Notes under the pieces: generated by a model
The model's input: the letters and a program-made list of their open reading frames with translations, nothing else
Told to the model about the DNA's origin: nothing
Databases searched by the model: none
Program-made: the position numbers and the translations under genes
In this document: piece by piece, positions 1-64,000 of the stretch
How the letters are laid out: each line of letters begins with the position of its first letter
Position numbering within the stretch: the stretch's first letter is position 1
DNA from: Wickerhamiella versatilis
Taxonomy: Eukaryota
Direction of reading: 5' to 3'
NCBI GenBank assembly: GCA_030867685.1
Contig: JAQOWU010000003.1
Span: forward strand, 1,178,001 to 1,242,000
Length of the DNA stretch: 64,000 nt

Positions 1-867
1 CAACCTTTACCTCCTGTAGAGCGCCATTCAAAACCAGAGCTGAATCGTGATCAGATGAAGCGGTTGATGTCTCATAAGGCCAGTTTAAATGGTAGGCGAC
101 GGGAGTCAAAGCGTTCTGATCTGGCAAATGCATCTTTCAGGGTCATTATCAATGGAAGAGTTCATAAACCATCTCTACGTAAACAGAAACTCTGGGGCAT
201 TGACCGTAGACCTTTACAACGGCTGGCCTTTGAATATCGAGATGGCTGTTGGGTCAACGGTGAGGGGCAAATAATTGAAGTAGTAGCCCAGTCCGAACAG
301 GATCGTAATGCCAGGCTTCTTGAAAACATTCAAACTGGGTACCTGAGCGATTCAGACTTCGAAGAATTTCAGTCGTCCAAAAGAACGCTACTCCCCCAGG
401 AAGAACCAGACTCTGATCTTGAGATAATTCCAAAGCACGCATTGCAGGAAGATAAAAGGGAAAATGATGAGGTATTCGACTCTGATGAGGATGAGTCTCA
501 CCAGGATCAAGCAGAGGAGTCTAAGCAGAAGCAGGTGCCAGTCAACCAGAGTGAGGTATTAAGAGATGCATTTAAGCCAGAGAGCACGCCATTTACCCTG
601 TTTTATGATGCTGAGACATTGCCAGATGCTGAACCGGCAGAGCCAGCCGAGGCTCCTCGTCCACCACAGCAAAGAAAACTAGGCTTGTTTTGGAACTACG
701 AGTCACCTTTGTTACGCTCTCAAAGCCAGGCCTTGAAGTTTCATGGCGATTTTGATCCTGATGCATGGCATGCACGCTTTTATGAAAAACGAGGAGACTA
801 CAATAGGTATCTCAAGAGAAGAAGACGGGATTTCTTGAAAAAGCAACGAAAAATGCATTCTCGCTAA
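1..867 (+). CDS. Nucleolar protein, NOP8/NOL8-like (5'-partial)
   Basis: Frame is open from base 1. It has a YRDGCWVNGEGQIIE motif, an acidic middle, and a C-terminal W..FYEKRGDYNRYLKRRRRD basic helix resembling fungal Nop8/NOL8 C-termini. Confidence 0.5.
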   Translation, partial: QPLPPVERHSKPELNRDQMKRLMSHKASLNGRRRESKRSDLANASFRVIINGRVHKPSLRKQKLWGIDRRPLQRLAFEYRDGCWVNGEGQIIEVVAQSEQDRNARLLENIQTGYLSDSDFEEFQSSKRTLLPQEEPDSDLEIIPKHALQEDKRENDEVFDSDEDESHQDQAEESKQKQVPVNQSEVLRDAFKPESTPFTLFYDAETLPDAEPAEPAEAPRPPQQRKLGLFWNYESPLLRSQSQALKFHGDFDPDAWHARFYEKRGDYNRYLKRRRRDFLKKQRKMHSR

Positions 868-949
868 TTGTTATCATCACTGAGAAGTAGACTACACTAA
901 CTTATCTCATAATTTCTTGCATTTTATTTCGAAATTTATAAACAAATAA

Positions 950-2269
950 TCAAGGGTTTTCTAAGACCCGTGTGTATTGTGTATGTTCGTTAATTGCCTT
1001 GATCATTTCGTTTCCAATCACAGATACATCTTTCAAAATATCTTTGAAATATCCTTGTGTATCTTCAAACAGCTTTTTATATGCTAGGAAGTCGCCATTT
1101 CGGACAGCGTTCGACCATGTACGAGCTGCAACAACGAATTCTATATCATCGCCGCGGTAAGCGGTGGTAGATAGTGAATCATGAAGGCAAGCATCTAGTA
1201 ACCCAGGCGTCATAAATATATACTCAGTAACTCCCAATAATATACGAAATAGCGGTGTTGAGCAAATCATATGATCGTATGGAATAATACCTGATTGATA
1301 CCAACAGTCCACAATGGCAAGAATAGACAATTGAGAATTGGGCTTTCGCACATCTGGCGTAACGTCCTTCGACAGGGAAAATTGACCTAATAGCTCGTCC
1401 GGCAGTAGCAAGGAGTGTCTTTTGTCTTTTATTACCTTTTCAAAGACAAAATCCCTTGCCTTATAAAGACGATCCCGCAAAACATCATCTTGAGCTGTTA
1501 CCATTAGTTTCATGAGGTCAGTGACTGAAGTAGCATATTGCAGTGTCTGGACGTGGGCCATAGGATTTGTGATGGCAAGGCCGGCATACACATGCCATGA
1601 ATTGCTATAGATCCTCATGGCAATATTAATTTTTGCATTCTCAAGACCACCCGTTAAACGAGCGGTTTGCCACGGGTATTGATCATTTGCACGCCAGGCT
1701 GTCCCCATACTAAGAAATGCCATATGTGTAACTGCTTGAACATCGGCTGCAATAACATCATGCTGCTGAGCAGTGAGTCGTACCACCGTGCTTCCGAAGC
1801 AGCTGAGAACATTTTCTACCATTTCTCGCGTTGTATCGCGAGCACGATGTTGTATAATAGCAAGTGGTTGGCCTCTCGGATCTACGGAAGGCCCATGCAT
1901 AGAATGAACCGTGACAATCTCGACATCACTGGGCAGGTACTTCTCAAATGCTGCTACTTCGGGTGCCTTGCAAGAGGTTTGGCCCCCGACACATGCTCCA
2001 AGCTTCGTCGAGGGGCCATAAAGTGCTACAACACGTTCGATGTTGGAAGCTTCAACGTTATAAATCGTGAAATCAGCAATACGAGAAACCTGGTGACCAT
2101 CACGCAGGATTTCGATATTTGTCTCGCGGAACTCCTCTTGAAGATCCTCATACTTCTCTGGAATATCTGCAGCTACAACTTTTACGCCAAAAGCAGCTAT
2201 ACGCGTGGCATAGAGCTTGCCCATGGCCCCCAGTCCAATGATGCCAACTATAGGTCCATGCTGTGTCAT
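950..2269 (-). CDS. TYR1: Prephenate dehydrogenase (NADP+)
   Basis: GIIGLGAMG Rossmann motif, GGQTSCKAPE, VHSMHGP, HD..A..QAVTH.AFLSMG, WHVYAGLAITNP and HMICSTPLFR are typical of fungal Tyr1. Confidence 0.95.
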   Translation of the reverse strand: MTQHGPIVGIIGLGAMGKLYATRIAAFGVKVVAADIPEKYEDLQEEFRETNIEILRDGHQVSRIADFTIYNVEASNIERVVALYGPSTKLGACVGGQTSCKAPEVAAFEKYLPSDVEIVTVHSMHGPSVDPRGQPLAIIQHRARDTTREMVENVLSCFGSTVVRLTAQQHDVIAADVQAVTHMAFLSMGTAWRANDQYPWQTARLTGGLENAKINIAMRIYSNSWHVYAGLAITNPMAHVQTLQYATSVTDLMKLMVTAQDDVLRDRLYKARDFVFEKVIKDKRHSLLLPDELLGQFSLSKDVTPDVRKPNSQLSILAIVDCWYQSGIIPYDHMICSTPLFRILLGVTEYIFMTPGLLDACLHDSLSTTAYRGDDIEFVVAARTWSNAVRNGDFLAYKKLFEDTQGYFKDILKDVSVIGNEMIKAINEHTQYTRVLENP

Positions 2270-2581
2270 TATACTTACCAGAGTAATTCATTCAGGCATG
2301 CCATATAAGATACTTGTAAAATCGAATATGTCGAAAATGCATTAAAAGAGATATATAATTCTCTAAAGATGATGTTAAATAGTGATGTTTTTTTCAATAT
2401 GACGTGGAAGTGCCGACGACAAGAATGACCATGTTGAACGAAGTATAACACGTTTTATCTACCTGTAACATTAAATAAAAGCCTTTGACTGAGAGCAACA
2501 AATATTGCTTGAATTATTCTTAGGACTCATTAGATATATAGTATCAGCTGTTTGGTTCAGGACGCTGAGTTATCAGCTGGC

Positions 2582-4561
2582 ATGTTCGACGAATGGGCTT
2601 ATGCATATGTGCCTTCAGGCGCGCCAGCTGTATCTCTTCCTGTTCCAAACTCAGCAAAATCGCCACCAGAGAATAAACAAGTGATTCAGACGTCTAAAGA
2701 TGTTCCTTTGCCAATCTTGAGACCACGCGCATCGTCAACGAGCGCTCCTACGACAAGCGATCCTGCCAAAATTTCTGGTTGCAATGAATGGCCCGGAAGT
2801 AAACCATCGGTTCTAGAATGGCTCGGTGAATATTCGCCAAGACCTTTTGATACACAATTTTTTGATGCCAAAACTGCACATCAAGCTCGATCGATTTGGA
2901 AAATAAAGGCAGCTGCCAGGCTGTGCAGCTTGCACGCAGTAGAGGCAGAAAAGCTGGCTAGTGAGGCAAATGGGCTCCGTGGAGCGTTCCAGAATCTGAG
3001 CGATAAAGCTAAGAGTCTAAGGTCAGTCGACTATCTACGGGATGATGCTTCCACATTGTTGTCAGAATTGAAAGATGTAATAGCTATTTACGATGGGCTT
3101 GATGACTCGGTAGCATTTTTATCCAGACCAGCACCACGCATTGCTAAAGACAAGCGTTTACCAGAGGTTATAGCCACCCTAAAAGCTGGAATTCAATGGT
3201 TTTCAACGCATACCAACGTTCGGGACGCAGATCTCTATGAGATGCGTTTCAGACAAAGTCTTGAACGTGCACTTAAGGTAGCGAAGTCCTCTGTTGTGCA
3301 TGTTATACGGTCCGAGGCAGCAAAACTACAACCAAGAATAGAAAAAACACAATCCGAGGGTGCCAAAGGAGCGCTCGTGTGGACAAAATGGGAACAAGAT
3401 CTCGAAGGTCAGGCTTGGCTTGTGTCTTTCGTATCAGAGGACAATAAGTTAATCCAAGATCTTCGCGCTGAATATTTCTCCCGCAGAGAAGCCTTACTGA
3501 GCCCCATTGTAGCGACCTATGCATTAGGTATCGACGTTAACGATATTATTGGCTCATTGCGTACGGTTTTAGTACATCTCAAAGATGTTTACGGTCATGA
3601 GAGACGACTCTATGCCAGTCTCTTTGGATCTGAAAGCCCGGAACTTTCGCAGTGGCTCGTAGATTTGGGCGAAGCCCTATATCTGCCGGTCAGACAATAC
3701 ATATTCAAGGAGCAGGACATCGCGCAACTGTGCTCATTGCTTGTTTTGCTACAGGGTCTCGATGATCCTCTATTTAATGGTGTCGAAAGGGACACCCAAA
3801 GGCGTATAGTCTTTCGTTGCGAGCGGCAACTGGAGAAATTTTTGTCTTATAAAATTACAGCAAAAGATTTCAATCGCGCCGAGTTTTCTCCAATCTCTGA
3901 TTCTCTCGAATTACTCCGTCAGGTATATCAGTTATTGGATCCCTCGGTATTTAATGAAATGGGCCATAGATTTCTCCAGGAAATTCTAACGTACCTTCAA
4001 AGGTCCGTTGATACTACTGATAGTGTTCCCGAACTTAAACGTCGAATCTTTCATGTGCAACAGCTTTTGAGCTTGCAGAGCCGCATCGTTGAGTTTGACC
4101 TTGAGACATACGTTGAGCCCGAAATAGACTTTTCGGGCTTGACCCAGCTTGGGAAATTGCTGTCAAGGGACATCAGCTTTCGTCAAGCTCTTGATCTTGC
4201 TTATAACTCTGTCCCAAGGGTGGTCGAGTGCCTATTTGATGCTATGGAGCTTCTTTATGCTCACATGAGAAAAGCAGTGGAGAAGCTTACGGAGGCGTTT
4301 GTATATGATGTCTGCTCTTTATTGAAGGGAGATCCTTTAGAGGCCTCAAGAAGTCTCAGGGACCGAGTAAGTGTCGAAGTAACATCCGTTAAACCTGCTC
4401 TGGAAGCTGCCCACACTGACAGCCGCATTGCGGGTGTTCTATTAGATTCCATTCAAGAAGCTGTCGTACGTCGCTATGCTGAATGGCATGTCAATAATAG
4501 TGGAGAGGGTGTTATGGACCCAGAGGCATTGGCCGCCTGGATGGGTGCCCTAAGCATTTGA
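2582..4561 (+). CDS. COG3: Conserved oligomeric Golgi complex subunit 3 (Sec34)
   Basis: DADLYEMRFRQSLERAL and DTQRRIVFR segments, helical composition and an MFDEW N-terminus. Start placed at ATG 2582 rather than the TTG in the ORF track. Confidence 0.8.
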   Translation: MFDEWAYAYVPSGAPAVSLPVPNSAKSPPENKQVIQTSKDVPLPILRPRASSTSAPTTSDPAKISGCNEWPGSKPSVLEWLGEYSPRPFDTQFFDAKTAHQARSIWKIKAAARLCSLHAVEAEKLASEANGLRGAFQNLSDKAKSLRSVDYLRDDASTLLSELKDVIAIYDGLDDSVAFLSRPAPRIAKDKRLPEVIATLKAGIQWFSTHTNVRDADLYEMRFRQSLERALKVAKSSVVHVIRSEAAKLQPRIEKTQSEGAKGALVWTKWEQDLEGQAWLVSFVSEDNKLIQDLRAEYFSRREALLSPIVATYALGIDVNDIIGSLRTVLVHLKDVYGHERRLYASLFGSESPELSQWLVDLGEALYLPVRQYIFKEQDIAQLCSLLVLLQGLDDPLFNGVERDTQRRIVFRCERQLEKFLSYKITAKDFNRAEFSPISDSLELLRQVYQLLDPSVFNEMGHRFLQEILTYLQRSVDTTDSVPELKRRIFHVQQLLSLQSRIVEFDLETYVEPEIDFSGLTQLGKLLSRDISFRQALDLAYNSVPRVVECLFDAMELLYAHMRKAVEKLTEAFVYDVCSLLKGDPLEASRSLRDRVSVEVTSVKPALEAAHTDSRIAGVLLDSIQEAVVRRYAEWHVNNSGEGVMDPEALAAWMGALSI

Positions 4562-4863
4562 ATCCACAAGCATATCAATTTGTCCAAAGAACGGATTATA
4601 ATCTTTTTTCTAGAAAAAGGAAAAAGTGTTTGCCTGTTTTGTGATCTAATATATAACTTACGACTAAAATTTCTAAAAAATTGGCGACCTCAAAAGGGAT
4701 AACCAGTATCCACACAATGCTTATCTAGTAATTAATACTGCTTAGAGAAAATGGTTCTTACGAGTACAATACTGTAATTTCACTCCACACAAATCCTTCT
4801 TTCAATATTTAATGGGCTTTGTGTTAACCTAGTAATTATAAAGTACTCCTTTCTCTCATATAT

Positions 4864-5769
4864 TTAACCCTGAGATTGATCTTTCTTTCTGTTCAACCCT
4901 GCATCCTCTTTATATCTCTCCTGCAAGGCAACAAAGTCACGATTCTCATCACCATTAGCAATACAAGACAAATAACGGTCTCGCACCATACTTGCCACGG
5001 GCTGTGGTACTGCCAAGCTACGACCTGCTTCTAGAAATAACTCAGTGTCTTTCAGAGCGAGTCCTACTCCTGGAGAGCCAGGGCTATCATAGTTGCGATC
5101 AACCATGAGTGAACCATAGTTTTTATGGACTGGAGCTGAATAGAAAGAGTTCGTCATTATTTCAAACATCTTGTGAGGGTCTAACCCAGCTTTTTCAACT
5201 GTCGAAAATACTTCAGACATTTGCTGGATAGTTGCAAAAATCATAAAATTCAAGCTCAATTTCGCAATGTTAGAAAGAACCGGATTGCTGCCTACGTAGA
5301 AAGTTCGTTGACCAATAATGTCAAATAACGCTTCGAAACCATGCGCATCACCCCCGACCACGACGAACAAGTCACCCTGTTCTGCAGCCGGTGGACGCCC
5401 CAGTACTGTAGCAGAGATGTAGCGCTGTCCTAAACTGAGATGCTTCTCATACATATCCTTGGCTAGTTGGGTAGAAATGGTGGTGCCACATATATGAGCT
5501 CCACCTTTCTTAAGAGCTGGCGCAAAGCCATATGGACCAAAGGTAATTTCATCGACTGCTTTATCATCGTAAAGCATAGTAAATACCACATCTGCCCCCT
5601 CAACGGCTTTTGCAGGGGTTTCAGCAACCTTAGCACCCTTATCCTGGAGAGGTCTTGTTTTTGCTAGACTACGATTCCATACAGTCGTATCGATTCCTGA
5701 TTTTACAAAGTTTTCAGCCATTGGGCGCCCCATATCTCCTAAACCGAGAAAGGCTACTCTCATGATCAA
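4864..5769 (-). CDS. NAD(P)-dependent beta-hydroxyacid dehydrogenase (3-hydroxyisobutyrate/6PGD NAD-binding family), bacterial-like
   Basis: VAFLGLGDMGRPMA, VWNRS, VVFTML.DD.AV, VLGRPPAA, catalytic Lys in NIAKLSLNFM, LALKD. Confidence 0.85.
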   Translation of the reverse strand: MIMRVAFLGLGDMGRPMAENFVKSGIDTTVWNRSLAKTRPLQDKGAKVAETPAKAVEGADVVFTMLYDDKAVDEITFGPYGFAPALKKGGAHICGTTISTQLAKDMYEKHLSLGQRYISATVLGRPPAAEQGDLFVVVGGDAHGFEALFDIIGQRTFYVGSNPVLSNIAKLSLNFMIFATIQQMSEVFSTVEKAGLDPHKMFEIMTNSFYSAPVHKNYGSLMVDRNYDSPGSPGVGLALKDTELFLEAGRSLAVPQPVASMVRDRYLSCIANGDENRDFVALQERYKEDAGLNRKKDQSQG

Positions 5770-5991
5770 AACTGCACCTCAAGAGATACGGAATCTAGCG
5801 ACTACTGAATGCCAAATGATGAGGTAAGATAAATATCCTACATGATGGATATTATACATATGATCTTCGCTAGAAGTAGTAGATTTGTTGCACGTTTAAT
5901 TTTCTCTACAGACAAGATTGATAAATGTTGGATTCTATAATTGCTTGTGAATTGACTAATCATAAAGGTCATCATTTATGATCTTATAAAA

Positions 5992-7455
5992 ATGAAGAAG
6001 AGAAGCCGCGACGGATGTCAAACTTGCCGAGCACGTAAGGTCAAATGTAACGAGGAGCATCCTGTTTGTAGTTCTTGCAGAAAGAAGGGCTTGGTATGTG
6101 AATATGGGATTAGGTGGAACTGGGTTCATCAGCCAGGACCCGCTTTTCATAATCCTGTTACACCTTGTAGAGGTCAAGATGTGTTTGTTCTCAATGAGGT
6201 AGAATATGACAGTGATGATTCATTGAATATCCCTGTGAAGAAGTTTAAGTTGGAAGCTGTGAAACCTCCTCAGCCACATATGCCGGCGTCACAAAGTTCT
6301 TATACTGCAATGGCAGAAAGTGCGGCACTATCACTGGCAGATCACAAGAATTCTAACAATGGATCTAGTCTATTGATCTCCTCAAACCCACCTATAAATG
6401 CCACAGATATTCAATATGCATTTGAGCATTTTGTATCCTCTACTGCACCGAACCTTGTTCCAGTGCCATACGATGATAATCCTTACATTAAGCTATTTCT
6501 CCCATTGGCACTTAATGATGTTCACATATACAAAGTATGTGCAGCTTATGGTGCTGTGAATCTTGAAAATGTTAGCGATACACGTGAAATGTACATTGCA
6601 AGCGCATTGATTGATGATTGTATATACTCCCTCAAACTGCTGGATGAAGACGATTTCACACGCACCGTTGTGGTAACTATGCTGGCCCTTATGGAGATTG
6701 ACCGTGGTAATATTGACTCATGGGTCCAGCATACTGGTGAAGCTGCTGATCTCATATCAAAGAATTCTAACTCGGTTGAGTTTTACAGTGGGGAAAATGC
6801 AGAAGTGAATTCCGTTTTGATGCGCCTGGTAGGTTATATGATCGCTTTGGGAAACATTTGTGGTCCTATGTACTTTGTCAACCTTCACACTTCCTGGTGG
6901 CCCCAATGGACTGGTTCATTAGATTATTTGACGGGATTAGATCTCAATTTTATCCCGCTTTACCGCGATACTGCATTGCTAATTCGAAGGCGTTCAGAAG
7001 CGTCCTCTTTGGGTGAGGTTGCAGATATAAATACGTCTGCGCTCAAAATACTTCAGCAGTTGAATGATTATTGGCTAGAGGAATTCTGGCCAGACTCTCA
7101 ACTCACAGCCATGTGTCTTTTATTTCAAATGGCCTTACAAGTTCATACTTTTCGACGTGTCTTGAGATTCAGCATTATCCATGGAGAGGTCAGGCGTCTT
7201 TTGGAAATTGCTCTGATAACGCTGAGTAGGTTCATACCCATTAACAGCCCTATACAAAATCATATGACGTTTATCCTCGTAACCTTGGCGTCTGAGGCGA
7301 TATCTTCTAATGATCGACAAGAACTGATTGAACGAATGCAATCGATGCAAAAATCTGGATTTATTTACAACACTTATGCAATGCACGATATACAGCGATG
7401 CTGGCAAACGGGGAAATCCCTCATAATGGAGCCTAACATGAATGTATTTTTGTAA
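5992..7455 (+). CDS. Zn(II)2Cys6 transcription factor with fungal-specific TF domain
   Basis: RSRDGCQTCRARKVKCNEEHPVCSSCRKKGLVCEY binuclear cluster, followed by a Fungal_trans_2-like region (NPY..LFLPLA, W..H..A, D.LTG). Confidence 0.92.
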   Translation: MKKRSRDGCQTCRARKVKCNEEHPVCSSCRKKGLVCEYGIRWNWVHQPGPAFHNPVTPCRGQDVFVLNEVEYDSDDSLNIPVKKFKLEAVKPPQPHMPASQSSYTAMAESAALSLADHKNSNNGSSLLISSNPPINATDIQYAFEHFVSSTAPNLVPVPYDDNPYIKLFLPLALNDVHIYKVCAAYGAVNLENVSDTREMYIASALIDDCIYSLKLLDEDDFTRTVVVTMLALMEIDRGNIDSWVQHTGEAADLISKNSNSVEFYSGENAEVNSVLMRLVGYMIALGNICGPMYFVNLHTSWWPQWTGSLDYLTGLDLNFIPLYRDTALLIRRRSEASSLGEVADINTSALKILQQLNDYWLEEFWPDSQLTAMCLLFQMALQVHTFRRVLRFSIIHGEVRRLLEIALITLSRFIPINSPIQNHMTFILVTLASEAISSNDRQELIERMQSMQKSGFIYNTYAMHDIQRCWQTGKSLIMEPNMNVFL

Positions 7456-7615
7456 TTTGACGCAGTACTGAGTCATAGCTCTCTTCATGTAATTGGCCTT
7501 GAAACGAATAGCGCTACGATAATACTATTTTTTTAACAGGTACGTCTTAGATTTTCTAATTTTTTCTCCTTTTTCTCAATTTATATGGTACCAGGCGATC
7601 GCAGTTTCGTATCAC

Positions 7616-9523
7616 TTATCTAACTGATGCTTTTAAATGTCTATCATGCTCAAAAGAATATTCAAGTTCAGTCAGTCGTTCCCTGAGGACTTCCGCTTGA
7701 CGGATTTCGCGGTCTAAACTTAGTTTTTCTTCCTCCAGCTTGAGCCTTTCATCCGCATTAAGATCGGTAAAGACGTATCCCCCATGTCCATCAAACTGAA
7801 GTATTTTTTTATGATATTTCCAAAGACTTGCACGGTGAGAGACAGAAAGCATGGTAATTCCCAACTTCTCCGCGTGGGTATATATGGCTGTCTCAGTATC
7901 TAGAGTAACTGCAGAAGTGCACTCATCGAGAATGGCAAACTTAGGCCTGTGATAAAACAAACGTGCAGCCGCCACGCGTTGTTGCATGCCCATGGAGAGG
8001 TCCTCTCGCCAATTCTTTACTGTAGACATATCGGTGGACTCTAGATTTACGCCCAAAATAAGGCAGATTTCTTTGAGTTCATCATCGGATACGGTATTCT
8101 CAGACTCTCTGGTGGGATAGATAATCTGCTCCCGCAAAGATCCTCGCGACAGATAAGGCCTCTGTGGAATATAGAACATATCTTTTTTACTTGGTCGTAC
8201 GATTTCACCGTCATGTACAGGCCACAATCCTCCTAAAATTCTAAAAAGGGAGGACTTCCCGCATCCATTAGGTCCCACTATGAGCAGGTGCTCCCCTTCA
8301 TGGACCTCGAAATCAAGAGAGGGCACCAAAATTTGGCCTGAGGGACTCATGAGAGGAACATTGTTAAATGCGATATAATTAGCTATGGTAACACGATCCA
8401 GTTCCAGAGGCGCTTTTGTCTGCGAGATTTTCTGCATGCTGTCGAGTAAGCCGTTCAACCTCGAAACTAGCCCACCCAGAGACGATATATCTTTTGTGGT
8501 TGATAGGATTCTGCCCAATGCATCACTGGAAAAGAGCAAAAGACGGCGGTTGGTCACGAATTGCTGTGAATGGTCACCAGTTCTCGTAAAAACACCCTGA
8601 GCGCAAACTGCAATGCCTAGCATGCCCCAGAAATATTTGATAACGAAGTTCTCACCAGCGATATACGCAAGCTTTTTACGAGACAGCTTTAATTGATGCT
8701 TTGCTACTCTCATATATTCCCGATCCAAAATGGCAAGCTCCCTACGCTGTCCTTTCAGAAGAGCAACCTCCTCGGCATATTCCACCAGACGTCCCAACCG
8801 AGCTCTAAACTGTCCCTCCAGCTCAGCCTCTTGTGCAACGTACTTACCAAAAGACGGTGAGGAATATCTCAGCAGGGCAGAGCTTAATTCAACGACCACT
8901 CCCATCATCAGCACAATATCACCTCTGATTGTCTTCATCAGGGAATAAGTGTAGATAATAATGTCGACTGTTGGTTTGGACAGGTTTGCAAAGATGCTGG
9001 TAAGTAATTCTGTTATTTTTGATACGTCCGACGTCATGATCTCGTCCACAAGCGGGTCCTCAAGTGAATAATAAACTGCATGGCCATCAGATGGAAGATA
9101 GCGGCGTAGTAGTGCATTAAAGAGATTCGACCTCCACCTCAACGCTAGCAACCGCTGTACATATTTGAGCATTGCATTTGTGACAGAAGCTGGAATCCCT
9201 AGCAAGAGCCAAAATGCCACAAGTCTTAAGAACTCATTCTTGCTACGACGAATCATCGCACTGATAATTTCACCATCGAGATAGGCAACACGTAGAGAAA
9301 TGTAGGATCGAGTACCGAACAGCAATGTTTCTAAAAGCAAGAGTGCCATCTCAGGGCTGCAAACGCCATCAGGCATTGCGAGACGCACAATTCTGGAAAG
9401 TCGCTGTACATATTTGGTTTGAGACTCTAGCTTCCGTACTAGTGTTTTCCTTGTACCCCACACAAGCGCTCCTGTCAATACGGCACCACCAATTATCACT
9501 CCCTTCCGTCTTGACGATGCCAT
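7616..9523 (-). CDS. PXA2: Peroxisomal half-size ABC transporter (ABCD) for long-chain acyl-CoA
   Basis: Walker A GPNGCGKSS, LSMGMQQR signature, ILDECTSAV, and an EAA-like EEVALLKG. The FVTNRRLLL.SSDALGR segment favours the Pxa2 type over Pxa1. Confidence 0.8.
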   Translation of the reverse strand: MASSRRKGVIIGGAVLTGALVWGTRKTLVRKLESQTKYVQRLSRIVRLAMPDGVCSPEMALLLLETLLFGTRSYISLRVAYLDGEIISAMIRRSKNEFLRLVAFWLLLGIPASVTNAMLKYVQRLLALRWRSNLFNALLRRYLPSDGHAVYYSLEDPLVDEIMTSDVSKITELLTSIFANLSKPTVDIIIYTYSLMKTIRGDIVLMMGVVVELSSALLRYSSPSFGKYVAQEAELEGQFRARLGRLVEYAEEVALLKGQRRELAILDREYMRVAKHQLKLSRKKLAYIAGENFVIKYFWGMLGIAVCAQGVFTRTGDHSQQFVTNRRLLLFSSDALGRILSTTKDISSLGGLVSRLNGLLDSMQKISQTKAPLELDRVTIANYIAFNNVPLMSPSGQILVPSLDFEVHEGEHLLIVGPNGCGKSSLFRILGGLWPVHDGEIVRPSKKDMFYIPQRPYLSRGSLREQIIYPTRESENTVSDDELKEICLILGVNLESTDMSTVKNWREDLSMGMQQRVAAARLFYHRPKFAILDECTSAVTLDTETAIYTHAEKLGITMLSVSHRASLWKYHKKILQFDGHGGYVFTDLNADERLKLEEEKLSLDREIRQAEVLRERLTELEYSFEHDRHLKASVR

Positions 9524-9680
9524 ACAGCTGACAAACCCGTTGCGGAGAAAGAGTCTTACTTTTCATAGTCTACTGACTGGCAATTTATAAAAAGAGAGAA
9601 ATTTGCTAATAGTATCCACAATCAGTTTACCTATTCACAAAAATATAGCAATACTTATAGTCATAACTCCGTCTATACCA

Positions 9681-10532
9681 TCACAATTTGGCGGTTTCCC
9701 CGGGGCCTTGAACCACGTTAACCATGGCCTTTCCATCGGGACCACGACGAACACCAAGCTCGAGCAGCTTCCCGAACGCCTTTGCGAAATGGTCAAAGAA
9801 AAGATTTTTATCGTTGGCATATGCTTCGACCCACTTTCGGAAGGATGGATCCGACAAAAGAGCCATGTCAGTAGGAAGCATCATAAGCTCCTTATCAGAG
9901 TCATAATACTGAGGCATTCCCGCAGGGGACGTACCCTTATGCCAATCCTCATTGATGAGCAGCTTGAAGAAAGTGTTGGAAAATCTCGTGGGGGTTGGAA
10001 CCCAAGGGCCATCGAATCCACTTCGATTGGCATGCGTTCGTCCTAGATTGTGTGCACCTATGAGAGCCACAATCTCCTGGTCGTTGAATCCCATGCGATA
10101 GAAGATATCCCGAATGTGTGGTGACCCTTTAGCACCGTCCGGTAATCTTCCATTGGGTGGAACATTCTTGTCATCAACGTAGTCGACTCTTCCAGGGCGC
10201 CACTGCACATGGGGACCACCCATAGCTTCCAACGCCACCACACCGGCCAGGGTCCACAGGTCTGCATATGTGATCCATGGGAATTTTGCTTTTATTGGCT
10301 CTAAAAAGGCTCGAGCACACTCGAGCCCAGCATTTGCACCATCCTCGGCCTCTTTGTTGTAGCGCATGGTTGCTCCATTTGAACCCCCGGTCTTTGTTTT
10401 TTTGTCAAACGTTCCCGAGGCATGCCACGAAAGCCGCAGGATCACTGGACCCTTACTTCCATCATCGTACTCCTCATCTGGAAGTATATCACGAATTGCT
10501 TGAGCTACCGCCGCATAATCTCCTTCACTCAT
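9681..10532 (-). CDS. Class I heme peroxidase (cytochrome c peroxidase-like, CCP2 type) with PTS1
   Basis: Distal RLSWHASG, proximal [15 protein letters not shown] and LMMLPTD. No mitochondrial presequence; C-terminal -AKL. Confidence 0.92.
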
Positions 10533-10848
10533 TTATTCGGTCGTGAAGAACAAATTAGAAAACAGGGAATTAGTTAACTTCCCACACCGGGTAAGGTAAG
10601 GGAAGGGAATCGTTGCGGGGTTGATCGCCACGTAATCGAACTCCACTTCTTACTCAGTTCAGGAATTTCCGGCTTTCGATTGCCAGGATCAGGTCATCAG
10701 GTGACAGAATGGTTAATTAATTGGTGCAAATACTAATTTCTCGTGGCAACAAAAGGCTAACTAGATTCTAAAGGCTCCGCCAATGGAGGTTACTTTTATA
10801 GAAGTAGGTTCTCTCTTCCTATATCAGTATCGGTGTTGTGACTATTAT

Positions 10849-12972
10849 TTATACGCCTAGAACGAAATTATGGAATGCAGCATCTTTTGGACTTAATCTG
10901 TCCGCAGGGTCCCACTTAAGACAGTCGACACAGAATTCGGCTGCAGCAGATGGTAAAATATCATTAAACGACTTCGAGCCGGGGGCACGTCTAATTTTAC
11001 CACTTGGATTTTGGTACCTGAGCAGTCGGCAATATGGATCAAAGAAGGAAGTGGCCCTCGTGCAACGCCGCAAGACCTCGCGACTGGGGGTACCCAAATA
11101 TTCACAAATCAATGCAACCTGGTCCGCCTCATTCTCACTAGGGAAAATAGGTCTCCCTAGTAAAAGTTCAGGAACAAGGCAGCCCAGGCTCCAGATGTCA
11201 ATCGCCGTTCCGTATTGCATTCCCATTAAAATTTCTGGAGCGCGGTAAAACCGCGATTGTATGTACGTGTAAATTCTGCGGTCTGCATAACAGCCAGACC
11301 CGAAATCTATTATTTTCACTTGGCAATTCTCAATGTCACTGACCAGCACGTTTTCAGGCTTCAAGTCGCAGTGTATTATATTCTGTTTGTCAAGAAATTC
11401 AAGGCCCTCACATAACTGTCGAGTAATGTAGCTCACGCTCGAAAGCTCTAGTCCACGATATCGGTTACGTTTCAGGAGGTCATAAAGGCTGGGTCCCAGC
11501 ATTTCACTGATAATACATAGATGGTGCCGAAATGCCACGGAGTCAATTAAGCGCACAAAATGGCTAGCATCTGGTGATCCAGCGAGGACAAGATCTCTCA
11601 TCAGTCCTGTCTCAATCTGTGCCTGAGCACGAAGTTCCGACTTTTTGGCAATGACTTTTACCGCGACCATTCTCCCTGTCTTATGATCACGGCATTTCAG
11701 CACAGTACCGAAACTACCCTTCCCCAGTGCACCTTTAATGCTGTAGCGAAAGGCTATATGATCGCCAGGGCGCCACAAGAAGTTGCCATCCTGGTCACTG
11801 AACACCCGAAAAGCATCATCAGCACTACCTGTTATATATATACCGCGCCCCAGAAAATGTTTGGCCTCAGACATCTCATTAGGATCCATGTCACGCAAAT
11901 CCATTCTCCTTCGCACCTCATTACTATTGGTATCCACCAGCGGGCCGTCTGACTTCAGAAGCTTGTGCAAAGCACTTTGGACCGAGGGCAATGGCTTGCG
12001 ACGCGGAACATGCTCAATCCAATTATCAGGTACCTGGTCAGTGGAGACTACAGTGGCCACGCTTCTCTCGCTGGACCTGCTAGCCGCCCGAGATGTACCT
12101 CGAGAGGCAGACTCACTGCCTGGTCGTGAGCCTAGTTTTGAGGCTCCCCGCAATGCACTCCACAACCGGCGTGTTGCTGCACTCAAGCTTCGAGGACTTG
12201 GACTACGGTCCCTATTACCAAAAACAGATTCCGCTGCAGGTAGAGGTGGAGGCATGTCAAATGCAACCCCTGATAACGCTGGTGGCTTCGGTAACTCCGG
12301 TAATGCTTGGGGATCCAAGGGAGGCGGCTTGGGTGCCTTTGGAAGAACATGAACGTTTGGAACACTCTGTGAATGCGGTAAATTCGTATGTGTGTCAACA
12401 TGAAGTTTTCGCATACGGCTTGTGGCTCCCCTAACGGTCTGATCCACATTTTTGCTTGGTGAGATACGCTTTTGATCTCTTGAAGAATTGCGTGCTGATG
12501 CTTCGATATTAGTGGCTTTTTTTTGCCGTGGAATGCGTGATGTGTCTACCGGATACTGAGGTGTCATCCTCGATAGGTTTCTGGGGGCACCAGGGTGTGT
12601 ACCAAGCTCTCGAGCAGCTCCAGTAGGAGCCGTAGAAGTTCGGACAGGCCTTTTCGGTAGATAATCGGCCTGTCCGACTGTAGATGTCGGCGTCTCCTGA
12701 CGAGATTCCACCGTTTTTTCTGGCATATCATCTCGTGGAATACGCGTTGACAACTTTGAAGGGCGTGTCGGCTTCGCCAAGAATCGTCTAAGAGACGGCT
12801 GGTATGCAGCCGTGTCTGTTGACACGCGTCTCGGAGGTTTCAACTCAATCTCATCTTGCTCGACTGGTGCCGGCTCTCTACGGTGCAGACTCTGCAAGTT
12901 GAAAAGGGACCGCTCTGTCTTTAGAGGGATTGCAGATTGCGGTGCCGCTCTTCCCGAGCCGTCACGCGGCAT
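10849..12972 (-). CDS. DYRK-family dual-specificity kinase (class 2/Pom1-like)
   Basis: GDHIAFRY DH-box region, GKGSFG, HCDLKPEN, DFGSGC and YTYIQSRFYRAPE activation loop, with a long disordered N-terminus. Confidence 0.88.
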   Translation of the reverse strand: MPRDGSGRAAPQSAIPLKTERSLFNLQSLHRREPAPVEQDEIELKPPRRVSTDTAAYQPSLRRFLAKPTRPSKLSTRIPRDDMPEKTVESRQETPTSTVGQADYLPKRPVRTSTAPTGAARELGTHPGAPRNLSRMTPQYPVDTSRIPRQKKATNIEASARNSSRDQKRISPSKNVDQTVRGATSRMRKLHVDTHTNLPHSQSVPNVHVLPKAPKPPPLDPQALPELPKPPALSGVAFDMPPPLPAAESVFGNRDRSPSPRSLSAATRRLWSALRGASKLGSRPGSESASRGTSRAASRSSERSVATVVSTDQVPDNWIEHVPRRKPLPSVQSALHKLLKSDGPLVDTNSNEVRRRMDLRDMDPNEMSEAKHFLGRGIYITGSADDAFRVFSDQDGNFLWRPGDHIAFRYSIKGALGKGSFGTVLKCRDHKTGRMVAVKVIAKKSELRAQAQIETGLMRDLVLAGSPDASHFVRLIDSVAFRHHLCIISEMLGPSLYDLLKRNRYRGLELSSVSYITRQLCEGLEFLDKQNIIHCDLKPENVLVSDIENCQVKIIDFGSGCYADRRIYTYIQSRFYRAPEILMGMQYGTAIDIWSLGCLVPELLLGRPIFPSENEADQVALICEYLGTPSREVLRRCTRATSFFDPYCRLLRYQNPSGKIRRAPGSKSFNDILPSAAAEFCVDCLKWDPADRLSPKDAAFHNFVLGV

Positions 12973-13159
12973 TCTGATCCCCCTTTGTTATGAAAGTAAG
13001 CGGGAATACGATTATGTTGTTTTACCCTCCGACAAAACTTGCTGCTATAATCTCACTGTAAAAGAGAGGTTCGACTCTGTCGGCAGCCTTCACTAATATG
13101 GAACTTAGTGCTATATATATATATAAGAATCTACTGCATACCACCTGCCTAACTAGATC

Positions 13160-13549
13160 ATGTTTACTACTAGCTTACCTATTAATTCACATCCCACGAG
13201 ACCTATGGTTGATGTAGCGCTTTTATATCGGCTACTCCTCGTACAAACTACTTACGAAAAAAAAGAGAAGTTTGATGGCGTAGCAGGTATCCTTAACTCT
13301 CATCCGTTGCTACGAGACTCCGGCACAGAGCCTATATCTGATGAACGGGCCAGAGAAATTTATCATGACTTGCTAAAGGAGTATAATATTGAAGCAGAGG
13401 GTGAAAATACCAAAACACACGTGCCTATGAGATGTGAAATACTTGCGCAACGACTCTATCAGCAGTATTCACAACAATTGCTTGACGACTTAGAAAATGA
13501 AAAACCTGAATTTGCAGAAGCATATAAAGCAGTTGAGAAATACATATAG
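13160..13549 (+). CDS. Small helical protein, possibly related to the N-terminal domain of BRD8/Bdc1-type chromatin proteins
   Basis: Pattern LLLVQ..Y....FD.VA..L..HPLL......IY..LL...LAQRLY..Y...L. True start may be ATG 13205. Confidence 0.45.
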   Translation: MFTTSLPINSHPTRPMVDVALLYRLLLVQTTYEKKEKFDGVAGILNSHPLLRDSGTEPISDERAREIYHDLLKEYNIEAEGENTKTHVPMRCEILAQRLYQQYSQQLLDDLENEKPEFAEAYKAVEKYI

Positions 13550-13857
13550 TCTCTTTCCACATGCCTTCGTGCATTTTCTATTGTTTAGGAGCTCTTACTG
13601 CTCATATTATTTATTGGCATGATGTAGGTAAATGTCTTAATCTTAACTCGACTGTTACTTAGTTAACAAATGCATATTTGCTTTAATTTCCTGAAGATGC
13701 TTGAGAAAAGAATGCATCATGACCCTGATGTGGTAAGTAACGCCGCCATTTTGTAAATTATTACCCAGAGAGGCAAACTGACAATCGAGCATTTCCATAA
13801 CGAGATATTGATGATACTCATATAATTTGGCCCGGGAAACTTGGCACCTAGCCAGTA

Positions 13858-14748
13858 ATGTATACTTTCTTGAGTCTATTCGTACTCTCAAGCAGAGCCT
13901 GGGCAAGTGTGAAGCCGGTTGATTGTGATCCAACCCAACTCCAGTCTTGTCTAGACGAATTTCATTCAAGTTTCTTGGCCTGCAACGGAAAAAATGACTG
14001 CGAGTGTAACCTGGTGCACAATAGTGGTGCCTCTTGCTTTGAAAGTTGTCCAAATGAAGCCCGAGTAGAGTTTGTAGCGACTTTTGCGAATGGGCAGTGT
14101 GCGAACTTTAATTCATCCACACCGACGGGAAGTTCCAATACGACACGGATATCTCCTAGTGTGAGTCCTCATCCTGAGTCGGATGATTCTGCAATGACTA
14201 TCACCCGCACCCAGGGGTGGAAGGCACACATCAAGAAACTATTGGGACGTCAAAAGTCTGTCGAAGCAGAAAAGGAAAAAAGGGACTTGAAACTACACCA
14301 CGCATTGGCTTCTCGGTCCGAAGCTGCAAATGAAGAGGTTTCACCTTCTATTTCGACCTCTACCCTGTCCAACGATACATCAAATACAACATCGCAGGCT
14401 ACCAGCACACTTACCCACCGTCCTACGACAACATCAACGGCCCTATCTCCAGAGGAATATCACTCACGCATTCAAAAGCAGCGCTACAAAGAAAATCTGC
14501 GTCGCATTCGATCTATACAAGCCAGGTCGTCGTCAATGGGTGCGCAGGCTGTAGCACAGCCCACAACGGCGGAGTACGAAACACTTGAGGCTGAAGAAAC
14601 TAGGGAAGTTATTTCCAATGTTGCTGATTCTAGGGTGAAAGCACAGAAAGAGTCCCAAAAAGAAAAGTCATCCGGAACGAGACCTACTGTCACATACGCT
14701 GTGCTCGTGCCAGTGATCATCGGAGCATTTTTTCTGTTTGGCTACTAG
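13858..14748 (+). CDS. Secreted/GPI- or TM-anchored cell-surface protein with Cys-rich N-terminal domain
   Basis: Hydrophobic signal peptide, 8-Cys domain, Ser/Thr-rich stalk, KR dibasic site and a hydrophobic C-terminal tail (VLVPVIIGAFFLF). Confidence 0.7.
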   Translation: MYTFLSLFVLSSRAWASVKPVDCDPTQLQSCLDEFHSSFLACNGKNDCECNLVHNSGASCFESCPNEARVEFVATFANGQCANFNSSTPTGSSNTTRISPSVSPHPESDDSAMTITRTQGWKAHIKKLLGRQKSVEAEKEKRDLKLHHALASRSEAANEEVSPSISTSTLSNDTSNTTSQATSTLTHRPTTTSTALSPEEYHSRIQKQRYKENLRRIRSIQARSSSMGAQAVAQPTTAEYETLEAEETREVISNVADSRVKAQKESQKEKSSGTRPTVTYAVLVPVIIGAFFLFGY

Positions 14749-14793
14749 TTGTTAATCTTTCACCTAGAACTCTCCAGAAAAATTATATAAGTA

Positions 14794-15801
14794 CTAATAT
14801 TTAAGTGTGAGCTTGATAGCGTCCTCTAGAGTCCACTTTGGAGTATATCCAAGGGCTTCTTTAGCACGAGATATGTCGTAGTAACGTGTAGCACATGCAG
14901 TACGTACGCGGAAAGCAGTAAACGTAGGATCTTTACCGAGAAGTTTCGAAGCGTATTGTGACATGTAGCCCAGACCCACCGCTAGCAGTTTAGGAATGAC
15001 AAGTCGAGGAGTCACTTCATAGCCATCATGTCTCCAAATCGCTTTGGCAAAAGACCAGAAATAGATCGGAGAATCATTAGTGATGAAGAACTTCTTCCCG
15101 GAAATGGGCTCTGGATCCTTCAACAGTTTTTCAGCGGCTAGTACATGAGCATAAGCGACGTTTCCTGCATACGTCACATCGAAAAGATTAAGATTCGAGC
15201 CCAATTGAACCCTTTGTTGTCCTCTCTGTGCCGCCAAACGCAATCCTGGGATCATCTGTCGATCCCCTGGTCCAAATATTCCGGCTGGTCGCAAAGCCGT
15301 GGTCCTAAATCTGTCGTTATTCATGCTGAGCACCAGTTCCTCGCCACTGGCTTTTGTATCATTATAAGCATCCATAGGGTTTTTTGGAATTCGGCAGTCC
15401 TCATTTACACCATACAAGTCACTCCCATCAAATACAACGCCAGCACTGGATGTATAGACGAAAGCTCCAACATTATAACTCTCGCAGCAGTCTAGTAAAT
15501 TAGCGGTTCCGTCAACATTGATCTTCCGATAGATATCAGCACCTTTACCGTGTACTGGGCTCGCAGAGTGAACCACCACATCAGGTTTAGACTTTTCGAG
15601 GGCAGCACTTACATCCTCCTCACTAGTCAGGTCACCAGTATGTTGCGGAATTTTTTCAAAATCGAAGCCCCAGGGTCCCTTCACATCTGTAGGCATAGGT
15701 CTTAGATCGAACACGTGAACGTTCCACCCAGCCTCATGAAATTCATTTACAAGGTGGAGACCCAGAAATCCTGCCCCACCGACTAGAAGAACAGTTGGCA
15801 T
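14794..15801 (-). CDS. ERG26: Sterol-4-alpha-carboxylate 3-dehydrogenase (C-3 sterol dehydrogenase)
   Basis: GGAGFLG, VVHSASP, YTSSAGVVF, YNDTK catalytic motif, LRPAGIFGPGDRQ. Confidence 0.95.
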   Translation of the reverse strand: MPTVLLVGGAGFLGLHLVNEFHEAGWNVHVFDLRPMPTDVKGPWGFDFEKIPQHTGDLTSEEDVSAALEKSKPDVVVHSASPVHGKGADIYRKINVDGTANLLDCCESYNVGAFVYTSSAGVVFDGSDLYGVNEDCRIPKNPMDAYNDTKASGEELVLSMNNDRFRTTALRPAGIFGPGDRQMIPGLRLAAQRGQQRVQLGSNLNLFDVTYAGNVAYAHVLAAEKLLKDPEPISGKKFFITNDSPIYFWSFAKAIWRHDGYEVTPRLVIPKLLAVGLGYMSQYASKLLGKDPTFTAFRVRTACATRYYDISRAKEALGYTPKWTLEDAIKLTLKY

Positions 15802-16013
15802 TGGTTGCTTAGCTCAGCTGTCCCTAATTCGCTTCTATCGGAAATTTACGCGACCTGATGGTAAAATATTTAGCAAAAAAAACTTCTCGCAAAAAAAGGG
15901 AAAATAAAGTACTATAGAGTTTCATTAAATTTATCAAGAACGATCTAGCAATTTCTTAGCGAATATTATGGGCAACCCTAAATCCAAGATTCAAGATCAC
16001 CTTTTTATGACAT

Positions 16014-17480
16014 CTAAAATGTGAAGCTGGATTTAGCCGATTCCACGAAGTTCTGCTCCTCGTGAGAAAGGTGGCTCGGTGTTGCTTCTTTTGCAGGCAA
16101 TTCAAAGGCAAAATCGTTCATTAGCTGCTCCTCTTCCTTTCTTTCCTTGTCACCACTGCTCTTCGATTCATGCATTTCGGTATCAGCATCGGTAGACTCT
16201 GCCGACGGAGCCTTAGTGGCCTTAAACTGAAATGCAGGCTGGGGTGTCACATTCTTGTTTTCTGTGGACGGGAGACTACTGAAGTTAAACTTGGATCCTG
16301 CTTCAAGCGAACCTCTCAAAGCAGAGGCTGCGGAAGATGTAGTAGCAGTAGTAGTAGGTTTATCCTTCGGGGGCTTTGTCAATATCGATGATGTAGGCTG
16401 CTTTGCAGAAGACACATCAAAAGAAGGATACTTCACACCCACCTCATCATTAGCCTTCCCTGTCATTGCGGGAGTCGAGGAAAATATTGTTGACTGCTTA
16501 GCCGGCGTTGAAGCATCGGTCGGCTGTGGGAAATTATCCTTTGGCATTCCTGTGAACGAAGACTTTGTGTCAAATAAAGATTTGGTGGCAGGCTTGAACA
16601 GCTCTGATGGTTTCTGAGAATCAGTAGAAGGTGAGTTTGCAGAGCTAATGGACTCCCGTAATTTGCTGGGACGAGATGGGACATGCTTCTGATGCTTCTG
16701 GCCGTCTCCATTAATGACAGACATCAAAGCTGAGGCACTTTGAGACTTAGAGACATTTCCCGCAGTCTTAGCGGTAGTAGTGGTAGATGACTCTGTAATT
16801 GGGTTACGTCTGTAAGGATGCATATTTTTTTGAAGACGAGGACCAGATGCAAGACCTCGGCGCCGGCTCGCCCAAGGAGACGATCCGTTCGTAGGGCGCT
16901 TCAAAGATCGTGTTGATAAATCTGAATACGAGTCGCCAAATGAAACTGTGGAAGAGCGAAATATTGAATTTTGAGGTGTCTCGTCACGTCGTGGCAAAGG
17001 TGTTGATGCAGTAACATCTGGTGTTACATCTAGAGAAGATGCATTTGTCGAGTCAAGGTGCATAGAACTGAAGTCGACAAGGCTTCTATTTTGAGAAACG
17101 GCTTGGCCTATGAGACTTAAAACGCCAACCACTTCCATCTGAGATAACCTCTCGTCGCCCTTCTTTTCAAAAAAATCTCGTAGCGTATCATTAGGATCAG
17201 CAACCCAGCTTGAATGCTCTGCCGAGGCCGAGACTGGTTGCTCCTCATTCTTTTCAACTGATTCACTTGGCTTTTCACTGTCGGTCACTCTAGAATCATC
17301 CACATCCACCACGTCATTTTTCTGCTCAGCCGGTTCTTGGGACTTTCCTCCAAAGAGGAAGCTTCTGATGCGTGAGAATATGCTCCGATTAGGCTCCACC
17401 TTCGGTTTTGGTCGCGCATATGGGACTACAGGGATCTTTACCGGCTGGCGTCTCGCCGGGCCAGGTCTGCCAGGCTCCAT
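16014..17480 (-). CDS. NUP60: Nuclear basket nucleoporin Nup60-like
   Basis: N-terminal basic segment plus amphipathic helix (SIFSRIRSFLFG), helical region PN..L..FF.KKGD..LS..E..GVLSLI, FxF motifs and a C-terminal FTF. Confidence 0.7.
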   Translation of the reverse strand: MEPGRPGPARRQPVKIPVVPYARPKPKVEPNRSIFSRIRSFLFGGKSQEPAEQKNDVVDVDDSRVTDSEKPSESVEKNEEQPVSASAEHSSWVADPNDTLRDFFEKKGDERLSQMEVVGVLSLIGQAVSQNRSLVDFSSMHLDSTNASSLDVTPDVTASTPLPRRDETPQNSIFRSSTVSFGDSYSDLSTRSLKRPTNGSSPWASRRRGLASGPRLQKNMHPYRRNPITESSTTTTAKTAGNVSKSQSASALMSVINGDGQKHQKHVPSRPSKLRESISSANSPSTDSQKPSELFKPATKSLFDTKSSFTGMPKDNFPQPTDASTPAKQSTIFSSTPAMTGKANDEVGVKYPSFDVSSAKQPTSSILTKPPKDKPTTTATTSSAASALRGSLEAGSKFNFSSLPSTENKNVTPQPAFQFKATKAPSAESTDADTEMHESKSSGDKERKEEEQLMNDFAFELPAKEATPSHLSHEEQNFVESAKSSFTF

Positions 17481-17617
17481 GCCGCTGCTAGAATTGGATG
17501 ACTAACGTACTTGTCTAAAGCTCTCTGCCTATCGCATCTTTTTGGCACCATGGCCAACAAAATAAATTCTATAATCTTTTTCTTCTGTATATTATACCAT
17601 AAATAACTCTTTAAAGC

Positions 17618-18373
17618 CTAGCCACGAAAATCCCGGTAAACTAAAAATACTGTAGCAACTAAAGAGCCGAAGAGCAAAGTGAAAAAAAAGTTATCAGGTA
17701 GATGCATAGAGGGCTCTGGTGCGTCATGCCCTTTGTTTTTCCGATCAATGAGGGGAGCGATTATTGGAACAACGTTCTCGGGGTTATGTTGTTTCCATTT
17801 TAAGCGTCTTTGATCAAGCTTAACGCTACGAAGTATTGGACGCTGCTGCTGATATGTAGAGGTATAAACCACGGTAACATAGGGGCTTGGAGCAGCACCA
17901 AGAATGCTTCTTATGGCACTGTCCTTAGAAAATTTCCCGATGTTTTCCAAGTCGGCATAAACAACTCTAGGGCGGGTGTCTATCCAATGCTTAACCGGTC
18001 TTTCCTCATCAAAGTTTGCCACTAGCAGTTCCGCATCACAATAATCCTCTAAGTCTTTAGCAAGATCAAAAGTATCAAGTACATTATCGGTGAGGAGTGA
18101 TCCGATTGTGAGCGAGTTTTCTGCCAGACGCTTCAGATAATTTAGTTCAGAGATGTCAAAAGGCGAAGGGTCACGGATTAATACGAATGCATCTGCCTTG
18201 CAACCCCTCAGCCAGTCCTCCAGAGCTTTATCAGCTTCTTCCAAAGATAGAACTTGGGTCTCGATTCGTTTCGCCCCTACGTCCTCGAAACTACCAAAAA
18301 AAAGTGGATAGCCCCGGGATTCCGCGTCAAGAGCCAGGACATAGCATAATAGAGTGAGTGCCACGACTAGCAT
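17618..18373 (-). CDS. BIG1: BIG1-like ER membrane protein
   Basis: Signal peptide from ATG 18373, C..DAF.....P, YC, IDTRPRV and PSPY.TVVYTS motifs, single C-terminal TM helix. Confidence 0.6.
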   Translation of the reverse strand: MLVVALTLLCYVLALDAESRGYPLFFGSFEDVGAKRIETQVLSLEEADKALEDWLRGCKADAFVLIRDPSPFDISELNYLKRLAENSLTIGSLLTDNVLDTFDLAKDLEDYCDAELLVANFDEERPVKHWIDTRPRVVYADLENIGKFSKDSAIRSILGAAPSPYVTVVYTSTYQQQRPILRSVKLDQRRLKWKQHNPENVVPIIAPLIDRKNKGHDAPEPSMHLPDNFFFTLLFGSLVATVFLVYRDFRG

Positions 18374-18479
18374 ATAAAGCACAGGAATACAAGATGACAA
18401 AGGATGCACTTCTGAATTACATTAATATATTTATATTTATATTTCGATTAGGGCTATACCAGCATAAATAAATAACCGC

Positions 18480-19472
18480 TCATAGCAGGAAGCAGTCTAG
18501 GCAATCTCCATCTTCCATGTCAAGAGAAGCAACAGTGTCATTAAGGTCTACAGGCTCATGATCGAACTCCAGGCGTACTTGTTTGGTTAATGGAAAGTTT
18601 AGTTTTTCCAAGAAGTAGCTAGCGATTCTGTGCATTTTCGTATCCGATTTGACACCAACCTCGACGGGATGGCGCGCCTGAGAGATGATCTTGATTGTCA
18701 AGTTTTCCTCTTCAGTAGCAAGTCTATCCTCAGCATCCACATCAGAGCCAGCATCAGAGCTGGCATAATTATTCATGCTTTTCTCCTGGATCTCCTGAAG
18801 CTGAGCTGAGGACATCACTTTAATCGTTATGTCCGACTTTCCCGGTGCGAGAACTTCGGGTTTTGCGAATGAATATACACGCATATCCTCGTGAACGAAT
18901 ACATAATCGTCCAATTCGGGCTCGAATATTTCATCCAATGGTCTCAATGACCGATCACTGCGTAGTTCAAGGTAGCCGCTGACCTCGTGGCCTGGTATTA
19001 TACAGACGTAATGCAGGGAAACTAGGCTCGGGAGTGTCTGTTCCTGTAATTTCTTACTGTCGGTACCTTGGACCTCGGAAGCTGGTTCTGGATCTAAATC
19101 CGAATCGGAATCTACAAGGTCAATAATTTCAGGGCTTCCGCTCGGAGTTTTTTGCTTCGAGTTCGATACGTCTGACGACTCAGATGGTACTGAAGGCCCT
19201 ATTCGTTCAGGTGAAAGTAGCTCTACATCATCAATCTTCTCCAAGCGTATATGTTTATGTGCTGGTGATTGAGGACTCTCAGTCTGCAAAGGTGGAGTTG
19301 TTGTTGGTGTCCTACTGTTTACCAAGTCTTCCTTGGAGGAAACATGATCCGGGTGTCGTAGCTCATCCTCCGCAAGATTTATTAATTTATTAGTTCCTGT
19401 GGATTGGTTGAAAAAATCACGATCAAACTGCAGCTTGGATTCATCGACACGAACACGCTTTAGCTTTCCCAT
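18480..19472 (-). CDS. ESC2: SUMO-like domain protein, Esc2/Rad60 family
   Basis: SIM-like EIIDLVDSD and a C-terminal SUMO-like domain ending RLEFDHE..DLNDTVASLDMEDGDCLD. Start taken at ATG 19472. Confidence 0.7.
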   Translation of the reverse strand: MGKLKRVRVDESKLQFDRDFFNQSTGTNKLINLAEDELRHPDHVSSKEDLVNSRTPTTTPPLQTESPQSPAHKHIRLEKIDDVELLSPERIGPSVPSESSDVSNSKQKTPSGSPEIIDLVDSDSDLDPEPASEVQGTDSKKLQEQTLPSLVSLHYVCIIPGHEVSGYLELRSDRSLRPLDEIFEPELDDYVFVHEDMRVYSFAKPEVLAPGKSDITIKVMSSAQLQEIQEKSMNNYASSDAGSDVDAEDRLATEEENLTIKIISQARHPVEVGVKSDTKMHRIASYFLEKLNFPLTKQVRLEFDHEPVDLNDTVASLDMEDGDCLDCFLL

Positions 19473-19651
19473 CCTACCCGGCCAAAGCTGAGTTAAGATA
19501 TAACATAATATTTTTCCAGTCTTGGTAGCTGCCAGATGATAATTAACATTCAAACCAAGTATATATATATACGTTACTTACCATTGAATCTAAACTATTT
19601 AGATCTTAAAGAATCGAGATATCTAGACTGCTGTGTCCATTTACTGGCGAC

Positions 19652-20521
19652 TTAAAGTTTTGCACGATAAGATGTCCACTTTATCTTGTTAGTGATAGAT
19701 CCAATCCCTTCAATGGCACACTCGATCTCATCTCCATCCTTAACCCACTTTGGCGGCTTAAATCCCATACCAACTCCTGACGGTGTTCCCATAAATATCA
19801 GATCACCAGGTAGTAAAGTTCCACTCTGGCTTAGGAACGCAATGGCATCCCCGACACTGAATATCATATCACCAGCTAATTCAGATTGTCTTAATTCACC
19901 ATTCACCTTACAAGTAAGACGCTTTTTGGTCACGTCTCCAAGCGTTTCGGGAGAAGCTATACATGGACCGATCGGTGCCCAGCCATCAAACCCTTTGGAA
20001 TAATTCCATTGCCCTCCACCCAGTTTGAGCTGCCATTCACGCTGGCTAAGATCGTCACCAGTGGTATATCCTGCTACGTATTGCAGCGCCTCGGTGGGGG
20101 TCACAGGATGGTCCACCTGTTTTCCAATGACTGCCACAAGCTCGACTTCATAGTCCACCGCTCCAGCTGTTTGAGCTATTGGTGGAACAGTTACGTCTGA
20201 GGTGGGGCCAGTTATGGATGTAACAGGTTTGTGAAAAATGACAGGAAACTTTGGGGGCTTGGCGCCAGATTCTGCGGCATGCTTGAAGAAGTTAAGTCCA
20301 AGACACCTAATTGTACGGATATCTTGCCAATCCAGCGGTGCAAGCAGCTTGATCACCGGCTTTTCGTCAGTTAGACGATAATCACCGAAAGGATTTCCTT
20401 CCAGGACGCGTGCTTTTTTTACTAAATTCACATTAGAACTTGATCCGGCGTCACCATAATATATTTTATTATCAGACGAGAGGAATCTGATCAAGCGCGA
20501 CCATGTGTTTGCTGCCACCAT
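19652..20521 (-). CDS. Fumarylacetoacetate hydrolase-family protein with PTS1
   Basis: CLGLNF..HA.E, FHKP, VDYEVEL, DLSQREWQ, KGFDGWAPIGP and TLLPGDLIFMGTPSGVG; ends -AKL. The fungal-type WSRLIRF N-terminus suggests start ATG 20521. Confidence 0.9.
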   Translation of the reverse strand: MVAANTWSRLIRFLSSDNKIYYGDAGSSSNVNLVKKARVLEGNPFGDYRLTDEKPVIKLLAPLDWQDIRTIRCLGLNFFKHAAESGAKPPKFPVIFHKPVTSITGPTSDVTVPPIAQTAGAVDYEVELVAVIGKQVDHPVTPTEALQYVAGYTTGDDLSQREWQLKLGGGQWNYSKGFDGWAPIGPCIASPETLGDVTKKRLTCKVNGELRQSELAGDMIFSVGDAIAFLSQSGTLLPGDLIFMGTPSGVGMGFKPPKWVKDGDEIECAIEGIGSITNKIKWTSYRAKL

Positions 20522-20688
20522 ACTATTTTGCTTACTGTATCGTATCTCTTCCATGACGTCGTGCCGAACCGATTCGGCCGAGCGGTATCCGACCTGTTTC
20601 TCCGCATTTTTTTGTAAATAACTATTTTTTTTATATTTTTGACAATGAAATAAACTAATATCGATATTGCCCACTTAATTCTATAGGT

Positions 20689-21318
20689 TTAATTCTCTTT
20701 GGTTAATGAAGAACTGACTATGTTCGCAACCTCCTGGTTTCCGGACGACGCAAGACCGTTACTCAAACTCTCTATATTAGCTTGGTCTTTATTCTGAGAC
20801 ATCTTTTTTGCACCGTCGATCTTGGTTATTGTAACTTTAACCCCAACAATGGCTCGGAGTTGTGCATCTATATACTTGTCTGGTGCATCCGTCACTTTCC
20901 ATTGCGAGTGTGTAGGTTCGAACTTTCCGGTGAGTTTGGAAACTATCTCGTAGAGTTTTTCCTTATCGGTGATAAACTCTACAGATCCATAGACATGAAA
21001 GGACTCGTAATCCCACGTGGGGACCACCTTACCATCTATAGGCTTCGATGCATACCAGCTTGGGGATATATATGCGTCAGCCCCTTGAAATATTACCAGT
21101 CCATCATGTTGGATGTCACTTTTCCACTGTTTATTAGCCTTCGCTATATGTCCGTAAAGTGTTCCAACAGGGCCTTCATCTCTCACTAACCTGAACGGCA
21201 AATGCGTTGCTGCCAATCCCTGCTGACGATCTGCCGTTACTAGAGTTGCTAGTTTACTTTGTTCAATGAAATCCAGTGCGTCTTCAGTAGGGACGCGAAA
21301 ACTTGAGGGAACATACAT
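20689..21318 (-). CDS. PaiB-family FMN/heme-binding split-barrel protein, bacterial-like
   Basis: MYVP..F start, ATHLPF, LYGHIAKANKQW, FQGADAYISPSWY.SK...GKVVPTWDY, KMSQNK. Confidence 0.9.
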   Translation of the reverse strand: MYVPSSFRVPTEDALDFIEQSKLATLVTADRQQGLAATHLPFRLVRDEGPVGTLYGHIAKANKQWKSDIQHDGLVIFQGADAYISPSWYASKPIDGKVVPTWDYESFHVYGSVEFITDKEKLYEIVSKLTGKFEPTHSQWKVTDAPDKYIDAQLRAIVGVKVTITKIDGAKKMSQNKDQANIESLSNGLASSGNQEVANIVSSSLTKEN

Positions 21319-21839
21319 GCCTTGCAACTCAATATTATCCACTAGATTTTCTTGCAGAATAAAAGTGATTCAAAAGTTGTTGGTTGGTTGCTTTTGTCCT
21401 CCAACTGTTCGATGCTCAAGGCAAATTAGCGAGATCGATATTACAATGAAAGATAACCAGCCCCATGACTAAATGACTTGTTGCTTTCATTGCTGACAGT
21501 TTTGAGTCATACCATTTTCTGATTTTCAAGGGTATTAAAATACCTTTATTATCCTTTAAGAATCCATGCAAGCTAATTTTGGCTATTAGGAACATATTCT
21601 GAGACGTATTTTTTACCCACTTAAGCTATGTCGTACGAGCACGCGGAAAAAGAGATTTCTCATCATAATTCTCCAGACTGGCTTCTTTTTTCAATTATTA
21701 TCCAGTGTCTCTATTGAAGGCAGGTCCTGTCACCTGAACGGACCGGAAGTGAGATCGGGGGGTGCCTTAGGGTTCGCATTTGCTTACTTGAGAGGAACCC
21801 CATTTTTCTACTTTCTAACAACAACAGTTCTCAACAAGT

Positions 21840-22982
21840 ATGTTGAAGTGGGCATATTCCGCAGTAGCGTCTGTTACTGGGGCACAAGAACCAGAGTATG
21901 GCGCAGAAGCATTCACTGCAATTGATGATACGGTGAAGGATGGCAATCCCTATAGCCCACTCGCTAAAGCAGACTATGAGTGGCAACAGCCGTCGCAGAG
22001 CCATGTTGAGACTCAAACTTTCTACTTTGGAGATTCAGAGCATTATGGTTTTGCTCAGTTAATTCATTCAAATCCTGTAAACCTCGCATATACTTCGCAA
22101 TTTACTTTTTTGCTACGCAAGCGCAGCGATCCCAACTTCCAGGTCTGGACCTCGCAGCACCTTGACAACGGCGAAGCGAAGGGACCCAACTTCCATGCTG
22201 ATGGTTTTGATGTAGTGTTGACGAATAATGAAACTGAATACAAGTTTACTAGTGTGGCATCCGAAGAAACCCAGTGTGAATTGCACTTTAAGCGCATCGC
22301 AGATGGCTTCAAGATAGGTAAGGATGGGCTGTCAAGGTACGGCACAGATCCCTCAGCACCTTGGGGTACAATGCGCCACATTTTCTGGCCACGAACCTCC
22401 ATAGAGGGCCGCATCGTCACCAATCGAGGTAAAGATGTTATCACCTTGAAGCACGAGAACACGTTGGGCATGTACGTTATGGCTCTACAGAATATGAAGC
22501 CCCATCATCTTGCCAAGTCATGGAATTTCCTCAATTTTCAAGGCCCTACCATTTCAGTTGTTGTCATGGAGTTCGTCACCCCTGCCTCCTATGGATACGG
22601 AAGATCGTCAGTTGGAGGTGTTGTTAAGGATGGCAAGCTTCTTTCGACTGCTGTTGGAGTGGGTATAGAGCAGAAGAATAAGGAAGAGGATCCGGTTGGC
22701 TGGTCCTATCCCAAGGCCATAAGTTTCGATCTTAAGGGACCAACCATCGACGGTAAGGATGAGGTGAGAGCTCTAGTTTCTGGTGATATCAATCTTGTGG
22801 ACAGGGTCGATGTGATGGCCGAAATTCCGGCCTTTGTGAAGCGGGTAGCGTCAGGGCTGTCCGGAGCCAGACCTTATATCTACCAGTATGCAAGTGAGCT
22901 GGAAGCCCGTGTCACTGATGGTAGTGGTAATGAATATGTGGAGAAGGGACAAGCATTTTCAGAAGCCACTTTTATCTCATAA
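21840..22982 (+). CDS. SVF1: Survival factor 1
   Basis: VTGAQEPEYG, VETQTFYF, MRHIFWPR, MKPHH.A..WNFLNFQ, RVDVMAEIP.FVK, SEATFIS. Confidence 0.95.
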   Translation: MLKWAYSAVASVTGAQEPEYGAEAFTAIDDTVKDGNPYSPLAKADYEWQQPSQSHVETQTFYFGDSEHYGFAQLIHSNPVNLAYTSQFTFLLRKRSDPNFQVWTSQHLDNGEAKGPNFHADGFDVVLTNNETEYKFTSVASEETQCELHFKRIADGFKIGKDGLSRYGTDPSAPWGTMRHIFWPRTSIEGRIVTNRGKDVITLKHENTLGMYVMALQNMKPHHLAKSWNFLNFQGPTISVVVMEFVTPASYGYGRSSVGGVVKDGKLLSTAVGVGIEQKNKEEDPVGWSYPKAISFDLKGPTIDGKDEVRALVSGDINLVDRVDVMAEIPAFVKRVASGLSGARPYIYQYASELEARVTDGSGNEYVEKGQAFSEATFIS

Positions 22983-23162
22983 GTCTATATGCTAATGTAT
23001 AATTTTGTTTTTTTCGTATCCTAGGTTCACGGGTCATGACCTGTTATGGATTTTCCTCTTAGTTTCACTACTTTAAGAACATTTAAGTGTAGTCTACACC
23101 ACTATATCAAGTTGTCATATATTCTTACTTAACTTTGAGCTGGAGCTTATTAGTTAATCACT

Positions 23163-23726
23163 ATGGTCAGTGTTTCTCTGTGGACACCGCTGGCCTACGT
23201 ATTAGTACTATTAACGGCGCTGGTCGTCTTTAGTAGCATCTATCGTGGGCGAAAGCGTGATAGACTTGCCCAGATTTCCCAGTTTTACCCTCGCAATTAT
23301 GCACAGGAGATATACCAGGATCTCAAATCTCAGCAAAAAGTTCCTCAGAAGCTCCGTAATTGTGCCTTGGTAGCATGGGCAGCAGAGGATATTACGCGCA
23401 TGATTCGCATGCGAGAGATGGAACCACATGTGGCTTCCCTACATCAGCAAGGAATCGTGGGTGATCAGTTTCACGAGATTTTCACTGGTTCGCGGAAAAT
23501 CACTGAGCAGGAACTCCCCGAGGTAGCCGCGGAGGCAGCCCAGGTTGACCCTCAGTGGAGCTATGTTATTCAGTCCGCAATGGATGTGGCCCAGCAGAAT
23601 GCTGTGAGACGCCGGATGAACCAGTTGGACGTGTTTAAGGAGGAATATCGCCAGATGGTCGGTCGCGTTCCACCAATAAATCCCGAAAAAGTTAAAATAC
23701 TTACTGAGAAGGAGAATAAGAAATAG
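23163..23726 (+). CDS. SEC66: Sec62/63 translocon subunit Sec66
   Basis: VSLWTPLAY..VL...LVVFS..YR TM segment, LH.QG.VGD, E..EVA.EA....P.W. Confidence 0.88.
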   Translation: MVSVSLWTPLAYVLVLLTALVVFSSIYRGRKRDRLAQISQFYPRNYAQEIYQDLKSQQKVPQKLRNCALVAWAAEDITRMIRMREMEPHVASLHQQGIVGDQFHEIFTGSRKITEQELPEVAAEAAQVDPQWSYVIQSAMDVAQQNAVRRRMNQLDVFKEEYRQMVGRVPPINPEKVKILTEKENKK

Positions 23727-23877
23727 ATGTGTTAACTGGTTGCTATACGTATAAAAATTGTTATTTTCTGGCAGCTCCCTTGTGTCCGCACATCCCGCAC
23801 AGAAGTAAAACAAAGTACCCCCCGCTTGATCTTTAGCTTAACTACAGCAAATTCATAAGAAGGGTTTATATACAGCT

Positions 23878-25635
23878 CTAGGTTCTCATACTATCCAACC
23901 GTGCTATAGGCTTGTAGCGCTTCTTGGTAACTACTTTGAAGGACGGATCAGTTTCCATTTCTGGATTGAAATGACGCAAAATATCCTTCCAAGTCTCACC
24001 AGCTCTGAAAGTAACCTCAGCCGCTTTCTTCCGGTTAAGGAATTCATGCGCGAATCTTCTACCATCCAAAGTGGTCGCATAACTAAAAATGCTTTCCGAA
24101 ATGAAATCTCTCGCATCCTGTGTATTAGGCAAAGACAAGAAAACCTCTAAAAGCTCCATGTGATCAACATCTCTTTTCAATCCTTGTCGGAAGGTGACTT
24201 TGGCCCATTGTACTAGTTCGTCAGCTGGAGAAGCCTTCTTTGGTTGCGTACGGGGGGCTGAAGGCTTATGTAGTGGTTTTGGAACCGTCCTTCTTGGGCT
24301 GGATGTTGTATTAGATGCTTGTGTGGGATTCGATGCAGGCTCGGGCACATTCCACGCAGCAGGTGTTTTTGGAACTGCTGGAGTAACTGTCTGTTGACTT
24401 TTCTGGACAGTTGGTCGTACAACCATCCCATTCTGTCCACCCAAAACAGCCGCATAAGTGCCCTTCTGCTGTTGCTGAGACCGTACTGGCTTCTTTGCTT
24501 GCTGCTCCTTTCGAATTTCCGCTATGGACTTCGGTGGTGCGCTTGGACTTGAATTTTTTGAGACCCACGTTGGCTGGGAAACTGATTGAGTATCTGCTTT
24601 CTTGTCCGAGACAGTTGGTGTTGCGAAATCCTCGATTTGAGCTGAGGCCGCTTCCGCTGCTGCCACGGCTGCTGCTTCCATTTCAGCGTTTCTGTCACGT
24701 TTACGCTCCATTTCACGTTCTTTTACTTCTTTCAAACTCAACCGGGGCGATGATGTGGCATTGGAGGCTGGTTTACCCCACACATTGCTTGTGGGGGCAG
24801 GAGCTGGGGCTATGGGGGTAGAAACATTTTCTACTGACTTCTCAGAAGCGACTTCGTGGGAAATCGCATCTGTAGTAGTTTCATCTGTAGTTGCCTTTTC
24901 CTTTGGCCGGCTAGCTGCAGAAACTTGCTCGTCGTGTGGTTGGGATGGGGGTCCTTTTGCTGAACTATACGGTGTACTTTCAATATCAGCCTTGTCTGTA
25001 GGTTCTTCGATTGCTAAATCTGAGAGGATTCCCGAGACATGCTGGTCTAACTCCGGGCTTGCTTCATGGGACAGCTTTGCCACTTCGCTTGGCTGTCCCC
25101 ATGAAGCAGGTCCCAAAGCAGAAGCGCTTTTTTGGTCGGTTGATACATATGGATGGTCATGAATAGGCTCGGTATTGGAAGGAGTCCATGATCTAGAAAG
25201 AAACAGTTGGTCCCACACATCCAAAGGCAGTACAGCCTCGAAAGGATTCTGTTGAGCTAGATTCTGCACAAGTCTGCCGAGAGCGATCCACTCTTTATCC
25301 TGAATTCGGCGCAACTGGAGGTCCTCAGGTAACCAGCCAGCTCGAAACCATCCGTTCATTTGTACCCCGTCAAAAGGGCCCTGCACCTGCCCACTCGCAT
25401 CCAAATATATCCACTGAATAGCGCCGGGAGCTAATACCCTATTAGGAGGTGGTGTCCCCACGCTGGGTATAGCAGAAGGCCCCCCGCCGTTCGGCAGGCC
25501 CTCAGCCCCAGTCCCATAGAAGAGTCCTCCTCGTCCAAGGCTTGGCGATGGTGATACTGATCGCGAAGAGATCGACGCAAGATGCGAAGCGCGCACCTTC
25601 GGCGAGTCTACCCAATATGGCTGTTGGTGAACCAT
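23878..25635 (-). CDS. SMY2: GYF-domain protein, Smy2/Syh1 family
   Basis: WIYLDASGQVQGPFDGVQMNGWFRAGW GYF domain and a C-terminal TLDGRRFAHEFL..K GIGYF motif. Confidence 0.8.
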   Translation of the reverse strand: MVHQQPYWVDSPKVRASHLASISSRSVSPSPSLGRGGLFYGTGAEGLPNGGGPSAIPSVGTPPPNRVLAPGAIQWIYLDASGQVQGPFDGVQMNGWFRAGWLPEDLQLRRIQDKEWIALGRLVQNLAQQNPFEAVLPLDVWDQLFLSRSWTPSNTEPIHDHPYVSTDQKSASALGPASWGQPSEVAKLSHEASPELDQHVSGILSDLAIEEPTDKADIESTPYSSAKGPPSQPHDEQVSAASRPKEKATTDETTTDAISHEVASEKSVENVSTPIAPAPAPTSNVWGKPASNATSSPRLSLKEVKEREMERKRDRNAEMEAAAVAAAEAASAQIEDFATPTVSDKKADTQSVSQPTWVSKNSSPSAPPKSIAEIRKEQQAKKPVRSQQQQKGTYAAVLGGQNGMVVRPTVQKSQQTVTPAVPKTPAAWNVPEPASNPTQASNTTSSPRRTVPKPLHKPSAPRTQPKKASPADELVQWAKVTFRQGLKRDVDHMELLEVFLSLPNTQDARDFISESIFSYATTLDGRRFAHEFLNRKKAAEVTFRAGETWKDILRHFNPEMETDPSFKVVTKKRYKPIARLDSMRT

Positions 25636-26025
25636 ATATTCAGTTGTATTACTCGCTTACACCGACACTTCTTCAAGAGGGAGTTAGTTGGATGTATACC
25701 CTAACCCATTTGTAGAATTCGCAGACTCCTGCTAAATATTTCAAAATCTGTGGTAGATTAGATCGCTAAACTAATGGAAGAATATACATAATATGATAGA
25801 GTCTGTCTATCTGACCGTATCTATATTTAGAGAACATGCTGCAATAAGCAGACAGAACTGCTTAGCACTATACCCCTGTCTTTATCAACAAAGCACTATC
25901 CAGTTTATTTTATTGCTATTCAGTGTTTAACCTAAACACTGACAATTTGCAGTCGATCTGGTGCCTATATCCGACTAGTGCTTATATAATTTTTTTTGTC
26001 GATTGACGAGGCATCAATAGTGAAA

Positions 26026-26538
26026 ATGGCTCGCCCAGGCATGCGTAAAACCAAGACGAAAAGGTATCGTCGTGATGCCGATCAGATATTGCACGATGAC
26101 CTCTCTAGTGCTGCTCGCATTGAACAGCTCAAGAATCAAAAGTTTGATGAGTACAAACCTGGCTTGGGTCAACACTACTGCATACCATGTGCAAAGTACT
26201 ATGAAAGTTCAGAAGCTCTGAAATCTCATCAAAAGTCAAAGGTTCACAAACGAGCCATCCGTGCGTTACGGTTCGGTCCTTACACGAAGGAAGAGGCTAA
26301 TGCAGCTGGTGGTCACAATGTTGAAAAGTATCTCAGAAAAAGACAGCAGCAGCTGGAGATACACACACTACCTGAAACTCAAGCTGAGCTGATCCATAAA
26401 GAAGTCTCGGAGGGAATGGATGTTGAGGATCCGCAGCAGGAGCAATCCAGTACCACTGAACCCCTAGCCAATTCGGAAATCAAGGAGCAGGACTTACCAG
26501 AGGCTCCGCCGCACGATGACGTTGGTATTTCTATGTAG
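26026..26538 (+). CDS. BUD20: C2H2 zinc-finger pre-60S factor
   Basis: KTKRYRRDADQI, PGLGQHYCIPCAKYY, H.KSKVHKR, PYT.EEA.AA.G. Start at ATG 26026. Confidence 0.92.
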   Translation: MARPGMRKTKTKRYRRDADQILHDDLSSAARIEQLKNQKFDEYKPGLGQHYCIPCAKYYESSEALKSHQKSKVHKRAIRALRFGPYTKEEANAAGGHNVEKYLRKRQQQLEIHTLPETQAELIHKEVSEGMDVEDPQQEQSSTTEPLANSEIKEQDLPEAPPHDDVGISM

Positions 26539-26753
26539 CTCGCTGGACGAGAGGAGAGATGCATATTAGACTTATTATTCTAATGAAGAAAATTTACGAA
26601 GAGCCATGTGGGAATCACTTACTGTCTTAAATATAATATGGTAGAGCATCAAGCTAAGCCTGATTTTCGTTATCTACGGCGATTGAGCTCATGAAACTAA
26701 CGTGGTGGTATGTTGCAAAGCAAAAGCAAACGCAAAAGAGTTAAGGTATCACG

Positions 26754-28232
26754 TCAATCGTTTAGATTGGTTATAGAGTCCGAGACCACCCCTACAAGTT
26801 CATTCGTGGTTCTCGCAATATCATAAGATACTGCAGCAAGACGTTGTTTTATCTGAGAATCGATTTTAGAGGACCTTTCGGAACGGGACAGCTGATTTTC
26901 CAAACGGGACATGCGTATCTGACATTCATGGAGGTTTTCAATGAAGAATGCTACTTTTTCGTGCACTAGTAGTGTCGCTGTAGCAGATTTATTGATAGAT
27001 GAGCCTGTCGCCGTAAGCATGGTATTTAATGATTCAGATATTTGTTTTGCTTTCCGAGATAGAACATCGAGTGTAGCATTGTGTCTGATCTCGGTTAAGA
27101 GAGAACCTACCCTATCAGCTGTTGCCCCAGCTTCTCTATCCAGGACATCATAAAGTTCATGAATGGAACCCCCGCGAGATAATTCTGTTTGAGTAGCTGA
27201 TGGGATCGTAATAGATCTTCGAGCACGATCAGCTCTTGAGTCTGGCGTCCCACTGCCACGGTAGACTAGAGTACGCCTAAGTAGATCAGCTGTTGTCATC
27301 GCGAGTTCAGTTAGCCTAGCATCCACTAGTACAATGCTGTGTAGCCCAGTAGCTGCAGACATCTCTTCTATTGTTTTTTTCAACTCAGCTACAGCATCTT
27401 CGATAACAATCAAATAAGGCTTAAAAATCGAAGTGTCAACATCTTCGACCAGGGCGCTGATTGCTGATTCTACAGACAATAGAAGCTTTTTCACATTCGA
27501 CACATTGGCATGAATAGCATAAAGTAAATTGTCTAAAGCCTGTTGCGCTGCTTTCACTTTTTTCTCCTTGACCCCAATACGTGATGAAACATATTGTTCA
27601 TCCACTAAACCTGGGATAGTAGGAACAGTGGTATTGTCACGTATAAACTTCTGACGGGATAAACGCTTGCGCCGGATATCGAATAAAAATAGAGAAGCTT
27701 CGCGTCTAACTCGATCGGTCAATGCTCTTTGTTTTGTTAGTTCCGACTCCAGCATCTGAAACTCCTTGATTGATCTACAAAGACCAATATTTTGCTGCTG
27801 AAGATCTTCTACCTGACTGAAGCTTTTTCTAAGTTGAATTTTAAGCCTTGTTACTTCGGCCTCTAGTACGTTGATGCGAATCGCATCCGGGTTTCTTTCA
27901 AGACTGTTGCGTTTAACGAAATTGTGAGCTAAAGTTGATGCTACCCGTGGTTTCAGCGGAGGTATAGGTCTAATTTCTTTATACCTTCCTTCATATTCTG
28001 AGAGAATATCTCGGCACATAGCATCAATTCTCCTTCTGGAGATACCGTTAATCATTTTTTGAGAATCCGACTTCGGACTCTCGTGCAACACTGCCAGCAT
28101 ATCCTCAGCCAGAAAGTTTAGTTCCTCTTCACTAAACTTTTCCAGCTTGTGTTGATATGGTGTATGCTCTCTACCTTTCGTAAAGGCAAAGGCAGAGAGC
28201 TCTGTCCATAACTGAATAGCCTTCTTCGACAT
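26754..28232 (-). CDS. Short, divergent Spa2-like polarisome protein
   Basis: Degenerate SHD-I repeats (KLEKFSEEELNFLAEDM; RIDAMCRDILSEYEGRY), a coiled coil, and a GIT1_C-like end KQRLAAVSYDIARTTNELV. Confidence 0.6.
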   Translation of the reverse strand: MSKKAIQLWTELSAFAFTKGREHTPYQHKLEKFSEEELNFLAEDMLAVLHESPKSDSQKMINGISRRRIDAMCRDILSEYEGRYKEIRPIPPLKPRVASTLAHNFVKRNSLERNPDAIRINVLEAEVTRLKIQLRKSFSQVEDLQQQNIGLCRSIKEFQMLESELTKQRALTDRVRREASLFLFDIRRKRLSRQKFIRDNTTVPTIPGLVDEQYVSSRIGVKEKKVKAAQQALDNLLYAIHANVSNVKKLLLSVESAISALVEDVDTSIFKPYLIVIEDAVAELKKTIEEMSAATGLHSIVLVDARLTELAMTTADLLRRTLVYRGSGTPDSRADRARRSITIPSATQTELSRGGSIHELYDVLDREAGATADRVGSLLTEIRHNATLDVLSRKAKQISESLNTMLTATGSSINKSATATLLVHEKVAFFIENLHECQIRMSRLENQLSRSERSSKIDSQIKQRLAAVSYDIARTTNELVGVVSDSITNLND

Positions 28233-28541
28233 AGTTGTATCACTCAATCAATGTGCAATATCAAGTAAGAGCCTTAAAAAAACACTTCTGTCTTCCAGAC
28301 AGGCAAAGTACTGTTAGTGTGAAGAGATATGGACTTGCGTGGGATAAACACTAATGAAAGGGGTGATGCGAGGGGCACAATGTGAGACATGCAGACCATC
28401 ATGCCGAGTCACATAGAGTTCGAAAGATTGTATTAGAGCGACGAAAACAAATATAGAGAATAGATGAATTGATAAAAAATATTACGATACTTCACATATT
28501 CGAAACATATACTTTTCGAATGATCAGCTATCACATCAATT

Positions 28542-28615
28542 GGGCATTTGGTGTAGTTGGTTATCACGTGCGCTTAGCATGCGCGAGGTCCCCGGTTCGA
28601 CTCCGGTAATGTCCA
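28542..28615 (+). tRNA. tRNA-Ala(AGC), copy 1
   Basis: Cloverleaf: acceptor GGGCATT/AATGTCC with G3:U70, anticodon arm TGCGC-TT AGC AT-GCGCG, TTCGA T-loop, followed by a T-run terminator. Confidence 0.95.
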
Positions 28616-28698
28616 CTTTTTGATATTTTTTTACCTCTGTGGTCTAGTGTGAAAAGATTGAGTGTCCACAGCGCGAAAAGCCAAATGACATACTAAGC

Positions 28699-28772
28699 GG
28701 GCATTTGGTGTAGTTGGTTATCACGTGCGCTTAGCATGCGCGAGGTCCCCGGTTCGACTCCGGTAATGTCCA
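28699..28772 (+). tRNA. tRNA-Ala(AGC), copy 2
   Basis: Identical 74-nt sequence to 28542-28615, followed by a T-run. Confidence 0.95.
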
Positions 28773-28948
28773 TTTTTGATATAACTTTTTTATTTTTACT
28801 TCTGCTAGTTTATTTAGTTGGAAAAATGAACTGTCGCAGCGTAAAAAATGCACTGGCAGAAGTCGCCACTAATCTTAAAGTTATGAAGCTACATGTCCTT
28901 GCTTCGCAGACACTGCTCTGTAGTGTCTGAATAACTATGCGGCACAAG

Positions 28949-30151
28949 TTAGAATGTGATAACTGAGCGAATCGCTTTGCCTTGGTCCAACAAATCGAAA
29001 CCTTCATTGATGTCCTCAAAAGCAATAACAGAGGACATGAGCTTATCAACCGGAAGCCTACCTTGTTGGAAGAGAGAAATATAACGCGGGACATCACGCG
29101 ATGGGACGCAAGAACCCATATAACTTCCTGCTATAACGGTTTCGCCACCTACAAGTTTCGATACATCAACAGGCAAGTAAGATCCAGCAGGAGGGAGTCC
29201 AGCAGTCACCGTCTTACCACCTCTTTTCGTTAGAGAGACGGCAGACTCAAGCGCTTTGATGACCCCAGCAGTTTCAATAACCACGTTGAAATGGCCGGCA
29301 TATTTTGATGCCTCGTTGGCAGGCACTGCGTCTGTTGCACCGACCTCTTTTGCCAGATCAAGCTTTGATTGTAGCATATCTATGGCCACCACTTCGGCAG
29401 CTCCTGCGGCCTTAGCTCCCATCACAGCACTAAGACCAACACCACCAAGACCGACCACGGCGACAGCATCACCAGGGCGGACCCGAGCCGTATTAATGGC
29501 AGCCCCAACACCTGTCATCACTGCACATCCAAACAATGCAGCATGGCGGAAGTCGAGGTCTGGATCAATCTTGACGACCGAATCAGTGGACACAACCGCA
29601 TGATCCGCAAAACCCGATACACCCAAATGATGATTGACCTCATGTCCACTTGAATCAGTAAGATGTCTATCACCATTCATGAGAACACCGAGTGTGTTTG
29701 CTTTGAGCCCTGGCTCGCATAGTGCCCCACGTCCGTCCTGGCAAGGATCACAATGGCCACAGCTAGGGGTGAAACTCATGACAACATGATCACCGACACT
29801 GAGACCAGATACGCCCGGACCGAGACTTACAACCTCACCTGCAGCCTCATGGCCCATTGCGAGAGGTACGGGTCGCTTCCGCGATCCATTAATGGCAGAT
29901 AGATCTGAATGACAGAGCCCGGCGGCTCGAATACGAACAAGAATTTCAGCATTGCCCGGTGGTGAAAGCTTTAGGGTCTCGATAGAAAGCGGCTTGGAGG
30001 CAGCGTACGGTTTGGCCATACCCATCGTTCGAAGAACTGCTGCTCGAATCTGCATTGTGGAGAATGTCTTAGTAAGAAAGTGATGCGAATGGGGTAGACA
30101 TATCGCGTTTACCCGTATATGACTGGGGGGGGGTCTAAAAAAGGCAGCCAT
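28949..30151 (-). CDS. Zn-dependent alcohol dehydrogenase (MDR), bacterial-type, with possible N-terminal targeting extension
   Basis: GLCHSD, GHE, CGHCDPC..G...LC, FGCAVMTG, GLGGVG and AID (NAD). The catalytic domain begins at ATG 30055 (MQIRAAVL); an upstream in-frame ATG at 30151 adds 32 aa. Confidence 0.9.
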   Translation of the reverse strand: MAAFFRPPPSHIRVNAICLPHSHHFLTKTFSTMQIRAAVLRTMGMAKPYAASKPLSIETLKLSPPGNAEILVRIRAAGLCHSDLSAINGSRKRPVPLAMGHEAAGEVVSLGPGVSGLSVGDHVVMSFTPSCGHCDPCQDGRGALCEPGLKANTLGVLMNGDRHLTDSSGHEVNHHLGVSGFADHAVVSTDSVVKIDPDLDFRHAALFGCAVMTGVGAAINTARVRPGDAVAVVGLGGVGLSAVMGAKAAGAAEVVAIDMLQSKLDLAKEVGATDAVPANEASKYAGHFNVVIETAGVIKALESAVSLTKRGGKTVTAGLPPAGSYLPVDVSKLVGGETVIAGSYMGSCVPSRDVPRYISLFQQGRLPVDKLMSSVIAFEDINEGFDLLDQGKAIRSVITF

Positions 30152-30413
30152 CGCCGAGAGTCGGAGCTGCTTTCCTAATTTCTACCGTAATATATCCTAC
30201 ATAACAAAGGAAATTATCTGCCATTCACCGGAAATTTTCGTGTGCTGTTATCAATTTCATATTATTCTAGAAAAAGAGCATATATATTGAGGACTACACT
30301 TTTTTCCAACGGGTATCGATGATTCATCATCAACTTGCTATCAATGGAACGTTCCATATTTCATCGGCGTTCGATAATTTCAAATTACATAACTATCCCG
30401 GTGACATTGATAA

Positions 30414-31604
<1,191 letters not shown>

Positions 31605-31759
31605 ATTAGAATAGAATGAATGTACTTGCTGCTTTCAAAATCAAGTGTCGGTGTGCGATAAGAGGATTACATGCTTAGATCTCAATATGGTCCACATATT
31701 GGTCTGCCAGATAAATTGAATATGATCTATCAATTAATCTCTCAAGATCATACAAAGGG

Positions 31760-31990
31760 CCAATTATTATTGGCACAATAATAAAATAAATGCATAAATG
31801 GGGTTATTAATCGGACTTTGGAATAGCTTCTTCTTCACTCATATCTAAACAGAAACGCTCCTAAACCTTTTACAGGTTGGTAACTTGGAAGTAGATAAGA
31901 TTATTATCCACTAAAAGGCATTGATAATGGCTCCAATGATATGGACTTCGGTAGATATTTTGAGTGCTGTCATCAAATTGTGGGCTGAAA
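31760..31990 (-). pseudogene. Degenerate duplicate fragment of the VPS34 3' end
   Basis: 31823-31871 matches 32255-32303 with 2 mismatches. Flanking patches match more weakly, so the boundaries are approximate. Confidence 0.7.
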
Positions 31991-32157
31991 TCAGGACACG
32001 TAATTTCACATTTCTATTTTGAAAAGAACAAGCAATCAGTCGTCAAAATTAAACAATCGATCGGCTGTATGTTATAGTTTAAGAATGCCTGAATCTCAAA
32101 TTAACTTCTTAATTTTACGGTTTTCAGATGACTTAATAGAGTTACATACACTAACCC

Positions 32158-34653
32158 TTAGGCTCGCCAATATTGGGCAAGGCTATGCAAACGATCAATT
32201 ACCATTGGCATAAATGCATTCACGGAATCATTAATCAAATTTTGGAAGTGAAGGATAGCTTCTTCTTCACTCATGTCTAAACAGAAACGCTCCTCAACCT
32301 TTTGTACAGCCTGTTCCCGCTCCAATTGCATGGTTGGCACTGTACTCTCAGTCATAAGGCTGAGCAATGCTAGAATTAGGTTAGAGGATTTTCGGAGAGA
32401 GGTGAATGCCGTGAAACATAGCGAACGGAACTTCGCATAATTATCTGAATTAATACCACCCATACCATCAATTAGCTGTATCGGAAGCTTGATTACAGGG
32501 GGGAACGGCTTTGGATCGTGTCCAAGAATATAACCAAAATCAATATGTAGGAAATGGCCCTGGCTATCGATCAATAAGTTATCAAGATGTCTATCCCCGA
32601 CACCGAGTAAGTACGTGATAACCCCGTAACCAGCTGTGCTACGCACATAAGTATCCATTATGTCGGCGCGCACACCTAGTGGCTCGCTATCATCCGCACC
32701 TGACTGTCTCAAAAAAGGAAGGATGCCGTGATATTGAGAAATGATGTGAGATACTGTTTCATTAGGGATGAACTGGATGGCACCATCTGTCGGCGACGTC
32801 GCTAGAATTCGATATGGTGTAAGTTTCAAATCCAGATTTTCCTTTTGCAACAGCTGATCCATGAGCTGAATGATTTGAATGACTAGCTGATCTTGTCGCA
32901 GATCATCTCCACTCTTGAAAATTAAAGAATATGTTGAGCCAGAAGGTTCCTTGAGTGTCATCTTTAACGGAAGCATACTCGATTTAAATACGGTGCATTC
33001 TTGTGGTACAATTCCACATATCTGCACACTTGGATCTAGAGGTAAGTTGGTTTTTGGGAATTGTATCAACTCATTGCGAGGATCAGTCAAATACGCCCGC
33101 AATTGCTCAATACGCTTTGGGCGTGATTCTTTGGAGCTCTTCACAAACTTAGCAGCTTCGAGCAACTTGTTCATAAAAGACACCTGCAGCTTCACTTGTT
33201 CTAGCTGCTCAGAACCACCAGGTGCATGTGGTAATGTGGCCAGGTAGTGACGCAATACTGGCTGATATATTTTTGGGCCATACCGCCGTTCGGAGGCTTG
33301 TATAGAGACATACCAGTAGAAGAAGTTCCCAAGTACTGGATTTAAAACCGCGCGGTTGGTTAAAAACCGCGCCAAATAAGACCTGGTAGCGCTTGCAACC
33401 CAAGGCTCAAATTTGAGAGCTTCAACAAGTTGTAACAAATATAACTCAAGGTCATGATCGGAGGCATTACGAAGGCGGTCAACAGCATATGCACGTACTT
33501 GCGCATTTTTCACCGTGGGACCTAAAAGCTCTAGAGCATCCGCAACATCAATATCAACCCACATATGTAAAACCTCTACAGCCTCAGCCGACTCAGTAGG
33601 CTCATCCCAGCTCACTGAATTAATAAATTTTGTCAATGCCGTCTTGTGACGGGTAAGATAGTATCTATACCTCCATACCAAGTTTTTCTCATCCGAACTT
33701 AGCTCATGAACAGGACTGAATGTGCATATGTGCGTGAGCTTATCACGTATTTGCGGATTTGGACGCATATCACGATCTGAAGCAGCGGATCGAATCAATG
33801 TACGATGCTTGGCCTCTATCGGAGTTTCCCTACTGAAGTCAGGGTCATATACTGTCATGAGAGGTTGGGGCTTAGCGGGGTTTCCATCATGATCAAGCTC
33901 TTCAGCATCCTCAAACACTCTGACACTAGCCCCTAGAAGCTGATTGTTCGAAAACACAGTGGACGGTGGAGGAAGTGTGTAGATGATTTCATCATATGCA
34001 ATATCTTGATCAAATAGTGGAAAATCTATAAAAAGGTAGTGACAGCTTTTTGACGTCTTGGCTGCATTGATCTGTTCAATCCGACGAAAGGTCAGGGCAT
34101 CCAACCACTCAATTACAGGAATCTTACCTGTCTGATGCTCCTTAATTATGTTTTCTAGCCTGTCCATTTCTGAGGTATCACTGCTAACTCCTGGCGTGCC
34201 AAGTGCATCCCCTCTTTGGTTCAAATGTACCAAGAGCTTCTGCCTACCCTGCCGTAACGTATTGTCTCGTAAATCAAATAGTTGTATAGTAGTCCCTCCA
34301 TAAACTTCATACTCACGACCGCCACTTGGGCCCCATATTGTTAACGATATACAACTGTTCAAGGGCAATTTCGAAATCTCGACCGGTAGATCCAACCACT
34401 CATTCCACCTTTGCTGTAGACCTTGTGGTACTCTATATTGTGTGTAAACAACGCCAGTCAGTGGTTGGGAGCCCGCCAATACTTGTGCGCTAACAAACAA
34501 GGCAACTGGTTGCCGCGAGCCGCGAAAATTGAGGCCCTTAGATGGGTCTGTAATGACCTCAGAGTAAGGTAGGGGGTCAATTTTTCCCTCCAGGTGTCCG
34601 ATCTTCAAGCGTAGCTGCTGATCTAGATCCTTAGATCGATAGAAACTGAGCAT
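32158..34653 (-). CDS. VPS34: Class III phosphatidylinositol 3-kinase
   Basis: C2 and PIK helical domains (LYLLQLVEALKFE), FKSGDDLRQDQL, GVGDRHLDN, HIDFGYILGHDPKPFPP, C-terminal AQYWRA. Confidence 0.97.
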   Translation of the reverse strand: MLSFYRSKDLDQQLRLKIGHLEGKIDPLPYSEVITDPSKGLNFRGSRQPVALFVSAQVLAGSQPLTGVVYTQYRVPQGLQQRWNEWLDLPVEISKLPLNSCISLTIWGPSGGREYEVYGGTTIQLFDLRDNTLRQGRQKLLVHLNQRGDALGTPGVSSDTSEMDRLENIIKEHQTGKIPVIEWLDALTFRRIEQINAAKTSKSCHYLFIDFPLFDQDIAYDEIIYTLPPPSTVFSNNQLLGASVRVFEDAEELDHDGNPAKPQPLMTVYDPDFSRETPIEAKHRTLIRSAASDRDMRPNPQIRDKLTHICTFSPVHELSSDEKNLVWRYRYYLTRHKTALTKFINSVSWDEPTESAEAVEVLHMWVDIDVADALELLGPTVKNAQVRAYAVDRLRNASDHDLELYLLQLVEALKFEPWVASATRSYLARFLTNRAVLNPVLGNFFYWYVSIQASERRYGPKIYQPVLRHYLATLPHAPGGSEQLEQVKLQVSFMNKLLEAAKFVKSSKESRPKRIEQLRAYLTDPRNELIQFPKTNLPLDPSVQICGIVPQECTVFKSSMLPLKMTLKEPSGSTYSLIFKSGDDLRQDQLVIQIIQLMDQLLQKENLDLKLTPYRILATSPTDGAIQFIPNETVSHIISQYHGILPFLRQSGADDSEPLGVRADIMDTYVRSTAGYGVITYLLGVGDRHLDNLLIDSQGHFLHIDFGYILGHDPKPFPPVIKLPIQLIDGMGGINSDNYAKFRSLCFTAFTSLRKSSNLILALLSLMTESTVPTMQLEREQAVQKVEERFCLDMSEEEAILHFQNLINDSVNAFMPMVIDRLHSLAQYWRA

Positions 34654-35025
34654 TCTTTCTGCTCAAGACCAGAGGAGCTTGTCTGACTGATGGATGACAA
34701 AAAGACCACATGGTGAATATGCACTAGTTTATGTGGTACCAAGGGAGTAACATGGATTGATGGTCTTTGAAAAGCAGTATCCTACACTTTAATACATTAT
34801 CTCTCCCTATACAGAGAAACAAAAAAGGAAAATGCGGGTGGGAACTTGTTAATGGTCTTGAGTTTGATTGAAATTTAGCGAATTGACTGTCAAGACATCG
34901 GAGCCCCTTAACAGTATTTACTAGGTGCTAAAGCATTGGCGTGTGGGTACAATGAAACTTATTTTATGGGACCACTAGTGGGCTATAATGAGGGATTCGG
35001 TGCACTTAGGTAAGGGTTACATAGC

Positions 35026-36657
35026 ATGTTCTGCAAGCGTCTCGGGCTATTGGCCACGCCTCGGATGGCCTGTGGAAGACCCTCTCGTTTATTCATTTCG
35101 AGAAGGTTCAGTGAAAAGACTGATGATGCTCTTTTCATAGATCCTTATCAAGCTGATAAAATGGAAGGGTCTCACCAGTTTTTCGAATTTCAGACTGGCC
35201 GATGGCTCAAAAACAATGCAGCGGAGCAGAAAAAGCGCCAGACGAAGTTCTCGTTGGTGGGTCTTTTACAGATTTTGCGCGAAAAGGCTGATATCCTACA
35301 AGGTAGTCAGGTGGCTATTGAAACTATTGAGCCTCTGTTCGAAGGAACAAATAACAAATTGTATAAGGTTGTATTGAAAGACCACCGACAATATGTCCTT
35401 CGTATTCCTTATGCTACTGGGAGTGCCGAATATCGTAAGAATAGGCTTCTCTCTGAAGTGGCAACCATCGATTTTGTAAATAAGAAGCACAAGGTAAAGG
35501 CACCAGTACCTATTGCCTGGGGTGGGGATGAGAAGAATCCTTTGAAGGTTCCTTTTATGCTGATGCCTTTTGTAAAGGGAGAGAAAATGAGTGAACATTG
35601 GCGGCCATTGGACGGTCAAGATCACTCCGATGTTTTAGACCCTATTGCGGCCTTTGCGGCACTGATTGCTACTACAAAGTTCAACAAGTATGGCTCATTA
35701 TACTTCACTGAAGATTTGCCGGCGCATTTAAGGGTCGAGCCCTATGAGGATGAAAAAGATCCGGAACTAAAAGGACGTTGGGCCATAGGACCTTCGACAG
35801 AAAAGATATTTTGGCAATCACCTTCAGGTGCTAATTTTGCTGGACCATTTAACACCCCAGCAGAATACTTGAAAGCTACCGCAGATGTGCAAACAATATA
35901 CAATCCATCGTCTGAGGCTGCCAAGAAGTACAAGCAGGCAGCCCCTGGTCTGTTCAGCGACGAGGAGCTATCCCAAATTGGTTCTCCTCGGCTGCAGCAC
36001 CCAGATTTGAGCCCTTTCAATGTTATAGAGGGTGATTCCAATTGGCTAATTGATTTTGAGAATGCAGCCATCCGGCCTCTGATACTTCATGGAACTCCAA
36101 GATTTGTGCGTAACAGTGGCGAAACAGTTTACTCAAAAGAGCAGATCCCGGATTTCGATAAATTGTCAAGCGAAGAGCAGTCAATTATCGAAATGGCTAT
36201 TCGTCTCAGTCAGAACCAGCTAGCATATGAACGGGCCTTCCACAGAGCTCAACCCTCTCTCGCAGTTGCCCTCCACCCTGCGGTGAAACGCCGACAGGAG
36301 GTTGTTGAGGATGCTATAGATACAGATATTACCGAAAAAGGACCACAAGAATTGCTGCTTTTTTCGCTACTTCGCTTGTCATTGCTATGGCCGGCATTGA
36401 ACACAAATCGGCCATCGCCTGTGGAATTCACTGACGATGAAGCAGCACAGATCCAGCAGCATGTATTAGAATACTTCAAAGCTACTCAAAGAGATTCGAC
36501 TCTTCGAACAAAGGGCTTTTTGAGCAATGAAGAATTCGATAAGTACGTGTCGCAGGGTAATCTGGTTCATAAGGGCGATGATAACTACGAGTTTACTCAA
36601 GAGTTTCTAGACGCTGGTGGGACCATGTTGGAACGTGCTCGTAGCGCGACTAAATAG
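35026..36657 (+). CDS. AIM9: Mitochondrial APH/kinase-like protein Aim9
   Basis: Arg-rich presequence, FF.F..GRWL.N...E...R.TKF, RLLSEVAT.DF, L.HPDL.P.NV, IDFE. Confidence 0.8.
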   Translation: MFCKRLGLLATPRMACGRPSRLFISRRFSEKTDDALFIDPYQADKMEGSHQFFEFQTGRWLKNNAAEQKKRQTKFSLVGLLQILREKADILQGSQVAIETIEPLFEGTNNKLYKVVLKDHRQYVLRIPYATGSAEYRKNRLLSEVATIDFVNKKHKVKAPVPIAWGGDEKNPLKVPFMLMPFVKGEKMSEHWRPLDGQDHSDVLDPIAAFAALIATTKFNKYGSLYFTEDLPAHLRVEPYEDEKDPELKGRWAIGPSTEKIFWQSPSGANFAGPFNTPAEYLKATADVQTIYNPSSEAAKKYKQAAPGLFSDEELSQIGSPRLQHPDLSPFNVIEGDSNWLIDFENAAIRPLILHGTPRFVRNSGETVYSKEQIPDFDKLSSEEQSIIEMAIRLSQNQLAYERAFHRAQPSLAVALHPAVKRRQEVVEDAIDTDITEKGPQELLLFSLLRLSLLWPALNTNRPSPVEFTDDEAAQIQQHVLEYFKATQRDSTLRTKGFLSNEEFDKYVSQGNLVHKGDDNYEFTQEFLDAGGTMLERARSATK

Positions 36658-36767
36658 TTCATCTTTTTGCTAGTATATAACTTCACATTATGGTTTTTTA
36701 GACTTAGTAAAACGTTTTTGAGAGTTAGAGCGCTATACACACAATAGGAAAAAGAAAAAAAGTAAAT

Positions 36768-36839
36768 TAGCATCGCCTCGTTTCGATCGAGGGACCTCAG
36801 GGTTATGAGCCCCGCGCGCTTCCGCTGCGCCACGATGCT
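36768..36839 (-). tRNA. Initiator tRNA-Met(CAT)
   Basis: Reverse complement AGCATCG...CGGGG-CT CAT AA-CCCTG...GATCGAAAC...CGATGCTA. A1:U72, three G:C anticodon-stem pairs and the GATC T-loop are eukaryotic initiator hallmarks. Confidence 0.96.
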
Positions 36840-37131
36840 CTAAATCGTCAAATTTTATCAGGTTGACTTACCACCCTTAGAGTATCGGATTTTTATTATC
36901 CAACCCATTCAACAGAGTTTTCTGCCTTGAACTGCTTCATGATGCTTAGCTTATGGTACAGGAAATTATAGAGCTTGTTGATCCTCAAAACCAATCGTCG
37001 ACCTAGTCCAATGGTATTTCTTATTGGAATTGAACGAGCAGTATCAACACAAATAGTCTTATTTTTTTAAATAAAGTGATTTCAAAGCTAATAAAATTTA
37101 AAGCTTACGTGCTATCATACTATTTTCTCCC

Positions 37132-40005
37132 CTAATCAGGAACCTCTTTAGCATTCTTGTCAGCGTCAAGTAATCCCGAAACTACCACGTTTCTGTTGGT
37201 CATAAGATTAGCAAGTTCCAAGGATTTGAGCCAATGAACCTTGGCAGATCTTCTCAAGTGCACCTCAGTTTCGTTTTCCCAGAGGAACTGCACTGGTGTG
37301 AACACAACGTGCGAACCCACCATGCCAATCACGACGGCGGCTCCCTTCGAAGCTTCACGATCCTTATAATTGACATCTTGATGATCTTCAATGAATTGCA
37401 CACAACGAATTGCTAGACGGGTTGCACGAACGTGATCAAGTGGCGAGGGAAGACCACCCTGTTGCAAGTGGCCAGGAATTGCCTCACGAGCATCGAAGTG
37501 ACCGTGCGATTCAGTTTCAAAAATACGGGTTAGATTCTCTGTGGTGAACCCTGGGGCAGAGCATTCGTTCCTAATTACCAAACGACCAGCCCGCTCACGG
37601 CCGTTGTCTGCCTTAAAGCACTCACGTAGATGCTTGATATCCGCCGACATTTGTGTAAGGCTAATTCCCTCTTCTGGCACATAGCAAGCATATGCACCAG
37701 TAACCAGAGCACAGAGGGCTGCCACGTAGCCAGACTCACCACCCTGGACCTCAACAACGAACACACGACGGCGAGTAGATGAGGCACTAAGCTTCACAAT
37801 ATCACAGTAGTCCACCAGAGCATTCAAACAGGTATCAGTACCAAGTGAAGTCTCAGTTCCTGGAACGTTGTTAGACACGGTTGCTGGCAGACACGTCATG
37901 GGAATCCGGAATGCTGGATATGTTGGTCGCATTGCATCAAGCATTTGTAGCGAATGGTAGGCTTCAAAGCCACCAATTATAATAAGACCTTGAATGTTAT
38001 ATTTTGTCAGGTAGAATGCAATCATACCATAATCGCAGTCTGGCAGTTGCCTATTCGTGCCGATTTCGCAACCACCTCTTGCATAAATTTCGTTGATCTC
38101 ATGCCAGGAAATGGGCGAGATGGATTCATGTCGAGACAGACCTGTCCAACTATTAGCGATGGTAAATGGCTTATGGCCACGTGCAAGACAGTAAGACGCA
38201 GCAGCTGCCACGGCAGCATTCATACCACCGGCCGGAGCACCGACTGCTACAATGGCGACGTTAATAGGTTCATTTGACGGGATCTTTAGATCTGATCGGT
38301 CAGAAGTAGAAATCGCCAAGTAGTTGCGTAGATGCTCCTTGAACTCTGAATCCCGCAGAGCCCGGGCGCTGTCGAAGTCTTTCCTAGCAATCGCTTCAGC
38401 AACCTTCTTGGTTTCAGCAACAGCTTCCATAAGGTTCGTGCGAATGATTTTGTTCTCTCTGATTCCAATCATTGGACTAGGGGTGTCGGGAGTCGAATCC
38501 AGAATAGCATCCACGGCCTCAGCACCCTGCATTGTGGCCAATATACGGTCAAAAGCGACAGCGGTACCACCACGCTGAGTGTGACCGAATGTTGTAACTC
38601 TGGTATCGAGACCAATCTCACTCAAAGCATCCTTAACCTGCTCAGACTTAATAGGGTTCAGGTCGGTGTCTATGGCACCCTCAGCGACAATAACAATAGT
38701 ACTTCGAGAGCCACCCTTATTACGATGGCGCATCACCACCTTACACATCTTATCTATCCATTGCCCGGCTTGTGGGGGCATTTCAGGAATGAAGACATAG
38801 TCGGCACGAGTAGCCAACGCAGCCATAAGTGCCAACCAACCACAATGACGTCCCATGACCTCGATAACGAATGCACGGGAGTGAGACTCAGCAGTGGCTT
38901 GAATCCAATTCACGCAGGTGCAGATACGATCAAGTGACGATGAAGCTCCGATAGTATGGTCTGTCATTGCCATATCGTTGTCAATGGAGCCAACAAGACC
39001 AGAGATGTATAGGTGACGATGACGTTCATATTGCTCTTCAGTGATCTTCCCAGTATCCCTGAGTTCTTTTATAAGACTCGGCCAGTTCGATCGGAAAAGA
39101 TCGGCACCGGTGAGCGAGCCGTCACCACCACAAACAACGATCGCATCAATACCGGCCTTCACCATGTTGTGACAAGCCTGAAGGCGTCCAGAACGCTCTT
39201 TGAAAGCCATACACCTTGCTGTCCCAATAACAGTACCACCAATACTTAGGAAACCACGAACGTCGTCCCATGAAACTTTCTTCATGAGCCTATCACCCTC
39301 GACCAGACCTTCATAACCTTCATAAACGGCCCACATTTCGCAACCACGGATGATACCATTACGAACAACTGCACGTACTGCAGCATTCATACCAGGCGCG
39401 TCACCACCACTTGTCAACACTGCTATTTTCTTAAGCGGGGGCACTCGCTCTTTGGGACCACTGCCAGGAATATCCCTAGTTTCTTCTGGAATTTGTGAAT
39501 CCTTGAGATGGGGCACAAGTTTCGGCCTCGGAACTGTCGTTGAAACCATGCGCTGGCTGCTGAATCCAAGCAGGTTTCCGATGGGGTCGACAACAAACAT
39601 TTCTAGTGGGTCTCCAAATATAGGATAGCACTGCTTGAGTCCATCATATGCCGGGAGCTTTGGCACTGGGAATATGGCTGCCGTAGCAACTCCTCGCCAG
39701 TCAACCTTTTTATGGTTCTCCACATAATTGTTGACTTGCTCTAATGACACGTCTGCCGCAACACCAATCGGGGAGAGGCGCAGGTAGACAACGTTTAGGT
39801 CACTACCATTGCCGGTCAATATCAATGTATTCTCCCGTTCGCAATCAGGCGAATGATGAACACTCTGTCCACCCTGAATAGCTGAGGTCTTGGCATCCCA
39901 TTCTGCATTTAAAATGAACCCAAGGGATATGTAGAAACTATTCGCTTTCTCAAAGAGAGCAGAACTACGTGTGACCACCGAATATACAGTCGTACCTGAC
40001 GACAT
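37132..40005 (-). CDS. PFK2: 6-phosphofructokinase beta subunit
   Basis: LTSGGDAPGMN, GGDGSLTGA, GSIDND, EVMGRHCG. The second half has the beta-type GAPAGG..RHES signature. Yeast Pfk N-terminal domain present; ATG at 40005. Confidence 0.9.
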   Translation of the reverse strand: MSSGTTVYSVVTRSSALFEKANSFYISLGFILNAEWDAKTSAIQGGQSVHHSPDCERENTLILTGNGSDLNVVYLRLSPIGVAADVSLEQVNNYVENHKKVDWRGVATAAIFPVPKLPAYDGLKQCYPIFGDPLEMFVVDPIGNLLGFSSQRMVSTTVPRPKLVPHLKDSQIPEETRDIPGSGPKERVPPLKKIAVLTSGGDAPGMNAAVRAVVRNGIIRGCEMWAVYEGYEGLVEGDRLMKKVSWDDVRGFLSIGGTVIGTARCMAFKERSGRLQACHNMVKAGIDAIVVCGGDGSLTGADLFRSNWPSLIKELRDTGKITEEQYERHRHLYISGLVGSIDNDMAMTDHTIGASSSLDRICTCVNWIQATAESHSRAFVIEVMGRHCGWLALMAALATRADYVFIPEMPPQAGQWIDKMCKVVMRHRNKGGSRSTIVIVAEGAIDTDLNPIKSEQVKDALSEIGLDTRVTTFGHTQRGGTAVAFDRILATMQGAEAVDAILDSTPDTPSPMIGIRENKIIRTNLMEAVAETKKVAEAIARKDFDSARALRDSEFKEHLRNYLAISTSDRSDLKIPSNEPINVAIVAVGAPAGGMNAAVAAAASYCLARGHKPFTIANSWTGLSRHESISPISWHEINEIYARGGCEIGTNRQLPDCDYGMIAFYLTKYNIQGLIIIGGFEAYHSLQMLDAMRPTYPAFRIPMTCLPATVSNNVPGTETSLGTDTCLNALVDYCDIVKLSASSTRRRVFVVEVQGGESGYVAALCALVTGAYACYVPEEGISLTQMSADIKHLRECFKADNGRERAGRLVIRNECSAPGFTTENLTRIFETESHGHFDAREAIPGHLQQGGLPSPLDHVRATRLAIRCVQFIEDHQDVNYKDREASKGAAVVIGMVGSHVVFTPVQFLWENETEVHLRRSAKVHWLKSLELANLMTNRNVVVSGLLDADKNAKEVPD

Positions 40006-41063
40006 GTCGAACCACACAAGTTACCAATTTTTTTTTAAGGCTTTGCTCAGTCTCGGGGCTCTATCTATATGACGTGAATTTGGGAGAAACCTACCTAACC
40101 CTAACGATGGTTGCGATTCATACGATAGCAACGTATGCCTAAATCAATGCCCAGAAATAATTAATACAGACTTCGTAGGAAGATTCACTGGGGCAAGAAT
40201 ACAAACCTAGCATATGGGGAGGAGAAATACTTGACAGCTCGTTTCGGTCGCACATAACAGGTTAGGGTTTGCTTTTTTCGACTGGCTCGGGGATATGCAG
40301 CGCCTTATAAGCCTCGCTTCCCTCAGCAGAGAGCTCTTTTGGCCATATTGTGCTTGGAGAAAGTTTTGTTGGCTTATTATGCATCTACATATTTGGACAT
40401 GGAAACGAAGGCCAGGTGCGTAAGCGAACCCGAGCCCTAGGAATTATCAGTGTGATTCGCGATATGGCACGAGTATTTCGGTCTTTTTCGACTCTACAAC
40501 TTCTAGATGAGTGACTGCAGCAGCTATAATACGGTGCACCATGAGATCAAGAAATCGCAGCACTAATACATAGTGTGCTATTATGGTGCCTTAGGTTAAG
40601 ACCCTAACCCTGATGCCTTTAAGCGAGCTAGCTGCCGGTAGTAAACAGCCGGAGAAAGCGCGAGGATAGCGTTGTTTTATCAGATCCTAAACAATATTTT
40701 ATGTTCCAGCACATTTTATAGAGAGATTATATTTGCTTCACATCTATTTTTCTTGTTGATGAAAAAAATTACTGGTCACCTCTGTATACCAACGATAGCT
40801 TGCTGAGTAGAGGGAGAGAGAGATCAAACTGATTAATCAGTAAAGTGATGCTTTCTACTAGCCCGAGACCATATGTAACAACGTGTGAGGGCTAGGAAGT
40901 TTATCAGCTAGTTTTCAAGCACTGATGTTGATGTTAAGCAGAAAAGATAGATATTATGTCTTTACTATGACACAATGGGGTTTTCATATTATTCCGTTAT
41001 TAGCCAAATCATGTGTCACCAGCTGCAAATCGTAAAATACAATATTTCGAGAGCAAGAGTCAC

Positions 41064-42065
41064 ATGCTTATTCAAAGGTTGCTGATTGGGCGAGCAATCC
41101 GAGGGATGGCAACTTCACAACCTGTCAAAAAGATGAAAACCACATGTCCATTTGCTAATCCACAGGACATTACGGGAGAACTTACTCCATCAGCTATCTT
41201 CATAACTGCACTGATCAAGTCGAACCCAGAAAAAGTGAGGGATTTAATTGGCGAAGTTCCGTCACTTGCCAATAGCATAGGCTTCCGGGCTCCCGCCAGT
41301 AATTTGAGCTGTGTTACTGGTATTGGTGTGGATGGGTGGAAGCAAATGTTCCCCGAAGCGAAGGTACCAAAGTATTTGCATCCTTTCGAAGAACTGAAGG
41401 GGAAGTATACAGCCCCGTCTACCCCTGGTGACCTGCTATTTCACATCCGAGGAACAAGAATGGATACCTGTTTCGAGCTGGCCCGTGTAATTCTGGACAA
41501 GCTTAGTGGTAATGTGGAAGTTGTCGATGAAACTCATGGTTTCGGGTATTTCGATCAAAGAGATCTGCTGGGATTCGTTGATGGCACCGAAAATCCAAAA
41601 GGAGACGATGCTGTGGAAGCAACTGTTTCCAATGCTAGTGACGACTCGGATTATGTAGGTGGATCATACGTGATAACCCAGAAATATCTTCACGACTTGA
41701 AAAAGTGGAATCAGGTCCCTGTAGAGGAACAGGAAAAAATTATTGGGCGTGAAAAGTTGAGTGATATTGAACTCGATGATGAGAAAAAGTATCCCTTTGC
41801 CCATAATGTCTTGACCAACCTGGATAGTGGCGAAGAAATTTTGAGAGACAATATGCCGTTTGGAAATGCTGGCAAAGGTGAATATGGCACTTACTTCATT
41901 GGATATGCCAAGACCCCTCTGCCTACCGAAGAAATGATGCGCAACATGTTTTTGGGAAATCCGGAAGGCAATTATGACCGCGTCTTGGATTATTCTGAGG
42001 CAATCACTGGAAATCTCTTCTTTGTGCCTTCCGCTGATTTCATAGGGTCGCTTAGCGATGATTGA
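41064..42065 (+). CDS. Dye-decolorizing peroxidase, bacterial class B (DypB-like), with putative mitochondrial presequence
   Basis: PSTPGDLLFHIR, RDLLGFVDGTEN (GXXDG), GGSYV..QKY.HD, proximal His AHN, distal Arg ILRDNMPFG, GTYFIGY and FFVPS. ATG at 41064. Confidence 0.93.
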   Translation: MLIQRLLIGRAIRGMATSQPVKKMKTTCPFANPQDITGELTPSAIFITALIKSNPEKVRDLIGEVPSLANSIGFRAPASNLSCVTGIGVDGWKQMFPEAKVPKYLHPFEELKGKYTAPSTPGDLLFHIRGTRMDTCFELARVILDKLSGNVEVVDETHGFGYFDQRDLLGFVDGTENPKGDDAVEATVSNASDDSDYVGGSYVITQKYLHDLKKWNQVPVEEQEKIIGREKLSDIELDDEKKYPFAHNVLTNLDSGEEILRDNMPFGNAGKGEYGTYFIGYAKTPLPTEEMMRNMFLGNPEGNYDRVLDYSEAITGNLFFVPSADFIGSLSDD

Positions 42066-42091
42066 GCTTCATTGTTACATATTATATTAAA

Positions 42092-43486
42092 TTACAGAAG
42101 TCTAGCTAGCATTGCATTCCCTCCCACGATAGCACCGTCCAGCTGCCTGGATGCAGCATCAGCATCTAGTGGTGAGGAAAATTGAATATATGCCCGTGAT
42201 TTTCCCTTTACTTCATCAATGTCTACTATCTGCTCGGCAAATTTGGCCAGTAGGTCTCTTACGCACTCCAGCGAAGGTGCATTGTCAACAAGCACCGACT
42301 GCGATAACTTAAGAAGTGAGCCTGATATCGTTTCAAACGTCGTTTGGGGTGCCTGATGGTTGGAAATAGCTACACTTTCGTCTTTCCATATGGGAAATGG
42401 TTGGTCTTTTTGGTAATGCTGGTGGGCTGTAGGTGGTGTCTCCTCATCATATGGGGTCTCCATGGGCGTCTCTAGTGGTGTTTCGAGCGGTGTTTCTGCA
42501 GCTGAACCAATATTAAATTTAGAGGAAGTGGTTAGCTCTTCCGAATTAAATGCAGAGAATGAACCACGATACATTCGTTGAATAGCGCCTATGCTAGAAA
42601 TCTCGCAGGTGTAGAATTCAAGCTTAAGCCCCATCGTACCTTCCACCAAGCCCCACTTGCATAGATTTTGAACAGTAGATTTAGCTTCAAACTGAGCCAA
42701 ACCCTGTTTCAGACCCCGCTCATCGCAATCGTTGTATACGAGAACTGCAGATACGCATAACCTCAAATTCGAAAGAAATGCAAAGAGGTCTCGGGCGTTC
42801 CAGTTCATGGGAACCGCATCTACACGTGTAACATAGCCTGACTTTGAAGAATCTTTTATACGTATAAGCCCGTCCTTGTCGTATACTAGCTCTTCTTGGT
42901 TTGAATCAAGCGGGGAAGTGAATGGGATACCTGGATCAATCAGATGTGGGGGCGTAACTTTCGGACTCTCCGTATAGGGACTTATGGGAGTAACGTACTG
43001 TCGTAGAGGATTAGCTGGACTTGGAGAATTGCTATGTTCCACAGCTGTATACATGGGAGGTTCATTATCCAACGATACTGGGCTGGGAGATGGGGATTGT
43101 GCCGATCGCTTGCGATTTGCTCGTCTGTTCTGGTTCTTCCTATCTCTTGCTTTGATTTCCAGAACCCTACCAGCAATGGAAATTGGAATATTTGAATCCA
43201 GGACATTTTGGGCGGCTTCATGATTAGTGAAACACACGAAGCCATACGTGTACTCCATTGCCTGACCAGGACGTGCAGAATTCACAAACACAGCCTCAAT
43301 CTCGCCGAATCTAGCGAAAGCATCACGAATTTGTGCTTCGCTGGCAGTGTAGGAGAGGTTTCCGATGTAAACCGAACGCTCGTTGGCGAAACCTTGTTTC
43401 TTCATGGCATTCGCTGTTTCTGAGACTGGCTTGGTCATGCGCTGGTGAGCCCATCCACCGAGCCTATGGTTCCGCCAAAATGGCAT
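42092..43486 (-). CDS. Multi-RRM RNA-binding protein
   Basis: RNP2 VYIGNL and RNP1 YGFVCF, a further RRM-like unit, and a C-terminal RRM (RAYIQF). Start uncertain (ATG 43486 or 43438). Confidence 0.75.
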   Translation of the reverse strand: MPFWRNHRLGGWAHQRMTKPVSETANAMKKQGFANERSVYIGNLSYTASEAQIRDAFARFGEIEAVFVNSARPGQAMEYTYGFVCFTNHEAAQNVLDSNIPISIAGRVLEIKARDRKNQNRRANRKRSAQSPSPSPVSLDNEPPMYTAVEHSNSPSPANPLRQYVTPISPYTESPKVTPPHLIDPGIPFTSPLDSNQEELVYDKDGLIRIKDSSKSGYVTRVDAVPMNWNARDLFAFLSNLRLCVSAVLVYNDCDERGLKQGLAQFEAKSTVQNLCKWGLVEGTMGLKLEFYTCEISSIGAIQRMYRGSFSAFNSEELTTSSKFNIGSAAETPLETPLETPMETPYDEETPPTAHQHYQKDQPFPIWKDESVAISNHQAPQTTFETISGSLLKLSQSVLVDNAPSLECVRDLLAKFAEQIVDIDEVKGKSRAYIQFSSPLDADAASRQLDGAIVGGNAMLARLL

Positions 43487-44358
43487 TCTTGATGGCAAAA
43501 TTCGGTAGACAACTTCCCTTATGATCTGGCCCAGGGTTAGGTGTATTCTCAATTACTACATTTAAGAGACTTGCATAAATACGGTAAGTGTCGATAACTT
43601 ATTTACTGGATGTGGAAGTACGTTAGCTTTAAACGTTAGTTTACTTTATCAAAGGTCTCGAGTCAGGCTCATTCGACGAATTGATATTCAGTACATGCGT
43701 TTTCTGTGTAGGATTAGGGTATTAGGCAAGAAACTCTCTCATGCAAAGTACAAAATACTGGCTTGGTATGAATTTTTATAACAGCAATTCTTCTTGGTTT
43801 TGAGCAAGCTGAAGGAATTCGTTTTCACGCCAACTACCAGCGTAAAAAGTAACAATGTCTTATTATTATGTCAGGTAACGTCTCACTCCGCTTTGCTTTG
43901 TAAGCACGAATGCAGCTCGAGGCTAGGGTATAGTATGGCAGGTGAAGCACATTGCACATGGAGTCGCGGAAAATGAGTTCCAGGTATGTGTTTAAGGTAC
44001 TCATAGGGATCCAACATATAGGTGGGCTATTTTGCATTGTCCAACCAGCTTTTTGGTGATATCGTAAAAGAAACACCAACCTCTAAGGTGGTTGGTGTTC
44101 TTTTCCAGTTTCTGGTTTCCGACGAACTGAGTCCAGAAGATGTCGAGTGGCGCGCTGGTCTGCTCAATTTCCGTGATTCCGTGCTAGATTTCTTTCAAGG
44201 AATGATAGGCTCACCTTATGGCAGAAGAAATTCAAGGATAAATAGCTAAATATTAAAACTATGATATATCAAGATACGATATGCATGAGATGGCTTGGCT
44301 TAGTAAACACCAGTAGTGATGTATTTAAAAAAAAATTAGTGCGCTCTGTATTCTGGTA

Positions 44359-47169
44359 ATGGAGCTGGCTTCGCAGAGTGTCAAAATTGACGCTTCGTCA
44401 ATATCATGGGATCCGCAACCGATTCTATCGAATTTTCTCGGTGTTAGTATCGAGCCCAACAGTATCACTGAATACGCAAAGACGGACCTACTTCGTCATT
44501 TATTTGATTCTTTGGGTCGAGTTCCTCCTATCCGCTTAGGTGGCATCAAGAGTGATCATACATTAACAAATCCTAAGCTCAATCAAAGCTACGTGGCCAA
44601 CCCGGACCTAACAACCGCTGAATACATATATATCCGTGAGGATTGGTATGATCTTTTTAAAGATTATTATCACCCAGATACACAGTGGATTTACACACTG
44701 AATTTTGGCCATACGGATAACGATTTTGGTAATGCGACGTACATGCAACAATGGGCCCAGGAAAAGTTGAACCCATGGGCGTGGGAAGCGGGAAATGAGA
44801 TAGATCATTACATATCGCAGGGTTATCGAGGTGATGACTGGGACGTAAACGAATACGCTAAGCAATTCGATCACTTTGTTTCCAAATTTAACTCTTCTTT
44901 GTTGTGGCAATCCGCCGTTTTTGCTGACCCGCCCGACGTTCCATCTCAGCATGATGAGAGTGACGATATGAGTATAGCAAACCTAACAGCGACTGGTTTT
45001 AACCGATCGTTGTATAGCGTGCACCTGTATCCCATGTCCAATTGCGACCCTGGAAGAATCTCTTGGTTATCTCTAGATCTTCTGTCTAGCCACGAAACAA
45101 TCTGGACAAATATGAGTCAATATATTCCTCAGGTCGCAGCTGCTAAGCCTGGCACGGTTGTACTTGGCGAAACAAACTCAGCGAGCTGCAGTGGAAAATC
45201 TGGAATTAGCGATACCTTCGGCGCAGCGTTATGGACTGTTGACTATACTCTCACTGCGTTGACTATAGGACTTGAAAAGGTTTTCTTCCACTTGGGCCAT
45301 CAGTCTGACTATTCACCTTTCATACCTTTACCGTTCACTAAAGAAGATGAGACGCTGCAACCAGGTATCCGTGCCAACTGGTATGGATTTCATTTTTTGA
45401 GCTGGCTTGGTTCGAACACTAGTGATTCCTATCAGATTTCCAGCCTTAAGGAGGCCAACTATACGGATCTAAGTGGCTACGCTATAAAATCTGAAGATGA
45501 TAAATTACATCAGCTGGTGTTCATTAATTTGGGAGTGTGGAATTCGTCTGAGTGGCTATCCAATCCATCCACTTACAGCGGCGACGACTCAAGTCCCAGT
45601 TATGCATCTAATGGGACCCGGCCAATACAGTCTTTGGATTTGAGCACAGAATGGGACGAAGGATCAGAAGTTAGAATTTTCAGGCTCACTGGTCCTGGAA
45701 CTAACGCTAAGAATAACGTTTCATTTGCAGGTATGACTGTCAATAACGATACAGGTAAGCCCGAGGGAACAGTTGTTTTCGATTCTGGTGTTGTTGGCCC
45801 CAATGGGTCCTTAAAGGTGACATTGAAAAAAGCTGAAGCTATTCTCATTGAACAATCTGGATACTATCGAAATAGCACACAGCCAGGTTCTTCTAATGCC
45901 ACAGGTTCTTCTCATGCTACAGGTCTTCCAAAGACTACAGGTTTCTCCAATGCCACGGGTTCCTCTCATGTAACAGGTCTTCCTAAGACTACAAGTTTCT
46001 CCAATGCCACAGGTTCCTCTCATGTTACAGGTTTCCCTAATGTTACAGGCTCCTCTCATGCTACAGGTTTCCCTAATGTAACAGGTCTTCCTAAGACTTC
46101 AGGTTTCTCCAATGCCACAGTTTCCTCTCATGTTACAAGTTTCCCTAATGTTACAGGCTCCTCTCATGCTACAGGTTTCCCTAATGTAACAGGTCTTCCT
46201 AAGACTTCAGGTTTCTCCAATGCCACAGTTTCCTCTCATGTTACAAGTTTCCCTAATGTTACAGGCTCCTCTCATGCTACAGGTTTCCCTAATGTAACAG
46301 GTCTTCCTAAGACTACAGGTTTCTCCAATGCCACAGGTTCCTCTTATGTTACAGGTTTCCCGAATGTAACAGATCTTCCTAAGACTTCAGGTTTCTCCAA
46401 TGCCACAGGTTCCTCTCATGTTATAGGTTTCCCTAATGCTACAGGTTCCTCTCATGTTACAGGTTTCCCTAATGTTACAGGCTCCTCTCATGCTACAGGT
46501 CTTCCTAAGACTACAGGTTTCTCCAATGCTACAGGCTCCTCTCATGCTACAGGTTTCTCCAATGCCATAGGTTCCTCTCATGTTACAGGTCTTCCTAAGA
46601 CTACAGGTTTCTCCAATGCTACAGGCTCCTCTCATGTAACAGGTTTCCCCAATGCCACAGGTTCCTCTCATGCCACAGGTTCTCCTAATTCTACAGGCTC
46701 CTCTCATGCTTCAGGTTCTTCTAATGCCAGAGGTTCCTCTCATGCTACAGGTTCTTCTCATGCTTCAGGTTCTTCTAATGCCAGAGGTTCCTCTCATGCT
46801 ACAGGATCCCCTAATGCCGCAGGCTCCCCTAATGCTACAGGTTCTCCTGATGCCACAGGCTCCCCTGATGCCACAGGTCCCCCTAATGCTACAGGCTCCC
46901 CTGATGCCACAGGTCCCCCTAATGCTACAGGCTCCCCTAATACTACAGGTTCTCCTGATGCTACAGGCTCCCCTAATGCTTCAGGTCCCCCTGATGCCAC
47001 AGGTCCCCCTAATGCTACAGGTTCTCCTGATACTACGGGTTCTTCTAATGCTAGAGGTTCCCATGCTGCTACTAGGCCTCACACTACTAGCGCATCGTAC
47101 ATCATCGATAATGGAGCGGCAACGTTAAAACTAAGCGGTATTCTGGCACTTGCCTTGTATCTGCTTTGA
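44359..47169 (+). CDS. GH79 beta-glucuronidase-like glycoside hydrolase with tandem-repeat stalk and GPI-anchor signal
   Basis: IRLGG, acid/base EAGNEIDHY, nucleophile LGETNSASCSG..GISDTFGAALW.VDY, and a C-terminal NGA + hydrophobic tail. The signal peptide appears frameshifted upstream (see findings). Confidence 0.88.
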   Translation: MELASQSVKIDASSISWDPQPILSNFLGVSIEPNSITEYAKTDLLRHLFDSLGRVPPIRLGGIKSDHTLTNPKLNQSYVANPDLTTAEYIYIREDWYDLFKDYYHPDTQWIYTLNFGHTDNDFGNATYMQQWAQEKLNPWAWEAGNEIDHYISQGYRGDDWDVNEYAKQFDHFVSKFNSSLLWQSAVFADPPDVPSQHDESDDMSIANLTATGFNRSLYSVHLYPMSNCDPGRISWLSLDLLSSHETIWTNMSQYIPQVAAAKPGTVVLGETNSASCSGKSGISDTFGAALWTVDYTLTALTIGLEKVFFHLGHQSDYSPFIPLPFTKEDETLQPGIRANWYGFHFLSWLGSNTSDSYQISSLKEANYTDLSGYAIKSEDDKLHQLVFINLGVWNSSEWLSNPSTYSGDDSSPSYASNGTRPIQSLDLSTEWDEGSEVRIFRLTGPGTNAKNNVSFAGMTVNNDTGKPEGTVVFDSGVVGPNGSLKVTLKKAEAILIEQSGYYRNSTQPGSSNATGSSHATGLPKTTGFSNATGSSHVTGLPKTTSFSNATGSSHVTGFPNVTGSSHATGFPNVTGLPKTSGFSNATVSSHVTSFPNVTGSSHATGFPNVTGLPKTSGFSNATVSSHVTSFPNVTGSSHATGFPNVTGLPKTTGFSNATGSSYVTGFPNVTDLPKTSGFSNATGSSHVIGFPNATGSSHVTGFPNVTGSSHATGLPKTTGFSNATGSSHATGFSNAIGSSHVTGLPKTTGFSNATGSSHVTGFPNATGSSHATGSPNSTGSSHASGSSNARGSSHATGSSHASGSSNARGSSHATGSPNAAGSPNATGSPDATGSPDATGPPNATGSPDATGPPNATGSPNTTGSPDATGSPNASGPPDATGPPNATGSPDTTGSSNARGSHAATRPHTTSASYIIDNGAATLKLSGILALALYLL
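45886..47066 (+). repeat. Coding minisatellite: 18-bp units with 108-bp higher-order repeats
   Basis: Units such as AATGCCACAGGTTCCTCT and CATGTTACAGGTTTCCCT encode NATGSS, HVTGFP and KTTGFS. Near-identical 108-bp blocks start at 46021, 46129 and 46237. Confidence 0.95.
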
Positions 47170-47290
47170 AATTGTCACATAAATAATTATGATATATATT
47201 GTATTGCTCTTGATAAGACCAATCGAGTTCACGAAATGATGTAAATACAATAAGTTAAACTTACCTGCTGTTTAGTCATCGACATTCAGG

Positions 47291-49084
47291 ATGGCCGGTC
47301 CACCCCCGCCGCCTCCGCCGCCTCCCAGCATTGGGCGTTCCCCCAAGGGGAGCGCTAATGCTCCTGCGGCGGCTCCTTCTGCCATGCCCACTGATCTACT
47401 TGGAGCAATTCAAAAAGGTAAGAAGTTGAAGAAGAACGAGACAAACGATAGGTCTGCACCTCAGACAGGAGGCCGTGTGTTGGATGGTCCACCACCTCCT
47501 GGTACTACAGCCCCAACTAGTAAAGCAAGTGCACCTAAGGTGCCGTCACAGGCTTCTGATATGCCTGATCCGGCACAAGCTGCAGCAAGTCCTCTGATGG
47601 CAGAGCTCTTAGGAGGCGCCAAGTTGAGACATCGTGGAGGAGTAGGAGGTAGTATAAATTCTGCAGCTCCGATAAGCTCTTCTGGGGCACCTCCAGTACC
47701 AATTAAGTCTGATAAAGAAACGAGCAGTTTCAGTCACCAATCTCCTCACACAATAGCCAGACCTCCACCACTAGGGGGTGCTCCTTCAGGAGGTGGTGCG
47801 CCACCAGTTCCTGGTAATGCTCCTCCATCTACAGGTAGAGCGCCACCAGTCCCCGCTAGTGCTCCTCCTCCTCCAAGAAGCGCTCCACCCCCTCCAGGTC
47901 ATCCACCCACATTTACAGGTGGAGCACCTCCAGTTCCAGGGAATGCACCCCCTATTCCTGGTAACAGTCCGGCAAATCGGGATAATGCCCCTTCAGCTCC
48001 AGGAAATGTACCCCCTATCCTAAGAAAGCCACTAGCATCCCACACTTCTGAAAGTCCAGCACCGCCAGCGCCGCCGCCTCCTCCCCCTACGTCGGCTCCA
48101 GGAGGTTCATCAATTCCAGAGGCTCCACATCATCGCCCGAAACCCAAACCAAAACCGAAGCCTAAACCAAAGCCCAAGATTGCATTATCGGAGGTGGTTG
48201 GTACTGTACAGAAATCGACACCTCAAGCTGCTCCGCAACCTCCAACAAAAGGACCGCCATCAGCACCCCCGGTGCCTGGCATGCCGAATTCTAAGCCACC
48301 AACCATACCTGCAACAACGACAAAGGAACCTGATGTCACTCACTCATCGGGTGGTGCGCCACCACCACCACCTCCTCCTCTTCCCTTCTCACAGCCACCG
48401 ACAACAGCCAATCGATTTGCTGAAAGGAAAGCACCACCTATAGCAAATTCCAGTGCCCCAGAATTTTCTAACCCACAAAAACCTCATCAAAAAGAGCCTG
48501 TGCAGCACACAAAATTTGATAGTATAAGTGAATCTATTAGCCATTCACCATCTTTACCACAAAATACAAGTGCTAATAGGCCAATAGTGCCCAGTGGTGC
48601 GCCTCCAGTTCCCGGTGGTGCGCCTCCAATTCCTGGCGGTTCGGCACCTAATGCACCTGCCCCCCCACCAGTACGTGGAAATAGCATTGGAGCCCCTCGT
48701 CCTCCGCCAGCACGTCAAGAATCTTCTACTAGCAGAATCACTTCGCAGGGGTCTGTTGAAACTGGTGAGCATTCGACGGCCAGTTTTTCTGCTCCACCAC
48801 CCCCACCACCACCCCCATCAGTTGCACCTTCCAGTACATCTCGTACTAGTTCCCATCACCGAGCTCCTCCACCAGCCCCATCTGCTCCACCGATGACTGT
48901 TCGTAAACCAGTCAATGGAACTGTCACACAAAAGATAGTTATCAATGATAGTAGATTTCAATTCAAGGAAAAAGACGACTTGCCTTTACCGCGGCAATTT
49001 CCAAATGGGCACTTTCCACAAAAACGACTTTATCCAAGCGGCAGAGGAGCAACAGTGCCTCTGAATCTTAACCTTTATACATAG
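47291..49084 (+). CDS. VRP1: Verprolin/WIP
   Basis: N-terminal poly-Pro, WH2 LLGAIQKGKKLKK.ETNDRSAP, and C-terminal DSRFQF....LP.PR.F....RLYPSGRG.TVPL.L. Confidence 0.93.
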   Translation: MAGPPPPPPPPPSIGRSPKGSANAPAAAPSAMPTDLLGAIQKGKKLKKNETNDRSAPQTGGRVLDGPPPPGTTAPTSKASAPKVPSQASDMPDPAQAAASPLMAELLGGAKLRHRGGVGGSINSAAPISSSGAPPVPIKSDKETSSFSHQSPHTIARPPPLGGAPSGGGAPPVPGNAPPSTGRAPPVPASAPPPPRSAPPPPGHPPTFTGGAPPVPGNAPPIPGNSPANRDNAPSAPGNVPPILRKPLASHTSESPAPPAPPPPPPTSAPGGSSIPEAPHHRPKPKPKPKPKPKPKIALSEVVGTVQKSTPQAAPQPPTKGPPSAPPVPGMPNSKPPTIPATTTKEPDVTHSSGGAPPPPPPPLPFSQPPTTANRFAERKAPPIANSSAPEFSNPQKPHQKEPVQHTKFDSISESISHSPSLPQNTSANRPIVPSGAPPVPGGAPPIPGGSAPNAPAPPPVRGNSIGAPRPPPARQESSTSRITSQGSVETGEHSTASFSAPPPPPPPPSVAPSSTSRTSSHHRAPPPAPSAPPMTVRKPVNGTVTQKIVINDSRFQFKEKDDLPLPRQFPNGHFPQKRLYPSGRGATVPLNLNLYT

Positions 49085-49153
49085 ATGGACACGTATTGCG
49101 TCTCTAACAGTAGAAAATTCCTATTTATGACTATAATTAGAGCCATAATACAC

Positions 49154-49918
49154 TTAATCGGCCAAAGAAAGAACTTCCAGCTCCCAGTCAAGATTATCAG
49201 ACACATGGGTAGCAGGAGACATTAATACTCCCTCAGTGTCAGGAGACATTAAAATTTCGTCAGTACGAGGGGAAGTATCAATTCCTCCAGCCACGTCGTA
49301 TTTTGAGGATTCAGAGAAGAGTGGCCTAACTGGTGTGACAGGGGCGCTGCTAGACTTACCCATTGAATTACCTTCTGTGCAATGAAGACAAAGCCGAGCC
49401 AGGTCTCGATAGTACATAGCAGCGTACTGCGCACCTCTGGCATGGATTATACTACGAACACGTAACGTTATACCAAGCAAATCAGATTGTGACACAATTT
49501 CGCCATCTATTTCTGGAATACCAATGGGTAGGTACTTTATTACAATAGTTTTGAAGTCTGTCAAAAATCGTCGTAATGAGTCCTTCGCGTTTAACGTCAA
49601 AGAAAGAAACTCATAAGTACCCAAGACCATTATGGTTATCGAGGGTTCGTACCTACGCTCTGGACCATCACCCGCGAAGACATTATCCAACGAACTAGAG
49701 GCCATGAAATTATCCTGCCTATAGCTACGCATTTCCAGAAGAGATAGCATGTCCTTACGATCCGGAAAGTACGTACTCATATATGCACACAGATTTGGTC
49801 TCAGAAGGTCAAGTATTTGTATGGCTATTTCTGGTTGTCTCTGCTCAATATCATAAAGAACGTCAGGAAAGATGTGGCGCAAAAGCTCCAACTGACGTGC
49901 CAGAATTGCTTTTTCCAT
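49154..49918 (-). CDS. Hypothetical protein
   Basis: Long ORF filling the gap between VRP1 and ERV1; the frame stays open to 50080 and the first ATG is 49918. No family recognised. Confidence 0.55.
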   Translation of the reverse strand: MEKAILARQLELLRHIFPDVLYDIEQRQPEIAIQILDLLRPNLCAYMSTYFPDRKDMLSLLEMRSYRQDNFMASSSLDNVFAGDGPERRYEPSITIMVLGTYEFLSLTLNAKDSLRRFLTDFKTIVIKYLPIGIPEIDGEIVSQSDLLGITLRVRSIIHARGAQYAAMYYRDLARLCLHCTEGNSMGKSSSAPVTPVRPLFSESSKYDVAGGIDTSPRTDEILMSPDTEGVLMSPATHVSDNLDWELEVLSLAD

Positions 49919-50316
49919 CTTTCCTACAGACCCATCCAGATGACATGCTACTCTTGTATAGATCTGGAATACTAATGTAGGTCCAAAGCTTAACCTTAGT
50001 GGATGCAGAAGTATATAAAAAAATATTGGTCTTTCAACGTGCGATCGAGGTAAGGGGATAACCCTGGAGTGCGTCCACACTGAAGATACGTAAAATCATA
50101 GAGAATCACTAGATACTCTTTTTAAAAATAGAGGGTTATTACAGGTAAGTAGTTCCAGCGCCGAACGCTTTCCTCTGTGATTTAAAGCCCTTCCCATCTT
50201 TTTTGGGCAACTATCTATGTACAGCTCAGATAAAGATAAACACGGCAATTTTTTGGGAGTAAATCGTTAAGTGGTGTGTGTATAATGACGTGTGTATCAC
50301 CGCGAATCAAGGGTAT

Positions 50317-50805
50317 CTACCAGCCATCACGCCAACGCTTGCGCCACAATGCGCAGTCAAATGATGGTTTTCCGAGTTTGGAATTGACTGCATTATGTGC
50401 ACTGCAGAACCAAAGGCTTAGGCCCTCACGACCAGTTAGATCGGGCTCGTGGCTGGCTTTCCACTTACGGAAATCCAATGCACAATACGAGCACGGATAA
50501 AATTCTGAGAAAGCATCAATAAAATTTCGCATTTTCTGTTGCTCTTCTAGCGATGCACTCTGAGGATATTTAGCAGCCATGGAATGCAAAAGAGTCCAAG
50601 TATGAGTTCCCAATTGCTCTCGATCCGGAGGATCATCCCTGTATGTTGGTTCTGCAGATGAAGACTGCTCGTTTGCCCTCACAGGCTGAGCCCCACCAGT
50701 AGCCCCAAGGAAGTCTTTCAATGTGTTGCATGTCCGACAAGGTTTGCCATCTTCATCAAGTATGACCTTCTTGCCATTCACGATACCTTCTCTGTACTGT
50801 GTCAT
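50317..50805 (-). CDS. ERV1: Mitochondrial IMS sulfhydryl oxidase
   Basis: DEDGKPCRTCNTL shuttle CxxC, PPDREQLG..TW.LLH, FYPCSYCA, WFCSAHN.VN.KLGKP.FDC, RWRDGW. Confidence 0.96.
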   Translation of the reverse strand: MTQYREGIVNGKKVILDEDGKPCRTCNTLKDFLGATGGAQPVRANEQSSSAEPTYRDDPPDREQLGTHTWTLLHSMAAKYPQSASLEEQQKMRNFIDAFSEFYPCSYCALDFRKWKASHEPDLTGREGLSLWFCSAHNAVNSKLGKPSFDCALWRKRWRDGW

Positions 50806-50862
50806 GACTAAGAAAATAAAGTCCTAGATGCACGTTTAACACCAAAGTTTTCGTCAGCTTCA

Positions 50863-51951
50863 TTAATCTACTTCAGGAATATTTTCTGGTACGTAACCAT
50901 TAGGCAGCTGAGGAGCGGCATGTCCGTGGGTAAAGAAGTCTGATGTCCTCAATGGCCGAATCTCCATATGTTCTGGAGCTCCCGCAAGCTTTTTGCCATT
51001 TCTATAGTGGGTCCTGAAGAATTCCCGCATTGCCCGCATTGCAGCATCGCGACATACTTCTTTAAGATCAGAACCACTCAGCCCCTGTGTGCCTACAACT
51101 ACAGCCTCCAAGTCAAAGTCTTTCTCATCCAGCTTAGTGTCCCGTAGAAGGAGTTTAAGAATCCGGCGACGTTCTGTGGCAGCTGGTAGCGGTACTGCAA
51201 ATCTCTTTGGTAAGCGCCTCAAAATGGCCTTGTCTATATCACTGGGCCGGTTAGTTGCACCCAGTACAATCACCCGGCCAGCAGTAGTTAATCCGTCCCA
51301 CCAGGTCATGAATTCAGCCTTCACCATTGCCGTGGCTTCATGGTCGCTTGTAGCTCTCTCCCGCATAAAGCTATCGATTTCATCGATGAAAATAATACAC
51401 GGCTCCAACTTTTGTGCAAGGGAGAATATGGCTGCAACAAGTTTGTTAGACTCGCCATACCATTTGTCCATAATAGTAGACATTTTAATGTTTAAGAAAT
51501 TGGCACCTGATTCAGCAGCCAGTGCCTTGGCCAGCATTGTCTTTCCACAGCCAGGAGGACCATAAAGTAGTACACCCTTAGGTGCCTGGAGGAGTGACGA
51601 GCTCTGGTACAATGCCGGTTCCATTAAAGGATATAATACACATTCCCGGAGCTCATCAATGATACCGCTCAACCCACCAATATCCTTAAACCCAACAGAT
51701 ATTTCACTTGGACCCACTACCGAGGCCAGTAATGTGTTCTCGTATTCGTCAAGTACCAATTCACGATCAGGGTCCTCTCTCTGGAGACGCCGCAGAGAAT
51801 CCGCTGCTCGTTGTGAGGTTTCCTGAGATATTTGACGACCACCCTCACTCTGAGCATTTAAAAGGATGCTCAACATATAGTAGACGCTAGTTCCAGCGCC
51901 TACGAGGAAGGCAACATCTGTTAAAAGCCGAAGTGTGTCGCCTTTAGCCAT
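50863..51951 (-). CDS. MSP1: Outer-membrane AAA+ dislocase
   Basis: N-terminal [32 protein letters not shown]...KAEFM..WDGL. Start at ATG 51951. Confidence 0.93.
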
Positions 51952-52271
51952 GAGTAAGCTATCCGATAGGCCGTGGTGGCGCTTATGTAGAATTATTGGA
52001 GGACCGCTGAGAATTTTCAGAAATCTTCCTGTGCGATATTGGCACCAGTACTCAAGCTTTACCATTACACATTCTAACTGGTTAAGTATACCACTTTGCT
52101 TATTTGAATAGTCCATAAGTTCACTCAATTTAGCTCTCCAGATATGCAAACGTCTGCAAAGCGCTATATAGGTGGATAATGCAACAGTCTCGAGAGCCAT
52201 CAAAGTACTATATGCCTATAAGATGCACAAGAAATTACCGTACACCTCTTCTTACCTCAGCTGGTCGCGTC

Positions 52272-53012
52272 ATGGATTTTCTAGATACTATGCTAACTGA
52301 GATCGAGAAGACTAAGACCAAGCTTGGTGCACTCCAGAATAAACTTATCGAGTTTAGAGATGACATCGAAACCAAGGATGCAAAAATCCGCGACTTGAAG
52401 TCTGAGAACAAAGCGCTCAAAGTAGCTTACCAAACTTTGGCGGATAAAAGAAGAGAGGATATTGCCACTCTACATGCTTGGCAGCAGCAGATGGCAGAGC
52501 CAGCCACTGACGCCATAAGTAGTAGTCAGCCTCCTCCATCATTAAGTTCTGATCCCCCATCTTATCAAGCGAGCCAACCGTTATTACCTCAACGGACATT
52601 GAAACGATCTAGGCCTGATCAATTAGCATTAAGTGAACTTGTTCATACACAATGGCATCCATCAGATTTTATGATGGTCCCTGATGCGCCGGAAAATATT
52701 GTTTACCGAAATCCCAGTACAGATGCATCGAAAAACCTTCACACCAGCAATTGCGAGGCTTGCAAAATATTTATTAGCATTCTAATTTCTCCAGTTGAGG
52801 ATATACATCGTCCAGAAACCTTACCAGGCTTCTGGCGGTCCGAATTTGCCTCCACTCAGGAGCGAGCGGACGAGGAAAAAGCACAACAAAACTTTTTACT
52901 CAAAGAGTGCTTATTTAGGTTACTAGAGGCACTCAATATGGGACGGTTCAGGTTCTCTGATCCAAATTTACAACGTGCTGTTACTGAAGGTGCTATAGTT
53001 TGGGATGACTGA
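52272..53012 (+). CDS. SAE2: DNA end-resection factor Sae2/Ctp1/CtIP-like
   Basis: N-terminal coiled coil, CxxC (CEAC), and C-terminal PETLPGFWRSEFASTQE motif. Confidence 0.8.
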   Translation: MDFLDTMLTEIEKTKTKLGALQNKLIEFRDDIETKDAKIRDLKSENKALKVAYQTLADKRREDIATLHAWQQQMAEPATDAISSSQPPPSLSSDPPSYQASQPLLPQRTLKRSRPDQLALSELVHTQWHPSDFMMVPDAPENIVYRNPSTDASKNLHTSNCEACKIFISILISPVEDIHRPETLPGFWRSEFASTQERADEEKAQQNFLLKECLFRLLEALNMGRFRFSDPNLQRAVTEGAIVWDD

Positions 53013-53069
53013 CATTTACCAGTTTGCTGATGTAAACATTTCTGGTGCGTCAATCCTCGCGTTGTTTAT

Positions 53070-54665
53070 ATGCGTGAGGAAATTTACATTTCCGATCATA
53101 GTGAGCCACCTCTGAGCCCAGCTGGTAGGGAGGATGTGGAGGTTATAGATCTTGTTACTCCACCTAAGAAAGCGACGGTCAGCATTCCCCCAAAGTTAAG
53201 CCAACCTCAATCAAGCTCACCACCAGTCCTGTGCCAGGGCTCCTCCAACACAGGTCATTTATTTATTGCGCATAGCCGAGAAGAAGGACCAGTCGCGAGT
53301 GATTATGAAGAGGAGGCTGGAGAAGGTGCTAATGAAGAACTTTTTGTCTCCTCCACACATTCTGCTACAACATCCGATTCTTCTGAGGTATTCGATCAGT
53401 ACCAGTGCCCTCCAAAAAATGTAGATCTTAATTCAGGCTTAGATCCCTCCCAGAAGGATATGAGTACTCTGCAAACTCCTAGCAGAGAATCCACACAACT
53501 CGCCAGATTTGAGGGGAAAGAAGGAAGCGGAAGGCGCCCTGAACCAACGTATACCATTGGGGATCCAATTTCGAGTGATCCATTTGCTATTAGTGATAAT
53601 GATGACTTTCAACAGCTTTCAAGGATCATGGAAGCCCGACAGAAGTTGAATCCTGGTCTCGTTTCAGACTCTAAAGTGCCAGCAACTCGTGATAATTCCT
53701 CGATGTCGAACGATGACCGACCAAGCAAAAGGGCGAAGAAAACTCAAAAACCGGTACCCGCTACTCGTTCTAAATCTGTAAAACTATACAGAGATCGAAA
53801 GGAGACCGTGCGTGACATGACGGTCGAATTATGGAGTGATGAAGATCAATGGGGCGCAAAATTAATACCTCGCATCAATGAACTTGGAGCCTCTGTAATT
53901 AAACCTGAAAAACCTGCTCTAGAAGGAGTTTCATTAGTGATTGGGCTTACCCGGGTGTTGGATGATCGCTGGGATCCATATGAGCGAATGTTTATTCCTT
54001 GTGCACCACGTGAGAGTCGAGAACCATTGCATATTGTTATTCTAGACATTGACAAATTTGATACGATTTGCTCACAGAGTATAGAGGAAAAGCGTACTTT
54101 TTTCTCTAGAATTGGGGCTATCGTAAAAACCCCTTGCATATTCGTTGTACCTAGCCTAGTAAGGCTCATCCGCAAACGCATCAATGAGCATGGTCGTGCT
54201 GTACAGCGCCATGCAAGATCGTACATGGAGGGAAGTCAAGATGTATCACCGTTGGCCAAACCTGCAGATCATGAATATTATTCTGAGCAGCAGGTAAGTT
54301 TACAAGTGAGACTCGGAGTGAGAATTGTCTACCCTACGTCAGATAATAACTGTCTAGACTGGCTCGTCGCTATGATACAAGATGCAAGTATAGCACGTTA
54401 CAAACAATTACAAGACGAGGGCCCATCCGTTCGTTCCGGTAAGACGAAAAAGGAAATTACTATCCAAGCTCTTATTAAGATCCAAAAAGTGACCCCTAGA
54501 GTAGCTGTGAATATATCCCAGCATTTTGGATCTATTGGCAGATTAGCATATGCATTGAAACAGGAAGGTACTTCCGCGTTGACAACACCAAAATTGGTGG
54601 GCCAAACTCTTGCTGTACAGATTCGTGATACTTTATGTTCGACGAACTCAGAACAGATTGTCTAA
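53070..54665 (+). CDS. MMS4: Mms4/Eme1 subunit of the Mus81 crossover-junction endonuclease
   Basis: Disordered N-terminus with SIM-like VIDL, an inactive ERCC4-like domain (WDP....FIP, LQV..G), SVRSG, and a C-terminal HhH (IQKVTPRVA). Confidence 0.75.
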   Translation: MREEIYISDHSEPPLSPAGREDVEVIDLVTPPKKATVSIPPKLSQPQSSSPPVLCQGSSNTGHLFIAHSREEGPVASDYEEEAGEGANEELFVSSTHSATTSDSSEVFDQYQCPPKNVDLNSGLDPSQKDMSTLQTPSRESTQLARFEGKEGSGRRPEPTYTIGDPISSDPFAISDNDDFQQLSRIMEARQKLNPGLVSDSKVPATRDNSSMSNDDRPSKRAKKTQKPVPATRSKSVKLYRDRKETVRDMTVELWSDEDQWGAKLIPRINELGASVIKPEKPALEGVSLVIGLTRVLDDRWDPYERMFIPCAPRESREPLHIVILDIDKFDTICSQSIEEKRTFFSRIGAIVKTPCIFVVPSLVRLIRKRINEHGRAVQRHARSYMEGSQDVSPLAKPADHEYYSEQQVSLQVRLGVRIVYPTSDNNCLDWLVAMIQDASIARYKQLQDEGPSVRSGKTKKEITIQALIKIQKVTPRVAVNISQHFGSIGRLAYALKQEGTSALTTPKLVGQTLAVQIRDTLCSTNSEQIV

Positions 54666-55078
54666 CCAGCCACCCGACACATACCATACGACACCTATGA
54701 CTGTTCGGACAATGCAAGATGGCGCACTTCCTCCAAAAAAAGTATTTATGACACATATAGATGTAAATTATTATATCCCCCTTTTTATTTCTGGATTCTC
54801 TCTCTAATAGCCAGGATTAGCCACATACCGGTCGCTTCTCGAGCTGATCCCAAACCCATATATGCATGATATATGCATGACCTGTAAAAATCCCCATAGT
54901 CAAAAAAAGACTTAAGTAACGTCTTGCACGACCGTTATTTTTCGGAAGAAAAACACACGAGTCACAGAACTATCAAGCTAGAGCTTCGAAACTAAATCGT
55001 TCCTTCTCTATCTTTTCATCCTTCCTTTCATTCCTTCACAATCTCACACTCTCTTATCCATTCATTATATTCTTCCGA

Positions 55079-57091
55079 ATGCTTTTTACATTGATACTTT
55101 CTTTTGCGACAGCTGGAGCCTTTGACTCCATGGGAAACTCAAACGTGGCTGTCTATTGGGGCCAAAATTCTGGTGGGGGCTCACTAGCCGACTACTGTAA
55201 GGGGTCATCAAGCGATATAGTTCTTCTCTCATTTCTCAGTAGTTTTGGTGTGAGTGACTTCGATCTTTCAGTTGGTTCAAGCTGCTCAGGAACCGATTGT
55301 ACCTCATTGGGCAGCGATATCAAAGCGTGCCAGGATTCTGGCAAGAAGGTACTTCTGTCATTAGGTGGTGCTTCAGGATCTTACGGTCTGAATTCAGAAT
55401 CTCAGGCGAAAGATGTAGCTGATAAACTTTGGTCGTCATTTGGTGGTGGGTCTGGTAACAATCGTCCTTTTGGTGATGTGACACTTGATGGCTTCGATCT
55501 AGACATCGAAGCCCCACAAGGGTCTAAGTATTATGTTACTCTCGCACAGGAGCTCCGCAAAAAGTATAGCGACGATAGCTCAAAGGACTACTATGTGTCT
55601 GCGTCACCACAATGTCCGTTGCCCGATAGAAGTCTGAATGAAGCACTAACAAATGCTGACATCGATTTTGCGTTTGTACAATTCTACAATAATTACTGCA
55701 AAATTGGCGGTCAATTTAACTTTGACAGTTGGGACAAGTTCGCCCGTACGCAGTCACATAACAAAAAGCTAAGGGTCTTTCTTGGTGTCCCAGGCTCTCA
55801 GTCCGCGGCAGGATCTGGCTACAACCCAATAGATGAGGTGAAGTCAGTAATCTCTAAACTGCAAAGCCAGTACGACTCCTTTAGTGGAGTTTCCATATGG
55901 GATGCGAGTTTGGCTGAAAAGAACGGTAATTTTGCGGGAAAAGTTAAAGAAGCGCTTACAGCCGGAGAAGACGCCACAAGTTCAACTTCAAGTGGAGCTT
56001 TTACTACTTCCTCAACTTCAGCCGAAAGCAGCACGACCATAGTAAGCTCGGTATCGTCTCAGGCAGTCTCTCCTGTTTCCAAGAGTTCCAGCCAAATAAG
56101 ATCCTCAGAAACACCAAGGCAGGTGCGTACTCCATCAACTATCAGAAGCAATACAAATGAATTAACATCTTCAACCTCCCTTTCTATCAAGTCAACAAGT
56201 CCTACCATCGAATCGTCGATATCTCAGTCTTCCTACTTGTCTGTAGCACCATCTTCTAAGGGTAGCGGCACCAATTTCCAAACGACGAAAGGCTCCTCAT
56301 TAGTTTCTTCATTGAACACTGCTCCAGATACCACTACCTCGGTTAGCGTGAGAAAATCCACCATTCCATCCAAGATTGGAACAGCTACATATTCCTCAAC
56401 GGCCTCGTCCCTAACTGTCCCGTCCGTCTGGCTTAAGTCGTCTTCTTCCACTGTATTAGCGACTTCGGTAACCACTGGAACTGGATCCATTCAACTAAGT
56501 ACAACTGAAAAAAGTGTACCGGAAAGCTCTGGACCTACTGCTTTCCCAAGTTCAGAGTCTCAATACACGTTGAGCACATCATCCTCAAGCACCTCACATC
56601 TTGAGCCCTTCAGCACATTTTCTCCCCTTTCTGATCTGTCAACCAGCTCCACTGTTCTTAATGAACCTTCTTCTAGCTCGAAGTTTACTATCACCAGTTC
56701 TAGGCTCTCTCTGGAAACCTCTGAAATGCCACGAAGCTCGGAATCATCTTATATGACGACTTCAGTGTCGTCGCAGTGGTCTCCAGACAGCATTGTGCCT
56801 ACCCCAACTACTTTTAGCCAAGTTCTGACGTCCTCTTCAGCTGTTAGTGCCAATAGCGAATCTTCTTCAAGTCAGATAACGGCTCAAAGCAAGAGCCAAC
56901 CTCCGGTGTCATCAGCAAGTAACTCGCAAAGTTCCCCCACTGATGGTGGCTATTGTCCCTCCCTAGGATCCATGCAATGTAGTGGAAGTGGCTTCATTAC
57001 TTGTGATAACAATCACTGGATTTGGAGAGCATGCGTTCCTGGTACTACATGCAAAGATGATAATGGACAAGTTTATTGCGGTTTTCCTTAG
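55079..57091 (+). CDS. CTS1: GH18 class III chitinase with Ser/Thr stalk and C-terminal Cys-rich chitin-binding module
   Basis: Signal peptide, VAVYWGQN, KVLLSLGG, LDGFDLDIE, ASPQCP.PD, VQFYNNYC, and a C-terminal C..G.M.C..GF..C....W....C..GT.C (CBM19-like). Confidence 0.9.
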   Translation: MLFTLILSFATAGAFDSMGNSNVAVYWGQNSGGGSLADYCKGSSSDIVLLSFLSSFGVSDFDLSVGSSCSGTDCTSLGSDIKACQDSGKKVLLSLGGASGSYGLNSESQAKDVADKLWSSFGGGSGNNRPFGDVTLDGFDLDIEAPQGSKYYVTLAQELRKKYSDDSSKDYYVSASPQCPLPDRSLNEALTNADIDFAFVQFYNNYCKIGGQFNFDSWDKFARTQSHNKKLRVFLGVPGSQSAAGSGYNPIDEVKSVISKLQSQYDSFSGVSIWDASLAEKNGNFAGKVKEALTAGEDATSSTSSGAFTTSSTSAESSTTIVSSVSSQAVSPVSKSSSQIRSSETPRQVRTPSTIRSNTNELTSSTSLSIKSTSPTIESSISQSSYLSVAPSSKGSGTNFQTTKGSSLVSSLNTAPDTTTSVSVRKSTIPSKIGTATYSSTASSLTVPSVWLKSSSSTVLATSVTTGTGSIQLSTTEKSVPESSGPTAFPSSESQYTLSTSSSSTSHLEPFSTFSPLSDLSTSSTVLNEPSSSSKFTITSSRLSLETSEMPRSSESSYMTTSVSSQWSPDSIVPTPTTFSQVLTSSSAVSANSESSSSQITAQSKSQPPVSSASNSQSSPTDGGYCPSLGSMQCSGSGFITCDNNHWIWRACVPGTTCKDDNGQVYCGFP

Positions 57092-57383
57092 TGCTATATG
57101 ATACAACATTAGTTTAAACATATTCTTTTGCAATTGAGCGACCATCTTCCCGATCACAAGTGCAAGCACAAGCGCGAGCACGAGGTTGTTGTTACCGAGG
57201 TACATCTCTCCCCATTGAGTTAATAGTGCAATCGGCAAAGTTCATTGGCATAAACCGAGAATTAGGATCGCGACTTTTCCCTTAGACTATATATTTTAAG
57301 ACTAAGACAATACAATTTCATAACGGCAAACTAGTTGAAAAGCACAATCGTTCAATGGTCCCGTGAAGGCAAATAATCACACA

Positions 57384-57605
57384 CTACTGGACCTTCACCT
57401 CCTGATCCTTCTCAATGCCTGCTACATTAGGCAGAGTATCAAGTGTGGATACCTTATCGGTGGGGAGGGAACCCGAGAACCCCTTAAAAAGGGTGTGCTG
57501 ATGAGTTATTTCGCCACCCTGTTCCTTGAACTTAGCTACCGCACTGTCATATTCGGCTTCAGTAGTTCCATCATTGAAACGTACAATAAATTTGCTGCTA
57601 GTCAT
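57384..57605 (-). CDS. Peptidase inhibitor I9 family (protease B inhibitor Pbi2-like)
   Basis: 73 aa with FIV.F, GG.ITH....KGFS..LP and IEKDQEV pattern. Confidence 0.85.
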   Translation of the reverse strand: MTSSKFIVRFNDGTTEAEYDSAVAKFKEQGGEITHQHTLFKGFSGSLPTDKVSTLDTLPNVAGIEKDQEVKVQ

Positions 57606-58185
57606 GTGTGGCGTGATGTGGGTGGGGAGAAGGGAGGAGTGGCTGATGCTACATAAGCAGAGAGTTTATCTTGCTATTAACCAACCATCCCATCCGATTT
57701 GCTGCCAGTAAGGTCCAGCGAATTTTTGATAGGATTAGATATTTATTACTTTTAGCAGTAAATTTACTCGTACAGAGTAATACCATAACATCAATTGGAA
57801 GAAAAGATGAAATTCTGAAAATGACGCCCATAGAAGTGAATCTACTTACATCAAAACCAATGCAAATCTTGCCTAAAACGGGTTTCTAGTTAGGATTATC
57901 GGCATATGTGCTATAAAGTGAGACAGATAACACCACTCAGGGATTGCAGTATCAAAGAGGTAAGTGATGACTGGTCAGTCCAGATTAGGCTAGCAACTAT
58001 TTTACCTCGAACTTCAATATTTATGCCCATATATATTTACATTATTTATGAAATTAAAAAAAATGATTCTATGCTTTAGAGTTTAAATAGATGCTTCAAG
58101 GCCCTGTTGGAGTCTGCAAGGTTTGATATGCTGAGAGTATATGTATGCAAGTTGTACGTAAGCGACTCTTTCTTCTCCAAGCCGC

Positions 58186-59238
58186 ATGCCAGGGCCGAGC
58201 TTGTGGCTCAATCCACACCAAGTGCCCCCTAATACCCCACCTTTCCATTCAGATCTGCTCTCCCCATGCGAGCTAGATAGTCCGGCGTCCACAGAGTCTC
58301 CACGAACGCCTGGTACACCACTAGGGTTAAATATCGAGGCCAGGGTCCTGGGCAGTCCTCAAGAGAAGAATTCGCGTATTTTCGCACCTTTATCTATTGT
58401 AAGGCAGGCGAACCCTGAAAAGGTCGATCTTCCTGCCAATCTCGAGATCATAAGTGAGATCGGCTCAGGAAGTTTTTGTCGTACATACTCTGCCAAGCTC
58501 AATGGTGTGGAAGTAGCAGTAAAGCAGAAAATGCCAACCACTCATCCTGAAGTCATTGCCAGAGAAGCAGCTGTTCTACAGCGTCTTACCCACCCCGGAA
58601 ATGATCACGTGCTTCACCAAATAGCTCATACAAAAGATGCCATTGTCATGCCCCTATATACCCAAGACGCTGCTGCCTATGTCCGAAAGCTTCATATCAG
58701 AACAGACGCAGATTATCTGCTCGACTTCAGAGCGCAATCATCGCCTATTATTGGACTTGATCTGTGGCTTCGTTGGGCGGGGCAGCTCGTCAATGCCTTA
58801 GCTTACGTGCATTCGAAGGGTATTGTGCATGGTGACGTCAAGCCGGATAATGTCTTATTGGACAGCTCAGCGCAAAATGCAGTGCTTGGTGACTTTTCTT
58901 CTGCCACTTTAACACATTTAAACCCGCCAGCAAGTGTTGCTTGTAGTGCGGTATATTCGGCACCCGAGGTGAGGTACGGTGCTCCACCCTCGCCAGGTAC
59001 AGATGTATATGCCTTAGGCCTCATATTGTGTTATTTTGCGACCCGAGAGGAGCCATATGCGATGGCGAAAGTGCCACAACAGCGGGCTATTTGGATGGAC
59101 CGAATGCATCCTCTTGAAGCATACGCACCAGAATCCCAAATGAGATTCAGATATATTCGACCTATAATTGACTATCTATTGAATCGAGCTCCTCTCTCTG
59201 AGGTAGCCTCGAAAATTTCCGAATTGGAGAGGAAATAA
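58186..59238 (+). CDS. Divergent Ser/Thr protein kinase (possibly Isr1-like)
   Basis: GSGSF, VAVK, HGDVKPDN, GDFS (in place of DFG), YSAPE, DVYALG. Confidence 0.8.
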   Translation: MPGPSLWLNPHQVPPNTPPFHSDLLSPCELDSPASTESPRTPGTPLGLNIEARVLGSPQEKNSRIFAPLSIVRQANPEKVDLPANLEIISEIGSGSFCRTYSAKLNGVEVAVKQKMPTTHPEVIAREAAVLQRLTHPGNDHVLHQIAHTKDAIVMPLYTQDAAAYVRKLHIRTDADYLLDFRAQSSPIIGLDLWLRWAGQLVNALAYVHSKGIVHGDVKPDNVLLDSSAQNAVLGDFSSATLTHLNPPASVACSAVYSAPEVRYGAPPSPGTDVYALGLILCYFATREEPYAMAKVPQQRAIWMDRMHPLEAYAPESQMRFRYIRPIIDYLLNRAPLSEVASKISELERK

Positions 59239-59348
59239 TTAATACGTAAACGTTCTCTGCAACGTAGATTTAGATACACTGCCCACATTTCTGACAGCGG
59301 TTTAAGATGTTGTAAACGGCCTGTGGCGTAAGCTTTGACTCATCATCC

Positions 59349-61094
59349 ATGAGCGACGGGACACCCGTCCGCCCGGTTGGCGACGCGTCTGGGATGACGG
59401 AAATGCTCCGTACACCCGCTACAGCGCCAGAAATAGATCCCGCGCTTGAAATGACCGAAGAGAAGCCCGTAGTATCGCGGCCTGAGCCTGAAACAATGGC
59501 ACCACCGCAGTCGGGTTTTGGTGAACACGACGATGGTAAAGTGAGCGCATATGCGCGGCTGGACTTCGATAATTTCACGTTTTACGTTCAAACGCTGCAG
59601 GTTGTGCTTGGAAGGCGGCCTGCAAATGGTGGTTCCAATGTTGATGTGCACCTGGGCACTGCGAAGGCAATCAGCCGTCGCCACGCAAAGATATTTTATA
59701 ATTTTGCCACACAGCGATTCGAGTTGACTGTACTGGGTCGCAATGGTGCCTTTGTGGGGGATATGTTTGTCGAGGCCAACACTACGGTGCCGCTTAAGGA
59801 TAAGGCGAAGATTCAGATAGGCCAAATTGCATTTACCTTCAACTTGCCAAATTCAGATATCGGTAACGCTAAATCAGAAGAACCGTCCCCAGAGCACACG
59901 CCGCTTCAACCTCCTAAGGAGAAGCGCAAACCACGACGGGAATACAAGCCCGAAGAGATCCCTCTTGAGTATCGTGAGAAACCTGCCCACTCCTATAGCC
60001 ACCTTATTACAGAGTCATTGAGAGGCCATCCTCAAGGTCTAAGTCTTGCTGATATCTATGAGGCTATAATGGAGCTTTTCCCGTACTACCGGTACTGCCA
60101 GCCTGGTTGGCAAAACTCTGTGAGACATAATTTGTCGTCATCGAAAAGCTTCCGCAAGGTGTCAAAGGAAGGAAAGGGCTGGTTGTGGGGCCTGGATGAG
60201 GACTATCTTGCAGAAAAGGAGCGACAGAAGCAGCGAGCGGCTCTCCGACACCAGCAGCAACAGCAGGAGGCCGTGCAGCGCCAGCAGAAGTCAATCGCAG
60301 AAATGGCCACAGAGATTCCTGCACGGCCAGGGCTGTCGCAGGAAACGGTCAAGTTGTTAGCAGGTCTACAGCATCAAGTTCAGCACTCATTGGAGAAGGC
60401 GGGGCAGCCGCCCATTAACAACACGGTTCTCTCAAATGCCCTCGCAGTTGTAATTGCTCAGGCAGCAAAGCAACATGGTGGCCTTTCCAACCTATCTGAA
60501 CTGCTTAATGACTCCCATGCTGTAAGAAACCTGCTTGTGCAGGCACTAGAGCTATTGAGGAGACAGGGTCAGACCTCGCATGCGCAATCTCAGGCTCAAG
60601 CTTCCTCATCCGTTGTTGGTGTTCAAAATGGCTTTCAGGTTGCAGAAGGAGAAGCTGGCACTTCACAGATGCAGCCTCAGCAAAGCGCTGGTCCACCACA
60701 GGCTGCCGCCCCCAGCTCTGAGAGTGCAGGGGTTGAAAAACCGCAACCAAATAATGCTCCTTCCACAACGAATTCCATGCCTAGCGGGCCACCTCAAAGT
60801 ACTCAAAATGCTCAAAGTAGTGAAACCGCTTCGGGACCCTCGCAGAATTCTGAAAATTCTCAGAAGAAGATGTCTCCGGAGAAGATAGCAGAATTATTGG
60901 CGCAGGCGGAAAAAATTCCGAATCCACCTCCACATGTGCAGAATTTGATAGAGCAGCTCCGTGCTCATCAGCAGCGACTGGGTTATGCAACTGCACCGAC
61001 GAAACGGCCAGCATCAGAAGAGTTGCCGCCTCCTAAGGCCCCGGCTCAAAGCTCAGAAGGAGATCGTGCTGGTCAATCTAGCCAAAATGGTTAA
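59349..61094 (+). CDS. FHL1: FHA + forkhead transcription factor
   Basis: SAYARLDF..FTFYVQTL...LGR FHA domain and KP.HSYS.LI...GWQNSVRHNLS forkhead domain, followed by a Q-rich region. Confidence 0.9.
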   Translation: MSDGTPVRPVGDASGMTEMLRTPATAPEIDPALEMTEEKPVVSRPEPETMAPPQSGFGEHDDGKVSAYARLDFDNFTFYVQTLQVVLGRRPANGGSNVDVHLGTAKAISRRHAKIFYNFATQRFELTVLGRNGAFVGDMFVEANTTVPLKDKAKIQIGQIAFTFNLPNSDIGNAKSEEPSPEHTPLQPPKEKRKPRREYKPEEIPLEYREKPAHSYSHLITESLRGHPQGLSLADIYEAIMELFPYYRYCQPGWQNSVRHNLSSSKSFRKVSKEGKGWLWGLDEDYLAEKERQKQRAALRHQQQQQEAVQRQQKSIAEMATEIPARPGLSQETVKLLAGLQHQVQHSLEKAGQPPINNTVLSNALAVVIAQAAKQHGGLSNLSELLNDSHAVRNLLVQALELLRRQGQTSHAQSQAQASSSVVGVQNGFQVAEGEAGTSQMQPQQSAGPPQAAAPSSESAGVEKPQPNNAPSTTNSMPSGPPQSTQNAQSSETASGPSQNSENSQKKMSPEKIAELLAQAEKIPNPPPHVQNLIEQLRAHQQRLGYATAPTKRPASEELPPPKAPAQSSEGDRAGQSSQNG

Positions 61095-61179
61095 TTATTT
61101 AATTGTATTTATTCTTAATACCTGTATTTCGGAGTTTACATAGTTCTATACATGCCAGTGTCTGAATATTCTAGCTTAC

Positions 61180-62049
61180 ATGATCTGGCGACGGGCCTTC
61201 GCAACTTATCGGTCTTTCCGCACTAATGTTCCTACCTCTTCATTTTGGTTGCACTACCGTCGCCCCATCGCTTTGACATGTATTGCTGGTGGCGTCATTT
61301 ATGCTGCAAATTTAGAGCCAGCTCCAATTACAGGTCGCTTGCGGTTTATGATCGTTCCGAAATGGTACGAGGAACGGGTTGGAGCAACCGCTTATAGGCA
61401 AACGATGGCACAGTTCAGGTCATATATTATGCCTCGATATGATCCTAATGTACGACTAGTAGAAAAAGTGATGCGGAATGTCATAAAAGTATCAGGGCTC
61501 CAGGGACTGGACTGGCAGGTGCATGTAATAAGAGGAAATTTCCCACCCAATGCCTTTGTTCTCCCAGGAGGAAAAGTTTTCGTTTTCGAAAGCATTTTGC
61601 CAATATGCCGGGATGAAGAAGGGTTAGCCACTGTCCTCTCCCATGAGACTGCACATCAGGTGTGTCGTCATACTGGCGAACAGCTCTCGAAAGTCCCAAT
61701 CTTCTTTGCACTGGCCATTGCGCTATCAGCTATAACAGGCTACGGTGCACTAGATCAAATGGTGCTAAATCTTGCATTGAAGTTGCCTGCGTCAAGAAGA
61801 ATGGAGGAAGAAGCCGATCATGTGGGAGTTATGATGATGGCCGAAGCTTGTTATAATCCAGCAGCCGCCGTTTCACTCTGGCAACGAATGATGAACGCAG
61901 AGGGCCGCATGGGAAGGGTGCCTGAATTTCTTTCCACGCATCCCGCATCATCGCATCGAATAGAAAATATCAAAGGGTACTTACCGGATGCTGAGCGTGT
62001 GCGATCTGAACACTGTATGGGCTCTGCTTTCACAGACTTTTGGCGGTAG
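61180..62049 (+). CDS. OMA1: Mitochondrial M48 metallopeptidase
   Basis: Presequence, AP.TGR.RF, PNAFVLPGGKVFVF, HETAH (HExxH), E.EAD, EFLSTHP. Confidence 0.95.
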   Translation: MIWRRAFATYRSFRTNVPTSSFWLHYRRPIALTCIAGGVIYAANLEPAPITGRLRFMIVPKWYEERVGATAYRQTMAQFRSYIMPRYDPNVRLVEKVMRNVIKVSGLQGLDWQVHVIRGNFPPNAFVLPGGKVFVFESILPICRDEEGLATVLSHETAHQVCRHTGEQLSKVPIFFALAIALSAITGYGALDQMVLNLALKLPASRRMEEEADHVGVMMMAEACYNPAAAVSLWQRMMNAEGRMGRVPEFLSTHPASSHRIENIKGYLPDAERVRSEHCMGSAFTDFWR

Positions 62050-62069
62050 AGTCACGTTAATTCTATAGA

Positions 62070-62897
62070 CTAGCCTAAGATATTGTTAAACGAGCCTTCC
62101 TGGTGCTTCACCTTCCATATCTCTGTCCCAACATTATAGTTCCCGTGATAGGTCCAGCCCTTCGGGCCTATATGATAGAGATTGACACTTCCACCCGAAT
62201 AAGCATCGCGGTGTGTGGCTGCAAGGATGGAACGCTTTCCAAGATCCAGCGCTTCTTGAATTGTGAGATCAGGGCGGTAGCCCACATCTAGTACACCATA
62301 GGCAAAGGTCTGGCCGGATCCTACTGAAAACAAGTTTCCGCCAACACGAGAGCCATCTGAGTCAACATAATATATTTCAGGCACATCTTTTCCATGACGT
62401 TTGGTGTAGCCGCAGATCATGGTACCCATTGACAAGCCGGCGCCCTTATAATAATAAGTAACATTTGCCAGAATTTTGGATGCTGCGCTGACAGAAATAC
62501 GTTCTTTGTTACGCAGTTCATGCAACCTACACTGCGTTCCCAGCCATTTCTCCCAAAACTGGCAATCTGCTGCACCACCGGCCATAGTGCCCAGTAAATA
62601 GGGATTGATTTCGAGTACCTTCTTGACGGACTGAGACGCAACCCAGGAGCCTGCAGAGGCACGAGAGTCAACTGCAACAATGATTCCCTCATTAAATTTG
62701 AAAGCTAGTGTCGTAGTACCATGCTGAATCTTAATACGAGCATCCGGGTTAGCGGCATCATCTGTGTGTGCACGCAGAAATGCTGCGGGACAGGACAAAT
62801 TGGGAAGCGCAAAATCCGGCATAGATTCTGGCTCCTTGGCATCAACTAGGTCATAGCCTACACTGGGCCGAGAGAAACGAGCCGCCAACTCATCCAT
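62070..62897 (-). CDS. PRE2: 20S proteasome beta5 subunit
   Basis: Propeptide followed by [36 protein letters not shown]. Confidence 0.97.
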
Positions 62898-63020
62898 AAT
62901 GCTGTGGCGGTTTGATTATGTAACCAGGCTTGATTCTGGTTACTGTCAAGAAGGGGAAGATTCTTAAATGTGAAGATATTTATTTTTGATATATATATAG
63001 CTAGAAAACGTATGGTGGGA

Positions 63021-64000
63021 TTAATTCACTTCTTCTGATGACACTAGTGACCAGCTGGCGCTCTCCTCGTCACCATCAGTTAATACCACCACATCAAATG
63101 GCGCTATACTAACCTCTGTAGTATCCTTGCCATCCCCAAGCACGTTACGCAATGCTCTGGGTAGTGTTACCTTTCTTAATTCGTAGGTATGGCTAATCAG
63201 AATAAACACCTCATGGTGAGAATTCCTGCGAGAGCATACCTCGATGTCGTCAGGAACGCCTGGAATGTAAGGCCTGATACCAGCCTCGCCCAGCCATAAG
63301 TACACAAGATTGCTTAGCAAGTCATCATCCAGCCATGCTCCAACATAAGTGATCCGTCCATTTCCAACTTTTCTTGTCAAGACTGCAGGCTGGTCATCCA
63401 ACCATCCATTTGATTTGCCATAACGCAAGAGTGTCTCAGTATCCGGGGCTGATGCTCTCAGAAGTTCTGCCCAGACATTGGCAGTGCCAATCCCAGCAAT
63501 CCCTTCAAGAGGCACGTCCGTATCCAAGGCATAAAACTGTTCCACCCTAGCACCAAGCAAGTCAATCAGTGGACCAGGCTGTCGCGCAGGCTGTAATCCG
63601 TTATATTCATTTTTCATGCCACTTCGTGGACCCAGAACTAAGTGTCCACCGCTTTTGATATATTTCTCTAGATGCTCGGGTATTCCTCGAGCAAATACGT
63701 TAAGAGCTGGAGCAACAACAATTTTGTATTTTGAAAGATCTGCGGAAGGAGATACCATGTCGACGCTCTGTGATTGAGCTCTTAATGGATTATAGAAGGC
63801 CTTGAGCTCCTCAATGGGATCAAAATTTTCTGAGTGTTTCTGGAAAGTAATTGCCCATCGACTATCATAGTCATGTATCACGGCTACTTTACCTTGTGGA
63901 CTTGTATTGTCCAATGCCCAGCTGGCCTTACCAAACTCAGCACCCAATTGCTTGATTTCATAGAAACCCGGAACTGGTGTTCCATCAGCACCCAATAGAG
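63021..64000 (-). CDS. GH42 beta-galactosidase, C-terminal part (5'-partial), bacterial-like
   Basis: VAV.HDYDSRWA, DLS.YK.VVAPAL, GGHLVLGPRSG.K, PGPL..LLG..VE and G.PA......G.G...YVG (trimerisation domain). The frame is open to the window edge. Confidence 0.88.
   Translation of the reverse strand, partial: LLGADGTPVPGFYEIKQLGAEFGKASWALDNTSPQGKVAVIHDYDSRWAITFQKHSENFDPIEELKAFYNPLRAQSQSVDMVSPSADLSKYKIVVAPALNVFARGIPEHLEKYIKSGGHLVLGPRSGMKNEYNGLQPARQPGPLIDLLGARVEQFYALDTDVPLEGIAGIGTANVWAELLRASAPDTETLLRYGKSNGWLDDQPAVLTRKVGNGRITYVGAWLDDDLLSNLVYLWLGEAGIRPYIPGVPDDIEVCSRRNSHHEVFILISHTYELRKVTLPRALRNVLGDGKDTTEVSIAPFDVVVLTDGDEESASWSLVSSEEVN

Follow-up and report, generated by a model that had tools for sequence, protein, structure and literature searches.

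The reading frame at positions 41064-42065 of the window, the 64,000-nucleotide stretch of Wickerhamiella versatilis DNA analysed here, encodes an intact DyP-type peroxidase. With a probability of about 0.5, we read it as a long-resident yeast gene for a class-B/P DyP that would descend from encapsulin cargo, has no encapsulin tail, bears a putative presequence and was probably acquired in a separate transfer from proteobacteria. The frame comprises 333 residues and a stop codon. Its translation begins with MLIQRLLIGRAIRG-MATSQ, contains GFVDGTEN (residues 170-177), AHN (246-248) and ILRDNMPFG (259-267) and ends with FFVPSADFIGSLSDD. The coordinates of the gene, its parts and its neighbours are given in Table 1.

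Table 1. Positions in the window of the DyP gene, its parts and the flanking features
Feature	Position	Strand	Remarks
DyP peroxidase CDS, complete	41064-42065	+	333 codons plus TGA stop, intron-free reading
Leader codons 1-14 (MLIQRLLIGRAIRG)	41064-41105	+	Three Arg, zero acidic residues
Acid-free N-terminal extension, residues 1-34, 6 basic	41064-41165	+	Residues 1-23 missing from bacterial relatives
Second in-frame ATG, Met15	41106-41108	+	G at -3
Third in-frame ATG, Met24	41133-41135	+	A at -3
Dyp_perox_N domain, residues 34-160	41163-41543	+	Pfam
Dyp_perox_C domain, residues 164-325	41553-42038	+	Pfam; holds Asp173, His247, Arg261 and Asn263
Codon of distal Asp173	41580-41582	+	
Codon of proximal His247	41802-41804	+	
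Codon of distal Arg261	41844-41846	+	
C-terminal end SADFIGSLSDD plus stop	42030-42065	+	Last core helix (324-330) plus three residues
26-bp spacer between the DyP stop and that of the convergent RRM-protein gene	42066-42091		
RRM-protein gene, convergent to DyP	42092-43486	-	
Phosphofructokinase gene (957 aa)	37132-40005	-	
1058-bp intergenic region, phosphofructokinase/DyP	40006-41063		Both promoters presumed inside

The resemblance of the product to the DyP superfamily is far beyond chance. Pfam matched Dyp_perox_C (E = 5.1e-55) and Dyp_perox_N (E = 6.6e-27), and the two ferredoxin-like halves (PF04261 and PF20628) reached 94.7 and 186.2 bits, the cut-offs being about 20. The TIGR01413 score was 256.7 bits (cut-off 100.5), and the Tat-substrate model TIGR01412 stayed below its cut-off (55.7 vs 428 bits). 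The best PDB match was 8u4z, a "Family 1 encapsulin-associated DyP peroxidase" (E = 9.1e-110), in which residues 28-330 of the yeast protein aligned with chain residues 3-311 of 370. Class B structures led the PDB matches, with cargo DyPs and DypB on top. Rhodococcus jostii DypB (PDB 3qnr/3qns, E = 6.1e-96), itself an encapsulin cargo, is class B like the yeast enzyme but scored below the proteobacterial and enterobacterial cargo DyPs and has a C-terminal extension of its own (353 aa). The secreted class D type was not matched, the leader having no hydrophobic core and class D structures being absent among the 60 PDB matches listed. Asp173, His247, Arg261 and Asn263 were invariant across a 30-sequence alignment (A1). 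The AlphaFold2 model of the protein had a mean pLDDT of 87.4 and a pTM of 0.85. A compact core of about 300-320 aa, the absence of a Tat signal and the nearness of class B structures are traits of class B/P, and the sequence evidence supports a class-B/P DyP of encapsulin-cargo type. The preliminary description, which had reported an intact DyP with the three motifs and a likeness to bacterial class-B DyPs, was thus borne out by the translation, the Pfam and TIGR01413 matches, the leading PDB structures and the proteobacterial nearest relatives.

The closest structural comparison is with KpDyP of Klebsiella pneumoniae (PDB 8u4z, PMC10960027), which has the same core length and whose proximal His, distal Arg and GXXDG Asp align with those of the yeast enzyme; His247 and Arg261 correspond to KpDyP His225 (proximal) and Arg242 (distal) (PMC10960027). 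At the N-terminus the yeast protein is about 26 residues longer. Dictyostelium DyPA (PDB 7o9j) is likewise a eukaryotic class B enzyme but far more distant (E = 2.6e-39), and it is described as cytoplasmic and extension-free (PMC8230527). Fungal class D DyPs, secreted or intracellular, belong to the same superfamily as the yeast DyP, which is of the B/P kind; a survey of class D genes recorded zero members for Saccharomycotina (Adamo et al. 2022, PMC9064869).

The basic residues of the leader are Arg5, Arg10 and Arg13, Asp and Glu are absent, and Arg13 lies two residues ahead of Met15. The leader had been described beforehand as having three Arg, no acidic residue and an Arg just ahead of a second in-frame Met, which the translation confirmed. 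In-frame ATGs occur at 41064, 41106 (Met15) and 41133 (Met24). The first 20 residues carry a net charge of +3, and acidic residues are absent up to Asp35. A second allele carries Q19R and D35N, changes that render the region more basic still and extend the acid-free stretch. The hydrophobic moment of the leader (0.68) was the highest among 40 ORF N-termini of the window. By a crude purpose-made rule combining charge, acidic count and hydrophobic moment (at least 3 basic residues, 0 acidic, moment at least 0.5), two of the 40 window ORFs qualified, the DyP and an Oma1-type M48 protease. Residues 4-28 had pLDDT values below 50 in the AlphaFold model, so that the N-terminal extension was modelled as disordered. 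A known motif of mitochondrial presequences is an Arg at -2 or -3 of the processing site. Such an Arg-before-cleavage pattern was present as Arg13-Gly14/Met15 in the window protein and as Arg13-Asn14/Met15 in P0003, its 75%-identical orthologue, whose leader has the same length and charge pattern. These data support presequence-like properties of the leader that are conserved in the orthologue, and from them we infer that the yeast DyP may be imported into mitochondria. By the general definitions of C-terminal and PTS2-like peroxisomal motifs, peroxisomal targeting was rejected, as the C-terminus is SDD and a PTS2-like pattern was not seen by eye.

It is possible, at rather low odds, that the enzyme is simply cytosolic, the leader being untranslated or neutral and translation starting at Met15 or Met24. 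The context of the first ATG, with C at -3, is poor and that of Met24, with A at -3, is good. A 24-codon uORF begins at an out-of-frame ATG (41011) and ends at 41085; it would overlap the first ATG if transcripts begin further upstream. In alignment A1, most bacterial proteins begin within about 12 residues before Gln34; Met24 (MKTTCPF) lies approximately at the bacterial protein start (PDB chain start ..CPISQ), and we infer that it may be the ancestral start. Fourteen residues would also make a short presequence. Class B DyPs are portrayed as cytoplasmic enzymes that lack an N-terminal extension (PMC8230527), and in the ascomycete family treated below an extension of at most 15 aa is found in 74 of the 121 gene models in which the core start could be located. 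The pattern of conservation argues the other way. Between the window DyP and P0003 there are 0/16 identities upstream of Met1 and 5/14 within the leader; reading frame, leader length, start Met, charge pattern and Arg13 are kept, and the following MATSQ is identical. Within the protein cluster of the yeast DyP the leader is invariant in all five members, whereas 2 of 17 codons upstream of it vary among the same five. In addition, residues 15-34 are basic and acid-free as well. A mitochondrial presequence is the reading of the leader that we carry forward as a prediction.

Fungal DyPs had been taken in the preliminary description to be normally secreted class D enzymes. Class D does exist, but this view overlooked a large family of B-like DyPs without tails, represented in the ascomycetes Trichoderma, Aspergillus, Penicillium, Hypoxylon, Exophiala and Lipomyces orientalis. 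No study of this family was found in a literature search, and the main survey of fungal DyPs omits it. Its members are eukaryotic and tail-less like the yeast DyP and finish at the same alignment column with a similar acidic end (SLSDD vs SLDSD); 82 of 122 end in L-x-x-[D/E]. Many gene models carry long basic N-terminal extensions, 41 of the 121 having at least 40 aa, and 32 of these 41 are presequence-like by the crude rule. The nearest ESM Atlas cluster to the yeast DyP is 53% eukaryotic, mainly Ascomycota. The family is nevertheless only about 47% identical to the yeast DyP and has its own blocks GTANP, HKTLT and GRTKxDNxEL.

These likenesses would fit a history with no separate transfer, in which the yeast DyP belongs to the old ascomycete family but has evolved fast; a single ancient acquisition would have been passed on by vertical descent and would have disappeared from most budding yeasts. 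In that case both the loss of the tail and the gain of the N-terminal targeting extension would go back to that older event. We consider such a history unlikely. In the main maximum-likelihood tree (73 rows), the yeast pair (window DyP and P0003) grouped with 40 proteobacterial cargo DyPs at a support of 96/88, and the fungal family was monophyletic at 100/100 without the pair. Another tree placed the pair with the proteobacterial clade at 77.3/96. The sampled bacterial clade was itself supported at 90/90 without the yeast pair, which lay outside it on a stem of 1.08. A clade of yeast pair and fungal family was not rejected by AU tests (p = 0.247 under LG, 0.171 under C20 and 0.092 under PMSF with 73 rows); its RELL weight was 0.09 under C20. 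In a poorly searched quick tree of 106 rows, the constrained yeast and fungal topology scored 34.9 log-likelihood units better than the free tree; since a constrained search beat a free one, the quick trees are unreliable. Yeast and bacterial sequences were on average 58.1% identical, and the fungal family averaged 46.8% identity with yeast and 50.5% with bacteria. In the consensus columns the yeast pair sided with bacteria against the fungal family in 24 and with the fungal family against bacteria in 2, although residues held in common and polarised by outgroup came to just 2 vs 1 and were set aside as uninformative. The fungal family departs from the species tree at the Lipomyces sequence, which falls among Pezizomycotina. 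Only two yeast-like clusters above 60% identity were found in a nearest-relative search that covered 5.8 billion clusters. The trees thus favour, without proving, a separate proteobacterial transfer over common descent with the ascomycete B-like DyPs. The horizontal acquisition proposed at the outset stands in part: the yeast protein does not nest within the fungal family and joins cargo DyPs, but the AU tests leave room for a position as sister of that family.

A transfer of a Dyp-type peroxidase into yeasts of the W/S clade is not new, having been catalogued in a 2018 supplement (PMC5897096). A Dyp-type peroxidase of bacterial origin (IPR006314, K07223) is recorded there in C. magnoliae, W. 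domercqiae and C. versatilis (Goncalves et al. 2018, eLife, PMC5897096). The source table (Figure 2-source data 4) gives it as a horizontally acquired W/S-clade orthogroup, to which the window gene may belong. The table names Actinobacteria as putative donor and leaves encapsulins, tails and targeting unmentioned; the strings "encapsul", "linocin" and "mitochondri" are absent from the supplementary files examined. As a correction to the preliminary description, a bacterial DyP is already on record for Wickerhamiella/Starmerella yeasts. Beyond this supplementary table, literature searches for a mitochondrial DyP, a eukaryotic encapsulin-type DyP or a Starmerella/Wickerhamiella DyP returned nothing.

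The bacterial relatives were 54.9-60.9% identical to the yeast DyP, and the named best matches were mostly Acetobacteraceae. Proteobacterial cargo DyPs from Gluconobacter, Acetobacter and Komagataeibacter have GFVDGTENP, YAHNVLTN and ILRDNMPFG in common with it. The Acetobacteraceae-type cargo DyPs differ in having a linker followed by SLGIGSLKEE, no leader and genes of about 65% GC. (A search of representatives at 50% identity lumped the yeast protein into bacterial clusters and returned outgroups only.) The targeting-peptide pattern was present in 84 of the 118 top hits, and six more carried variants recognised by eye, giving 90/118. A Linocin_M18 encapsulin gene lay directly downstream in 14/14 loci whose DyP was 49-61% identical to that of the yeast, all from Proteobacteria other than Acetobacteraceae, vs 0/4 loci whose DyP was only 34-36% identical. 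It had been suggested from the DNA that such relatives are often encapsulin cargo with a C-terminal peptide and that the closest of them be checked for a neighbouring encapsulin gene, and both the peptide and the gene were found. The actinobacterial P0141 and P0143 carry the peptide too, so it is probably ancestral to the whole group. An N-terminal CP[FI], considered as a derived trait in common with enterobacterial DyPs, was discarded as too scattered, occurring in just 2 of the 118 bacterial proteins and in 2 of the 122 from the fungal family.

The yeast DyP stops at the end of the core, and both the linker and the GSLxIGSLK peptide are therefore absent, as had been noted when the protein was first seen to end in ADFIGSLSDD. 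This end sits at the last core helix, where only IGSL resembles half of GSLxIGSLK, and IGSL occupies the alignment position of bacterial FLDAA/FLASV. That IGSL is a kept targeting peptide with the linker deleted is unlikely: both the alignment and the model put ADFIGSL at the last core helix, and two residues of GSLxIGSLK, its first Leu and its Lys, are missing. KpDyP runs on for 59 residues, a linker and then GSLNIGSLK, and a neighbouring gene encodes the shell that takes it up (PMC10960027). In that report the motif is given only for encapsulin-associated DyPs, and removal of targeting peptides abolishes shell loading (PMC10960027). The 64-kb window has no such shell gene: tblastn with five encapsulins on both strands gave a best E-value of 0.58, and the gene next to the DyP is the convergent RRM gene, 26 bp away, not Linocin_M18. 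No relic of a tail or shell gene was found in the three forward frames of 150 bases across and past the stop codon.

It is possible that the donor never had a targeting peptide. If a free tail-less bacterial DyP had been transferred, nothing would have been exchanged. A recognisable peptide was missing in 28 of the 118 closest hits, several of which are partial records, and full-length peptide-less relatives exist in Dyella, Luteibacter and Variovorax, from which it follows that the donor may already have been peptide-less. The yeast pair also branches outside every sampled cargo DyP. We regard a tail-less donor as quite improbable, given the prevalence of the peptide among the closest hits, the shell gene at every one of the 14 loci and the peptide in the distant actinobacterial proteins; under C20, moreover, the best of three topologies joined the yeast pair to Acetobacteraceae, all of them peptide-bearing in A1. 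The earlier proposal that encapsulin loading was exchanged for mitochondrial import thus holds as regards the missing tail, while the swap itself stays conjectural in view of the peptide-less relatives.

The gene has the composition of its host. Its GC content was 0.450 and its GC3 0.434 (window means 0.470 and 0.420), and its codon-usage score was fourth best among 39 window ORFs; the genes of the bacterial relatives have a GC content of 0.625-0.663 and a mean GC3 of 0.80. It is flanked by eukaryotic genes for a 957-aa phosphofructokinase, an RRM protein, a Vps34-type PI3-kinase and a proteasome ATPase, and the DyP and the neighbouring phosphofructokinase are both listed on a 1,348,231-bp contig. 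Judged by this phosphofructokinase, the closest named species to the yeast of the window is Wickerhamiella sorbophila. P0003 and an 87%-identical phosphofructokinase (P0291) are each on a single 18,185-bp contig, so the adjacency is very likely conserved. In the intergenic region upstream of the DyP (40006-41063), bacterial promoter-like sites (5 vs 5.1 in shuffles) and terminator-like sites (1 vs 1.5 in shuffles) were not in excess. Contaminating bacterial DNA in the assembly or a decaying pseudogene has the bacterial affinity of the protein and nothing else in its favour and can be dismissed, since the ORF is intact with complete catalytic residues, the composition is host-like, yeast genes lie on either side on a 1.35-Mb contig and a second species has an orthologue that very likely adjoins the same neighbour.

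Taken as a long-resident yeast gene of probable cargo descent, the DyP would have had the following history. A DyP cargo of Family-1 encapsulin shells would have entered a budding yeast related to the Wickerhamiella/Starmerella-Trichomonascaceae group and kept its catalytic core whole, and its product would be a functional heme peroxidase. The eukaryotic gene would have lost shell, linker and targeting peptide and gained a basic, acid-free and disordered N-terminal extension. Translation from the ATG at 41064 would give a precursor whose extension could serve as a mitochondrial matrix presequence, cut by the processing peptidase near Arg13-Gly14/Met15. The peroxidase would then act on H2O2 inside mitochondria, possibly with porphyrinogens as reductant. 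A start at Met15 or Met24 would yield a cytosolic form of nearly the same mature sequence.

If the peptide was indeed lost where the core ends and a presequence added, a bacterial shell compartment would have been replaced by an organelle. We propose, as a tentative extension, that ascomycetes may have acquired cargo-type DyPs at least twice, in a Pezizomycotina-type ancestor and separately in this yeast lineage, in both cases swapping the shell peptide for a presequence and the shell for an organelle, with an additional cytosolic pool made from alternative starts. The analysis brings to light a large ascomycete family of B-like DyPs, many of whose models have presequence-like extensions. It also bears on the questions of what the physiological substrates of DyPs are and why bacteria enclose these enzymes in shells. 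A yeast with a shell-free and seemingly mitochondrial DyP offers a genetically tractable test of the role of the free enzyme, and could show what purpose the shell served and how a bacterial gene, once transferred, acquires an organelle address.

The DyP-type peroxidase (DyP) gene of the yeast window (table below) was translated without interruption into 333 residues plus a stop codon, and all the motifs quoted in the preliminary description were present in this product. Both Pfam DyP halves were matched (C-terminal, E 5.1e-55; N-terminal, E 6.6e-27). The TIGR01413 score was 256.7 bits (cut-off 100.5), while the Tat-dependent EfeB model gave 55.7, far under its cut-off of 428. The top solved-structure match was 8u4z, "Family 1 encapsulin-associated DyP peroxidase" (KpDyP of Klebsiella pneumoniae; E 9.1e-110), with yeast residues 28-330 aligned to residues 3-311 of 370 in the chain, and RjDypB (3qnr) was next (E 6.1e-96). 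Asp173, His247, Arg261 and Asn263 were invariant across a 30-sequence alignment, His247 and Arg261 being the partners of the proximal His225 and distal Arg242 described for KpDyP in PMC10960027. An AlphaFold2 model with this alignment as input reached a mean pLDDT of 87.4 and a pTM of 0.85; pLDDT fell below 50 at residues 4-28, and residues 324-330 formed the final helix. The gene encodes an intact, resident, bacterial-type DyP of class B/P.

Among 5.8 billion clusters, only the DyP's own cluster and P0003, a yeast orthologue, were more than 60% identical to it. The remaining matches among the best 120 were 54-60% identical, and those with names were all bacterial, mainly Acetobacteraceae, plus Rhizobium, Dyella, Sphingomonas and others. 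Past the core, the bacterial relatives have a linker of 25-40 residues and then ...GSLGIGSLKEE. The pattern of the targeting peptide, the GSLxIGSLK sequence that loads DyP into the encapsulin (Linocin_M18) shell, lay within the last 40 residues of 84 of the 118 matches, and variants were found by eye in 6 more; the 28 without it included 2 labelled partial and several full-length Dyella, Luteibacter or Variovorax proteins. Close bacterial homologues did lie beside encapsulin genes: across 18 bacterial loci from one genome scan, a Linocin_M18 gene directly followed DyP at 14 of 14 loci with 49-61% identity to the yeast protein and at 0 of 4 with 34-36%. Of the DyPs at these 14 encapsulin-adjacent loci 12 were translated, and 10 ended in GSLGIGSL, the other two being misread (28 and >500 residues). 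In two alphaproteobacterial MAGs the end of DyP shared an open frame with the encapsulin gene, with a single ORF matching Dyp_perox_C and then Linocin_M18 (L013:4785-5750) and a 965-aa ORF covering both genes (L009:2978-5875); a cargo-shell fusion might account for this, or a frameshift in the assembly.

PMC10960027 reports that GSLxIGSLK was confined to DyPs associated with encapsulins, that the shell is contacted through its Leu, Ile, Leu and Lys, and that loading is abolished once targeting peptides are removed. The window protein ends in SADFIGSLSDD and P0003 in SADFIATLSDD, both at the close of the last core helix, so the earlier view that the yeast DyP has no encapsulin tail held. The IGSL of this end resembles half of GSLxIGSLK but lacks the first Leu and the Lys, and bacterial cargo DyPs have FLDAA or FLASV at its position; it was therefore read as core rather than as a targeting-peptide remnant. 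With five encapsulin queries, tblastn detected no encapsulin in the window (best E-value 0.58). The yeast DyP thus has neither a targeting peptide nor a neighbouring shell gene.

The preliminary description held that fungal DyPs are normally secreted class D proteins, and a fungal DyP survey (PMC9064869), which covers class D genes, reports none in Saccharomycotina. This picture is incomplete, as a large family of ascomycete B-like DyPs was left unaccounted for. Ascomycete DyP clusters were indicated by the ESM Atlas, one 50%-identity representative being from Trichoderma. A search with the Trichoderma DyP gave a large family whose named matches were all fungal (identity to the query 64% upward), from Trichoderma, Aspergillus, Penicillium, Hypoxylon, Exophiala, Pseudogymnoascus and one Lipomyces. 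Its core of about 315 aa has no tail and stops at the alignment column where the yeast DyP also stops, typically in ...SLDSD, with an L-x-x-[D/E] end in 82 of 122 proteins. Where the core start could be located (121 of 122), N-terminal extensions were at most 15 aa in 74 models, which begin at the core, 16-39 aa in 6 and at least 40 aa in 41. These last, about a third, carry basic extensions of 40-128 residues (mostly 75-100), and 32 of the 41 passed a crude presequence rule (3 or more basic residues and no more than 1 acidic one within the first 30). The two kinds of model suggest alternative starts or a systematic mis-annotation of first exons in many fungal genomes.

The yeast pair (window DyP and P0003) shared on average 58.1% identity with bacteria and 46.8% with the fungal family; for the fungal family and bacteria the mean was 50.5%. 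In a quick tree of 129 rows the pair had a long stem of 1.33 and branched outside all 118 bacterial matches (96), and one of 106 rows placed it on the bacterial side (86). For the latter set, a tree constrained to unite yeast and fungal family was 34.9 log-likelihood units above the free tree, indicating that the quick search was poor. Smaller sets omitted the longest outgroup branches, near-duplicates and bacterial loci L003, L009, L012 and L013. Under LG+F+G4 (48 rows x 312 columns), yeast plus bacteria were separated from the rest with 77.3/96 and bacteria without yeast with 93.9/95; AU tests gave delta 9.3 (p 0.385) for yeast with Acetobacteraceae and delta 12.1 (p 0.247) for yeast with the fungal family. 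When the same three trees were evaluated under LG+C20+F+G4, yeast with Acetobacteraceae was best, the free LG tree had delta 3.9 and yeast with the fungal family delta 14.8 (p 0.171, RELL 0.09). A careful PMSF tree (73 rows x 351 columns) joined the pair to 40 proteobacterial cargo DyPs (96/88), with bacteria without yeast at 90/90 and the fungal family, without yeast, at 100/100; uniting yeast with that family was 16.55 units worse (AU p 0.092). The pair agreed with the bacterial consensus at 24 columns and with the fungal one at 2, but at only 2 and 1, respectively, when polarised by the outgroup.

The earlier proposal of horizontal acquisition therefore stood in part: in our reading the yeast gene lies outside the Pezizomycotina-type family, while a common origin of the two, in keeping with their shared end point, was not rejected at these p values and is disfavoured. 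A separate arrival from a proteobacterium is most likely, favoured but unproven, with Acetobacteraceae a reasonable candidate donor. Because actinobacterial relatives also carry the targeting peptide, both fungal lineages sit within cargo-type DyPs. Inside the Acetobacteraceae clade lay two tail-less DyPs on longish end branches, P0008 (beginning MASKCPCSHAMS...) and P0033 (pair support 95/94; contigs of about 18-21 kb), which could be tail-less bacterial genes or additional transfers into eukaryotes.

The window is a compact segment of a yeast chromosome. The DyP gene is flanked by a phosphofructokinase (PFK) gene and an RRM-protein gene; other neighbours encode a Vps34-type kinase, a proteasome ATPase, a Zn2Cys6 factor, Sec66 and Erv1. 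The closest named relative of the PFK was from Wickerhamiella sorbophila (58% identity), with Sugiyamaella, Trichomonascus and Blastobotrys next (54-55%), and seven clusters with 60-63% identity outscored the W. sorbophila protein. Judged by this single protein, the yeast would belong near the Wickerhamiella/Starmerella and Trichomonascaceae groups. GC and GC3 of the DyP gene were 0.450 and 0.434 (window means 0.470 and 0.420; bacterial relatives' genes 0.625-0.663 and, on average, 0.80), and its codon-usage fit was among the best of 39 window ORFs. Bacterial promoter-like and terminator-like sites around it showed no excess over shuffles. Its own cluster had five members on contigs up to 1,348,231 bp, and the longest contig of the neighbouring PFK was identical. 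P0003 (75% identical) and P0291, a PFK 87% identical to that of the window, each occurred on one contig only, in both cases 18,185 bp long, so PFK and DyP very likely remain adjacent in a second species. Bacterial contamination or a recent arrival was excluded by the yeast neighbours, the host-like composition and this likely shared adjacency.

Features of the window
Feature	Position	Strand	Remark
Class I heme peroxidase	9681-10532	minus	283 aa; PF00141, cytochrome-c/ascorbate-peroxidase type
tRNA-Ala(AGC)	28542-28616		tandem, 82 bp apart
tRNA-Ala(AGC)	28699-28772		tandem, 82 bp apart
Zinc alcohol dehydrogenase	28949-30151	minus
Zinc alcohol dehydrogenase	30450-31604	plus
tRNA-Met(CAT)	36768-36839
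Phosphofructokinase	37132-40005	minus	957 aa; one flank of DyP
CCCTAA/TTAGGG-type 12-mer	40094-40105		exact
CCCTAA/TTAGGG-type 12-mer	40261-40272
CCCTAA/TTAGGG-type 12-mer	40603-40614
CCCTAA/TTAGGG-type 12-mer	40885-40896
Upstream ATGs	40967, 40975
uORF	41011-41085		24 codons
DyP	41064-42065	plus	Met15 at 41106, Met24 at 41133
RRM protein		convergent	other flank; stop codon 26 bp from DyP stop
GH42 trimerisation-domain ORF	63021-63758, open to 63998	minus	matches that domain only

Bacterial DyPs mostly start within about 12 residues of yeast Gln34, giving the yeast protein some 23-26 extra N-terminal residues; residues 1-34 hold 6 basic and 0 acidic residues. When 40 window ORFs were compared crudely over their first 20 residues, the helical hydrophobic moment was highest for the DyP (0.68), and just two ORFs had 3 or more basic residues, lacked acidic ones and reached a moment of at least 0.5: the DyP and an Oma1-type M48 protease, a mitochondrial inner-membrane family. 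Arg13 lies two residues ahead of Met15, in agreement with the R-2 rule of the processing peptidase. Upstream of Met1, none of the 16 in-frame residues was identical between the window DyP and P0003, while in the leader (residues 1-14) 5 of 14 were, with equal length, the start Met, three basic and no acidic residues and Arg13 kept; MATSQ at Met15 was identical. Within the DyP's own cluster the leader was invariant in the five members and upstream codons varied at 2 of 17; a second allele has Q19R and D35N, lengthening the basic acid-free stretch. The N-terminal extension of the yeast DyP is thus basic and conserved, and no other observation speaks as strongly for translation of the leader as this conservation does.

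Several points count against leader use. The -3 base is C at the first ATG, G at Met15 and A at Met24. The uORF, which begins at an out-of-frame ATG, runs across the first ATG of DyP and stops 21 bases short of Met15. Class B DyPs are described as cytoplasmic and without N-terminal extension in a review-type passage of PMC8230527. Further ATGs lie upstream, and together with the uORF they may bear on the choice of start codon. Mitochondrial import, possibly with a second, cytosolic form, is the reading we favour short of proof. Should the precursor be cleaved ahead of Met15, import and initiation at Met15 would yield one and the same protein; as pure inference, this would be a neat route to dual localisation.

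The class I heme peroxidase has an acidic N-terminus (MSEGDY...) and no leader, so that the classical peroxidase of the window looks cytosolic and the presequence-like leader is instead on the bacterial-type one. Four of the five window-wide matches (at most 2 mismatches) to a two-unit CCCTAA/TTAGGG-type 12-mer fell in the 1-kb PFK-DyP intergenic region; their number was not above chance (5 vs 3.56), but the clustering was striking and might reflect promoter sites of the Tbf1 type or an interstitial telomere relic beside the foreign gene. GH42 beta-galactosidases are a mainly bacterial family, and the GH42-domain ORF, truncated at the window end, may likewise have been acquired. Of the two alcohol dehydrogenases, one is SFA1-like and one is extended at its N-terminus by 66 residues; ADH1, ADH6 and SFA1 xenologues of bacterial origin appear in the table of genes transferred into the Wickerhamiella/Starmerella clade by Goncalves et al. 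(PMC5897096, supplement).

For C. magnoliae, W. domercqiae and C. versatilis, the same supplement lists a bacterial Dyp-type peroxidase. Such a gene has thus already been recorded for these yeasts, without comment, and it may belong to the orthogroup of the window gene; 8 supplementary files of that paper are silent on encapsulins and mitochondria. A literature search returned no report of a mitochondrial DyP, a eukaryotic encapsulin-type DyP or a DyP in Starmerella/Wickerhamiella. The yeast DyP would add an enzyme to the horizontally acquired genes for which its clade is famous, and its putative change of compartment would be unusual.
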